NCBI RefSeq assembly: GCF_000143415.4
Contig: NW_003314294.1
Span: 1,391,812-1,455,811 of the forward strand
DNA: 64,000 bases
From: Selaginella moellendorffii
Taxonomy: Eukaryota; Plantae; Lycopodiophyta
Reading direction: 5' to 3'
The translations under genes were made by a program, and so were the position numbers. This document shows, piece after piece, positions 1 through 64,000 of the stretch. Position 1 is the stretch's first letter. Each line of letters starts with the position of its first letter. The notes beneath the pieces are model-generated. The model ran no database searches. It worked only from the letters and a program-made list of their open reading frames with translations, and had not been told where the DNA came from.

Positions 1-75
1 GCTCAATCATCTCATCCTCGCTATATCATGAAGCCACGACCACCCCATATTCCCTGTATTTTCTGAGCAAAGCCA

Positions 76-738
76 CTATGGCTTCAACCTCTGATGAACT
101 GACAAACATGCCCAGAGCTGCTTCAATGTCTTCAGCATCCGGTAATAGCTCAAGAGTCTCACTATTGTTTGGCGTCTGAACCTATGATGACCAAGTACTG
201 TCCCGCCTGCCAGCTTCGATGTGGCTCGCATCCTGAAGCTATAGTCCAGAACATCCAGCGACAGAGGATGCTGACCGCCATAATAGTTGATGAGGTCCGC
301 ATAGGCTTTCAGTACAGAAACCTTGCCAACAACGATGTTGATGAAACTTTTGGCTTGGAGGTTAGCTAGATTGCTAGTTGTGGTGTTCACTCTCACAATG
401 CTTTGATTCAGGAAGTGTGTCTCTTGATCAGTTTGATGCCTGAGAAAAGGCAGCTTAGCATCTTTGGGAACACCATGTCTGTGGCTGTTCTGGATTTTGT
501 TTCCCACGATGCCAAGTGTTTGGTTTGCCGAAGCAATATTAGTTTTCTCATATCCCGTCTCTTTATGGACAGGGTGACCTGAATGACGCATGAAAAATTT
601 TCGAGGATTGGGAAGTGAGACGGTTTCTGTCCCAGCTCTTAAACTCGTGTATTGCCAGTAACGCAAGAAGCTTGTTGGATCTCCGTGCCAAGGAAGAGAG
701 AACCGTTGAGTAGAAGAGACGGTTTTGTGAATCTCCAT
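76..738 (-). CDS. Unassigned 220-aa ORF, possibly TE-derived or a decayed gene exon
   Basis: Longest ORF in an otherwise decayed region. No domain recognised. Confidence 0.25.
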   Translation of the reverse strand: MEIHKTVSSTQRFSLPWHGDPTSFLRYWQYTSLRAGTETVSLPNPRKFFMRHSGHPVHKETGYEKTNIASANQTLGIVGNKIQNSHRHGVPKDAKLPFLRHQTDQETHFLNQSIVRVNTTTSNLANLQAKSFINIVVGKVSVLKAYADLINYYGGQHPLSLDVLDYSFRMRATSKLAGGTVLGHHRFRRQTIVRLLSYYRMLKTLKQLWACLSVHQRLKP

Positions 739-1824
739 TAAAATCAGTATGGCAAGGTTGATTGAATGTTATTCAATCTTCAGTAGTGGCTTCTAAGAAT
801 CTGGAAAACAAGACAAGTGTCCAAAACAGAAGGAAAAAATAGCTTCCCTATCATTCTCATTTCTTGTACTGCATGGTGAAGTGCCCTAACCACAACTCAC
901 ACACCATGTGGAATGTATTCTCTTCACAGACATGAGAAGTCTACATAGCATGTCTTGCCACCTATAGATCCAAGTAAGTTAAGGAGGGTCATTACCCTTG
1001 ATATTGTATATGTACCGTCATTGTGACAAAGAGTTATGATAATATCTGAGCATTCAAGGATGAGGCCAGTGCGAGCCACAGATATGGCTGTTGAGAGTGC
1101 TTCCTCTTCGGGGCTAGGGTGCAGAGGGTTGAGTGCAGTGGTTTGAGGTTTGAGAGGGGTGAGGCTGAGCGTTGAGCATATGCAGAGGTGCTGAGGTTGG
1201 AGTGCTATGCTGAGTGGCTGTGTGCTCATTGCCATTTAGACTGAGATCACTAGGGGGCTGGATGCTGGGCGAGGTGTGGGCTGGGCTGAGAGTGACGCTG
1301 CATGCTGGGCTGGGACGAGGTGCTGAGATGGCGCTGTGGAGTCAGGGCTGTAGAGTCGAGGTGCTACTGTGTGTGGTGATGGAGCACTGTGCTGCTGCGC
1401 ATGAGACACTGCCATTTACATCTCTCGCTTGATCAGATATGAGTGTATCGTCAAAACACTAGGAATCTCTCTCTATAGCTCTCTCCTCTCCATCGTCTTG
1501 TCCAAGCCATAGAGATCTATCTCTACTCCCTCTCAAGGTGACACCTTGCACAAAGGGCTTTTTCTGACCACACCTCACAGGCTGTGATACACCTACAGCA
1601 GAGCAAAAGAGGAGGGAACCAAGAAGATAATTTAGAAGTTTCCATCTCTCTATCCAATCTCCAAGACCCTGTTTGCCTTAAAATAACAAATGCAGCGAGG
1701 TTATGTCTTGCCACCTCATAAATCTAATACAAGGTCATGATTTTTTATATTGTATATGTAGATCTATAATGATATCTAAACATATCCATTCATCATTCAT
1801 TATGCTTCTAGTTATCTACAATAA

Positions 1825-3043
1825 TTGAAAGTGTCAGAAGGCCTGGAAAGTGAATACCATTCAAACCACTAATAATAAGAACATACAAGAAAAAGAGAGG
1901 AAACCTGAATGAGTCAATGATAAGTATTGCTCCCTGGAGTTTTGACTTGAGATCAGTGACGTCCCGCTCTCTTAAAAAAAAACACAAATCTTTTCCAGTC
2001 CAGCACATCATTGAAAGGAAGATCGTAATGGTCTGAGAGAATCACTGGTGTGACATGAAATGAAAGGTCAGGCAAGCACATAGTAGCACTTAGAAAGACA
2101 GACCTAGCATGTATCCGTAATGTATAGAGTCGATAATACATGCACTGTTGACTTGTAGCCGCCAGGACAAATGCAAATCTTGCTCTACAAAACTGCTTCT
2201 GGTACACTAGCTCTCCAGTGGCTCTGCTCATCCAGTTATTACTGATGGCTAGAACATTGTCATCTTCCCACAGCTTGGCTAAAACCACTCGAATCTTAGA
2301 ATTTCAATGACCAGCTCAGAATTCAAGAGTTGTTCTGCACAGAGCGAGGACCAAGAATTGCATAATGACTATCAAGAGTACCTGTTTTTGACGTTGTTTC
2401 CTCCTCTAGGCAAAGCGAATGGTTGCAAAATCTGAGGCATGGAGATGTCCTTGTCCTGCTTGGGGATGAAGTCTCCATTGTATCTGGGAGAACAAACCAC
2501 ACAGATCGAGTTCTTCACCAGGTTTGCAACTTTATTTGTGGCTCTTGCCCACGGGTTACAAAGACGTGATCTGCACCATATGTTCTGGGATACTTGGCGA
2601 TCAAGCCCTGGACAATATCTGCCATCGTTTCATAAGAAATGCCCTTCATTTTGTTCCATTTTGAGGTATGATAATCAGAAGAAGAAAATGTAAACATCAT
2701 ACTTTTCCTCACATCTTGTGGCACGAAATGTGGATGAAGAAGAAATGTGCCTTGTTCAGATTTTTTGTGATGAACTTGCTCTCTCTCAGGTTTTGGAAGA
2801 AATAACCTTTGCTAGTGTTCTTGCTTGTGATTTTCCATAGTGTTTGATAGTAAGCATTTGAATCACCGTCTGGATAAATGAAAATCTTGAACCGCTTCAA
2901 CATTTACTGATAGTTCTTGAAAACGGCAAAAGAGCGGAAAACTCCCATTCCCACACCTGTCTCCTCATCAATGTCAACTTTGAGCTCTTCTCCTTGTAAT
3001 CCCGTGGCTAATTCCTGTGCACTCAAATCTTCTACATTCTCCT
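1825..3043 (-). pseudogene. Inverted, degraded copy of the 3' part of the exostosin/GT47 gene (source about 29516-30930), introns retained
   Basis: ORF 2709-2903 MLKRFKIFIYPDGDSNAYYQT...SKGYFFQNLRESKF and ORF 1953-2288 VLAKLWEDDNVLAISNN...ILSDHYDLPFNDVLDWKRF match the intact gene. Stops and frameshifts are present, and the intron sequences also align. Confidence 0.9.
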
Positions 3044-3080
3044 CATCATATCTTCAATGACTTGTCAAGGCACTAGCTCG

Positions 3081-3772
3081 ACTCTTAAGTTTTTAGCTTC
3101 AAGCGTTTCAAGTTTTCTCTCCAGTGCTTGAATATCAGAGATTTTGTCATAGGAGACCACATCCGATACTTTATGAGCATCGACTTTAGTGCAGAAGAAA
3201 GAATTACACCAAAGGTGGCATTTCCAAGTAGAGACAGGACTCTTGTTTACTCTGGAGAAGCAAAAAAGTGTCAAAGAAACCATGGATGCTTTATTGAATA
3301 CCTCTTGGACGTGCTCTGTCTTTGTAATATCTATCCTTTTGCTACCCAAAGGACTTTAGGACTTCTTAACAAATACATGGGAGGGACTCAAAAGTCACAT
3401 TGTTTTCCGTAACATTGTGAATTTCTTTAATATTGCTCGGCGCTATGAAACAGACAAGAGCTTAAAGATCCCTAAAAGAACCATTCTAAAGAACTTACTT
3501 TGTGATGGATCATTAATTCATCCAAAAATCCTCCACAACAAAAAGAGGCAATTCCTGTTCTTCGCAATGCTCATCTGGCATTGGCAGTGATTCCGGATTC
3601 TTGTTCCAGCTACTGGTGCTAGAACAATCTGAATCGTAGCTATCCTACCATGTGACTTCCTCAAAAACGGGCTGATGGATGACTGGGCATCTTGGGCACA
3701 TTCTGAGTGAGACTAAACCACTTGAGACTCCTCCTTACCTCATCTTCTCCATGGAGAGGCTGCTAGAATGCA
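3081..3772 (-). pseudogene. Inverted, degraded copy of the 5' part of the SAS-4/CENPJ gene (source about 26212-26960)
   Basis: KVSDVVSYDKISDIQALERKLETLEAKNLRV versus KVPDVISHDKIPDTEALEKKLEVLEAENLRV in the intact gene. The nucleotide match includes introns. Confidence 0.88.
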
Positions 3773-4389
3773 ACGTCTCATATTTATAATTTGGTATTCT
3801 TGCCTGCTACCATCACTCTATAATGCTTTTGTATTTGCCATTTCATCCTTCAACATCATAAAAACAGTTATATATGTAATGATAACACTATTTTCTTGGT
3901 AGTTGCAGTGGTGGCTTAAAAATTTTATATTCAATAATATTTAACATAATGTTTCCCAAGGGGTGTGAGGTCTAGGTGTACAGTTATAATACCATAGCAT
4001 AGTGGGATTTTGGTAGTGTCGGATTGGTTTTAATTCGGACTCACTTTTGTATATAAGCTAGGGTTTTTGAGCTAATGGATATGCACATTTTTTATATTCA
4101 CTTTCTATATTCCAAGCATTCACATTGGTAGAGATGAGAAGCACCTTTTATTGTCCTTAAGGAGTGCTCAAATTTGGGATTTTGGTTTAGATTTAACTTT
4201 TGTATTGTTTAGATCTAACTTTTTCCATTTCTTTTCTTTTATTCTTTCCTTTCAGGATTTTGGTTTAGATTTAATTTTTCCATTGTCTAAATTTCCTTTT
4301 CCTTCTAGTTTTTTCTCATTTCTCTTCTTTTGTTATTTCCTTTTCATTATCTTCATGGCAAAGCAACAGTCTCTTCTAACTCTAGAGCA

Positions 4390-5010
4390 ATAGTTGATGC
4401 AATTGCTTGATGCCATACAATTGCAATTGAACAACCAAACTAAGTTGATGGCAGCATTCACAGCACATGGTACAGTTCCTTCTGCTCTTGATGCTAATCC
4501 TTACATTTAGCCAGAGTTCTTTTGTGGGAATCTTGAGGATGATGTGTACTATTGGTTCAATCACTTCACGGTGATTGCCATATATCATTCTTAGGATGAT
4601 GCTCAACATTTGTGTGAGTTTCCCACGTGTCTCCAAGGGATGGTGCTGTAGTGGTACAATGGTTTGAGTGCAGCCACTCGTGGGGATTAGAGTGTTCTTT
4701 TGGACATTTTCAACTGCGCATTCGGACATGCTAACGATTGTAATGATGCCTTCCAACAATTGCATTGTCTTCGTCAAGAGTCATTTGAGTCGGTGATGCA
4801 ATTTGGCATTCGTTTCTGAAGCCTTTTGTTTCGTGTGGAGTCAAATATATCGGAGCGAATCAAACTAGAAATGTTGTGGCCAACACTTCATTAAAATTTT
4901 GTCGGACTTGTGCATGCACTTGCTCTAGCCACCCTTGATGATGCTTTTCACTTAGCACAACATGCTACATCTATCTATCATAACCACCTTGTAGATTACT
5001 AAGCTCTTTT
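4390..5010 (+). mobile_element. Decayed retrotransposon gag remnant
   Basis: The + strand reads PEFFCGNLEDDVYYWFNHF..., resembling a Ty3 gag N-terminal P-x-F-x-G...W motif, with many stops. Confidence 0.4.
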
Positions 5011-8000
5011 TCATAGGTAAACCAAGTTTATTCACCACCTTGATACTAAAAAAGTTATATGTAACACTTGGATTGAAAGGAATATTACCCAGACTACCCT
5101 AAATATCCATTTTTTGCCGCCATAAATTGATTGCACATAGAACTATTGAGTTCTATAGAGTTAATAACTTTCACCATACTACAGTAGACACCTAAGTTGT
5201 ATCCACAATGGATTCCACCATATTCACTTTAACATTCTTTAATCCTTTTATGAGAGGATAATATTTGACTTAATATCTAGCCTTTTGGTAACAAAAATAA
5301 TTGCCCTTTACTTTGTTTTCCTCCCATTGGTCTAAATGAAGCTTCTTTTTCGTTCTTTGAGCCACAATGCAGCAATAATTATTTCTTAAAGCATTGGTTG
5401 GTTAGTCATTATGTTGACTACCCTGTAGACCATTTTATTGACTAAAGTTGACCAAGTTGACTAGCAATTTTGGCAAAAGGATCTAAGTATTAGTGATAGC
5501 ATTAGTTGTTCCTAGAAAATCCTTTTTAACCTTCTGCTATGAATTTACTAAGTTTAAACTTTTGATAAAATATTGCATCTTTAACAACTCAATATAGGTG
5601 CTTGTGAGACTAAGGTAAATATTATAGAACTTGCAAGCATATGCATCCAAAAACAAAATGCCTTACCTAATATAAAGATCAACCTCTTTAAACTTTTTGA
5701 CAAATGAAGCACAAAAAACCTTTGTCAAATCACTTCAAGAAATTGGCTTCTAATTAGTTTTGATATAGTTCTTTCACCATGAAGAAGCATAACTTATAAC
5801 TTCATCACAAAAAAAATCAATCTTCACTTTATCTTTATAAGGGTTATGAAATTAACAACTTTCCTATGATTCCAATTAACAATCAACCTCTTAACTATCA
5901 TAAACAAAGATTTTCATTCCATAATACCATAATCCTTTACATGTTTGACATACTAATGGTAATCATAGACATAAGATTGATTCAACCCTTGAGGGTCTAT
6001 GCAAAGCAAGAAATCCTGATTAATAGAATCCTTAACTTCCTTAATGTCATTCTAAACTTCAGTAATTTAGGATTTTTACTGCACGACAACATCATCAAGA
6101 GTCTCTTCCTCCTCATCATAGCCCTCATCATGAACACCATACTCATCAAGATCTATTATCCTACTCATCTGCCATCCTCAAAAGAATATGCTACTTTGGT
6201 ACCCATGAAACAAACAAGGAGAAAAACCTAAGCCAACTTCCCAACCATAAAATATTCTTAGAATATTCATATGGTTCTTGTCATTGGAACTTTAAAACTA
6301 AACCTTAAATTCTTGAAAATAAAAAAAAATCTTATCCTACCCCTTAAAGCTTACTGTTCCATTCCTCCAATCCATAGAATGGAAGCCATTGTGTAGGTAG
6401 AGAGAATGCTATAAACCCTAAAGAAAGGTCCAAGTTGATATAATTTATCATTCTTATAAACATAATTTATTATGTAATAAATTATAATTTATCATTAGTT
6501 TACATTTTTTGTCATATGGTATATTAAATTTTTCATCTAGATATGATTTGTTATTTAGATATAAATCGATATAGTTATGTTGATATAGAATTTATTATAA
6601 AGTAGAACAACAATTTGTCATATCAAGTTTGTATAGAGTGGGAAAAAATAATTATAAATTATAAAGGCAGGAAACTAGTTTAAAAATTAGCTTCTAGAAT
6701 TTGGAGAATTGAAATAAGGGTTGCATTAAGTTAATGGTACACTAATATTTACAGAGGGTTGCATAAATTTAACAGTATACTTGCAATATAGTTGATTTCT
6801 CATAGAAAAGACTTCATAGTGAGATCTGTTGCAAAGTTGCATTCCAAACTCCCTACCATAACTGAAGAAATCATCTGCATGCTAAGGGATTTGAGAGCTG
6901 ACAAAAATTCACAACTTGCATATTGAATGTTTTCATTCATTCATTCATTAACTGTTTATAGGGTCCTATGGTGCCCACCAAGAAGCGTGAGACCAATGGA
7001 TTATAGTGTAGTGCACCTGAATTTGGAGCTAAACTCCAAGTCTATTGTGCTATAAAACAAGGGTCCAGTACAATCTTACGATCACTAGCTCCCTATATCT
7101 AGCACTTGCACGCAAAATAGTGTCAAATGGTATCTGGCACAATTTTGGCATATCGATGGCCTAACGTGAGGAGGAGGGTACCCCACTAACTAGAGCAGCA
7201 TGGAACTTAGACTTAAACCTAAGCTAGACTTAGAACAAAAAGCGATAGCGATAGTCAAACTTGCATTCTAAGCACTATCCTTACTATACATTTGAAACCC
7301 CCCATAGCCAGCCCCCCCCACCCCACCCCACCCATGAGGAACACATGCTTTAGGCATCCCCATGGTTATGGATTGAATCGATGCACCAAAGTGCCAAAGT
7401 CAGTCTACTAAAACTAACCCAAGTATTAACAAACAAGAGAAACAAAACTTGGATTTATAGAAATATATTACTTTATTGATTTGCAAGATTTATTACAAGA
7501 TTTACAAAAGCTAATCTTTATTACTAATCTCATATGCCATGCCAAGCTCACGAGCATGTGTAAGATTACTAAGAGATTCCTAAGTCAATTCATAAATTGG
7601 GTAACCTTTCCACTTAATTAGATACTTTCAACATTTGGCACGTTTAAGCCAGCATGTACCCAAAATAGCTTCCACTTCATATTTAAGTTCACCATCCACA
7701 ACTTCTGGTAGTGGACGAATCTCCACTTGATGTGCATCATCCATAATGTAAGGAGCCAATAAATTGGCATGAAATACATTATGAACATTGGACATTTCCG
7801 CAGGAAGATTCAACTAATAGGATACATTACCAATGCATTTCAACACCCAATAGGGTCCAACATATCTCAATAACAGCTTCGAGACAAAATTCACTTCATG
7901 TTCAAGTTCTGGGAAGATAGCCACACCTGATCTCCCACTTGATAGGATACATCCTGATGATGTTGATCCTTATCACGTTGATACCTATTTTGAGCTTTGC

Positions 8001-11000
8001 CCATCGCCTTAGTAGCTCTAGACCAACTTTGGCGTAGTTGCTCCGCATAAGTCTGAACGGTCGAGACCAACACTTCAAACATTGGTTTCGGTATAACAAT
8101 CTGTTGAGGAACCCCACGAGCATTCCCTTGCAGCATCTCCCATGGAGAACAACTAATAGTGCTGTGAAATGTGTTGTTATAACAGATTTCTACTGTGTCC
8201 AAATGCTCAACCCAGTCGCGTTGCTCTGCTGCAACATAGTATTGTAGATAATCCTCAACTTGAGCATTCACACGTTTGGTTTACCCATTAATTTAAGGAT
8301 GATAAGCCATACTACGTAGTTGGAACAATGTGCCCCAAAACTTCCCCGTAAATCTTGAATCTCTATTCGAGATCATCTCTTCGGGAAGACCATGAACCCA
8401 CATGGGAAAAGAGCTTTGCTGCTTGCTTCATATTCACTGTTTCCACAGTGGGAATGAAGTGTGCAATCTTTGACAACTGATTCACAACCACTATCAAAGT
8501 ATCATAACCCGTAGACTTTGGCAAGCAAGTGACAAAATCAAGTGTCACACTTTGAAATGGCCATGCTAGTGCTGGAAGGCACTGCAACTTTCTAGCCTGC
8601 TTCTCAGTTCTGCGCTTATATTGTTGGTATATAAGGCAGGAACAGACATAGTCCGCTACATCACCTTCCATACCAAACCAGAAAAATTCCTTTTTCAATG
8701 AAGCCAGAGTCTTTCGCTTTCCACCATGTCTCGCTGCCAAAACATCATGATGTTCCCGTAGAAACAATTGTTGCAGATCCTTAGAGGGAAGATACATTCT
8801 TTCTTGCTTATAGAATATAAGCCCATCTCGAACTAAAAAGTGAAGTTTCGCATTGGTGCAGCTAGCAACTTTTGCTACTTTGCTACCAGAGTTCTGCTTT
8901 GACAACTCCACATGGTGTAAGATTGCCTTCGCCAACAGATCACTTCCATATGAAGCCCAAACGTCCTCCAACCAATCCAAACTGATTGCTAATATTGTAT
9001 GAAACTGAGCCTAATGACTCAATGCATCCGGAACAATATTGTCTTTACTAGGTTTATATATGATTTCAATATCATATCTAGCAAGCTTCTCTTGCCAACG
9101 AGCCTGCTTCGGCATAAGCTTCGGCATAAGTAGCAAAGTATTTTAGTATGTTAATATCTGTATAAACCTTGGTATGTCCACCCAAGTAGTGTCTCTAGTG
9201 TTCTAGTGCCAACACTATAGCAAACATTTCTTTCTCATGCATTGGCTATCTTCGTTGGGTTTCATCCAATTTCTTAGAATAGAATGCAACAGGACAACTA
9301 TATCGCCTTAGCATAACACCAACCGCTTTGTCACAATCTTGCTGCAACATGGCACCAATAGCGTAGCTAAATGCATCACAATGCACTTCGAAGGGTTTAT
9401 CAAGATCTGGGATCCTGAGAATAGGAACAGTAGTCAAAATCTCCTTCAATCGTATAAAAGTATGATGACAAGTTGGTGTCCAATAAAACGGTATACTACT
9501 TCTTTGTCAACTCAGTTAACAGAAGAGCAATTCTTGCAAAATTGTGGACAAACTTGCAATAACATTTTATTAAACTGAGAAAGGAAGGAACATTTGATAT
9601 AGTGGTCAGGACTTCCTAAGACTTCACCACTTCCACCTTCTTTGAATCTACCTCAATTACACCACCACCAACTATATGTCCAAGAAAGTTTATGCACAAT
9701 TATCCGAAAACACATTTACTTTCCTTAGCATACAGTTTGTGTTTATGGCTAGGAGGTAGCCTTGGAGGCAAATCCTTCGGGAAGATATCCTGATTCTACG
9801 CCAACAACTCAAATATCTTCTTTGGTACAGGATCAACTTTGTCACCAATTTGAACTAAGCCACCTACATCTTTAGCTTCCATCACTTGAACCCAAAAGGT
9901 TCGACATCCCTTCTTAGCTGCTTTTTAAGTGACTCTCGCAGTCAAGAATTTAGCATCCCAATCCTTTGAGGAATGCTTTTGCAACTGGAAGGACACATCG
10001 GGATGTCTTTCTAACTTCAACATGATACAACTTTGTCTAGCACCATAAATCCCTTTAATATATTTGTTGAAGAAATCTATACCAAACACTATATGAAAAA
10101 TTGGTATCTTCAACACTACCAAGTCCACTCTTTCTTTCCACTTGGATATTTTTATTGGAACATCACTCACGAATTTTCTAGCTACTTGCCCACCTTCCGC
10201 AAACCAGAAGTGTATGGGCAATAGTTGCTTAGCATTCAATCCTAACAACTTCGGATATCACATTGTGTTTAGCTCCTATATCAATCATCACTCGGATTCA
10301 ATTTCCGTAGACAAAGCTTACTAGATACATTAACAGATTAGTGTTTGCATTAACTACAAGAAAAACTTGAGGAAAGCAACGAAAGTAATTCACCTCCTCT
10401 TCCTCATAATTTGCATTGACCAACTCATCAACCAATTCAACTTCACCACCACCATCTTCCCTCATGACATTAATACGAGACTTTGTCTTATGCTTGTTGG
10501 GACATTCTGAGGACCTATGTCCTGACTCTTCACAATAGAAGCAATGACCTACACTACCCATTTCACTAGGAGCAGGTTTTGTAGGTTGCTGTTGCTTCTA
10601 CCCACCAGGAGGAGGAACAAAGGGCCTAGGATCAGAAGTAGCTACTAGTGGTCTCCAACCACCACCACCTTTGTTAATTGTTGCTTGTGAGCCTCCAGGG
10701 TGGAACCTTCTTTCCACCCTTTGTTTCTAATCACCTTGTTTATCCTAGAATTTTTATTCTTGTCCGAGGTACTAGCATACAGTTGTTGATATTGTTCCAT
10801 GAGTAAGTGACTAAAGGCAACTTACTGTGCTACCTCCTTACACTCTAGGTACGTCTTCAGTTTAAACTTCAAAATTTCATTTCGAGAAAGTGAAATTAAA
10901 CCCTCTAGGAAATAACTTTGAGCATCTTCGTCACTCATATTTGCAATCATAATGCACTTTTGAGCAAATGCATTAATGTAATACATAAGGTCCTCTTGCT

Positions 11001-11159
11001 GTTTTAACCGTCGCAGCTCTATATGAAATCTCAAACCAAGATCATCTAACAAGTATTCCTTATGGATACAAGACTGCATTTTGGTCCAACTTTTAGTTTG
11101 CCCTTTTTCAGCACACACCTGGCGCCACCAAGTTTTGGCATGATCGGTGAGAAAGGATT

Positions 11160-13020
11160 GCACATACGCAACTTTTGTACGATCATTTATGTCTGCCATT
11201 ATGAAATAATTTTCCATATCGTAGACCCAATCTTCCAAAACTTAATAGTCCTGCATGCCTCTGAAATTAGGTGGTTTTAGAGGCTTGAACTTTAAAACTC
11301 ATGCAACCGGGGGTGGTTGCAAAACTTCATCGTCCTCAAAACTTGAAGAAGAGTTTGGTTGCTTAGGTTTAGTTGGTTTAGTTGGTTTAGCTTTTTTCTT
11401 CCTCTTTTTGTTCTCCTTCTTCAATTTGCGAATTTCCCTTTGCAAATTTTCAATCTCAACTTCCTAAGCCATACACTGTAGTACTGTAGCATCTGGCTCT
11501 TTCTCTTCTGACTTAACCTCAACCTCTTCTACAGCATCTCTAGCAAGGGTTTCCTCCTCTCAATTTGCCCATCTAGAGGTTTCAGCATCATCAACATGGT
11601 TCCTTTTCACCATCCTGCTAGCTACATATATGCCTCTATGAGTAACTGAACATGCATACAACATTCTTACCGAATGGTGCAATCAACTTAATCCTATACA
11701 GGTCACTTCATATCTACTAGAAAAGTCTCAGCGTATGCAACTTGAGTCAGAAAATCTGACAAAAGTTGGATAAAAATTGCTAAGAAAATTCCTCTAATAC
11801 CAAATGTAGTGCATTTGAATTTCAAGCTAAATTCCAAGCCCATTGCACTATGAAACAAAGGTCCTATACAATCCCATGAGCACTAGCTCCCCATATCTAG
11901 CACTTGCACGCAAAATGGTGTCAAATGATGTTTGGCACAATTTTGGCATACCGGTGGCCTAACACAAAGAGGAGGGTACTCCACCAACTAGAGCAGCATA
12001 GAACTTGGGCTTAGACCCAAACTGGATGCAAAACAAAGAGTGACACAGCTTAGTGGGAGTTTCCAACCACTATCCCTACTATAAATTTGGAATCCCCATT
12101 GTGCACACGCAACTTTCGTACGATCATGTATGTCTACCGCTATGAAATAGTTTTCCATATTGTAGACCCAGTCTTCCAAAACCTAATATTCACGCATACC
12201 TCTAAAATTGGGTGGTTTCGGAGGCTTGAACTTTGAAACTCGTGCACCGGGGGTAGTTACAAAACTTTATCATCCTCAAAACTTGAAGAGGAGTTTGGTT
12301 GCTCAGGTTTAGTTGGTTTAGCTGCTTCAGCTTCTTTCTTCCTTTTCTTGTTCTCTTTTTTCAATTTGTGAACTTCTCTTTATAAATTCTCAATCTCAAC
12401 TTCCTAAACCGTATGCTATAGTGCTTTAGCATCTGGCTCTTCCTCTTTTGACTCAACCTTAGCCTCTTCCACAGCATCTCTGGCAAAAGTTTCCTCCTCT
12501 TGATTCGCCCATCTAGAGGTCTCAACATCATCAACATGGTTCCATTTCACCATCCTGCTAGTTGTATGCATGCCTCTATGAGTAACTAAACATGCATACA
12601 ACATTCTTATCGAACGGTGCAATCCAATTAATCCTACACAAGTCACTTTAGATCTACTAGAAAAGTCTCTGTTTATGCAACTTGAGTTAGAAAATCTGAC
12701 AAAAGTTGGATAGAAATCACTGAGAAAATTCTTCTAATACCAAATGTAGTGCATCTAAATTTCGAGCCGAACTCCAAGCCCGTTGCACTATGAAACAAGG
12801 TTTTGGTATAATTCCATGAGCACCAGCTCTCCGTATCTAGCACCTGCATGCAAAATGGTGTCAAACAGTGTCTGGCACAATTTCAGCATACTAGTGGCCT
12901 AACACAAAGAGGAGGGTACCCCACTAACTATAGCAGTATGGAGCTTGGGCTTAGACCCAAACTGGATGCAAAATAAAGAGCGACACAGCCCAACAGGAGC
13001 TTCCAACCACTATTGCGCCC
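11160..13020 (-). repeat. Diverged tandem duplication (about 940 bp unit) of partial LTR + PBS + gag 5' end
   Basis: 11160-12100 aligns to 12100-13020. Two EDWVY(D/N)MENYF gag segments and two PBS. Confidence 0.85.
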
Positions 13021-13310
13021 CCTAATACCAAATGTAGTGCATCTAAATTTCGAGCCGAACTCCAAGCCCGTTGCACTATGAAACAAGGTTTTGGTATAAT
13101 TCCATGAGCACCAGCTCTCCGTATCTAGCACCTGCATGCAAAATGGTGTCAAACAGTGTCTGGCACAATTTCAGCATACTAGTGGCCTAACACAAAGAGG
13201 AGGGTACCCCACTAACTATAGCAGTATGGAGCTTGGGCTTAGACCCAAACTGGATGCAAAATAAAGAGCGACACAGCCCAACAGGAGCTTCCAACCACTA
13301 TCGCGCCCCC
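12734..13310. repeat. Near-identical 288-bp tandem copy of an LTR segment beside the gap
   Basis: 12734-13015 recurs at 13022-13303 (offset 288). ORFs 12673-12864 and 12928-13152 start with the same MTPFCMQVLDTESW sequence. Confidence 0.85.
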
Positions 13311-13320
13311 CCCCCCCCCC

Positions 13321-14240
13321 NNNNNNNNNNNNNNNNNNNNNNNNNNNNNNNNNNNNNNNNNNNNNNNNNNNNNNNNNNNNNNNNNNNNNNNNNNNNNNNN
13401 NNNNNNNNNNNNNNNNNNNNNNNNNNNNNNNNNNNNNNNNNNNNNNNNNNNNNNNNNNNNNNNNNNNNNNNNNNNNNNNNNNNNNNNNNNNNNNNNNNNN
13501 NNNNNNNNNNNNNNNNNNNNNNNNNNNNNNNNNNNNNNNNNNNNNNNNNNNNNNNNNNNNNNNNNNNNNNNNNNNNNNNNNNNNNNNNNNNNNNNNNNNN
13601 NNNNNNNNNNNNNNNNNNNNNNNNNNNNNNNNNNNNNNNNNNNNNNNNNNNNNNNNNNNNNNNNNNNNNNNNNNNNNNNNNNNNNNNNNNNNNNNNNNNN
13701 NNNNNNNNNNNNNNNNNNNNNNNNNNNNNNNNNNNNNNNNNNNNNNNNNNNNNNNNNNNNNNNNNNNNNNNNNNNNNNNNNNNNNNNNNNNNNNNNNNNN
13801 NNNNNNNNNNNNNNNNNNNNNNNNNNNNNNNNNNNNNNNNNNNNNNNNNNNNNNNNNNNNNNNNNNNNNNNNNNNNNNNNNNNNNNNNNNNNNNNNNNNN
13901 NNNNNNNNNNNNNNNNNNNNNNNNNNNNNNNNNNNNNNNNNNNNNNNNNNNNNNNNNNNNNNNNNNNNNNNNNNNNNNNNNNNNNNNNNNNNNNNNNNNN
14001 NNNNNNNNNNNNNNNNNNNNNNNNNNNNNNNNNNNNNNNNNNNNNNNNNNNNNNNNNNNNNNNNNNNNNNNNNNNNNNNNNNNNNNNNNNNNNNNNNNNN
14101 NNNNNNNNNNNNNNNNNNNNNNNNNNNNNNNNNNNNNNNNNNNNNNNNNNNNNNNNNNNNNNNNNNNNNNNNNNNNNNNNNNNNNNNNNNNNNNNNNNNN
14201 NNNNNNNNNNNNNNNNNNNNNNNNNNNNNNNNNNNNNNNN
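13321..14240. other. Assembly gap (920 N)
   Basis: Run of N flanked by a poly-C tract. Confidence 1.
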
Positions 14241-14689
14241 CCCAGAAACACACGCTTTGGGCTTTTACCCCAAGCCTCCCTTAGTACCAGGAGTTAATCT
14301 CTGGAACAAGCTCAAATCTAGACAGTTTCCATAAGTAGTATTTGGGATCGAAATAAGACTAACATAAAGGGCATGATAGCAAGGGTATTTGGTAGACATG
14401 GTAAGCTATCATCTAGCGATATTGAGGGAATAATCTCAATATGTGAGGGTTTTTGCCAAGCCAGTGTAAGACAAAGCAAAAGAGAACTAACAAGCCGGGC
14501 CAAATATGCTTGGTTAAATAGACATTTAGGAATTCCTTCTTTATGCTCATCAGTTTGCTAACACTTAGACAAGAGGGGCTATAAAAGGAACTAGCAGTAC
14601 TAACCTTCTGCCATTATGGTAATAAGGAAAGAGTGCTTATAAGGACTGGCCAACAAATATCTTTCAATACCCAAAATCATATTTGCGAC

Positions 14690-15279
14690 TCTATCTCTTT
14701 CCCCTTAAAACAACTAAAAAAGGAGTAATTGCTTGATGAGAGAGCCCTTAATGGCTATTTTATCCCCATTTATCCTTCAAGGTTCCAAGGATCCACAATG
14801 ATAGTCCCCAAGGTTCTAAGGATCCATGGTAATAATATATTCAAATTTCATCCTATGATCACATATGTTACATTCACCCCCCCTTTCAAAGATGTCAATG
14901 TCCTCATTGACTTTTGACTAACAACTTTTATTAAGCCTAGGGGAACCAACACCTCCATTTCCACACTAAATTTACCAATCCTTCCATTGTGCAGATTAGT
15001 TATTCTATATGAGGCAACTAATTATCCACCCATACCACAGTCTTATGGTGGATACCTTTGTTCGTGGATACTTGTGTGTATGATTTCAAATTTAGGGATA
15101 GGAATATACCTTGCTCAAGGGTATATTATATCTTTAAGTAGCCACTAATTAATGGGAATTGAACCCGTACCAGATGAGAGAGCCCTTAATGGCTATTTTA
15201 TCCTCATTTATTCCCTAAGGTTCTAAAGATCTACGGTGACAGTATATCCAAATTTCATCCCATGATCACATATGTTACA
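14690..15279 (-). mobile_element. TRIM-like miniature LTR element
   Basis: Two short direct repeats start TGTAACATATGTGATCAT on the minus strand (at 15279 and 14872). A TGGTAC PBS-like site lies at 15172 and a purine tract GAAAGGGGGGGTGAA at 14873-14887. The ~300-bp interior is non-coding. Confidence 0.65.
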
Positions 15280-15899
15280 TATAGTAAACTATTTTGATGA
15301 TCTCACAATCCAAATCTTCTGCCATCAAGCCTTCTATCCTTGCCCCAGGCTTCATTGATTTGCCTATTGCCCCTCTTGATGAATCTCAGCACAATCCTCA
15401 CCTAGCTATCAGTGTTTGTAATGAGAAGTGTTATCACCCTTATTTCACTTCCAACTCAAATGTGGTGTGATCACAAGTATGGCATCTATGACTATATTTG
15501 CTACATCATCTCCATTTCTCATAGAAATTCAAAAATGTCCTTGGCCCAATGTTTGCCTATGAGAATTATATGTCTAATGGGGCTTTTCATATTTTCCTCT
15601 TAAAAACCATAGAAGCCAATTTTGACATGCTTGAAATTGGAAAAGAGCATATGGGGTGGGGGTGGTGACGAGGGAGGATCCCTAGAACTAAAGTTCGGTT
15701 CTATGCAAATTAGATCAAGGAACTAGAGTTCAGTTCTATGCCACCCAAATCCATGCCACTCACTCCACAAATGCATGCTCCCTATCTGTACTGGTGGTGA
15801 ATTTTGCACCTTATCCATGATCCCCAACCTCATCTCTCCTATGTGATTGTGTCTACCAATGTGAAGGATTTAAATCGATCGTGAGATCAGTGAAGGTAC

Positions 15900-17870
15900 A
15901 CCACCCTTGCTTGATCTCCATCTATATGGTGCCTACAGTTTCCCAGAGATATAAGAAGCCTTTGGAGATGTATTGTCCTAGATCCCACAATGCAGTGAAT
16001 TGAGGAGGAATGTGCCATCTCTGATAATGGTGATGCTGCTACTGCCTGGAAGTCCTCTCCTCGCTGCTATGTGATTGATCCCCTCCAATTGGGATTGCTG
16101 TTTCCAGCTTCCCATCAGGCCATGCAAGTGTAGTGCCGCCACATTAGTCCCACGGCCTCATACCAGTATAGCCGTACCCTTGGCACTATCCATCTGGAAT
16201 TATGACCAAAGGCTGTGAGAATTACATGTAGATCTACACCATAAGGGTGGGAGTAGTAGTCTCAAACGACGTCTGAGTTCCATTATCAATCTATGACACC
16301 CTGTTTTGTAGCTGGCCAAGATTCTCTAATTACGGGGGTGAGGTTGTTTTAGATTGTGAAATCGAATTGGTGCCTTTGGTTGATAGTGTTCACATAGATT
16401 TGAAAAAGGACACTATCCTTCATCCGAGCATCACACCAACATTGGAGAGATTGCCAGGTCCAAAACTCCAATTTTTTTATCAATTCTGTCATTAGTGTGG
16501 AGAGGTTATGGCCCTGCAAGGTTCTACCTTTAGAGAAAGCATACACTTCACACATATATGATGCAATGTCTCCAAGCAAGAATCTCTATTGGGAGTAAAC
16601 CCATCTCCATATCTATAATCAGCTATGGGGCCTTGTACACCCAAAATTCTGCTGAGATGAAATTTTTATTGATTGCTTTAAGTTTGTCAGTACTGGACCC
16701 CAACTTTCTGTCCGTACAAGGCCACATCAATAGGTGTGTTTGACACCCCACTTGTGTACATTGGCTTTATGGCAATCTGATTAGAGGAGTGCATTAGCCC
16801 TTGCTGTTGATGTTCTACTCCAATTTTCCATTGGAGACATTGATCAATGGTGTATCCTAGGTACTTATAATTCTCTGTGTGCTCAATCCATTCCCCTTTG
16901 TAGTGGAATTTGCTTGCTGTGTCCAGGCCAAAAACCATCCTCTTTGCCTTCCATGAAGTCACAAAATTGGGCCAGGGTGTCTAGTTAGAGTTGAAATTCC
17001 AGTGGCCTGGGGGCCAATAGAAAGAGGTCGTCCACATATATGAGCAGCTGCAGAATCATCCCAGCAAGCAAGATTGAGGAGGGAGTGCACCTTGCCATTA
17101 GCGTTTCCAACCCATCGTTGAATATGCCAAAACGGGTGGGTGACAAAGGGCAACCTTGTTGGACACCTGTGTCACAGTCAATCTGAGTATGCTGTAGAAT
17201 GTCTGCTTTCATATTTTTCGTAAAGCCTGATGAACTCTAGTGTTATCTCATGAAATCATGCAAATAGTCTCCTTGATACCTTGTTAAAAGCTTTTACTAT
17301 GTCAACGTAGCATGCATAAACTGAGGTTTGCAGATGTGAATGCAGTTTGTCCAGGGCTACCTGCAGCATCACCAAGTGGTCGATGCAACTATGGAACCTG
17401 GCCTACCCTCTCACTTTTCATCCTTCCAGCTCACAAGATGCTGCTCAATTCGTGAAGATTGTTGAGATCATTACTACGATTTGTCAACACAATCTTGCCA
17501 GCCTCTTACGTCCATACTGGTACACTTCATGTGCTTTTTTTTGCAGAATACTGGATCTGCTCGAGTGCCTTGAAGAGGGAGTCGAGGAACTGGGATCTTG
17601 TAACGATTATCAGCCCAAGCGGTATCCCAAGAAGTGCCTTGTGGGAGATTTCTATATCGCTGAGAAGGTATACTCGGTTTTTTGATAATTTTGCATTCTT
17701 GAGTTGACTCCAACTTAATCTTCTACACTTCATTCAGTGGTATGTTTTACCCACTGGGGACTCTCAACTTTTTGAGTCCAGAGGCACGTTGTGGAGGCCA
17801 TGCTAAGACTCGACAAAGTGTTTGCCAGGAGGGCCAAAAGGTTTCATGAAGTTGCAAGGCCGTGTGATCA
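15900..17870 (-). mobile_element. Degenerate non-LTR retrotransposon (LINE) RT region
   Basis: GVQQGCPLSPTRFGIF, LLIYVDDLFLLA and ENYKYLGY motifs in ORFs 16985-17212 and 16687-16962. Boundaries are approximate. Confidence 0.8.
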
Positions 17871-18087
17871 TGAGTGCAGATCCTGAAGTGAAGAAAGGAA
17901 CTTGCGCTTTACTTCTTGCTTAACGTGCCTGCTTGTAGTAACCTGCGGGATGAAGAGCTGCAGGCGCTGATTTGCTGAGATGGGGAGACGAGACGCTGAA
18001 GAGCTTCACTCTCCTGCAGAGGGGGATGTCGATCAATTAGATAATTAATGTGACCAAAGTGCCTTAATAGGTTCTCCTCGTCATGCC

Positions 18088-18903
18088 CATGGTTGGTCCC
18101 GACCATTCCGAATGCCGACCGGCCAACCGGCTGACCGTGGTTATCGACTGGCTGTGAAAATGCCAAACGGCCGAACGGTTCACAAAATTTTTTTGATAAA
18201 AAAAAAAAAACATTTTTAATAAAACCATATTAATAAAAGTAGGAAAACCAAAGCATTAAACCAAACCAAACCAAAGCATTACAACTACTACTCATCTTCA
18301 ACATTTTTGGCAAGTTCCTTAACATTTCTGGCATCTTTCTCAACAATCACATCTTCATTTGGAAGATCTTTTTCAGCTAAATCTTCTATACCAAGAGATT
18401 CAAGCCTAGCTTGCATCTCTACAATCCTCGTTCATTGTGGTTCGATTGCAATTGATCTCTAGGAATTTCTAGAATTTCCATTTTAGGGCAAAAATTTCAA
18501 GTGTTGCGGACTGGGCGATTTGATTTGCGAGGCAGCGAGCTGCTCTGCTCCACACTCAATCGAAAGCAGAGGCCAGAGAGTGTCGCCCTGTAGAGCTCGG
18601 TATGCACGCAGCTCCTATAGGCTTTAGGCCTCTTCGTCGGATTCTATGTAAGCTTGCTGGGCAGCTGGGCTGGGCATTCGTGGATGGAATCCGATGGATG
18701 GATCTCTCCATAGCAGCAGGAGAACAGCAAAGCAGTGGAGATGCAGTGGCGATAGCGATAGCCACTGCAGCATCAGAAATCTAGCGCGATCACCATTTTT
18801 TTTTTGCCGAACGGAATACCGAACGGAGCTGTCCGACCGTGTTCGGCCGACCGCGTTCGGCGGCGGTCGGGATTTCGGCCGAACGCGTTCGGGACCAACC
18901 ATG
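18088..18903. mobile_element. Non-autonomous hAT-type DNA transposon (816 bp)
   Basis: 15-bp perfect TIR CATGGTTGGTCCCGA / TCGGGACCAACCATG. 8-bp TSD GTCATGCC (18080-18087, 18904-18911). Subterminal CCGA/TCGG repeats. Confidence 0.9.
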
Positions 18904-19124
18904 GTCATGCCCAGAAGGTTCTACAAGTTTGACTAATGGCTCCGTTGATTCCAACACGAGATGATAGAAAGGGACCGAAAGACTCGCTCTTCACTTGAAT
19001 GTGTCACGTCCAGCGTAGGTCTCTCGACCCATCTCGCGATTCAGCATTGGAAATGCGGTAGTTTCTAGCAGGTACGCCTCTCTTTCGCTGCCGTCTGGAT
19101 CTAATTTCTCGTTCTCTCCTGCAG

Positions 19125-22065
19125 ATGATTATCCCTTTCCAATGTAGAAAGCGGTGGCTTCTTGTGACTTTGTGTGCCTTCCTTATGCTCCAAAGCTTCG
19201 AGCCTGGTGCTGCATCCGTTGAAGAAGGTAATGAGCAAGCGTACAGATTCTGGTTCCTCAAATTTTCCTCCAGGGGACGAGCTGCGTTTCTTTAAGAGGA
19301 GTTTGGGAGATCCGGAAGTTTTGGAGAGCTGGAGGGAAGAAAGCGATCCATGCCGAAGCCGTTGGTATGGAGTCACTTGCTCAAACACCAGCAGCGTGAC
19401 TGAACTGTAAGGCTGTTTGTACTTATCAGTTTCCTGTTGAGCTTAGCTCGTCCTTGTTGCAGAGATCTGAGTAATCTACTTTTACAAGGCAGCTTGGCAT
19501 CAGGCACTTTTGCAAAACTTCCAGGCGTAACGAAGCTGTAAGTTTCAGACTTTGTAGAAAAAACTTCAGACTTTGTAGAAGAAAACTTCCTACTTTTGTC
19601 CTGCAGGGTTTTAGCTAACAATAGCTTCACAGGAGACATTCCAGATAGTTTATTTGGTCTGTCAAATCTCACTCACTTGTAAGTAAAATTTCTCTTTCCA
19701 TTTTGTTATCTCAGATTGTTTCTATCTACCAGAGATGTTTCGTACAACCTTTTCTCAGGAATGCTTGGTAGTGGATTTGAACATCTAACTAAACTACAGA
19801 TACTGTACGGTATCATTTCTCTAATCTTTCTCATCCTTAATTGATTCTCGTAGGTCCCTTACTGGAAACCCGTTTAATACGGGGACACAACTTGACTTCA
19901 GAGAGCTTATAGAGCTTGAATATGTGTAGGTGCCTCTCTTTTCTTTCCTACAATGTTTTCATGCATAAAATCATCTTGCTTCTCGTTCTTTTGATAGGCT
20001 GTTGGGTGGCTGTGGCTTTACACAAAGCCTTCCACCAGGAATTTTTCTGCTACCAAAACTATATGCTTTGTAAGTCTAAATTTTCTAAGCAATTTCTCAC
20101 CATTTGTTACTGCCTAGTAGGGACTTGGAAGGCAACTCGTTCAGTGGAGCACTGACTGATGAGATCCGGCAAACAACAAGTCCCTTGACCGTGTTGTAAG
20201 CGACTGAGTTCTCATGTATTGTGCATTTGAACTTATTTCTCTTTCAGGGGGCTTCAAAACAGTGGGATTTCTGTTGATCTCAACCCCACCACCATCCGCT
20301 ATTTCCAAAACCTCCGCTATCTGTAAGCACGAAACTAAAATCTTACCTCGTCGTCACCTTCTGAACTAAAATGCAGGTCCTTACCTGAAGACGTGATAAA
20401 ATATGTCCCTACTGTGCTTCAAGGAAGGTTGCCAAGGCAAGTGAAGATGAATCTCTTTGTGATGGTGCTAAATTTGTGGGTTAGGCAGTATCCAGAATTC
20501 TTTATGCATGTACGTAACATGGATCAAATGCGAAACTCCGTCCCACGCGAAACCGAAAGCTTCAGATGAACCAGCTCCTCCACCTGGAGCACCGAAAAGC
20601 AAAAACACCGCAGCTATTATAGGCGGTGTTGTCGGAGGGGCTGCATTTTTTATCGCAAGCTCTTGTCTGGCGATTTATTGCATACTAGCGAGGCGCCAGA
20701 AATGTGTAGTGACAGGTAACTTGCTGTTAATACTGTGTTCTGTTTGATCTTCTTTGTTTTTACCTTTCTCGCAGACTTTACTGTGAAGGCAGGATTGGAG
20801 CTAGAAGTTGTCACGAGTTCTCAATCTTTTGTCGTTGCTCACGCTTTCACTTATGCGGAACTCGAGCAAGCTACCGATAAATTTAACATGAGAAACCTGG
20901 TTGGGGAAGGCAGCTTTGGTCAAGTGTTTCGGGGGATCCTCACGAATGGCAAGGTGAGAAAAGTATATTTCATAGACAGCATGTTGGAGCTTCCAAAAGT
21001 TGGATGTTTTCAGGTGGTTGCTATCAAAAGAATGGATACATTTGCTGGTCAGTGCGCGGAGGCAGAGAAAGAGTTTCGTATCGAGGTTGATTTGCTTAGC
21101 CGTATGAACCATCCGCACCTGGTGAGGCTGTTTGGCTACTGTGCGGACGGGAGTCAAAGATTGATTGTCTACGAGTTCATGTCTAATGGTTCACTTGAGA
21201 GCTACTTTGCAGGTAATCTGCCGCTTCTTCTCTTGCTTTCTTTTTCTCAGACGTGATCTTTCCAGGTCGATGCTTATATAGGAGTGGATTCAAACTAGAT
21301 TTTCGGAGGCGACTGCTAATCTCTTTGGGTTGTGCCAAAGGCTTAGCTTTCCTGCACGCTGGAGGAGAGGATGGCGATCCTATTGTTCACCGCGACTTCA
21401 AGTCTTCAAACATTCTTCTCGATTCTTACTTCTCCGCTAAGGTAAGTAGCAATCATTCCATTTGCCTCGTTTCTTCCACTTACAAGTTTCTCTTAGATAT
21501 CCGACTTTGGATTTGCCAAGCTTCTTCAAAGGAACCAAAGCCATGCCAGCACCCGCGTGATTGGAACATTTGGCTACTTCGATCCACACTACACGGCAGT
21601 GAGTAATCTCTGCGAATTCCAATAGTAGTGTGTTGTGTTAACCCGAGTGCTATAACCTGGATCAGACCGGGCGACTCACCGTGAAAGCGGATGTGTACAG
21701 TTTCGGCGTGGTACTCTTGCAGCTACTCACTGGGAAGCCTGCGGTGGTTTCATTTGGAGGGGATGACGTTCCACAAAACATAGTGTCTTGGGTGAGTTAT
21801 GTTAATTCTCTTCCCATGAACTTTGGAGAGGTGAGCTCTCGGAACTTTGCAGGCGGAGCCTTGTCTCAATGACAAGAGAAAGCTCAGGAGGATTTTGGAC
21901 AAAGATTTGGGCTCTACTTACCCACCAAAGTGTGCTCACAAGCTCGCTCTTTTGGCATCGTGCTGCCTGAGAGAGAACGCGGAGGCGAGGCCAAGCATGG
22001 CTCAGTGCGTACAAACGATCGAAGAAATTCTCGTGGAGTGCGCAATGCACCTCGAAAACGTGTAA
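19125..22065 (+). CDS. LRR receptor-like Ser/Thr kinase (multi-exon)
   Basis: Signal peptide [22 protein letters not shown]; [22 protein letters not shown]; single-LRR exons; [28 protein letters not shown]; [48 protein letters not shown]. The 3' end is tentative. Confidence 0.9.
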
Positions 22066-22295
22066 AGAACAGTTCCACAGCATCAGAATGCACAGTTCGC
22101 AGCTCATTCCCTGGGGGAAGGACAAAATGTACGAGAGATAATCATCTGCGAAATTAAAGGTAGAACCAAAGAGAGAATTTTGATCTGAAGAACCAGCTTA
22201 CCCTCTAGCTTCTAGCGGATTTCCGAAGCTCGACGGCGTCGATGGATTGGAAGCGACAAGCGAGTCTTTCGCGAAAAAGAACGTATCTTTTTTCT

Positions 22296-23480
22296 TCATC
22301 TCTTGGAATCGAGAGTACAGATTTCCTCGCCCGTGTTAGCGAGCCAGTAGTCATATTTGTAGTCGTCATTCATCTTCTTCTTTGCTGCCTTCTGACCCTG
22401 GCGATTACTTGACGAGAGTCTGCTCGCAAGTAGGGAGATAAGCTCTAGCTGCTTGGCCTGCTGATCCTGGAAATAAATCGAGCACACAGAACCAGCCAGC
22501 TTCTTAGAAATGCTTCCAAAAGACGTACCTGTATAGCCATCAAGGCGCTTCGAGTTTCTTTAAGCTCCTCTTCAAGCAAAGTTTCACGATGGGAGAGAGC
22601 TTTCACAGCGGAGGCCATATCTGCTGCCAGTTTCGCCGTCTACAAAAACATCAAGGATGAGAGGCGCATTCTCTTGATGAAAAGCAACAATGGCGAACCT
22701 GATGGATTGGATCTTGGAGCGTTCGTTTAGTGACTTGCACACGCACACCAAGCTTCTCGAGTTGTCTGGTTAGAGCACGGATGAGCGTGACCGAGCCAAG
22801 GAAATCGTGTTCCAGGCTCGCCACCCGCTGTGCCAGTGCTAAGTTGGAGCTCTCCTTGAGAATCCTTTCCCTTGGTTGCGGCTGGACGGATCTTAGAATG
22901 ATGTTGATGAGCAAAGCCAGCCATAGTGGGACGAGTTGCCAAGTGGAAAGTGCCGCATATTTGAGCTGTCGTGGAGGTGCATGGCCTGGAGATACTTCTA
23001 GCTTCACAAAAAACAACTAAGAACACTGCTGCGAGAAAGAAAAAAGAAAGAAAAAGAAGACGAACGATTCGACTTACGCATTGTTCCTGGGTGGAAGAAG
23101 GCCGGATCAAGCATCCAGCCTGCGAGACAACGGCAGCCGAGAGGCAAATCCCCTCGCCAGTAGCTAGAATTTGCCTGTAGTTGATCCCCCGCGTCTCCTC
23201 TCCTTCATGCTTTGCTGAAATCCAATTGAGCGATCGATTGGAGCGGCAAAGGAACCATACCTGATGGCGACGATGAGCAGCGAACGACGGTGAGGAACTT
23301 GATCGCGTTGCAAGCAGTGCACAGGCACGTCAAAATCTCGGCATTGCTGAGAAATCTGGGAAAGCGAAGCTGGGATTTCTTTCCGGATTGTCCCTGAGCC
23401 GCGATCAGACCAGCGGTAGGGGTAGATCCTAGAAGCGAGCACCTGACGCTGTTGCGCTGGTACACAGCCAGGGCGGCCAT
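22296..23480 (-). CDS. Uncharacterised, likely plastid, transmembrane/coiled-coil protein (resembles the Arabidopsis AT5G65250 family)
   Basis: Transit-peptide-like start MAALAVYQRNSVRCS; IRALTRQLEKLGVRVQVTKRTLQDPI and QDQQAKQLELI exons; GT-AG introns on the minus strand. The family assignment is from memory and unverified. Confidence 0.75.
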
Positions 23481-23530
23481 TCCTCGCTAAAACCCCTAAA
23501 TGCAAGATAAGAGCTAGGGTTTTGTCTCTC
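23481..23530. promoter_or_regulatory. 50-bp divergent intergenic with telo-box
   Basis: TAGGGTTT at 23515-23522 and AAACCCCTA at about 23490, between two head-to-head start codons. Confidence 0.45.
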
Positions 23531-24922
23531 ATGGCTGGAGAGCTCTGTAGCTGTGGCAGCGGCCTTGCGAGCGCGTGGGAAAGGCGCCATAGAATCAGTG
23601 CTGCTCCACGTCTTGTTCTCGATCGTCGTCGCCTCCAGATTTTGGCTGCTGCATCCCCGGGTAAGAGGAGAGAACTCTTTGGTGTCTCTTTCTTGGTGGA
23701 AACTCTCACATTCCTTGCTCTTATCGATATCCAGGCAGCAAGAGAAAGACTAGAGGCAAGAAGGACGACTCCGACTTGAAGTCCAAGTCATACACGGACG
23801 AGGAAGTTTACAACATCAGCCGCGGATGGAAGATCAAGGCCGAGCCTAACGAGAAGGTATGAGAAAAAATTTCTAGAAAGTCTTGTTTTTCCTCGCTTGA
23901 TGTTTATAGCGATTTCCAGGTTGTAGAGATGGCGGGCTTGAAGTTTCCTGCCAGCCTGAATAAACTGAGTGACCAAGATAAGGCGCCCCTTCTCGAGCCT
24001 CGGACAGTTCACAAACTTTTGCGGGTATACACTAGCTCGAGGTTGGATTTCTTAAGACTGCTCGATGTCTATCTCACTGCTACACAACTATCGGGTATGT
24101 TTCTCTTGGTCAGGTTATGGGTGGCAAAAACAATGGAAAGAAGCTCTTGTCGCCAAACGATTCCTCCGTAAGGCCGATGATGGAAGTTGTCCGAGGCGCT
24201 GTTTTTAACATGCTACAGGTAAAGAAAAAAGAGGATATCTTCCGTCTATGACACTCACCTATGTTTGAATCAAGGCACGCGGAGGATACACGGGAGGTTT
24301 GCCTCCTGGGAAATGGCTAGACCTCTACAGCGGTACTGGCTCTGTTGGAATCGAAGCGTTGAGCAGGGGTTGCTTGGCAGTAAGTTTCATGGTGAATTCT
24401 ATGATCCGTATTGAAGCTTTTTTTTTTTTTAAGGCACATTTTATAGAAATGGACCCATGGGTGATATCCAAGGTTCTCAAGCCCAACCTTGAAGCTACGA
24501 ATTACACAGAACAGTCGGTAGTTCACATGCTCAAGGTGGAAACTTACCTCGAGAAGCAGGCAACCAATCCAAAGGCCGAAGTTTTCGACTACATAAGCGT
24601 CACTCCCCCTTACGAAGCTGTCCATTATCCCACGCTTATGGAGCAGCTTTCTACCTCTCCTCTGGTGGGAGACTACACTTACGTGGTTAGTCAGCATTTG
24701 GTTCCTAGATTTTGCGTGATATACTCTTTTGTTTCTTGTCCCAGATTGTAGAGTATCCTTTGAAGTCGAAACAAGAAATGCCGGAGGCCTGTGGACCTCT
24801 TGCAAAGGTATTCCTCTTCTCCCTTGAAAATCATCCTGTGGAAACTTGACTCTTGTGTCATCCAGATTGTAGATAGGCGCTATGGAAGAACGCATTTGGC
24901 AGTTTACGGGCCAAATCCTTGA
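23531..24922 (+). CDS. RsmD: RsmD/YhhF-family 16S rRNA m2G966 methyltransferase, plastid-type (multi-exon)
   Basis: GKKLLSP..VRPMMEVVRGAVFNMLQ; WLDLYSGTGSVGIEALSRG SAM motif; FIEMDPW; VTPPY; DRRYGRTHLAVYGP. Confidence 0.9.
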
Positions 24923-25002
24923 CACAAGTCTATAGTCATCGACTTTCAAGACAAAACAGGACTGGGAAACTTCAATTAACGAGCTATACAAAATCGGTCT
25001 TT

Positions 25003-25996
25003 TCATTTCTTTTGCTGCTCTTCGCTATCTTTCCAGGTCGCTTGCCATTGCTTGTCGTAGAATGTCGACTCCTTGACCAGCGTTTTGATAGTTTCCAAGT
25101 CCTCGTTCTTCCTGACCAGCAGGATTCCAACCACGGTGATGAGGAGCAGTAGCTTGCCAACGAAGCTGTTCGTTTGGTCCACCAGGCCCACCCCAGTCAA
25201 GCTGTCTATCAAGTACGCCGCGAAGAATCCCACCATCGCTGCTCGGCCTGGAGGGAGAAAAGAAAAGACCAAAGAGTTTCTCGACAGGCGTCCGAAGGCC
25301 AGAAGGAAACACGTAGCTTACCATTCAAGAGCTCCGCCTCTGGCAAGTGGAAGCGTCGGACCCACGCCCACCACGGGACGGTGGCCGTGTCAAACAGCAC
25401 AGGATCGTCGTTGCTCGAGGCCTCGGGATTCTCTTCTAGCCACTTTCTTCTCAACACCTCTGCCGATCGATCAAGTCAGTAAGCAAAAACAAAGCGAAAA
25501 AAGTAGGATCTCGCCACTCACCAGCATCAATCACAGCATCCCAATCCATCTTGCCGTTCTTAACAAACTTGGTCATGTCCCAGTTGCCATTCTTCCACCT
25601 TGGATCCTCAAACTTTTCTCCGGAGACCGCGGAGCTCTTCTTTCCCAAGGCAGCGGGGCTGGGATCCTTCCCTTCGGCCGCTTCTCCCCGCAGCGTACCC
25701 CCTTTCTCCAGGGGCGATGGCTTCTTCTTGCCCGACGATTGAGCAGTGGAATCCCCCTCCTCCTTCTGCGGCAAAACAGCAACCTCCGAGGGCGCCGAAT
25801 TCGTCGCCGGAACGCGCTCCTCCTCCGATGATGCCATGGCGATGGCTACTCTTCCAAATCTCTTGTTGCCGCGCCCGAAATCCCTGGCCGATGCCGCCGC
25901 GAGAGGAATGCGATGTCGCGAGCGATTGCACGAAGCACTGACACACCTGGGAGAGCCGCCTCCCACGGGCGCCATCGCGGTCGCTGCCATCGCCAT
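25003..25996 (-). CDS. LIL3: Light-harvesting-like protein 3 (3 exons)
   Basis: [20 protein letters not shown] / [28 protein letters not shown] / RAAMVGFF (LHC motif), preceded by a transit peptide. Confidence 0.93.
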
Positions 25997-26150
25997 ATCT
26001 CTCCTCCTTCCTGCCCTAAAATGCGGAGTTTGACCACGTTTGACTTGTTATCGCCTATTTCAAGATGGCCAGCTGGGCCGTCCATTTGCGCGCCATTTCT
26101 ATTCCTTTTCTTTCCCCTTTCTAGTCTTGCTTTTAGGGTTTACGCGCGGC

Positions 26151-28508
26151 ATGGATGGGCGATCGTCGCCTTCTTCCTCGCCCTGGGCGCCTGTGATCTG
26201 CAGCTCGCCACTGCATTCTGGCGGCCTCTCCATGGAGAATCCGTTCGAGATGTTCGACGAGGTGGGGAGGAGTCTCAAGTGGTTTAGTCTCTCTCGGAAT
26301 GCGCCCGACGCCCCGGTCGTCCATCGGCCCGTTCTTGAGGAAGTCTCATCGCAGGATAGCTACGATTCGGATTGTTCTAGCACCAGTAGCTGGAACAAGA
26401 ATCCGGAATCGCTGGCGATGCCGGACGAGCATTGCGAAGAACAGGAATCGTCTGTTTCAGAGCCTCTTCGATGTAGAGATGAATTGGTGATCCATCACAA
26501 GGTAAGTCATGTAGAATGGCTCTTTTACTGCTCTTTAAACTCTTTTCTGTTTCAGAGCCCCGAGCCAAAAATCGAAGAAATTTACGATGAACCTTGTGTT
26601 AAGGAAGACATTGAGACTGTGAGTCCCTCCCATATATTTGTTAAGAAGTCCTAAAGTCCTTTGTGTAGCAGGAGGATCGATATTACAAAGACGAGCACGT
26701 CCAAGAGGTATTCGATAAAGCGTCTATGGTTTCTTTGACGCTTCTTTGCTTCTCCAGAGTAAGCGAGAGTCCTGTCTTTACTCGCAAATGCCACCTCCGG
26801 TGGAATCGGACAAGGATCCAGTTTCTGGATTAGTGCGTTCTTTCTTCCGCACTAAACTCGATGCTCGTAAAGTTCCGGATGTGATCTCTCACGACAAAAT
26901 CCCTGATACTGAAGCGTTGGAGAAGAAACTTGAAGTGCTCGAAGCTGAAAACTTAAGAGTGAAGAAAGAGAGCCAGCGCCTTATCAAGTTATTGAAGGTA
27001 TGGAAAGGTTCTGTGACCATCACGTGTCTGATCTCGTGCTGGCATTTTTCAGGAAAAGGAGGACGACTGTGCACGCTTTACTCAAGATAAGGCTGCATGG
27101 GAGAAACAGAGTGTGTCGAGCATTCAAGCATTTTGCTCTGAAAAAGAAGAGCTTGTAAGTGACGCATACTGTTACTTGTGCTTTGCATTGAAATGTATTG
27201 CAGCTCAAGGAACTCAAGCGGGAAAAGCGTTTGCTAGAAAAACGCTTTCAAGCCATGTCGCAGCTTCCGAATTCGCTTCCCAACAAGTCCGAGCGAAAGG
27301 AAATTGCTGATTTGAAAGCCAAGCTAATTGACGTGCATGAAGAGCATTTGAAGAAGGAAGCTCGCCTGCGGCTGACGGTACCATCCATGACTACACTCTT
27401 TTCTGTCACTGGCTTACTTTACTCTTACAGAATATCAGGCTTCGGAAGCTTGTGAAGGAGATGTCGGCCCGGCTAAACGAGAAAAAAGAGGAGGTATAAC
27501 TTTTCTCTGGCTACAAGCTAAGCCAGCTACTGATTGTTTTCCTCGTTTTGCTAGATCAAACGATATGAACGGCTGTTACAGGATTGGGATGTTCAAGAGG
27601 AGAAAGAGAAGCTGGAGAAGTCAGAAATAGTTCCTGGCTGCAAAACTATCAAGAAGATTGAATGCTTATCAAGCGAAAGGGCAGCTGTTGGATGTAGGAT
27701 CACAGGTGCTTTGTTTTATCAACGTCCTGACGGTCGTGCAAAGCAGAAGAAGGAAGGTGCCAGCAAGGACTCCTCAATACCGGCCTGTGGCAATAAGATA
27801 AAAGCTGCAAGCAACCCAAGCACGACTGAAAAAACTTGCACTTCTATTGTAGATGTATCAAGTGATGCAGTGGATTCAGCAAGTGACAAAAACCGCGCTA
27901 CATCGATATGTAAGGAAAAGTCTTCCAGTGAACCAGGAACGGAGGACGGCGCGTCCATGGACGGAACAGTGGTCGATGAGCTCATCACTGATCATGAATC
28001 TGGTAAAACAGCTGGTTGCGACTTCTTCAACTTTTTTTCTGATGTTTGTCATTTTTCTGTTGTAGGTTCAGACGTGCTTTTTGAGGACAAAACGAGAAGC
28101 AAGGAGAATACATGTAGAGAGAATGGCATTCGGGGAGCACAGAGAAGATCGCTGGTTTTCACGGATGGTACTCGAGAAGAAGTAAGTTTTCTGTTTGGCT
28201 TATTGAAACCTTACAAATATGATACCAGGAGTATCAAGACGGCCTTGCGTGTCTTTACTTTCCGAATGGAGATATCAAGAACTCTCTTGCAGATGGTACT
28301 ACGGAATATTACTACTCGGAAATCGATACATGGCACACCACGAAGCCTGATGGCGTCGAGATATTTTACTTCCCTCACAACCAGGTGAGTTAGCTTGCTC
28401 AGAGTAGCGTCTTAGGCTTAATTCAGTTTGTTCCAGATCGAAGAGCACTGGCCAGATGGACACAAAAGGATTATATTTCCAGATGGAACATCCACAGTTG
28501 AGTCCTAG
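26151..28508 (+). CDS. SAS4: Centriole protein SAS-4/CPAP/CENPJ homologue (coiled coil + C-terminal TCP10 G-box)
   Basis: Coiled-coil exons LKELKREKRLLEK..ERKEIADLKAKL..KKEARLRLT. The last exons translate YFPNGDIKNSLADGTTEYYYSEIDTWHTTKPDGVEIFYFPHNQIEEHWPDGHKRIIFPDG, the Tcp10_C repeats. Confidence 0.85.
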
Positions 28509-28994
28509 TTGTTGCATCAACTCCTCAATAAAAAAGGTTAGTTCTTATTCATTTCTGGCTGTCTACCGAATTGAAAGCTTTTTTGTTTCCATGCACCGGT
28601 TAGAACACTACTGCTGCCGCCGCACCTAGAAGTCCATTGTTTGTTATAGAAAGCTGGGCTGATCTGATGCAAGATCACTGGCGTCGTCATGATTGCAACT
28701 GCTGCACTATTCACTACCAAGACAACGATTTGCTACTGGAGAAGAATCGTTGGGTCAAGCCTATCGCGGTGGACAGAAGATGACGGGCTACCGACTTGTA
28801 AGGGATTCATCTCCCATAAGCTTCAGATTTCTGTTAAAACGGGACACACCACCCAGGTACAAACCTTCAATCGCAAGAGCTCATCTGAGTCGTTTGTGTT
28901 TCAGGTATCCACGGATAAAGTCGAGCCACGTTATGTGGAAGGCTGGGATATAAGGTTCCCAAGACGGTAGCTCAGGCCGGGCAAGAAGGCAACC

Positions 28995-30985
28995 ATGTCG
29001 TCGTCTTCCGGTTCGACGGGTAACTCCCTGCTGAGGATCGCCATGCCGGTAGCGTCTTCTCTCATTCTTGCTTACTATGTCTTCACATTGCCCATGTCGT
29101 TCATGGGAGGAGGGGGCAGTGGGGATGTCAGGAGTGAAATCACAGGGAATTTGCAAGTTCCGGTTCAGACCAAGGTGGAGGTTTCGGTTGCTCCTCCGGT
29201 ATCTATAGCTCTGGCCGCTCCAAGGCAAGCCAAGGAAACGCCCAAGTCGAGCAAGGGACCTGCATTGGAGGACAAGGCAAGCAAAGATCGGGAAGAAGCA
29301 GTTCCCAAGCTCAAGAGCTCGGCACCCAAGAAGACGGCAGGCACGAATTCTCCTCCACCGACAGAGCCAAGGCTTAAAGATCCGGAATTGCCGTTGAAGA
29401 AGCCAGCGGCATCTCAGGATTTAGACGAAAAGGACGCTGCCAGCAGCACAGATCCGGTCCCTATTCCAGATGACATGGAAACCAAGGTGGATGCGCGTCG
29501 CACAGAAGCGAAGAAGGAGAATGTAGAGGATTTGAGTACGCAGGAATTAGCCACTCAAGAGGATTTAACAGGAGAAGAGCTCGGAGTTGACATTGATGAG
29601 GAGACAGGTGTGGGAACGGGAGTTTTCCACTCTTTTGCCATTTTCAAGAAGAATTATCAGCAAATGTTGAAGAGGTTCAAGATTTTCATCTATCCAGACG
29701 GTGATCCAAATACTTACTATCAAACACCACGGAAAATCACAGGCAAATATGCTAGCGAAGGTTATTTCTTCCAAAACCTGCGAGAGAGCAAGTTCGTCAC
29801 CAAAAATCCGAACAAGGCTCATCTCTTCTTCATCCCCATCTCGTGCCACAAGATGCGAGGAAAGGTACCATGTTTACATTTTTTTCTTCTATTGCTGGAG
29901 ATTATCTTACCTCAAACTGGAACAAAATGCAGGGAATTTCTTACGAGAAGATGGCGGATATTGTCCAGGAATACGTGGAAGGCCTGATCGTCAAGTATCC
30001 ATATTGGAACAGGACGCTCGGTGCAGACCACTTCTTTGTAACCTGTCATGACGTCGGGGCGAGAGCCACAAACAAAGTTGCAAACCTGGTCAAGAACTCG
30101 ATACGTGTGGTGTGTTCTCCCAGCTACAATGGAGATTTCATCCCCCACAAGGACATCGCCATGCCTCAGGTTTTGCAACCATTCGCTTTACCTCGAGGAG
30201 GAAACGACGTCAGAAACAGGTACTCTTGATATTCATTCAACCATGTATGCACTTCCTGGTCCTCACCCTGCGCAGAACAATTCTTGGATTCTGGGCCGGT
30301 CATCGAAATTCTAAGATCCGAGTGGTTTTAGCCAAGCTGTGGGAAGAGGACGATGTTCTAGCCATCAGTAATAACCGGATCAGCAGAGCCACTGGAGAGC
30401 TTGTGTACCAGAAGCAGTTTTATAGGAGCAAATTTTGCATTTGTCCTGGCGGCTCACAAGTCAACAGCGCACGCATCGTCGACTCTATACATTACGGATG
30501 CGTGCCAGGTCTTTCTTTCTAAGTGCTACCATGTGCTCGCCTGACCTCGCGTTTCATGTCACACCAGTGATTCTCTCAGATCATTACGATCTTCCTTTCA
30601 ACGATGTGCTGGACTGGAAAAGATTCGCGTTGCTTTTAAGAGAGCGGGACGTCGGCGATCTTAAGTTGAAGCTCCAATCTGTCNNNNNNNNNNNNNNNNN
30701 NNNNNNNNNNNNNNNNNNNNNNNNNNNNNNNNNNNNNNNNNNNNNNNNNNNNNNNNNNNNNNNNNNNNNNNNNNNNNNNNNNNTACTTATCGTTGCACAG
30801 GGGACTCGTTGAGGTTGTTTTTCTTTTCTTTCTTTCTTTTTTCTTCTCGTGTTCTTATTGCCAGCCTTTTTCGACAGGTTCAAGATAGATTTGAATGGCA
30901 TACACCGCCCAGGCCTTATGACGCCTTCCACATGGTGGTGTACGAGTTGTGGTTAAGGCACTTCACCGTGCAATACAAGAAATGA
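28995..30985 (+). CDS. Exostosin family glycosyltransferase (GT47), type II membrane protein
   Basis: N-terminal TM and long stem; FKIFIYPDGD..YASEGYFF; YPYWNRTLGADHFFVTCHD; SKFCICPGG..GCVP; YDAFHMVVYELWLR. Contains a 100-N gap. Confidence 0.93.
30684..30783. other. Assembly gap (100 N) inside an exostosin exon
   Basis: Run of N. Confidence 1.
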
Positions 30986-31842
30986 GAATGACAGGGAAGT
31001 TATTTTTTCCTTTGTCTTGGTGGACACTGTCTTGTTTTCCAGATTCTAAGAAACTCATACATGGATCCCTCGAAGGACAAACGGCATTGTCACATCGTTC
31101 TCCTTTTAGGCCCGTCTACTGGTCATACCTTCACAGTAACTTGTAGTCGTGCGCCTTCATCAAACGGCTGGAGGTGCAGCTGGAATGCAGGTGTTTCATA
31201 CGGGTTCCTTGATGACCTGCATCCCTGCACAGTATAGGTTGCCAGGAACAGGGGTTGTAACTTGGTGTTGGTGGCAAGGGTAACTCATCGATTGGTGGAC
31301 TGAGCAGAGGTGGTGGCAATGAAAGCTCATAGCTTGGTGATGGTGCAGGAGTGGGGCTTAACGTTCTCCTCCACATGTGTCAAGTTCATGAACTTCCAAC
31401 AAGTCTTGATCATGTGTTTGTTAATGTTGATGAAGATTGGCATTCTTGTCACCTAGACCAATTTACAGAGAATCACAAGAAACATATAGGAGTTTTAATT
31501 TTATGTTCATCTGGCTAAATATAAATGTTAAATTTAATTTGGGTTAATAAGGATATATAGGGAGAGAGCTAGAGCCCCAACTCCCTGAATAAAAATCAAC
31601 CCCATCCAAAAGATTTCTATAAATTAGCAAATGAGACTATGCCCCTTCAAAAGCCTTATTCATTAGTTTTAGGTCATTTTTAGCAAGTTAACTTCTAAAC
31701 TTCAATACCTGGGTTTAATCTATAACCATAGATAACCATAAAGATAACTATTATAGATTACTATCTTGTTGACCAATTTTTGGAATTTAAAGAAATGTAT
31801 TACATTATTGATTTACAAGATTTATTGTAAGGGATACAAAAG

Positions 31843-33410
31843 CTATTCTTTATTACTATTTTTATACTCTATGACAAGCTCATGGGCATGTGTAAGATTA
31901 CTAAAAGGCTCCCAAGTAGATTTACACATTAAGTAACTATGCCATTTGATTAGGTACTCATGACGTTTAGAATGTTTAGTCCAACGACTAACTAAAATAG
32001 CTTCAACTTCATACTCAAGTTCACCATTAACAACTACTGGTGGGAGATGAATGATTGTAGAGCATTCTATACAAGCATGATATAGTGCTAGTAAATTGAC
32101 ATGAAATATATCATATACATAGGATAACTCATTTGAAAGATCCAATTTATAGAATACATCACCAAACCATTTTAATACCTAGTAGGGCCCAATATATCTT
32201 GGTAATAACTTCCAAGATAAAAACCCCTTAACATGCTAGTTTCAGGAAGATAGGATCTTAATCTCCTACTTGGTAGAATATATCTTTATGATGTGTTTTA
32301 GGTTTTCATTGTGATGAAGCAAGAGTTGAGTTTTATCACGTCAATACCTATCTTAAGGTTTGCCCATTGCCTTAATAACCCTAGACCAACCTTAGTGCAA
32401 TTATTCTGTATAAGTCTCAATAGTTGGGACCAACACTTTAGACATTGGTTTTAATATAAGAATTTGCTAAGGAACTCCACAAGCATTTCCTTGTAGCATC
32501 TTCTATGGAGAACAATTAATAGTGTTTTGAAATATGTTGTTGTAATAGATTTCTATTGTGTTCAAATACTCAACCCAATTGTGTTGGTCCATCGCAACAT
32601 AGTATTGTAGATAATCTTTAATATGAGCATTCATATGTTCGGTTTGCCTATTAATTTGAGGATGATAAGCTATACTAAATTTTAACTTAGAACCAAATAA
32701 TTGGATCAGTGTGCCCCAAAACTTCCCTATAAATCTCAAATCGTTATTCAAGATCATATATTCGAGAAGACTATGAACTTGTATTACTTTATGAAAAAAG
32801 AGCTTTACCATTTACTTTGTATTCACTATTTCTATAGTTTGAATGAAGTGTGCAATCTTTGATAATCAATCCACAACTACTATCAAAGTACTATAACCTT
32901 TAGACTTTGATAAGCAAGTGACAAAATCAAGTGTCACACTCTAAAATGACCATACCAATGCTAGAATGCATTATGATTTCCTAGCTTGCTTCTTAGTTCT
33001 TCGCTTATAGAGCAAAAATGGACATAATCCACTATATCACCTTCCATACTAAACAAAAAAAATCCCTTTTTTAATGAGGCAAGAATCTTTCATTTACCAC
33101 TATGTTCCATTGTTGAAACATCATGATGTTTTAGAATCAACTATCACAAGTCCTTGGACAAAAGATACAATCTTTCTTACTTATAATAAATAAACCCATC
33201 CTTAAGTAAGAAGTGAAGTTTTTCATTAGTGCGAGCAATTTTGCCGCTTCACTAGCAAAGTTCTACTTCAACAACTCTACATGGTGCAATATTGCCTTTG
33301 CCAACGTATCACTTCTATCCTCCAACCAATAAGAACTAATTGCCGACATTACCTAGAACTAAGCCTGACGACTCAACGCATCTAGAACAATATTGTCTTT
33401 ACAAAGTTTA
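31843..33410 (-). mobile_element. Degenerate chromovirus fragment (end of RH, IN, chromodomain), same family as the 7-14 kb element
   Basis: KFSIAYHPQINRQTEH; EYEVEAILVSRW..EYLIKWHSY..STWEP. Truncated at 33410 by an LTR beginning TGTGAG. Confidence 0.88.
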
Positions 33411-35730
33411 TGTGAGACACAAATCCCAAAGCCTCAAAAGTGGAGCTGAAAGGGTGCCACGTGGTAGTGGCTGAAGCAAAAGCTAAACGAGAGTAACACA
33501 TTTGAGGATGGTCCAAAGTTGAGTTGAGCTCACAAGTTGAGCTCAATTTAGCTCAAGTCAATATTAGTCAACATAGTCAACTATAAGTCTTATAAGGAAA
33601 TATTAAGTTAGAAATATGTTATTCTTTGGTGAACTTGAAATTTATGAATTTAAGTATCAATGGTTTAGAGAAATTTCTATTTTTGAATCTTTCTAATGCA
33701 ATTTATACAATAAAATACTATTTTTAGAATTAGAAGTTCGTCTAAACCCATAGAAATTTTTGAGCTTTATTGGTCTCAAATAAAAATGGGAATATTGAAG
33801 TTCAAATGAACCTAAAATTTCTATTGTACATTTCAACATTTTAACATTTCAACAATTGACCAGAAATATATAAATAATTCGAAACACTGATTCACTTGTT
33901 CATTTTTTAGGTTTTACAGAGATGGGAAGCAAGGAAGACAAAAAATTTATAAGTATTTCTAACATTTAAAAATGTGAAAATGTTAATTTTGTTTCACTAC
34001 CACAATCTTTATATTACACACCTGGTCCTTATTACCCATCCGGAAATGTGGAGACCACTATCACTATTGATAAAAATGCTCCTGTTACTTCCAAAATAAC
34101 AGTCTAGAGCAAGAGAAAAGAAGAAATGGACAACATAGTGGAAAACACTAATAAATCCACTCTATAAACCTTTCAATGGCTTTTGTAATCCATTAAAATA
34201 TTATTAAAAAAAAGTAAATTTTTTTATATATATTTTATTTCTTTCGATATGTTTTGTCTTTGCAAAGAGTATAAATGTGTAGTATATATGATGTAGACAA
34301 ATCAAAGAGTTAAGTCTATATATGATTTTGGGATTGAAAGGTAATCTTGCAAAAAGGCATATTCGTGTGCCTGTGTGCATTTGCCATTATTATATATGGT
34401 AGGCCAGCTATATAAAATAAGGCTACGTATTAATTATGTGCTAGTTTTTAGGTTCTAGAACTCTATAGTCACTTGTCTCTTATAGTAGGTTGTAATTACT
34501 AAGACTGACAATTATGATTCAATATATTGTCATGTCATAATAAAACATCATTCCCGAGATTGAAATATAGTATATTAATCAAATAATTCTTATTGCTGGG
34601 AAGTTTAATTCTTCTTGTGTATTGCAATGGTTAGGAAGAAATTTACTTTTGGTCCTAGAGGCCTCTCATATGAGTTTTCACCTTCATCTCCAATCTCAAC
34701 CAATAATCCACCTTCACCTCTACGCAACAATCTTCTTTTTCATTTTGAGAGCTATTGTGAGGCTCTTTTATTTGCAACCTTGATTGCAACTAAACAAGAA
34801 TTCCTTCCTTATAATGTTGTTAAAAGAGTTGAATTGCTTCTAATGCTTCAAGAGCGATGTCAATATTTTCTTCAAGATCTTGCTCTAGATATGGCAAGAG
34901 AGCTTAATGTAGAGACATATTATCTTTAGTGTCTTATATGCAACTTTTATTTAAACAAAACAAATGGTTGCATAGGTTTGGTAAATTTTATTGAGCATTG
35001 TTGCAAATGCCCAAGAGCAAGTTTAGAAGGTATGCACGTGTGGATGTATAAGAAAATCAAGAAAGAATTAAAAACACACAGCTATTATGATTTCATGGTG
35101 GAGAACAATATTCCATTGGTGAACACTGCATCAATAAGTGCTGAATATAGGATATTTAAGCCACCCTTTAATGTAATGTGAAAGTCATGCATAGTTTTTT
35201 CAAAAGGTTAATTCTTTATGAGTAAAGTGGAGAATCTTATATTTTCGAGAATGATATTATTCTAGCATGTATAAAGATATTATTATATATACAAGTGGTT
35301 TTGACAATGTTATAATTCTGAAGTCCCATTTTTGAGACTGACAATTTAAACTTTCAAGAACCCCTAGATCTTTTCTTAGTATAAATACCAACAAGGGATG
35401 CTTTCAACATTGAAATTTCAATTTGTTTAGAGTGTAGGAATGGCTAGGGAAAATGTTATTGCTACTCGCACTTGGCCCCCATGCATTTTATATGAGTCTC
35501 CACCTCCGTCTCCAACTTCTACCAACATTCCACCCTTCCCTCCACACAACAATCATTGTGAGGCTTTTTCTTTTGTAGCCCCAAGTACTGAATAAGAGAT
35601 CTTTCTTCTAGATAATGTTCTAGATGTTGTTACTAAAGATGAATTGCCTCATGTGCTTCAAGAGCGATGCCAGATGTTTCTTCAAGATCTTATTCTAGAT
35701 ATGGTTGAAACTTTTGAAAAATCACATAAA

Positions 35731-37560
35731 CTAAGGTTGGCCAAATTGTTTATCAAATAGAGTCGTGCTTGTGGCCTTCTTTGGCAGCCAATTTTCTCCA
35801 AGTTTTGTAAGCTCAATAGTAACAAAGTCCTTGAATAGAAGTTGCTCAGGATCATCCCCTATGAAAGGCACTAGAAACATCTCTCCTTCATATATAATTT
35901 GTGAAATGTAGATGGTCCTCCTCATCACAGTTTCCATTATATTGTCCAAACCTTTTTCTCCTTCCTTGAGTCTGCTATTGAGGTTGTTTAGAATGTGTAT
36001 CTGTTCCTTATATGTAAGCTTTGACTTTGAGATGTTGTAAATAATCTCATCTGGAGTCTTGCCCACTAAGAAATAACTTTTGTGAGTAACCTTCATGTAA
36101 ACGCAAACAATACTTACTTTCATGACAAATAATCTCTATTATGATATCAAACCTCTCCTTTGGGTGTTGAGGGTTAGCCATACTAAGTAATTTCTTTACC
36201 TTTGTCTTCTTTGTGATGTTGATTTTTTTGTCAATTGCATCTAAATGCTCTGAGAGTTCTTGATCATTTTCAGCTCGATGCGACTATGTATATACATCTT
36301 GCCTAACCTTCACCAATGGCTGAAGACAACACAAACTTTCTATGATAAGAAGTATACTTGGAAGAACATACTTTACTTCACACAGCTGTCATAAAAGCCA
36401 TTGGATTCTTGTATCATCTATTGGCATCTTGACAACCTTGTTAATGCTGAATAAGTGATGATAAATCATCACCATAGTGGCTGCAAACTGCATCCTTGTC
36501 GAGATTGGCAAGAAACCAGATCTGCTCGATATCATGTACTAGGCTTTGTTTCTATATTGCAAACTATCCCAGCTTGCAAAACACAAATTGTTAAAAGTGA
36601 TAAGAGGGAGAGGTACTTACGCATTAATTTTGTGGCAAGCTATCACAAGCTTTGCCATATCTAGAGATCTTCTCGCGTATACTTGTCCAACTGAAACATT
36701 AATGTGATAGACAAGATTGTTTCGGAAGCATTTATTGATGCACTTCATCCATGCACACTAGTGATGATTCTCGTTGATAATGTAGAACATTTTCCCCATA
36801 AATTGTTGAGTCTTAGGATGGCTCATAAGCATGTTGTCAAATTCGTGGGACTTCATTTTCCAAATGTCATCCCAAACCCTCGATTTCTGGTGACACTGAG
36901 AGGGTATTTGTTGTTCCTAGCTTGAAAACTAAAACAAGGAACATACTTATATTTGTCCCAAGGCTATTTTGTTTGTATACAATATAGATGTCCATGTTGA
37001 TGAAGTAAGGTGAAGCAGATATGTTGACGATGCTTGTCTGAGTGAATCAACATGGTGGGATTTCTCGAATCATGTCTCCTAGGCCTTCCCACTTGAGAAA
37101 CTCTAGAGTCGTGTGAATGGCCTTTTCTTTGGCTCTCAAAATTGTCTTTTGGAAGCACTTGTCTACAATATGTTCAGGTAGCTCCACTTTTCTTTCAATT
37201 TCAGCTACACCTCCAATAACACCATTATTAGATCTAGCCCCCAGCTTGGGCCCAAAACCCCTGTCAGGCGCACCTAGGCACTGCTCCATATCTGCCATAT
37301 TTTGCGAATATGTTAAGAGTAGTGGCATTTGTGGTTGTGGTAGCAATGGTAGTGATGATAATGGTTGCAATGGCACTGCTGGTGGTGATGATGGTGGCGG
37401 TGGTGGTGGTAATGGCAATGATGGTGGTGGTGGTAATGGTGGTGATGATGATGGTGGTAATGGTGGTGATGAAGGTAGAGGTGGCAATGGCGGTGAAGGT
37501 GGTGGCAGCGGTAATGGTGGTGGTGGCAAAAATGGGGGTGCATGTGGACTGGAGCTAAGA
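35731..37560 (-). pseudogene. Spliced, Pro-rich gene of unknown function inside the MULE (accessory or captured gene)
   Basis: ORF 37047-37529 (poly-Pro followed by a globular segment) and ORF 35731-36123. Minus-strand GTAAG/GTATG donors and AG acceptors lie between them. Confidence 0.5.
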
Positions 37561-37759
37561 CGGCAGAGTTGTCACTATCAAAATCTCTATCTAAAGGTCA
37601 AATTAATTGTCATTCTGGATCCCATCTTTCTCATGTCTTGTTCTCTTTGATTTAATATCCTTATCCTTGTGTTATTTTTGTTTCTGAAAATAAAAAAAAC
37701 TCCTTATAAAATAAAAATGCATGAGAAGTGATTGCATGGTGGTTCATTGGTACATTGGC

Positions 37760-40700
37760 ACACCAGCTACAGGAGGCAACACCCAAGCCCACTTGATGCC
37801 TGGGCTAACTCAGCCTATAGCCTACCCGAGGCCATGCAGGCCGGTTTGCTGGCATACCAGCCCGCCCCCAACAGCCATAGCTAGCCCATGCCGAGTGCTT
37901 GGGCGAGTGCCCGGCCTGAGCACCTAGCATGGGTGAGGCTGTGCATGGCAGTTCACCAGCGTGCCAGCCTGCCCCGCACCACCATGGCTGGCCCATGTGG
38001 AGTGCTTGGGCAAGTGCCCGGCCTAGGCACTTGGCACTGGCGAGGCCGTGTGGGGCGGTTCGCCGGTGTACTGGCCCGCCCCGCACAGCCATGGCCAGCC
38101 CACATAGAGTGCTTAGGCAAGTGCTTGGCCCGGGCACTTGGCATTGGTGAGGCCGTGCGGGGTGGTTCGCAGGCATACTGGCCCGCCCCGCACAGCCATG
38201 GCTGGCCTGCGCAGAGTGCTTGGGTGAGTGCCCGGTCTGAGCACTTGGTGCGGGCAAGGCCGTGCGGGGCAGTTCGCCGGCATACGGGCCTGCCCTACAC
38301 AGCCATGGCTGGCCCATGCGGAGTGCCCGGCCAAGTGCCTCAATTGGGCAACTGGCGCAGGTGAGGCCGTGCGGGGCAGTTCCCGGCGTACCGGCCCGCG
38401 CGGAGTGCTTGCGCGAGTGCCCCGCCCGGCCACTTGGTGCTGGCAAGGAATGATTGGTGATTCTGGAATTGTCACATACTCCTTTCCATCTCTTTGGCAC
38501 CGGTCCCATCCCAGCGAAAGGTGGGGAGAGTACCCATGAGGCTTGCGTAAGGCCACGATGTTCCGAAATGTAGTCCCAAAGTCCCAAATGGTGAAAGGGA
38601 AGAGGAGCAGTCCTCTAGTGTAGTGACCAAGGATACGGTCACATGGTGAGGAAGTCCCAAAGGATAGTGGGACTTAGAGGTTGGGCTTGCGGGCCTTGAT
38701 CTAGTGGCAGTGTTGGCGAACACGGCCATAGACAGAAAGGGACTTGGTGAGGATTGAAAAGGAGATATCGGGGAAGGCTATTCCCCATGTCTACGGGTTT
38801 TCTAAGGATGTTAAGGAGTGGATCTGGGATGACCACTCATGGACAAATGGCCTAGTCTTGGAGAGGCGGGATTGCAATGCAAGTGGTATTGGACCACCGA
38901 TGTGACCAAGGTGATTGGGCATGGCCTAGCATAACGAGCTGGCATGTTGGTGGTGCCTTGGGGTGTCGGTCATGAGACCGGACACATGGAGCACTTGGAC
39001 CAAGTGCAAAGGTTGAGTGGCATGGGTGCCATTCTCGGGGCTAGCAAGCCCCAAGTCCTGAGTGGGACTTGTGGAGGCTGTGAATGAGACTCCTCCAAGT
39101 GGTCGGAGGTGCGGTTAAGTGACTATAGTAGAATGGAAAAATTTAGTCGCTTACAACTTGGTATCGCAGCTGTTCCTTAGTTTGACTTTTATTGGTGCTC
39201 AAGTATATCACCACTAGCGTTGGCATCGGAAGGTCTGAGGAGTGGGCCTATCCTCGAGGAGTAGCAGGTCGGGAAGACATGGCTCTCCATTACAGTTCAT
39301 GTGTGAACTTGTAGACGAGGTGGTGGATAGAAAAGGGCCAATAATGGAACAACTTTGGGATCTTGGGAACAGTGCAAGGTTTTCCTCATTGAGTTGAGGA
39401 TATGATCCAGATGATCGTTTGACTCAACAAATTGGCTAATGTAGTTGTGGTAAACAACTATAGTTGGGATCACAGGGAAGATATAGACTCCCAAAATGAT
39501 AAAGGAGTCACAAGATTACCCTCATGTAGTTGAGGTTGGTGCTCATGAATGAGAGACCAGAAGTAATGACCGCGGGAGGTCAAATACGGAAAAGGACACC
39601 AGTCCTTGAAATGGTAGCTGGAGCTACCTCTAACAAATGCTGGAACAACCCGAGGAATTGGGGGTGTATTTAGAGGATGAGTTGGCATTCTCATCACATG
39701 GACAAGTGGTCCTAAGGGGTGAAAGGTTGCCCCTAAAGAACAAATTAAGTGTCGGAGTAACACTTGCAAAAGATGGTCCTTGTGAGTAGGACATGAATAC
39801 AAGGAGTTGTATTCCAATGAGCCAGCACCTCAAAAATAAGACCTCATAAGTCGTTGGATTAACAAAGTCCAAAAGGTTAAATGACTCCAATAGAGTCAAG
39901 GAATAATCCTAAGAGGTTAATGGAAGCATTTGGACTGAGGTGTGTGGTGCCCCATAAAGGATGAGGAGGATCTTGAGATCCAAGCATGAGAACAATGTGT
40001 ATCTCATTAATGGCAAAAGGTGCCATGCTAAAGTCGTGGGAAAGAGTTTCCCGGAAGAAAACAACTTTGACACAAAGTTATGCGTGAACTTTATGGTGCA
40101 GTGCTAGTGGATAATTGGCATAAGAGACAACCATATTGGTCTTGGCAAAAGACCTAGACACAAGTAAGAAGTGTCATAAAGGTAGGCTCGTGGAGCCAAT
40201 GGTGTGGAGACACCGAATGTGCCAAGGCGTGCTGCCTTGAGGTTAAGTTGGCGGGTTTATGAGAACCCTTTCCAAAGGAATCCCAATGGAAATGGGAATG
40301 GCATAGCCTAAGCTGGAAGGCATGCAATTAGAGTGTGGTGACCTAGATAATGGTGGAGGTGTGGAAGCACCAGCAATGAGTTATAGGACTTGACAACTAT
40401 GAGACAACTAAGCAAAAGGTGCAAAATAATTTGTTAAACTGGTAGAAGGTAACTACCTAAGACTTCTTATGGGGATAAGGAAGTTGGATATACCTTTATG
40501 GGGGATAAATTGCTTATGTTGCGATATAGTAAATCAATGTCGAAAATGGAATGCTCATTGTGAGAGAGGCCATTATTGGGACACTCAGACACTCTAGAAC
40601 ACCAAAAGGTGTTGTTTGGTGTCGTGAGGGCAATGGACAATGCCTAAGGGACAAAGTCCCTAGCGAATGATGGATAGGAAGTGTTATCCAAATGTCCAAG

Positions 40701-41730
40701 GTTGCGGAGACAAGAAAAGTCCGTCTACCCGAATTGGACAAAGCCAAAAGGGGATTTTGGCAAGGCTAGGGATGGGCATATAAAGGCCCATAAGTAGCAA
40801 CAGTAATCCTAGGGTATGGGATTACAAGGTGAGCAAACCCGGATTGAGGAACCACTCCTAGGCTGTCGGGTAGGTTCATCCCTATGAATACTTGCAAAAG
40901 CATGGTAGAAAGTGAGAAGCTATCTTCCTAGTCTGGAGGAAAATGACCGAAGGAAACGTATGAGGCCAAAATGCAAGTAGTAAAAGGATAGAACCGAACC
41001 ATAGGAATTGACAGGCATGACCAAGGGTGGTTAGCAAGTTGGGAGTGGAAAATCAAGTGGGTGCTCAAGCATGTTGTTACTAGCGACCAAGGTGCTATGG
41101 AGAGTCAAAAACATGGGATTGTCCATGTTAGACTATATGGCAATTGGAAAGCTTGTGAAAGGAGAGGCTTTAGCAAGCTAAAGGGACAGAGTTCCTTCGA
41201 AAGGTTCCCAAAGACAGTTCTAGGTAACTAGATACTTTGAAAGCCAAGTGTAAATGGTTCATAGAACGCGCGAAATCAGAGTGGTGTAGCAAAAGCGTGG
41301 TTTTGAAGTTTGCCATGAGGCTTGCCATACCGGGCCATTAGACTATGGTGTTTCGCCTCGGCGTCCCGAAGGAAGTGTTGCACCCAAGGCTTGGGATTTA
41401 GAGGGTCCCATGATCAAATCTTGTTGTACCAAGGGGTGTTAGGAACTTGGAGGCTTGGTGTGCTTGGCTGCTTGTGCCTGCGGGGAGTGTAGCCGAACCT
41501 TAAGTCCAGTCTAACCCGAGGAGGGGGATTGGGGGAGATTTGGGAATTCATGGATGGATGGCTAACACTCCATTGCTCGTGCAGTGAGTAACTGAAACCA
41601 AGTAGAACCAAGTAGGAGCTGGTACCATAGGCGGGAACCTTGGCAAGGGAACTTAGTAAAAGCCAAGGCAGTGTTAGACGGATAGACAAGGTAAACTGGC
41701 AAATTGGAAAGGAAAAATTTGTGGCTTACA
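37760..41730 (+). mobile_element. Decayed LTR element(s) nested in the MULE
   Basis: LTR end GCTTACA at 39155 followed by PBS TGGTATCGCAGC (39159-39170). 41330-41730 matches the 3' part of the LTR at 58130-58522. The left boundary is uncertain. Confidence 0.65.
37828..38445. repeat. 107-bp GC-rich tandem repeat, about 5.8 copies
   Basis: GAGGCC/GAGGCT/AAGGCC anchors at 37828, 37935, 38042, 38149, 38256 and 38363, each exactly 107 bp apart. Confidence 0.95.
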
Positions 41731-41809
41731 GGGAGCTTATATATATGATTCGAGGTAGTTATTTTTTCTCACTATTTTAAAATGGTTTTAAGCATTGCCC
41801 TTTTCACAG

Positions 41810-43616
41810 GCTACATTGTAATTTGACAATTGCAATGGTAGAGTTGAAAGTACAAGACCAAATGGCTCGGAAAATATTTTGGAAATCCCTCTCTGACATT
41901 GTATTGAAGCAAACTAATAAGCTTGCCAACTTTCGTGGTTTCATGGCAGATGGGGCTGGGGCTAATTAGAATGGTGTCTAGGCAGTCTTTGGGAATGATC
42001 AACCCCTAAAAGGTCGTGAGAGGATTTGTGAGTTTCATTGAGCTCAGAGCCTAAACCAACATTGCCATTTTATCAAGCTAGATTTCCAATTAGCATTTAA
42101 AGAGTTGTGCAAACAATGGCAGGTTGCACCTTCTGAAGAAGAGCATGAGGCAAAAGCAAACGAGATATGAATGTGGTGGCATGAAGATGGCCATACTGAC
42201 GTAAGTTGTCTACCACAACTTGAGTCGTGGTTGGGATGGTGGGAAGTTAGGATGTTCCAATGGGGACATCACTCTTTTTAGGTTGGTTTTTCATTTTTTC
42301 CTCTCTTTTTATTGCTTTTTAATATCATCTTTTTATTAGGATCAACCACTTAAAGATCTTGCATACACCCCAACTATGAATCTCTTAGAGAGTAAGCATT
42401 GGAGCTGGCATTCCTCTAAGGCAGGGAAAGGGAAAATGAGTTTATATAAAGCATGTATATCAGATTTAATATGCGCTATAGAGCAGTCTTCAAAACCCTT
42501 GGCATTTGAAGAAGGAAGATACATGAGAACAGGACCTTTGGTTAAGATGTTACACGATCGAATGAAGAAGAAAGTGACTCTACCAACATGAATAGTGGCA
42601 ACTACAATGGAGGAAATGGTCCACAGCACATCTATGGAGTACACTCCCTAGGCTTCTATTGGTGACATGAAGACCGTTTACTCAAAGTGTCATTTTTCCT
42701 TTGCTGATGAAGAAGTTGGCACGGATCTTGGAGCAAAAAGCTCTCACAGGCTTGATGTTGAGTATCATTTGCTCCAAGATATTGCCCCCGAACCGAGCCA
42801 CCTCAAGTGGCTGATGAAGAAAGTGCATCATAGCAAGTTGAAATTACTTATCGTAATGTAGAGCCGAAGCAATAGGCAATCCGTCGAGTGCTAGCAAAAT
42901 CAAATGTAAGGTGTGTAGGGATACTTCTGAGGGAAAAATATTAAGCTTTGATCCATGGTAACAAGTCTACTTTTGTTCCAACCCCATGTTTCCATAGGGA
43001 ATGAAAGCAAGTGGGATTTTTAAGATAGTGTTGGCTATATTGCTGCAACATTGATGTCAACCATACAAAGCGGCTTGAAGACACTATAGTGACTAAACCT
43101 GATGTAGTACCTAAAGAATGGCCGGTTGTTAATAGGGTTGCGCTCACCTCAGATGAAATTGAAAACCTTGAGAAATCTGGTTTCAATCTTGAGAGGAGAG
43201 TTGGAGACATGAGTGACAGAAACAAGACTATTCCTATAGAGATGCATAAAAGGCCAGCAAGAAAAGGTAAGGCAGTTAAATTTATTGGTATTGTTTCTAA
43301 GTAGAAGTAAAGTAAAATAAATTTGGCTCAAACACTTGAGTGTGAGATTCTCTCCATGATATACATCATTGCACTTGCAAAGAAGTACATAGTCAAAACA
43401 GAAGGTGGAGAGTACACAATTGCCATTCAAAATTTTCCTTCTTGCATATGTCCAAACTTTACGAAGTGCGAGGAATATGGGAAGGCATATGCTCCTTGCA
43501 AGCATATGTACTACATCTTCATCAACATCTTGCACCAGGATCCTAAAGTGGATATTCATATACACCAAGCAAGCTTTACTATTACTAAGTTGCAGAAAAC
43601 TTTAGGAGCTAACTAG
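41810..43616 (+). pseudogene. MULE transposase pseudogene with SWIM zinc finger
   Basis: FMADGAGAN..AVFG..RICEFH (MULE DDE region); SCICPNFTKCEEYGKAYAPCKHMYYI (SWIM CxC..CxH); stops and short introns. Confidence 0.8.
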
Positions 43617-45331
43617 ATTTTCTAACACTATCGATGTTTATTCTCTATCAATAATATAAACTTATTATACCTTAGATAATTAATAAAAATATTTTAATAT
43701 TTCACTTTTTATTTCATATACTTGTGAGTGTTTTTTTTGCAATACTACCCATAGTATTTGTGAGTCTCCATTTTTGTCTTTACCATCTCAAAAAATATTT
43801 CATAGTAGTCTTTCAGGTGCATGATGTTGCAATGTGTTGCGAGAGCATATATACCATCATACTGATGATTGCTATTGTTTCCACCAAAAGCTAGAAAACA
43901 TATAAGGCATTTCTTGAAAGTCACAAAATTGCAATTTTCTAAAATAAGTAGGAAAACATTCTTTTTCACTCAATTTGTAGCGCCCTCTGTCATTGCATTT
44001 ATCTCCAATTCATGATCACTATATTCACTATCCTCTCTTTTTTTCTCTTGTGTGGTTTGGTTATATTGTGCAATGAAATAACTATTGCATCTTGTAACCT
44101 TTGAACACTGGGAAGAAAGATTGTGAGACTTAAAATTACCATTACTAGAACCTATAAACATTTCTATGTATTTCTCTTTCTTTGAATAAGAGAGTAAATA
44201 AAGATCCATAAATTCTAAATAGTATGCTATAACAAATCCTTCAAAAATGTATTCTAGAAAAGAACCAAGTCTCTCTATAACAAACTTACATTAACAGTTG
44301 TTTTTTTTTCCTTTCAAATAGTTATATAGCCTTATATAGAATCTTAATTCAAATTTAATTGACAAACTTGATATTTACTAGATAGAGTACAGATTTAAGG
44401 AAGTGACAAAAATACTCTTTTTGTAAACATTTTATTTTATGTTCTAAAAAATGTCGCTATCATTGCATGTAGTAAATATTTAAATTATTAGAACAAGAAG
44501 TGTCCTTTAGAACATTTTTATTTATATAATATATATAGAGTTATTAAATTATTAAGTTTGCCATAACTTTACAATTTTAAAGTTTATAATGTTTGTACTA
44601 AATTATAATTGAAAATTGAGCTCAACTCGTGAGCTCAACTCTTTAACTCGTGAGCTCAAGTATGGTCCACGCTCACACGTTTGGATTAAAAGCTTCAACT
44701 TGGACAGTCGAGAGTGGGAGTGCAACTCCCAATGAAGTGCTCAAAAATGAACATGAAACAAGTAAAGTGAGTCTCTAGAAAAGGGACATAAGAAGACCAA
44801 CACATGACATGTGGAAGTGTCGAAATGGACCCAGGATGGCATCTGAGATGGAGTCCAAGATGGAGTCCAAGGTGGAGTCTGAGATGGAACCAAGACCGAG
44901 TCCAAGTCCAAGTCCAAAACCAAGATCGAGACCAACTCTAAGTCCGAGTTTGAATACTAATACAAGATGTTGGGTGAGAGCCCATAGCGGTCATCCCAGG
45001 GGTGGTGGGGGGGTTGCAAGGGGTTCCAAAAGTATAGTAGGGAGAGTGTGGGGGTTAGACTTAGTCGGACTCAGTGGAGCCAATTTGGCCAGAAAAGGCC
45101 AATGTGACCCAGGAAGGCTATGCCCACGTGTTGGGTGATGATATTGTTAGGGCATGGCCATTGAGAGAGTAAGAGAGAGAAAAGGAATGTTCTGGTCCTC
45201 AAAATATTCCCCATCTTCCTTGTATAAAACCCTTGCCTCACAAGGGCAAGGGGGGCATTTTGTGAAGAGCATTGAAACATTTCTTGTGTTTGAGTGAGTG
45301 TTGGGGGAGGTGCCCCTCCTTCCCCAACAAA

Positions 45332-45349
45332 TGGTGAACCCGGCGTGAT
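45332..45349 (+). other. Primer-binding site complementary to the tRNA-Trp 3' end
   Basis: TGGTGAACCCGGCGTGAT lies 2 nt after the LTR end ...CCCAACA. It resembles the complement of tRNA-Trp ...CACGUCGGGUUCACCA. Confidence 0.7.
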
Positions 45350-48300
45350 GCATAACACTTTCTAAGGCGTTATTTCTCTCTTTTTCTTTTGGCCACAGAA
45401 TTTGGGAAGGAATTCCTTGTTTTTTTTGCAATGGTTTTGTTTGATCTTGGACGTGTTAGATAGGTCTGGAGCTCCTCTTTCCAGCAAGGTATGGCACTCA
45501 TCAAGCCGTGCAATATTTGAAGAGATACAATGTTTCTTAGCTCAATTTGAGGAACAGTTTGGGGTTTTCACTTTCTCGCCTAGATCCTCAGCCCAATTTC
45601 TCAAAGTAATGCATTTGGGCTTATAGATTTGGTCTAGATCTACAAGTAGTGGGGATTTTTGGAGCTAGATTTGGCCAAATTGGCAACATGTAAAAGGATT
45701 TTCTTCTCCAGTTAAATTGGGTCATCTTTGTAGTAGGAATTCGTGCTCCTCCAAAATTTGTTTTGGATGCCATTTGTTTCTAGAGGTGCTCTTGGTCCTA
45801 GGTTTTCCGAAAAAACCAACAGCGCCTTAGTATCGATCTACATCAGTGACATATACATGTTTTTCCACAATATTGGCGTTCTGGGTTACCTCTTCTTGGA
45901 TTTTGGGGAATATTGAGGTGGCTTCTTCCCAAATTCCTACAATAGAGGGTAGACGGGGATGAGCCCTTTCCAACAAGCCCACCAACAATCAAAATGGGGA
46001 AGGATCAAGACCAAAAGACTCATTTTTCTTTTTTGGGCTAAACTTTGTTGAGGGTTCCTTGGGAATGAAGTAATCTTCAAGGAATAAGAGTTGGCATACG
46101 AATAAGAACAGGAGGAGCAGGAACAAGAGTTAGCATAGGAACAAGGACAGTAGGAACAAGCGCAGGGATAGGAGTTGGTGTTGGAGCAGACATAGGAGTA
46201 GGAGCGAGAGTAGGGGGTTACTGATTACAGGTTATAGGTCCCCAGTTACTGATTACTAGTTACTAATTATCAGCTACTCTAGTGGTTACCCCAGTGGCTA
46301 CTTTGACAGTTACCCTATGGGTCAACGGTTATGTGTGCTTGAGGCCTACATCTCCTTCCATTTTCACCCTTAGTTCTCTTTGTCATAAGTATTTTGAGCA
46401 ACTTGAGCATTAGTCTACAGTCTTCTTGCTCTTGTCAACCCATTTACCTTGACAGGGCATTTGCAGTTTTCAGGGTATTTGATGCTGATACAAACTAGAT
46501 GTGCGAAAAATTAGCACCCTTTTACCATACCTCAAGGCCCTAAGGTACGAAGTAACTTTCTAACATCCAAAGGTAGCTTAAGTACGACACAACACCTTCT
46601 CGGGCTGAGACTTCTTCATCCTTGGCAGATTCCAATGACTTAGATCTACGAGCTATGGTGCAGCCAACTTTAGCTCGACCTCAGCTCCATGTTTTGCAAA
46701 AGGGGAGTGATCTCCCAACCTTCTCAGGTGTTGGAACAGTCTCTCCAACATCGCATATCAGTTTCTTTGATTACTATTGCACCACAAACATGATCGTTGA
46801 CGATGATCGTATGTGCCATAACTTCTTGCAGTCTTTCGAAGGCAAAGTAGCAACTTGGGCAGACTATCTCCTCCCAGAGGACTGGACAGACTTCTAGACA
46901 CTACTTACTTCTTTTAGAGAATATTTCGTTGAAGAAAAACCCACAAATCGGCTACTTGTCGACCTCTTTTCGTTCTGGCAGAGTGCTCACGAGTCTGTTT
47001 CTGACTACATCACTTGGTTTTGAGCATACTGGAAGCAGTGTTGGGATCATAGAGTGGTCCAGGATGAGCAACAGGGGATCACAACATTCACAGCGGGTGT
47101 GTGTGGGAACTTGTAGCAGAAACTTCTTAAGAAGACATTCAAGTCTTGCCATGAGGCATTTTCATTTGCCACGAAGATGGAAAGAGAGCTTCTTGTCAAC
47201 CTAGGGAAGAATAAGGCAGCCGCTCAGCCTCCCATAGATCCCCCGACGTCAGTTGAGAGTGAATCTCTATTGGCACTAGATCCAGTGACACAAAGGGTGG
47301 CTTGTAAGCTCCCCTTCAAGTCACTACTCTCTTCTCCTCCTGAGATCTCACCAACAGCTATTCCTGTTCTGGAGTTAGTTCTTCAACAGTTGGTTGACAC
47401 TCCCGTCACCTTTTCACTCCGAGACATATTGTGTCTTGTCCCGGGATTTGGCCAGCATTTAGAGGAGTTTGCACAATCAGGAACACCAGAGAGCACTCTC
47501 AAAAGGACTCCTCAAGAGGTGCACATTGTTGACATGACAAGATATGGTGGAGATCTTGGTCCATTCTTCGTCCCGGTGCAGATTGGTACTTCCTCTTGTA
47601 AGATGGATGCTTTGGTTGACTCTGGTTCTAGAAGCAACATTATCTCTCTCAAAGTTGCCCTTTCAGCACAGCTACATATCATTGAGAGTTCCTCCATCGT
47701 GCTCAAGACCTTCGCTAACTACACCATTCCTCCAGCAGGCATTTGCTGTGGTGTCAAAGTCTCAGTGTAGGGTGTTATTTTTGAGATAGATTTCCTTTTG
47801 GTTGACTACCAATGTCTTGGAACATCCTCTTTGAAGGATTCTATCATCTTTGGCTGCTCATGGCAAATCACAGCCCATTGCACCATTGAAAGTGCACAAG
47901 GCAAAATGGAAATTAGTGATGGAACCCATAGCACCACCTTTCTCAACAACTACGGCAGAGCTCTTTCTTAGCAAGCCCAGTAGGCTCAGACTAAGATGGC
48001 CTCCACACCACACTTCCCTCTTGAGCTCACAAAGGTTTTTCCTAAGTTGGCGGTGGAATCAACCATCTATATGATAGATGCTTTCTCGTGCAATGTGATT
48101 GACATAGTTGGAGGTGAGTCGGATAGCTCGAGACATCTCTCAGCTTCACTCTCTTTATTTGAGAATAAGGCCAAGCCTCTAGATAGGCCCTCTTTATTTA
48201 ATGGCGGGGCTTATAGAGTACAGGCCTCCATATCCAGCTTTGTGGAGTGTTTCTCGATAGAGGAAAGGCTCCTCGATTTGTTTCTTGCATGGGACCAACT

Positions 48301-50841
48301 CTTTCGTATGGAGCTTGATGACACAGTCACTCCAGACCAGACCCATCTTTCACAAGACACAGCTGAACTCAATCCTCCTCAGCAACTATCTAAGGTGTCA
48401 CATAGCCCGCATCTTCCTATTAAAATTGCAATAGCTGATGACTCCAAGTGTATTTTGTCATTCTGTTTCTTGGAGATGGAAGATGACATCTAGACATAGA
48501 ATTAGCAGAAAGAATCAAGCCAATAGAACATGCTGCATGCAAGTTATAACTCTTTGAGTTCAAAATTTTCTACCGTGGAGCTTCTGGTACAGGTCCAAGT
48601 GTATTACATTGAAACTTTAGCACTAGACTTGGACTTGACTTCAGTGGAGGATCTTCCTTCACTTTCAGAGTACTTGGCTACAGTCCTTGCATTGGACATT
48701 GAGCACTTAGATCATCAGAAGCAAAGAGAACAACAGACAAAGTCTCCGAATCCAATAGCAACGTTCTTGCCTGACTTGCCAAAGACGGTCTTGCCAGATG
48801 TGGTGTCCCCAGCATTTTTATTTGAAGAAGAGGACACTCCTATGATTACAGCTTATTTCGATGGTGCTTTCTACCCCAAAAACCAGGTTGCCTGCATTGG
48901 AGTTTGGGTGATTGATTCTGCAAGGAACGAAGTAGCCGACCTCTCTATCACTTTCCCAGCAACATCAGCTAATGAAGTAGAGTACTTGGCGGCTATTAGT
49001 GCCATGAAGCTGGCCACAGATCTCAAGTTTAGATGAGTCACTTTTGTTGGAGATGCGCAACTCATCATATGCCAACTTACTAAAGAATACCAAGTCCGCA
49101 AAGAAAACCTGAAAGAGCTATGGCAGTGGGTGGTCAACCTGAAAGATGAGTTCTCTTAGGTGACTTTTCAAAGTGTCCCTTGTGAAGAAAACTTTTGGGC
49201 GGACAGGTTATCATATCAAGCAATCACCATGATGCGAGAGGCAAAAGGCACTCCCTACTCTTTGGTTTCCAAGGTCAGGGAGGAATCTAAGATAGATGAG
49301 CCCCCTAAGCCCAAGGTTTCTCCAGACTCTAGGGTTCATGCTATTTTCCTAGGTAATGACAAGGATGCGGTCTTTATTGCCACATCACTTGCTTCAACAA
49401 ACACAGCAAAGCTCTTGGATCTCCTTCACTGTTTCAAGGACGTGTTTGCTTGAGACTATAGCTAGCTTCTAGGAGTTCCCATGGACACAATCATGCATAG
49501 TATTGTGCTTTCAGAGACAGCCAAACCAGTCTATCAAAAGATGCGGCATTTTAGCCCAGCAGCTCACTCATAGATGAAGTTGGAGATCGAGTGACTTCTG
49601 GCAGCCTTCATGGATGGCTTTTCAGGGTATAACCAGATCTTCATTCATCTTGATTATCGAGAACTTATGGCCTTCCAGACACCTTGGGGCGTCTTCACTT
49701 TCAACGTCCTCCCGTTTGGTTTGTGTAATGCTGGAGCTACTTTTTAGCACTTTATGACCCATGCCTTTCACAACTTGATTGGAGGCGCCTTAAGGGTGTA
49801 TATAGATGATCTGTGCACGACCTCTGACTCCTTTGAGGACCACCTTGTGTACTTGGAGTAGATCTTCACTCGCTGCCGACATCATAGGTTTTCATTGAAC
49901 TCAGCAAACTGTAAATTCGGGGTGGCTAAAGGCCGGTTGTTAGGCTTTGATGTCTCATAGGATGGAATGAAGCCCCAAGTAGCCAAGGCTCAGGAGATTC
50001 TGGGTCAGAACCCACCAACCAACGTGAAGCAACTTCACAGCTTCCTCGGGTAAATGGGTTTCTTTCACTATTTCCTCCACAACTATGCTGCATGTTCATG
50101 GCCCTTGATAACTTTGCTACAACACAACGTTCCATTTGTCTGGGGTGAGTCCCAGCAACAAGCCTTTGAACCACTGAAGTAGTCACTCCACACGGCCCCG
50201 GTACTCCAACCACTACAATAACAACTTCCTTTTGACATTTACATCACAACGGGTATAGAGTCTTTTGAAGTATGCCTTTGCCAATGTTCACAGCCTGGCA
50301 AGCCCCCACATGCAACATGAATGCCTCACATTCATTCAAGGAGACTGAGAAAAAGTACGTGGATGCGCAAAAAGAAGCAGTGGCTGTTATTTGCACCTTG
50401 GAGCGATTTTGTCACTTTCTTGCTGAAGCCTGTATCTATTTCCACATCTATTTTAATGTGCTGACCTTTCTTTTATAGAGACCAATTCATAGTCCTCATA
50501 CTTTATCTTGGATCGGGACCATCCAAGAGTTCCAGCCAACTTTTCACATGCAGCATCTTCTCCAATAGCTACAGGTCAAGCATGTGAAGAGCAGCAGCTA
50601 TTATCCTGAGTGCAATGGCCAGGCCGAGTCCAACAATAGAATATTGAAGACAGTCATCTCAAAGCTTGTGGAGGATCACCCGAGGCATTGATGCTGAGGG
50701 ATGTGAGCACCCACACGCTCACAACCACTCTCACCTCAAACGCTTCATCCGGTGAGGTGTTCCTCTTCCCTTTTTTTTCTTTTTCTTTTTCTTCTTTTCT
50801 TTCACTTTACTTTCATGACTCCTTTTCTTACTTTCAGAGGG

Positions 50842-52330
50842 TGTAGCGCACGTGGTTTGGACCCTTTATCTTATGGTGATTTACCATAGGATAACACCAC
50901 GAAGCGGAACCTAAACCCTCTTTATGCCACATGACATATGCCACGTGTCACATGCCATGTGTCCATCGTGGTGCGGAACCCGAGGTTTAGGGCCTTGGGC
51001 CACTGAACGAAGGAACGGGGCCAAACTCCCAAGCGTGGAGCTAAGGAGTGATGGAACTGAACCACGGAGCAACTCTCAAGCATAAAGCCCAAGGAGCGAA
51101 GGGACAAAAGCCCAGAGCGACTTAGAACAGTCCTAGAGTAACCAACATCCCAATGCCAGGACCAGCACGCAAAACAGAGCCAAATGGAGTCTAGCGCTAT
51201 TTCAGCATACCGGTGGCCTAGCCCAAGGACATGGGTACTCCACCAGCTAGCATGGAATGGAACTTAGGCCTAGACCCAAGCCGGACGCAGAACAAGGACA
51301 AGCACACAAGCGGGAGCTAGATTATGCCTCAGGTTGGTCAGCCATGCCCGACCTACCCACTATCCCTACTATACATTTGGAACCCCCTATAGCCCCCCTT
51401 GAGGAACACACGCTTTGAGATTTCACCCCAAGCTTCCCTTAGTATCAAAAGTTAGTCTCTGGGACAAGCTTGAAACTTACTAAATATGGAATGTCCCTAG
51501 ATTATGAATTTGGGCACGAAACAAACACCATTGTGTTCAGGCCGATCTCTACATTCCGTAGATATCCCAAATGAGCAAATCTGGACACTTTTCATAAATA
51601 GCATTTGGGACCGAAATGAGACTAACACAAAGGGCATGATAGCGAGGGTGTTTGGCAGACACGGTAAGTTATCATCCAATGATATTGAGGGACCAATCTC
51701 AATATGCGAGGGTTCTTGTCACTAGCAAGTGCAAGACAAAATGAGATGGGAACTCCTTACCGGGCTAAGTATGCTTAGCTAATAACACGTAGGAATTCCG
51801 TCCTTATGCTCATCCGGTCTAAGTACACTCGAAATGCCCAATTAACTCCACTAACACAAGAGGGACTGATAAAGGGTCCAGCAATACCGACCTCCTGCTA
51901 TCGTGGCAGTAAGGTAAGAGTGTCCGTAAGGACTGGTCGACAGGTAACTTTTGATACCCGAAGTCACATTCATGACACTTTCCCCCCCTAGGGAAGATCG
52001 ACGTCTTCGTCGATGCATACTCGAGTCTAGAATACTGCTAAGGAAACAACTCCAGAAAAAGTTCACGGTATTCACACTATGTGAGAAATGCACCAACTTA
52101 AATGAGTTAGGGGTAACCTCTTTGTCTAACGTAGATGCGCTACCAGCTTAGACACCTTCCGGTCGTCACCGACAAGGAAATGACCAATAGAATTAACCAC
52201 CCTTGCTGCTCTAGTTGTCATCCAGCTTACAAAAGTGTGATATGCCTTGTTTGCAGAGACATAGAGAGAGAAGCCAGAGGCCCCAACCCTCCTGAGCAAA
52301 GAAACCAAACCCCTCGGTAAGGTTTAGATA
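50842..52330 (-). mobile_element. 3' LTR (50842-51977) with PPT and part of the 3' UTR, related to the 7-14 kb LTR family
   Basis: Minus strand: PPT AGGGGGGGAAAG then TGTCATG...TGCGCTACA. 51200-51400 aligns to 12880-13010 and 51400-51975 aligns to 14245-14688. Confidence 0.75.
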
Positions 52331-55300
52331 GACTACTGTAAATAGGCAGTTAGAGTTGTTTACACAGTCACGCTCTTTTAACACTCACATAAACTTTTGT
52401 AGTAGTGACATGGGTGTTGTTCATGGTGTTGCTCAATTGATGATCAAGTCATTGTGAATTCTTATATCATATCCATGTGATAATGAGCAATGTGTTTACA
52501 AAGTTGCTTGGTTAAATGATGATCAACCCCAAAGTGGTTGATGGAGAAGCTAGTCTACTTACATGAAGTAGCATTGTAGTAGCTTTGATTAGATTCTTAA
52601 TAGTAATCCATTATGCTAAGCTTAAGTTGGTTCCTTGTTTCCTTGAGGGTTTGCCTATAAGGTGTTTGAAAGGGTTGTAGCATTCATTTGCTATGACTTG
52701 TCAGTTGATCTGTTTGCACTTGGAGTAGATTGTTGGATGGAGAAGATGTATAATTGAGGCATTAACATCGCTAGCACTTGTGTTAGTGGAAGTGGCATTG
52801 TCGGTTCGAGTGATAAGGAATTCTCTTTAGACCTTGATTTTCCATGTCATTTCTCTTGTTAGTATTTTGGCTTCACATTGGATCTTGAAGGTGGTTGAAG
52901 AAAAGTGTTAGTGCGATATGGATATCCGAAAATGTGGTCTTCGTGATCAAGCCTTGGATGTTCACTTTGCATTTTGCGGATGTCGGTGTTGGATGTTAGA
53001 AGTATGGGCAAAAAGATGTTCAAGGCCTAAGCATATCATAGATCATGAAAATTTGTGTTGAGGTGAACCTATGTGAAGTTGTTAGTAGGAGGAAGTTGGT
53101 TGAGTCTTAAAAGTTTGTATTCCTGGACTGAGAGTCATTCTTTTTCTAGGATGGAAAATTTTCCACAAATTTTCTTAAGCTTTTCCAATAGGCTGATTTG
53201 TTGATCACTTTGCCCAAAAACCATTCCGTTTTCGTAAGCCAGTACAAACTAGTGAAGGGGTAGGAGTTAACTTTGGTTAGCTTAGACCTTAGTAAGTAGT
53301 TTGTATGATGCCACCCGAAAAGGATGCTAACCTTTAGAGCTCAGGCAATTAAGTGGGATAGAGTCTGGAGTTGGTGTAGAAAAGTGGCCGTTGCACTTTT
53401 CTAGAAAGGTGACCCTTGTGCCTTTCTTCTAGCGTTATGTTTGGTGGCAAGTTGCACCTTGCATTCCGTTAAGACTCTATGAGAGTAGTGAGCTCTCACT
53501 GATCTTGACTTAGTCTTGGTGGCCCTGCTCCTTGGTTGAGGATAGTGATGTCCAACTTAGTTGTTTGTAATTGAGATGTTGGTACCCATACTATAGCTTT
53601 GTCTAATTGGAGGTTGTGTACTGATATGAGTTCATCTCGTGGTCTTCACTTTAGTTTCGACTGAGTGTTGATCATGTATAGCTAGTCTCTTCAAGACATG
53701 CTCAGAGCTGTTAGCTAAATGCATTGGTGAGCTTATTACAGTTGAGTTGGATTCGAGTACTCATTTAGTTCGTACTTGTCTATGAACCTTTATCTCGTAT
53801 CTGGGGTATTACGTTCATGTTGGACAAGTGTATGACTCAATGACATGAGTTTAGTGTTTGGGTCTTGTGAAGGCAAGTTGAAGAGTGATTATTAATTGCT
53901 TTGCGACTAGTGATTGCTTATAGACTTTGTCGAGGACCTCTGATACTTGCTTTGCTCGATGATGATTTAGTAGTGATTGTAGCGCATGTGATCATGGGAT
54001 GAGATTTGGATATACTATCACCGTGGATCCTTGGAACCTTGGGGGATAAATGGGGATAAAATAGCCACTAAGGGCTCTCTCATCAAGCAATTGCCCCTTT
54101 TCCAATTGGCTTAAGAGGAGAGAGATAAAGTGCGCTACAGTGATGGGCTTGCTTTATCAGATGGTGTTGCAAAGGATCGTGTTGTTAAACTTACATGGGT
54201 TTTCTATGTTGGCATGTTGACTCTACTTCTGTTGATATCATTTAGTTGCGTTTAGTTTGTAGTATTGAATTTCATTGAGTCTTGGATGTGGTGATTCACT
54301 CCTTGATGAAGTGTTATCTATACCTGAGTATTATTAAAGGATTGGTCTCGGATATTAAGTAAGGTATCTTCGACTTCAGTTAGCTTGGTTACTAAAGAGT
54401 TTTGAGTGGTGATTCACTCTTGCTTTCTTCTAGCTTTGTTCTGGTGTTAATGGCATTGAAGTGATGCCTTGTTATTGACATTATTGGTGTTGAGATTCAA
54501 GTGAGATGAGATGTCTCTCTTTAGGATTGATATTGAGTTTCATTAGTCTCGATGAAGATAGTGTTGATGATTTGGCTATAACTTTGTGTTATTGGCATTT
54601 GTGCAATTGCTAATTAGCAACTATGTTGATGTTCAAATGAATTGAATAGCAAGTTTGAGTTAGTTGTGTTCTCGACAAGATTATTTAGTAGAAGTTGAGC
54701 TTTGGCTTTTCCTTGAAAAGTGATTCAATTGTAGACTATGCTAGCTTTACAAGATGAAGAGTTAGTGATTGATATTAGAATGTTTGAATCCTTGTTGGAT
54801 TTGAGTTGGAATATATTGATCATTGATGATTCTTCTTGTGTTTATTATGAAATGAGTTACGTCTTGCTATAGATGGATTCATGGAGGATCGTTTAATGAT
54901 CACTTGTTGAGCATAACTTTGTTATGCTAAGCTTTTGGATTGATGCAGAAATGCTCTCATTAGCTTTGCATTATGAAGTTTAGCTTCTGGATGTGTTGAG
55001 GAAGATATTGTGAGATATACCATGATTTCTTCTTTAGCATTGAAGTTAGTTTATGCAAAACTTGTGATCATTATTAGGCAAGACTTGGCTATAAGCTTCT
55101 TCGAGTTTTTGGTTCCTTGAGTTTTCATGCTTATGGTCCATTTGTTAAAAGTTGTTGGGGAAGGCATTTTAGCTCATTAACTTCGATATTGAAGTTGGCT
55201 TTTGCATCTAACAATCATTGGTGATGATTGACTATCATCTAAGATAGTTGATTGTCCTTGTCAAAAGATTTTGTTTGATTGTTATTGATATAGACTAATT

Positions 55301-56030
55301 TGTCATTCTTCGGGATGGTCGATTCTTTCTTCAATGATGATTATGCATCACTGTATTGATATGATGATTGATGATCTTTCATGATAGTTAGTTGTTCTTT
55401 TTGATGACTTATGGCTTTTCGCATTACCTCATGTACTTTGTGGTTTGCTCTGGATTGGTCTCTTGGGTTTGAGACATCAATAGGATGTTGCTAACACTTG
55501 CTTGAGCAACTCTAGTTCCTTGGTATTGTTGACTGAGATCTGTTCGAATTAGCTAGTGTGATAATTAGCATGAATGAATATTTGTTGGTCTTGCCACATT
55601 CATTTTGTTCTGTTGATTATTGCTCGAGTTAGTTCTGATAGATTTGGATGTAATTTCCTTTAGGTGATACATTCGCGAGCATTGTGCTTGTCAATCAATG
55701 ATACTTTGTGTTTCTTTGAGTTTTCTTTTATAAGTTGTTTGGCTTACTATCTACCATCTTCAATAGTTAAGCTTTATCATTGAATTTACTTGATGATCTA
55801 CTTGCTATTGAATTTTGTTGGATGGTGAATCTTGTGTTTACCAATTATGATGATCTTGGTGGTTCTTGTACTATACTACTAGTTTATTGGATGATAACTT
55901 ACTTGGAATACTTTTGTGTTCTAATCTAAGATATATTCATTGATAATTAAGTCTCTAAGATATCATTGTCTATGACTTTGATATTGTCCATCTATTGATC
56001 TTTGGGTTTGGGCCAGTATAGGCAGACTGG
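52330..56030 (-). mobile_element. Heavily decayed, strand-biased (A/C-rich on minus) relic, possibly LINE ORF2
   Basis: No ORF of 60 aa or more over about 3.7 kb, strong compositional strand bias, only weak protein-like fragments. Confidence 0.25.
53978..54139 (+). mobile_element. 162-bp solo LTR of the TRIM-like family
   Basis: TGTAGCGCA...TGCGCTACA 9-bp inverted termini; 5-bp TSD GTGAT (53973-53977, 54140-54144). Reverse-complement match to 14690-14872. Confidence 0.88.
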
Positions 56031-56321
56031 CTTTGGCTCTTCGTGTGCATGGTGAAATCTTTAGTCATGGGGTAGCTACTGTCAACTGGTCACGTAACTT
56101 GCCTCTCTGTCGATGTTCCTTATTCCGAGCAGCAATTCCGATGATCTTGATCCACCGCCTTTTCGTCTTCTTGTGTCTGGGCAGCAGCGGTGCAGGCACC
56201 AGATCCACGACCTCAAATTCGTCAATCTCAGCCTCTTCCATTCGCCGGGCCTCCCCCATTCTTCTTCTCGGGGAGTGGTTCTTGGAAGAACCCTAAACAA
56301 TACTTCTCTAGAAGGAACTAG

Positions 56322-56660
56322 ATGGTGATTCTTTTGCCGCCTTCCTGCTGCGATTACCAATGCGACAGATGCATCGCCTTGCTCGCCGCCACAGCTGCTG
56401 CGGCATCGTCGACTCTTGCCACCTCCGCCACTCCTTCGATCGATCTTGTTGACACGAGCATCACCGATCGAGTGTTCTTCAATCTGGGGCTATGCCAGAG
56501 CAGTAACACGCCTGCGGGGGGCCGGCCGACGTGCAACGATTCTGATTTGCAGCCCCTTGGCCGTGTCGTGATTGGCCTCTATGGCAATCAAGTGCCACAC
56601 ACAACCCGATTGATCAAGGCCATGGCCACCGGCGCGGTGGGAAGCTCCTACCAAGGCATC
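56322..56660 (+). pseudogene. 5' fragment of a thylakoid-lumen cyclophilin (CYP28-like)
   Basis: DTSITDRVFFNLGLC...C..SDLQPLGRVVIGLYGNQVPHT..KAMATG..SSY. Similarity stops abruptly and the cyclophilin C-terminal half is absent. Confidence 0.7.
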
Positions 56661-57366
56661 AAGTGTCAATTTAGTTCGACAAAATGTAACATAAATGCCA
56701 CATTCCACCAATAGAGATTTACAACACCTAACACCACTAACTTTTGTTCACAATATGGACAAGCTCATGCCACTCTCTATCCGACCAAACTCAACACTAA
56801 TCCAACACCAAACTACTCAAAGAGCAATAGCAAGGTTCCTCGGAAAAGAATTGAGCATTGCAACCCAAGTCTTCCAATAACAAGTCTAGACAAAATGGTA
56901 TAGCGCTTCACCGCTATCCATCCCATGACTCACCATTTGCAAGACCATCATTTTCAACATGCATCAAAGTAGGAACTCTTGATTGCATAATATGAACACG
57001 AGCAATGAGTTAACACCTCGTTGCAAATCATCTCTCCAAGAAGAAAACATGATTTACATGTTTGATCCTTCGTCTCCGATGACTCTCTTTTCGGTCTCAT
57101 CTTTAACTACACCTCAAGCTTGCTTTCACACTGCCTTCAGTCCAATCCAAGAAAAGTTTATGAGAGAGCACGGCACTGACTACTTGAATCAATAGACTAA
57201 TCCCTATAGTCTTGATTGATCCACTTGTAGTCTTGCTTAGGAAGGATCCACTAGTGCCGTACTTAATAGCTACGGACCAGCTTATTTGCTACTCATACCA
57301 AACCTAGGGAGGTTTGCTTTCACCCATGGTACATGGAACAACTCATGGAACCACCGATAAGCTAAC

Positions 57367-58522
57367 TATAAGGAACCAACTCGCCGAGGTGTCGTAGGCT
57401 AAAGGAACCCCGAAAGCATGACCAAAATGACAAAGAGTTCATCGGATGGGACCAAGTCGAAGATCGAGTCCAAGACCGACTCTAGGACTGAGTTCGAGAT
57501 AGAGTCCGGAATCGAGTCCGAGACCGACTCGGGGACCGAGTTAGAGTCCGAGTTCAAGACCGAGTTCGAGACGGAGTCCGAGATCCGAAATTGGGCCGAA
57601 ATTGGGTCCGAGACCGAGTCCGAGGTCGAGTCCGAGGTCGGGTCCGAGATCGGGTCCGAGATCGAGTCCGAGATCGAGTCCGAGACCGAATCCGAAATCG
57701 GGTCCGAGATCGAGCCAGAGACTAAGTCCAAATACTAATACGGGTCAAGGGGTGAAAGCCCAAAGCGTGCGTCTCCCAGGGGGGGGGGGGGGGGGGGGCT
57801 GCAGGGGGTTCCAAAAGTATAGTAGGGATAGTGAGGTCCAGGAACCAGTTTAGAATGGACTCTCCAGTGGGGCTCCCAAACTGACTTGAGGTTGGGACTG
57901 GGACTGAGGGACCTTGGGTGGGAGTAAGCATGGACTTGGTTGGTGCCGGAGGGGCCATCCAAGGAAGTGCTCAAGAGCAGCTCCCACTCCCGAAAGGGAA
58001 ACCGATTGCGGTGCTCCTGGCTCATGTGGAGTGGTGCCCCACTTGAGTACCATGCGGCTCATTGGTCCTCGCCCTTCCTAGGGGCTTGGGCCTTCCTTCG
58101 GGATGGAAGTGGGGGGCGAGAGGTACCCATACTGGGCTGCTAGGCCACGGTGTTTCACCCCGGCGTCCCGAAGCAAGTGTTGCACTCAAGACTTGGGATT
58201 TAGAGGGTCCCATGATCAAGTCTTGTGGTACCAAAGGATGTTAGGAACCTGGAAGCTTGGTGTGCTTGGCTGCTTGTGCTTGCGGGGAGTGTAGCCGAAC
58301 CTTAAGTCCAGTCTAACCCAGGGAGGGGGATTAGGAGTGATTTGGGAATCTGTGGATGGATGGCTAACATTCCGTTGCTCGTGCAGTGAGTAGTTGAGAC
58401 CAAGTAGGAGCTGGTACCATAGGCGAGAACCTTGGCAAGGGAACTTAGCAAAAGCCAAGGCGGTGTTGGACGGATAGACGAGGTAAGCTGGCAAATTGGA
58501 AAGGAAAAATTTGTGGCTTACA
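57367..58522 (+). repeat. 5' LTR (1156 bp) with GAGTCC/GAGATC microrepeats and a G-run
   Basis: The first ~184 bp match 63747 onward with 7 mismatches. Ends GGCTTACA before the PBS. Confidence 0.93.
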
Positions 58523-61500
58523 ATTTGGTATCGGAGCCTTTATCTCAGTTCTAGCGAAGGATAGAGGCAGATTGCTGGGAGATGGCAAGGGCAGGGCGTA
58601 AGCGAACCCAGGCAGAGACGGAACCTCCACCAGAGCTGGAGCCTCCGGTCGAACAAGATGCTATGGATGAGGAATCCTTGCATGAGGAGGACTCTAGTGA
58701 GGAAACTTCCAAACAGGAGTCCGGTGGCGAGGTTCGGTCGTCCAAGGCTCGATTGGATGTGCTAGAAGGACAGTTGGCACAGACCAATGCCCTGCTGGAA
58801 ACTCTCGTACGCAAGCTAAAGCGTGACGAGAGGCGGAAGAAAAAGAAAAAGACTGCGGATGCTGGCAGCGCAGAAGGTGCGGATCTTTCGGCCGGGACTG
58901 AGGCAAAACAAAACAAGGTTGAACAGACCAAAGTAGAATCAGTCCCTCAGGCAGTTCCGAAGTACAAACCAAAGCCCCCACCGGTCTTCAAGGGAGTGAA
59001 CGACTATAAAGTGGTGGAGGATTGGTTTTACGATATGGAGGACTACTTCCGAGCGTTGTGATTACCAAGCTCGGAGAAGGTCCCATGTGCAAAACCATAC
59101 TTGGCAGATAATGCCAAGTCTTGGTGGAGAACGACGGAGGCCAACGAAGGACCAGTGGCCACTTGGGACATGATGAAAGCGAGGATCCGCGCAACATACA
59201 TTCCTCCGAATGCCACTCTGCATCTGAGAGATGAGCTGAGTAGGCTGAAGCAGACTGGAACCATCCAGGAATATGTGAATGGGTTCATGGCAAAGAGGAT
59301 ACTTGTCACAGACATGGGGGATATGGATGTGTTCCATGCCTTCATATCAGGTTTGCAAACCTGGGCTCGCGGTGAGGTGATGCGGTGGAACCCGACCAAC
59401 TACAAGGAAGTGTTGGATGCGGCCATCAAGGTGCATTTCAACGATAACCTGCGAAAGGGGAACACGACGGGGTCGGGATCCACATTTAGCAAAGGGGCCA
59501 AACCAAGGGGAACGTATAGCAAGGGGAAATTCAAAAAGAGTTTCTCTAAGAATGAGTCCTCGGGGTTCCGGAAAGGCAAATCCGGTGGCCAGCGAGCGAG
59601 TATGTGGGGGAGTCAAGCAAAAAAAGACAAACCCACGGATAAGAAGGTCAAGTCATATAGCAGCGTGGGAAACAACGTATGCTACAACTGCGGCGAAGCG
59701 GGACACTTCTCGAGGGAATGTCCGTACCCGAAGAAGGCCAGAGCCAATATGGCCATCAAGTCGGGTGAAGTCCAAACTGAGGTATGTGATCCAGTCCCTA
59801 ACTCAAAGTTACTCATTACACGAGCAACTTTGGTAGAGAGTCGTTCGCGACATCTACTAGCACTCCGAGGGAAGCTCAGAGGTAGCTTTGTTAAGATCCT
59901 TATTGACACGGGTGCTTTGGATAATTTTGTGGCTGCAGACATAGTCCGGCAAGCCGGACTAACGGTGCAGTGGCTAGGCGAACCAAGGACTATAGAGTTT
60001 GTTCAAGGTAGCCAAAGCACCGATGAGGTACTTCGACAAGCGAGAGTCGAAGTGGGGACATGGAAAGTGGACATGGATTTCACCGTCTTGGACATGGCGG
60101 GATTTGACGTGATCTTCGGAATGGATTGGTTTAATCGGTTCGTGGTAGCCCTACATGGACAAGGTAGGAACCTTGTGGTATTGGCGAATGCCCAAGGAAG
60201 AAGATCTAGGGTGGAGGCCTAGGATCTAAAGGTAGGGCAAAGTAAGGCCAAAGAGTCATGCTTAAACCTGGTTTCCACGAGAGGACAACTCACTAAAGGA
60301 ACTAAGGCAGCCTTTTTGTGCTTACTCTCGGTGAAGAGTGACAAAAAGACAAGAACAGAAGAAGTACCTTTAGTGATCCAGCTGGTGCTGGACCAATTCC
60401 AGGATACCATGCCGGGGGAGCTACCGGCGGGGTTGCCCCCCGCACGACTGATAGAACATAAGATTGAGCTGGTCGAGGGTGCTGAGGCGGTGGTTCGTCC
60501 ACCCTATCGATTGAACGAAAAAGAACTCGCGGAGCTCAAGAGCCAACTAGAGGAGTTGGTGGACAAAGGGTATGTTAAGTTGAGCAAGTCGCCGTATGGG
60601 GCGCCGGTGCTATTTGTGAAAAAGAAAGATGGATCTATGCGCATGTGCATAGACTACCGGTTGCTCAACAAGTATACCAAGAAGAACAAGTACCCTTTGC
60701 CAAGGATCGAGGACCTGTTCGATGGCAAAATACTTCTCGAGGATTGACCTAAGGTCAGGATACTACCAGATCAGGGTAGCTGAGGAAGATGTCGAGAAGA
60801 CAACCTGTCGAATGAGGTATGGGAGCTTTGAGTTTCTGGTGATGCCCTTTGGGCTGTGCAATGCGTCGGCAACGTTTTCGGCGTTGATGAACCACATCTT
60901 TGTACCCTATCTGGATCACTTCGTGGTCGTCTATATCGACGATATCCTGATCTATAGCAAGACGCTAGAGGAGCATGCCGAACACTTGGCAAAGGTGTTT
61001 GAGAAACTAAGGGAACACAAATTGTATGCTAAAGAGAGCAAATGTGACTTTGCTCAACAAGAGGTAAAGTTTCTCGGGCATGTGGTGGGCCAGGACGGGC
61101 TCAAGGTGGACCTGGAGAAGGTCCAAGCGATCCAGGAATGAGAGCGACCTTCGAATGTACATGAGTTGAGGGCGTTCTTGGGGCTATGCAACTACTATCG
61201 AAAGTTTATCAGACACTATTCGAGAGTAGCCCTGCCCTTAACGGACCAAACAGGAAAAGGGAAGATGGTATGGATGGCGGAATGCGAGGCGGCATTCGTC
61301 CACCTCAAAGGGAAGTTGAGGAAGGCTCCGGTGTTGGCATTACCAGATTTTGGTAAGGACTTTGAGGTAGACACGGATGCTTCGGACTTTGCGTTGGGCG
61401 CAGTTTTGAAGCAAGACAACCATCCAGTAGCGTTCTTCTCGAAGAAGTTGGACAAGGCTCAACAGAAGTGGCCTGCCCATGAGAAGGAATTGTTTGCGGT

Positions 61501-62444
61501 GGTCAAGGCGCTCAAGGAGTGGCGACACTACCTTGGGAGACACTTCAAGGTTTACACGGACAATGTGGCAACGAAACACTTCTTGTCACAGCCCGACCTG
61601 AGAGGGAAACAAGGTCGGTGGGCCAATGCCTTAGCCGAGTTTGATTGCGAGATTCTGTACAAGCTTGGGAAGAGCAACATCGTGGCAGATGCGCTAAGTC
61701 GAAAAGCGAGCTTGAGGTTGGCGATCTCCAGCGCAACAGCAACCTTCTGGGACGATGTGCGGACAGCATATCAGAACGATGGTCTAGCACAAGAAGTGTT
61801 GTTGAGGAATCTGGAGGCACGGGAAGCTCACCAGAGAGGTGAGCTGCCGACGGAAGAGAAAACGGGCTATGCGGAACGCAACGGACTCATTTATTACAAG
61901 CAAACGAGGGTGTATGTTCCAGAAGGGGAACTAAGGAAGGTAGCCTTAGAAGAGTGTCATGACGGACCTCTTGCGGGACACGGCGGAGTGCCCAAGACGA
62001 TGGGCTTACTCAAGAGGAAGTACCATTAGTCAGATATGGCTAAGGACGTCCAAGACTATATAAAGACATGTCCAACATGTCAGCAGGTCAAAGCCGTGAC
62101 TAAGGCTGGTGGGGGCTTGTTGCAAAGCATCCCAATTCCAGATCGTCCGTGGAAATGTCTTACGATGGACTTCATCACGGGACTACCCCCAAGCGAGGGG
62201 TTCGATGCGATATTAGTGGTGGTGGATCAATTTTCGAAGATGGCACATTTCATACCCACCACAACGGATGTGGATGCGGAAGGTGTGGTGAAGCTGTTCT
62301 TCGAACAAGTAGTTCGAGTGCGGGGAAGGCCAGAAGAGATTATCTCAGATCGAGATAAGATCTTCACTAGTAGGTTCTGGAGGACCCTCCTGGAACAGTA
62401 TCGCACCAAGTTGAAATTCAGCACAGCCTATCACCCACAGACAG

Positions 62445-62491
62445 GTATAGGGTATTAAGTCAAGTTTGGTGGCCCTAACACTTCTTGACAG
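62445..62491 (+). other. Putative 47-bp GT-AG intron in the integrase core
   Basis: CAG|GTATAG...CTAAC (62475-62479)...CTTCTTGACAG|AC. Removal gives STAYHPQT-D-GQTERVN in frame. Confidence 0.88.
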
Positions 62492-62909
62492 ACGGACAAA
62501 CGGAAAGGGTGAATAGGCAGCTGGAGGATTATTTGCGATGCTATGTCTCGGGAGACCAGACCAATTGGGTAAGTCATTTGGGACTTGCAGAAATGTGTTA
62601 TAACAACTCACCACATTCGAGTATCGGGGTGAGTCCATGGGAAGTCATCAATGGGCGAGCTATTGAAGGTTCTGTGGAACTCGGCGTGGCCGAGTATCAT
62701 GGAGAGCTACCCGTAGTGGAGGCATTCACGGCGGAAAGACTCAACATTTGGAATCTAGTGAGGGATTCCTTGGAACGGGCTCAACAAAGGCAGACCAAGT
62801 ACGCGAACTTAAAGCGCCAGGATGTAGAGTTCCAAGCTGGGGAGAAGGTGTGGCTGAACACCAAGAACCTCAGGCTACCAAGTGGGATCAGCAGAAAGTT
62901 GACCCAAAG

Positions 62910-62961
62910 GTAAAAATGCATGTATTCCTGTAAATGAATTGATCTTGAGTTCCTTAAGCAG
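62910..62961 (+). other. Putative 52-bp GT-AG intron before the GPY/F motif
   Basis: AAG|GTAAAA...TTCCTTAAGCAG|GT. Removal gives SRKLTQ-R-FAGPYEI in frame. Confidence 0.88.
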
Positions 62962-63406
62962 GTTCGCGGGGCCTTATGAGATCGAGGCACGAATCGGTAA
63001 AGTGGCTTACCGACTCCGACTTCCTCCAGAGATGGGGAAGATGCACCCAGTGTTCCACGTGAACTTACTCAAGCCGTACTTTGAGGATCCGCTTCGCAAG
63101 GACTAAGTAAGACCCTTACCTGAGGTTATCCAAGGGGAAGAGGAATACGAAGTTGAGGCCATCCTCAATGCGCGCAAGAGCAAACGACAAGGACGCGAGG
63201 TGAGAGAGTTCCATGTGAAGTGGAAAGGATTTCCACACTGCGAAGCAACATGGGAACCGGAGAAGAACCTAGCGAACGCGCGAGATCTAGTGGAGGAATT
63301 TCTGCAAGGCAGAACTCTATGTACTTATGCAAAGTTCAATTAAAAATATCAATTTGCAAAGTTGAGCAAGTGGCATATGTTGGGACCCGAAGGAGCGCCG
63401 AAGGTA

Positions 63407-63725
63407 AGCTAATTAGCATGGGTTAGCTAGGTCGACCAGGCGTAGGGAGCTACGCCCGACTCCCTGCGGGGATGTCGAATCCGTAGACGTATTCTACGGA
63501 GGTTGGGTTCGAGTCCCAACCCCCTAGTAAAGCAAGGCTGGGTTCAAGTCCCGACCCCATACTAGGGCGTGGTGAGGGGAGGAGTATAGGGACACCTATA
63601 TTCCGTTGTCATGGGCTCTTGGCCGGGGAGGCTAACTTAGGCACACCGCTAAGTGGGGGGATGCCCCCGGAGACATGGTCAACAAGTTGTAGGATAAAAC
63701 GAGACGTTCGATGTGGGCATCGAAC
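63407..63725 (+). other. Multi-hairpin structured element in the retrotransposon 3' UTR
   Basis: About 11 adjacent inverted repeats, including two tRNA T-arm-like GGGTTC(G/A)AGTCCC loops. Confidence 0.7.
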
Positions 63726-63746
63726 TTCTTCTATGGGTGGTGGAGT

Positions 63747-64000
63747 TGTAAGGAACCAACTCGCCGAGGTGTCATAGGCTAAAGGAACCCTGAAAGCATG
63801 ACCAAAATGACAAAGAGTTCCTCGGATGGGACCAAGTCGAAGATCGAGTCCAAGACCGACTCTAGGACCGAGTTCGAGATAGAGTCCGGAATCGAGTCCG
63901 AGACCGACTCGGGGACTGAGTTCGAGTCCGAGACCGAGTTCGAGACGGAGTCTGAGATCCGAAATCGTGTCTGAGTTCGAGACGGAGTCTGAGATCCGAA
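63747..64000 (+). repeat. 3' LTR (partial, truncated by the window end)
   Basis: TGTAAGGAACCAACTCGCCGAGG after the PPT; matches 57367 onward. Confidence 0.95.

Follow-up and report, generated by a model that had tools for sequence, protein, structure and literature searches.

How can a retrotransposon that is copied from RNA keep introns that are removed from its RNA? Passage through an RNA intermediate is classically demonstrated by intron loss. The question is raised by an LTR element within the 64-kb stretch of Selaginella moellendorffii DNA analysed here (hereafter the window), in which the integrase gene is interrupted by two short inserts.

A Pfam scan of nine segments of this element gave matches in seven, in the order gag-PR-RT-RH-IN followed by a C-terminal chromodomain, which is the domain order of the chromoviruses (Ty3/gypsy). 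The scan ruled out Ty1/copia identity, since the integrase (IN) does not precede the reverse transcriptase (RT). Ginger-type DNA transposons with a gypsy-like integrase, which are known to contain introns, were also ruled out, as RT, RNase H, LTRs and a primer-binding site (PBS) were all found. The parts of the element, and a partial LTR of the same family located elsewhere in the window, are given below.

57367..58522, plus strand: 5' LTR of 1,156 bp, with a 12-bp tandem array, ending in CTTACA
57779-57798, plus strand: poly-G tract of 20 nt in the 5' LTR
58483..58548, plus strand: 66-nt GT..AG intron (PBS intron), covering 40 nt at the LTR's 3' end together with all of the PBS
58526..58538, plus strand: tRNA-Met-type PBS of 13 nt, recognised by its sequence
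58582..59781, plus strand: gag, 400 codons up to the donor, with retrotrans_gag and a CCHC knuckle
59782..59938, plus strand: alternative GT..AG intron of 157 nt, containing the protease DTG motif (59899-59916)
59939..62444, plus strand: remaining protease, RT, RNase H, integrase zinc finger and integrase core, as far as D1 (62168) and D2 (62348)
62445..62491, plus strand: integrase intron 1, 47 nt, with an in-frame TAA at 62456, located 5' of the catalytic Glu
62492..62909, plus strand: integrase exon, in which codon 62503 is the catalytic Glu
62910..62961, plus strand: integrase intron 2, 52 nt, with an in-frame TAA, directly 5' of the GPY motif
62962..63343, plus strand: GPY/SH3-like part and chromodomain (PF24626, PF22938, PF00385), with the normal stop at 63341-63343
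63032-63340, plus strand: ATG-initiated chromodomain stretch of 309 bp
63735..63745, plus strand: polypurine-tract-like run, likewise recognised by its sequence
63747..64000, plus strand: start of the 3' LTR, cut off by the end of the window
41325..41730, plus strand: incomplete LTR belonging to this family (identity of 88%), stopping at the LTR end and retaining the donor AAG/GTAAAC at 41691

A previous reading of this DNA (the sequence-only reading) had credited the element with both LTRs, a PBS and a polypurine tract (PPT). The 5' LTR, the PBS and a PPT-like run are indeed present, while the 3' LTR lies only partly in the window, and for this reason no target site duplication (TSD) can be read. 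The first 184 nt of the 5' LTR are 96.2% identical to the 3' LTR, and the element measures 7,536 bp, assuming that both LTRs are of the same length. The PBS presumably complements the end of tRNA-iMet. The window copy is dead, since it carries five in-frame stops (59059 in gag, 60220, 61139, 62027, and 63104 in the chromodomain part) and an 11-nt gap near 60723.

Several further features of the element and its surroundings were recorded. The 12-bp LTR array (57444-57762 and 63800-64000) differs in copy number between the two LTRs, and a similar array is present at 44842-45051; a GC-rich 107-bp tandem repeat of about four to five units lies at 37828-38399. A textbook branch point and acceptor motif is located within the LTR (58362-58386), with a counterpart near 41560 in the partial LTR; the motif is unused in the X15 and X17 contigs (see below) which cross it. 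A strong donor (AAG/GTAAGC) is followed by an AG 36 nt further on in the 3' untranslated part (63404-63439), where no contig is spliced. The segment just 5' of the 5' LTR (56440-56650) resembles a cyclophilin gene fragment.

The inserts in the integrase gene have the appearance described in the sequence-only reading. Both are of the form AG/GT...CAG (CAG/GTATAG...GACAG/ACG in intron 1, AAG/GTAAAA...AGCAG/GTT in intron 2), both are out of frame (lengths modulo 3 of 2 and 1, respectively), each introduces an in-frame TAA, and intron 1 contains a CTAAC branch-type motif at 62475. Local junction checks gave the peptides YHPQTDGQTER at site 1 and KLTQRFAGPY at site 2, in agreement with the claim that excision restores HPQTDGQTER and KLTQRFAGPY. 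The spacing between D2 and the catalytic Glu is 35 residues (D-D35-E) only when intron 1 is removed. The integrase therefore requires splicing, because unspliced RNA lacks the catalytic Glu of this triad; the prediction that such RNA encodes an integrase cut before this residue is borne out by the positions of the TAA (62456) and the Glu codon (62503).

By a crude estimate, the chance that both inserts would read GT..AG is at most 7e-4. All four introns of the element have GT..AG ends and are rich in T (a fraction of 0.29-0.35, versus 0.14-0.19 in their flanks), which are features of spliceosomal (U2-type) introns, and YTNAY motifs within them mark candidate branch points. The size-matched host introns to which the sequence-only reading had pointed (46 bp at 19228-19273; 52 bp at 28385-28436) are predicted to leave sensible junction peptides. 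The host DNA of the window also includes inverted duplicated segments (1935-3772 and 26212-30676) that are 77-84% identical and contain a GT47 glycosyltransferase gene.

As had been stated, neither site is interrupted in two related chromoviruses of the window (about 8280 and 7860; about 32650 and 32190). Among 270 integrase homologues, site 1 showed the strict continuous motif in 212 and a variant continuous motif in 14, with no motif in 44 and none ending at the motif; at site 2 the motif was continuous in 160 and absent from 110. When metagenomes were scanned for an intron located as at site 1, a single match turned up, by chance, within an unrelated 1,093-codon frame (L001 1-3448, minus strand; unbroken), which resembles an importin-7/8, and a scan of viral contigs gave none. 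With respect to the origin of the inserts, a direct repeat, GACAG (5 nt), flanks intron 1 (62440-62491), and AGGT is found at both ends of intron 2 (62908-62963); such end repeats would be the signatures expected of recent intron gain. A search of the 64-kb window for an introner-type repeat revealed no second copy of either intron, and an origin by tandem duplication or from a repeat was rejected, there being no match elsewhere in the window.

The element could be assigned to a named family through the published description of that family. SM1-Galahad (Novikov et al. 2012, PMC3350952), placed in the Galadriel/Galahad clade by an RT tree in the same paper, is described as being about 7.5 kb long, with LTRs of 1,076/1,146 bp, a run of 11-25 G and a 13-bp tRNA-Met PBS, and as comprising hundreds of copies, approximately 95% alike, none of them intact. 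Its multi-copy consensus has an ORF1 of 3,885 bp ending in the core integrase, an ORF2 of 316 bp, and an ORF3 of 309 bp encoding the chromodomain. The window element comes from the same host (a host exon in the window is 99% identical to a protein of S. moellendorffii, the next match reaching 71%), has a length of 7,536 bp, an LTR of 1,156 bp with 20 G, and a 13-nt tRNA-Met PBS at 58526-58538. Its frame from the ATG at 58582 to the TAA inside intron 1 measures 3,874 nt, which together with the 11 nt absent from this copy makes 3,885, exactly the published ORF1; its chromodomain ORF (63032-63340) equals the published ORF3 at 309 bp, and its middle ORF (62593-62910) has 318 bp, compared with 316 bp for ORF2. 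Because host, length, LTR size, poly-G, PBS, and ORF1 and ORF3 sizes agree, we take the window element to be a copy of SM1-Galahad. Protein searches recovered no member of the family (the best identities among the matches listed were 56% of 120 and 49% of 150 positions), nor was any found among the 13 candidates of a further protein search.

The agreement of the ORF1 and ORF3 sizes has another consequence: as judged from these lengths, the published consensus itself carries both integrase introns, unrecognised, with ORF1 stopping exactly at the TAA of intron 1. In the portion of that paper available to us, the 3' part was taken as a short ORF1 followed by two small ORFs and the four introns are undescribed; in its main text the strings "intron" and "splic" do not occur. 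The sister family SM2-Galahad, also present in hundreds of copies, is reported to be intact, with a single unbroken ORF of 1,577 aa (PMC3350952).

The genomic copies retain the introns. In X1, a run which we guess to be of DNA, 71,778 contigs lie on the element and all 30 bins are covered; the summed depth within intron 1 (577,244 at 62474) falls inside the range of the listed exon positions (about 481,000-1,211,000), and the bin with intron 2 shows no dip in depth. None of the 15 joints listed for this run matches an intron; at least 104 weaker joints were also counted, and rare intron-less copies are possible. In X4, which behaves like low-coverage DNA, one contig (25) runs unbroken across 62393-63344 at a depth of 23.4 with both integrase introns kept, and no joint occurs among 368 contigs. 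The dominant genomic form thus keeps both introns. Moreover, 46 X1 records pass from the LTR end at 58522 into sequences unlike one another (agreement of 0.38), which indicates many independent insertions. The inserts are therefore family-wide and not peculiar to one copy.

Evidence for splicing came from four RNA-type contig runs (X15, X17, X18 and X20), each from a different study; the kinds of run are guesses, contigs are not single molecules, and X17 may contain DNA. All joints were read as GT..AG after applying the stated register shift. X15 and X18 lack intron 1, which X17 and X20 retain. Intron 2 is absent from all three runs with a contig across it, namely X15, X18 and X20 (the X17 contig stops 5 nt beyond the intron 2 donor). 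The joints are of 47 and 52 nt in X18, 52 nt in X20 and 157 nt in X17, and contig 13 of X15 lacks both integrase introns. In X15, depth arithmetic leaves no unspliced contig across the PBS intron, intron 1 or intron 2, the bin depths being those expected from spliced RNA only. The raw-read RNA runs X22 and X23, each sampled to about 12/100, gave 38 and 13 reads on the element, too few for any joint. Sequences present in the DNA are thus precisely removed from RNA, as is the case for spliceosomal introns: intron 2 in three of the four contig runs, intron 1 in two, and the PBS and gag/PR introns in one each. That the integrase inserts are spliced, as the sequence-only reading had proposed, is thereby confirmed from two studies for intron 1 and three for intron 2, and we regard it as almost certain that these are genuine introns present throughout the family.

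The introns are not invariably removed together, because an X20 contig lost intron 2 and kept intron 1. This contig is chimeric: over 62411-63211 (depth of 59), a fragment of the integrase follows a foreign upstream sequence, and the element's own intron 2 is spliced. The sequence-only reading had further envisaged a switch, in which active integrase would be made with or without the GPY/F motif and the chromodomain. This idea found no support: intron 2 is out in 3/3 RNA-type runs crossing it, and no contig was observed that had lost intron 1 while retaining intron 2; the partly spliced form that did occur is the reverse of the one predicted.

Two other observations concern the transcripts. 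The spliced contigs of X15 and X18 end at 63295-63300 while the DNA continues, and an AATTAAA lies at the stop codon just after; these contig ends are a weak hint that the mRNA terminates upstream of the PPT. A piece of the LTR (57991-58347) runs at 58347 into an identical foreign sequence in X18, X22 and X23, and an expressed locus elsewhere in the genome thus contains part of the SM1-Galahad LTR.

Two splicing events which the sequence-only reading had missed lie further upstream. The first removes the primer site. Contig 9 of X15 joins 58480 to 58547 with a 2-nt AG ambiguity, which corresponds to removal of the 66-nt intron 58483-58548, and the depth of the bin (5.75) is that expected from spliced RNA only. 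This removal was seen in one contig of one run; X17 keeps the intron, and the X18 and X20 contigs do not cover it. The splice eliminates the LTR end and the PBS and touches no coding sequence. A candidate branch point (CTTAC, 58517) coincides with the LTR's terminus, and the donor is conserved in the second, partial LTR (41691). In the predicted RNA fold this donor pairs with the LTR end, to which we give no weight, the z-scores being only -0.8 to -2.0. In two further LTR elements of the window (11802, minus strand; 39160, plus strand) a pyrimidine-rich, acceptor-like AG stands 9-10 nt after the PBS, and in the latter element 39109-39114 offers possible donors. The intron over the primer site may have arisen before SM1-Galahad and be common to other lycophyte chromoviruses.

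The second event affects gag. An X17 joint of 59779 to 59937 (GT..AG at +2) corresponds to removal of 59782-59938. This 157-nt splice deletes the protease DTG motif and brings a stop one codon past the junction, yielding a Gag of 401 codons; loss of protease sequence with a frame ending just after Gag is the short-Gag arrangement of copia-type elements. The joint was seen in one study (X17), which holds both spliced and unspliced forms. In X15, contig 10 begins at 59937, exactly at the acceptor, and 59874-59936 is uncovered.

The claim that the family must replicate from unspliced RNA stands, and the question becomes how such RNA is set apart. The sequence-only reading had suggested selective packaging; the PBS intron offers a simpler gate. 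In the explanation that we consider probable, the introns are kept because spliced and unspliced SM1-Galahad RNAs do different jobs, with the primer site as the gate between them. Fully spliced RNA (class A) would be the message for Gag. RNA keeping only the 157-nt intron (class B) would be the Gag-Pol message, for which length arithmetic gives 1,557 codons, and no other class would supply active integrase with a chromodomain. Wholly unspliced RNA (class C) would be the genome, encoding a polyprotein with a dead integrase. Reverse transcription begins from a tRNA at the PBS (PMC12786077). Because 58483-58548 holds the PBS and the U5-end template, classes A and B would lack both and could not be primed by tRNA-Met; only class C would be reverse transcribed, and every intron would be inherited by the daughters. 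Such a gate would require tight coupling between splicing of the integrase introns and of the primer-site intron. Once present, it would make new pol introns cheap, and we propose that this is why two unrelated introns were gained in one integrase gene.

The gate is supported by X15, in which contig 9 lacks the PBS intron, contig 13 lacks the integrase introns and no unspliced contig is found there, as well as by the T-richness of all four introns relative to their flanks, by the retention of the integrase introns in the DNA form and the consensus, by the unbroken ORF of the sister SM2-Galahad (PMC3350952), and by the precedent of separate mRNA and genome pools in BARE1 (PMC3735527). Against it stand the single contig of a single run on which the PBS splice was seen, the X17 contigs that keep this intron, and the chimeric X20 fragment with intron 2 out and intron 1 kept; template switching between co-packaged RNAs could also bypass the gate. 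A fuller version, in which splicing runs the whole cycle (the PBS intron making mRNA uncopyable by design, the 157-nt intron setting the Gag-to-Pol ratio, and the gate having freed the integrase active site to gain introns), is one that we put forward tentatively, as having somewhat less than an even chance of being correct.

The single observation of the PBS splice, together with the X17 contigs unspliced at both the PBS intron and intron 1, also leaves room for a different explanation, namely that unspliced RNA is chosen by some other feature (an uncapped transcript class as in BARE, an intronic packaging signal, or nuclear routing) and that the PBS splice is incidental. In BARE1, as described, it is indeed the promoter, the cap and the R region that split the pools, and no PBS intron is involved. 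We nevertheless consider this unlikely, as the 66-nt intron is confined to the LTR end and the PBS without touching coding sequence, a second LTR retains its donor, and two other elements of the window have an acceptor-like AG 9-10 nt past their PBS.

Selection instead of a gate could maintain the introns if intron-less daughters arise and fail through poor expression or stronger silencing. Partial splicing does occur (X20), and the X1 joints listed are 15 of at least 119. However, failed daughters should then be numerous among hundreds of mostly dead copies, whereas both introns are present in the prevailing DNA form as well as in the published consensus and the X1 depth shows no dip, which makes this account improbable. 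Still more doubtful is the view that SM1-Galahad is integrase-defective and mobilised in trans by SM2-Galahad, its inserts being lesions that happen to be spliceable. Its attraction is that SM2-Galahad, with hundreds of copies, has a single ORF that is intact and that no intact SM1 copy was reported (PMC3350952), but this last statement arose because introns were read as breaks. Moreover, two unrelated inserts both splice precisely and restore the frame, the downstream exons still match the Pfam SH3 and chromodomain models, and mobilisation in trans leaves open why spliced RNA escapes copying. Finally, multiplication of intron-bearing copies as DNA, by segmental duplication from one master copy, gains from the lack of a readable TSD (the 3' LTR leaves the window) but is hardly credible given the 46 X1 records that leave the LTR end into unlike flanks and the hundreds of copies, about 95% alike, that have been reported (PMC3350952).

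SM1-Galahad makes an old question testable, namely how a retroelement parts the RNA that is translated from the RNA that is copied. With hundreds of copies and with introns in the catalytic domain of its integrase, this family breaks the rule that plant LTR elements are intron-free; a 2025 review, in the part available, describes these elements as generally without introns except for Ogre and EVADE (PMC12786077). It also presents a datable case of recent intron gain, with an intron-less sister family, two unrelated introns and short direct repeats at their ends. Other families reported to have "no intact copy" may likewise be intron-bearing elements misread by ORF-based annotation.

SM1-Galahad is thus a known family whose intron structure is without description in the literature searched. 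This full-text literature, which leaves most subscription journals outside, yielded among the papers listed no description of small introns inside an LTR-retrotransposon integrase or of introns in Galahad, and Galahad is named in only two relevant papers. An architecture of this type is absent from the accessible portions of PMC2864245, PMC7197481, PMC3315495, PMC7730604, PMC13547354 and PMC5718144, and of the preprints 10.1101/2020.02.20.956714 and 10.64898/2026.05.08.723830. Transcripts spliced within LTRs have been reported from maize in a 2026 preprint, with the PBS unmentioned in its available part.

The Gag-only splice has its closest counterparts in the Ty1/copia elements BARE1 of barley and EVADE of Arabidopsis, in which a small alternative intron after gag leads to a stop just behind Gag, as in SM1-Galahad (PMC3735527, PMC5580714). 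The EVADE intron removes the protease, like the 157-nt intron described here (PMC5580714), and in BARE1 the RNA to be translated and the RNA to be packaged form separate pools (PMC3735527). In both elements, however, Pol is made from unspliced RNA, whereas the integrase of SM1-Galahad needs splicing. Moreover, SM1-Galahad belongs to Ty3/gypsy, and conserved splicing was absent from the Arabidopsis Gypsy elements, according to the available text of Oberlin et al. (PMC5580714). Introns also survive retrotransposition in Penelope-like elements, among them one in the 5'-UTR at the boundary between repeat and body (PMC8557442), by a mechanism described as unknown; they have no LTR/integrase cycle and no tRNA PBS, both of which SM1-Galahad has.

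Ogre resembles SM1-Galahad in that a portion of Pol can be translated only after splicing, while the genomic copies retain the intron. As described, however, it has one intron of ~274 bp between two ORFs, whereas SM1-Galahad has two introns of 47-52 nt in the catalytic domain and a third that removes the PBS. In foamy viruses a major splice donor lies upstream of the PBS. These viruses make Pol from a subgenomic mRNA that has been spliced, while the unspliced RNA serves as the genome (PMC7828637), an arrangement similar to the one proposed here. Foamy viruses, however, remove a large coding region, whereas SM1-Galahad removes small, non-coding introns of host type from inside an enzyme gene.

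Follow-up and report, generated by a model that had tools for sequence, protein, structure and literature searches.

A hairpin array in the 3' untranslated region of an intron-bearing Selaginella chromovirus, a candidate signal for RNA sorting

A chromovirus with two integrase introns

The window, a 64,000-nt stretch of Selaginella moellendorffii DNA (contig NW_003314294.1), ends within a Ty3/gypsy element, and the feature under study lies between the chromodomain stop of that element (63341-63343) and its 3' LTR (from 63747). The coding part of the element and its borders are as follows:

57367-58522, plus strand: 5' LTR of 1156 nt, containing hexamer repeats and a poly-G tract of 20 nt (sequence)
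58526-58537, plus strand: primer binding site (PBS) of tRNA-Met type, followed by a 44-nt leader up to the gag AUG
58582-62458, plus strand: gag-pol, with Gag, CCHC knuckle, PR, RT, RH and IN core (Pfam, ORFs)
62445-62491, plus strand: intron 1, 47 nt, GT-AG, with a CTAAC branch-like motif (missing from relatives; 47 nt skipped by one read)
62910-62961, plus strand: intron 2, 52 nt, GT-AG (missing from relatives; sequence)
62962-63343, plus strand: last exon, with the integrase SH3 fold and the chromodomain (PF24626, PF00385)
63318-63372, plus strand: AT-rich spacer with UGUA (63320) and AAUUAAA (63338), a candidate proximal poly(A) signal (motif scan, inference)
63735-63745, plus strand: polypurine tract (PPT), aligned with the PPT of relatives
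63747-64000, plus strand: beginning of the 3' LTR, which shares 90% identity with the 5' LTR across 259 nt and continues beyond the window

The gag-pol ORF spans 3877 nt with its stop (3874 coding nt without it) and is disrupted in this copy by stops and one frameshift; when unspliced, it terminates at a stop (62456-62458) located within intron 1. From its AUG at 63032, the last exon holds 309 coding nt.

The element is likely SM1-Galahad, a Galadriel-related chromovirus of S. moellendorffii (Novikov 2012; PMC3350952), matched by published features and not by sequence. SM1-Galahad is described as ~7.5 kb long, with an LTR of >1 kb bearing a poly-G of 11-25 nt, a tRNA-Met PBS, a ~3885-bp ORF without chromodomain and short ORFs of 316 and 309 bp, the last of which carries the chromodomain (PMC3350952). 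Here the LTR is 1156 nt with 20 G, the reading frames measure 3874, 318 and 309 coding nt, stops excluded (with the frameshift of this copy), and a tRNA-Met PBS, a PPT and the Ty3/gypsy domain order with a chromodomain are all present. The top named protein matches on the integrase side include Solanum and Capsicum proteins (47-48%), which agrees with the published Galadriel link. Protein searches returned no near family member (best 48-53%; at most 45% across most of the query), and thus no protein of the spliced form was found. What the SM1-Galahad paper takes as extra ORFs are, in our reading, exons behind introns; its main text has 0 matches for 'intron' and 'untranslated', and its section on the element gives no 3' structure (PMC3350952).

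Both GT-AG inserts interrupt the integrase reading frame and, on sequence comparison, they are true insertions of spliceosomal type and host size into the integrase of an LTR family present in many copies; GT-AG stretches of the neighbouring kinase gene, collected by regular expression and eye, measure 52-69 nt. Among 80 metagenome loci that are ~50% identical, the first insert is missing in all 75 measurable loci and the second in all 42, and a second chromovirus family of the window lacks them as well (first insert, 0 of 2 copies; second insert, 0 of 1 measurable copy). Depth over the introns equals flanking depth in DNA run X1, with no intron-removing joint among the 15 listed of 42. Two raw RNA runs of 9.2 million reads each gave 9 and 3 matching reads, which is too little to judge expression level, strand or transcript ends. 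In one of them, X22, five neighbouring bins together have the depth of one 150-nt read spanning 62399-62439 and 62487-62595, with 47 nt skipped at an offset of five letters common to the intron ends. Joints supported by <3 reads are unlisted, and the splice is thus read from bin depths and arithmetic: the total of 9 reads in X22 fits only a single, apparently spliced read. Intron 1 therefore appears to be spliced in RNA, on one read, and no splicing of intron 2 was seen among the same 9 and 3 reads.

We found no literature describing these introns or the array discussed below, which the supplement of PMC3350952, Repbase, REXdb or subscription papers may annotate. According to a 2025 review, there has been no direct study of nuclear RNA export for plant LTR elements, and Ogre and EVADE are the only ones that it names as intron-bearing (PMC12786077). 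The introns are probably more notable than the array.

The second chromovirus family, decayed and lacking integrase introns, occupies 7449-11805 and 31780-33411 on the minus strand, with an AT-rich tail and LTRs of ~290 nt; 11157-13310 consists of internal duplications. A 917-nt repeat at 11.2-13.0 kb, considered as an SM2-Galahad LTR, was rejected since it is such an internal duplication.

The hairpin array and its T-loop units

Between the AT-rich spacer and the PPT lie the following predicted structures, of which we count 63407-63683 (~280 nt) as the array proper and the PPT-adjacent hairpin separately:

63407-63500, plus strand: four hairpins, at 63407-63428, 63439-63456 (GGAG loop), 63457-63477 (UGCG loop) and 63480-63500
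63500-63529, plus strand: T-loop/B-box hairpin, repeat unit 1, 7-bp stem and 7-nt loop (p 0.98-0.99)
63535-63564, plus strand: T-loop/B-box hairpin, repeat unit 2, within the 63522-63567 stem (context-dependent fold)
63581-63604, plus strand: 10-bp hairpin with a GACA loop (p 1.0)
63605-63683, plus strand: predicted four-way junction, its closing stem set round the last three small hairpins
63706-63725, plus strand: PPT-adjacent hairpin, common to intronless chromoviruses (alignment, pair counts)

The first-pass annotation had described an unbroken run of hairpins here, and all the arms it named were found where it placed them. Its statement that nearly every base of 63407-63668 lies in a hairpin holds for the ten hairpin spans, which cover 222 of 262 nt, and less so for the pairing itself, as 178 of 262 are paired at p>0.5. 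The first hairpin (63407-63428) has pair probabilities of 0.5-0.6 and the other three of that group 0.87-1.0; seven in-register stems, including the PPT hairpin, reach 0.87-1.0, save for the outermost pair of 63619-63635. The CTTAG/CTAAG stem is present in the MFE structures. The closing pairs of the four-way junction have p 0.77-0.82, and the junction adopts an identical fold in isolation (-36.2). Taken alone, 63522-63567 folds best (-16.4) into the stem CCCTAGTA/TACTAGGG, proposed to enclose the second T-arm, but within 63311-63760 this stem falls to p~0.

The structure of the array is real and beyond chance. Folding of 63400-63730 yields -145.9 kcal/mol, with z -5.66 and 0/100 shuffles as good, so that the shuffle comparison suggested at first pass came out in favour of structure; the minus strand of the same region gives z -4.80. 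Non-overlapping stems of at least 6 bp number 7 against a shuffle mean of 1.56 (reached in 0/500 shuffles), those of at least 7 bp number 5 against 0.48 (0/500), and those of at least 5 bp number 8 against 4.48 (17/500). Among 19 same-size windows of the element folded locally, none has a lower energy than the array, which ranks second by z (-4.47), between two coding windows at 59686 (-5.25) and 62665 (-4.09). An AT-rich host stretch near 44.3 kb equals the array in its number of short stems. As a separate observation, the protease-coding region 59686-60060 folds as far beyond shuffles as the array does (z -5.25).

Searches for known elements and long-range partners were negative within their scope. 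No Rfam family matched 62000-64000 at E<=10 or the whole window at gathering score (0 in each search), and the hammerhead ribozyme of a retrozyme was accordingly not found; a pattern search of viral contigs gave 10 matches, none related to the element. The array has no complement of >10 nt in the rest of the element. A dimerisation site was considered and rejected, as two palindromes (8 and 10 nt, at 63408 and 63430) are close to what 330 nt would yield by chance. Pairing with p up to 1.0 is also predicted between the final part of the chromodomain frame (63311-63326) and the stretch that holds the PPT and the beginning of the LTR (63735-63749), which would close the entire 3' UTR.

Units 1 and 2 form a 30-nt direct tandem duplicate (83% alike), each with a 7-nt loop that matches the tRNA T-loop/B-box. 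In 23 contigs (X1 loose end 63528) there is a further T-loop unit, which shares the 13-nt core but not the outer arms and sits, in those other copies, between units 1 and 2; the 6-nt bulge 63530-63535 looks like its remnant. One single-copy joint in X1 duplicates unit 2. The number of T-loop hairpins thus varies through tandem duplication. A T-loop 10-mer recurs in the LTR hexamer repeats at 63920, so the T-loop may derive from those repeats and not from a tRNA. B-box-like words also occur in the hexamer repeats (57450-57730, 63830-64000), which form an open reading frame with many Glu and Ser codons.

The T-loop words might act as DNA, as B-boxes binding TFIIIC, either in a relic of a Helenus- or SINE-like pol III promoter or in a chromatin boundary. 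An A-box 16 nt from its B-box is too close, and the sole A-box-like match lies 16 nt ahead of the second B-box. The matches at 63506-63516 and 63541-63551 are two of three strict B-box matches in 64 kb, where 0.88 are expected and three are reached in 4/100 shuffles, and both strands fold alike with DNA parameters (-71.9 and -70.5). Selaginella also has a tRNA-derived TRIM, Helenus-1_SMo (PMC10886601), with which the element shares a B-box and the PBS, whose 12 letters are the opening letters of the TRIM. Like Helenus and Cassandra, the element carries small-RNA-like sequence within an LTR element, but those TRIMs are non-coding and hold in their LTR a complete tRNA-like unit, A and B boxes included, whereas here T-arms alone stand in the 3' UTR of a coding one (PMC10886601). 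Moreover, a looser B-box pattern is not enriched (14 vs 14.7), 63401-64000 lacks a TTTT terminator, and ARAGORN called 0 tRNAs; on sequence, the array appears to hold no usable pol III promoter. A DNA site needs no stems and would leave the eight other hairpins unexplained, and we regard a DNA role as improbable.

A tRNA-like signal that moves RNA between cells or through the phloem could be sought in the T-loop hairpins and the cloverleaf-like junction. tRNA-like structures in 3' UTRs mobilise plant mRNAs, with anticodon and T-loops mattering most (PMC10226581), and a four-way junction is predicted here. The full cloverleaf (acceptor, D, anticodon and T arms) was missing in the ARAGORN and Rfam searches, and mobility would leave intron retention unexplained, so this role seems highly improbable.

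Copies of the element were compared through DNA depth, with summed contig depth not taken as copy number. Depth is 0.70-1.30 million over the array and 0.55-1.32 million over coding bins, and this equality indicates that most copies carry the array. Three deletions remove most of it, each at single-copy depth (140-240), which indicates that they did not spread. That a structured cis-acting domain lies in the 3' UTR of an intron-bearing chromovirus, as first proposed, thus agrees with the data: the introns are real, and copies keep both introns and array. Differences among DNA copies are mainly C>T (43) and G>A (41), so that G-U pairs are expected from G-C decay and, contrary to the initial suggestion, tell nothing about RNA-level structure. 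Among the 40 listed of 154 variants, none falls in the named stems, under a ranking that is no test of selection, and one lies in 63407-63668 against 37 in 62200-63310. We did not use this low count as proof, because the ranking rule is obscure and neutral decay should strike stems too.

The array could also be largely a by-product of a GC-rich UTR, assembled by slippage duplications and captured pieces of LTR repeat or tRNA, with no specific role and with only the PPT hairpin mattering. The tandem duplicate with its variable unit number, the deletions of most of the array, the 10-mer common to the LTR repeats, the coding windows that equal it by z and the relatives that replicate with a ~70-nt tail would all fit. 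Slippage yields direct repeats, however, and not ten different stems; the stem count was reached in no shuffle, the deletions remained unspread, and the variants listed spare the stems, with the reservation on ranking just given. We therefore hold this explanation to be unlikely.

The PPT-adjacent hairpin and the link between array and introns

The hairpin at 63706-63725 aligns with a hairpin before the PPT in metagenome relatives, and its stem appears from the alignments to covary across three chromovirus lineages. In the main relative family, six inner pairs are kept in 52-55 of 55 copies; of 63 chromodomain-match loci, 8 without the search motif were left uncounted, and one, L024, was added by hand. 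The closing G-C pair is common to the window, the main family and L024, whereas at the next three pairs L024 differs on both sides from both others, and the fifth pair differs among all three. The relatives carry a G-AGGA-C loop (L001:1477-1540, L024:1353-1412). At one loose end among copies of the element, a double transition preserves one pair of this hairpin, with the outer pair broken. The first-pass annotation had counted this hairpin as part of an intron-linked signal; since intronless relatives keep it with compensatory changes, it is not intron-linked and would be a separate, older element linked to replication. We found no description of such a hairpin in front of the chromovirus PPT in the literature, and its covariation across distant chromoviruses makes it a second, general lead.

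The array proper behaves differently. In 35 relative loci the LTR begins 65-72 nt past the chromodomain match, which leaves no space for an array in those intronless relatives, and blastn of the 3' UTR against 80 relative loci gave nothing better than E 0.69. The tails of the second, intronless chromovirus family of the window (family B) fold with z -1.1 and -1.7 in decayed copies. Among the sequences compared, the array proper is thus known, on sequence, only from this family. The relatives are ~50% identical and mostly of one family (50 of 52 relatives' flanks). SM2-Galahad, the nearest intronless sister, has by its published sizes 784 nt of internal sequence beyond its ORF. The proposed co-segregation of array and introns is therefore partly supported: the intronless relatives compared have no array, and the intron-bearing side is represented by one lineage only.

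A proposed sorting of spliced and unspliced RNA

Two frame-breaking introns kept in many copies oblige the family to separate its spliced from its unspliced RNA. As spliced molecules seem to exist although the copies keep the intron, a selection step before reverse transcription would be required. We propose that the array is a 3' signal by which full-length, intron-keeping genomic RNA would be selected for packaging by Gag, and we give this reading a probability of about 0.4 because its mechanism is all inference. Integrase and chromodomain would be made from spliced RNA, which would probably end at the AT-rich site just past the stop and lose the array, the PPT and R; the truncated RNA would thereby be excluded from particles. 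Unspliced RNA would continue through the array, which would so mark the genomic RNA, its G-rich loops and T-loop mimics being bound by the zinc knuckle of Gag or by a host tRNA-binding factor, with the PPT-adjacent hairpin as a separate, older replication element.

Structure beyond chance and the retention of array and introns in most copies support packaging. HIV-1 Psi, RSV muPsi and the MLV signal resemble the array as clustered hairpins with G-rich tetraloops (the loop of RSV SL-C is UGCG), and in the predicted fold we likewise find stable hairpins with exposed guanosines, together with a CCHC knuckle in Gag. Known retroviral packaging signals, these three included, are located 5', in the leader, whereas the array is 3', is predicted only and has no sequence likeness to them; in this element only 44 nt of leader follow the PBS. 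Zinc knuckles of retroviruses bind guanosines exposed in loops, as in the GGAG tetraloop of HIV-1, a loop that can be replaced without loss of packaging (PMC7599994). In EVD, splicing is coupled to early termination (PMC5580714), and in BARE the translated and packaged RNA pools are separate (PMC3735527). These elements and Ogre resemble the present one as plant LTR elements with spliced and unspliced RNAs, but in them splicing concerns gag/protease or the interval between PR and RT, whereas here two host-size introns lie in integrase.

Against packaging stand the coding windows that reach comparable z and the similar AT-rich stretch that the intronless family B has past its stop, and the likeness of array loops to knuckle-binding loops may carry less weight since it was spotted post hoc. 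No transcript end was seen at the proximal AT-rich site in the few RNA reads and contigs examined, and one presumed-RNA contig (63199-63457) reads through it.

The bromovirus box-B, a hairpin whose tip mimics the tRNA T-loop, recruits RNA for replication; the array is like it in its T-loop mimic hairpins, but box-B belongs to an RNA virus and here tandem units stand in an LTR element. A broader version of our proposal, in which an amplifiable array of T-loop mimics, present only on the long unspliced transcript, would recruit RNA for export as well as packaging, while the two host-type introns are spliced for integrase and unspliced RNA alone is copied, we consider quite doubtful.

The main rival to packaging is that the array enhances export of intron-retaining RNA through TREX adaptors (ALY, MOS11), as the CaMV 35S leader does, and we judge it unlikely. 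The genomic RNA of the element does retain two introns. The CTE, which is located near the PPT, the IAP RTE, the MusD MTE and the CaMV leader all resemble the array as structured cis elements on unspliced retroelement RNA. In LTR elements, the structured RTE and MTE serve export (PMC12786077), and the CaMV leader is a structured export enhancer that binds ALY1, ALY3 and MOS11 (PMC8421220), though it lies 5' and the array 3'. Export alone, however, would leave unexplained why spliced RNA, which is exported too, goes uncopied; no export receptor is known in plants in the source consulted (PMC8421220), EVD and Ogre retain introns with no such element described in the review (PMC12786077), and the array matched no Rfam family, the CTE, RTE and MTE included. 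Those three use NXF1, which plants reportedly do not (PMC12786077, PMC8421220), and a true CTE is unlikely for that reason; the analogy drawn at first pass is thus not supported in mechanism.

A shield against nonsense-mediated decay, also raised at first pass, would act on the long 3' UTR of unspliced RNA, in which intron retention sets the stop at 62456-62458, ~1.3 kb ahead of the LTR. The stability element of Rous sarcoma virus acts directly past the stop and is pyrimidine-rich, whereas the array lies ~950 nt past that stop and is G-rich; the fit is poor, and we consider this the least probable explanation of all.

The compact 280-nt array is a ready candidate for RNA sorting, testable by simple reporter and binding assays; should it prove neutral, the introns would still be the notable feature.

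Minor observations concern LTR sequences elsewhere in the window. The 3' part of the 5' LTR holds a branch-like GCTAAC with a downstream CAG (58367-58387) and a GTAAGC donor-like site (58483-58488), and an LTR piece at 41325-41730 bears the same branch-like and donor-like motifs. A degenerate element with a PBS-like site at 39160 carries GC-rich repeats of ~107 nt in its LTR-like part (37827-38399).
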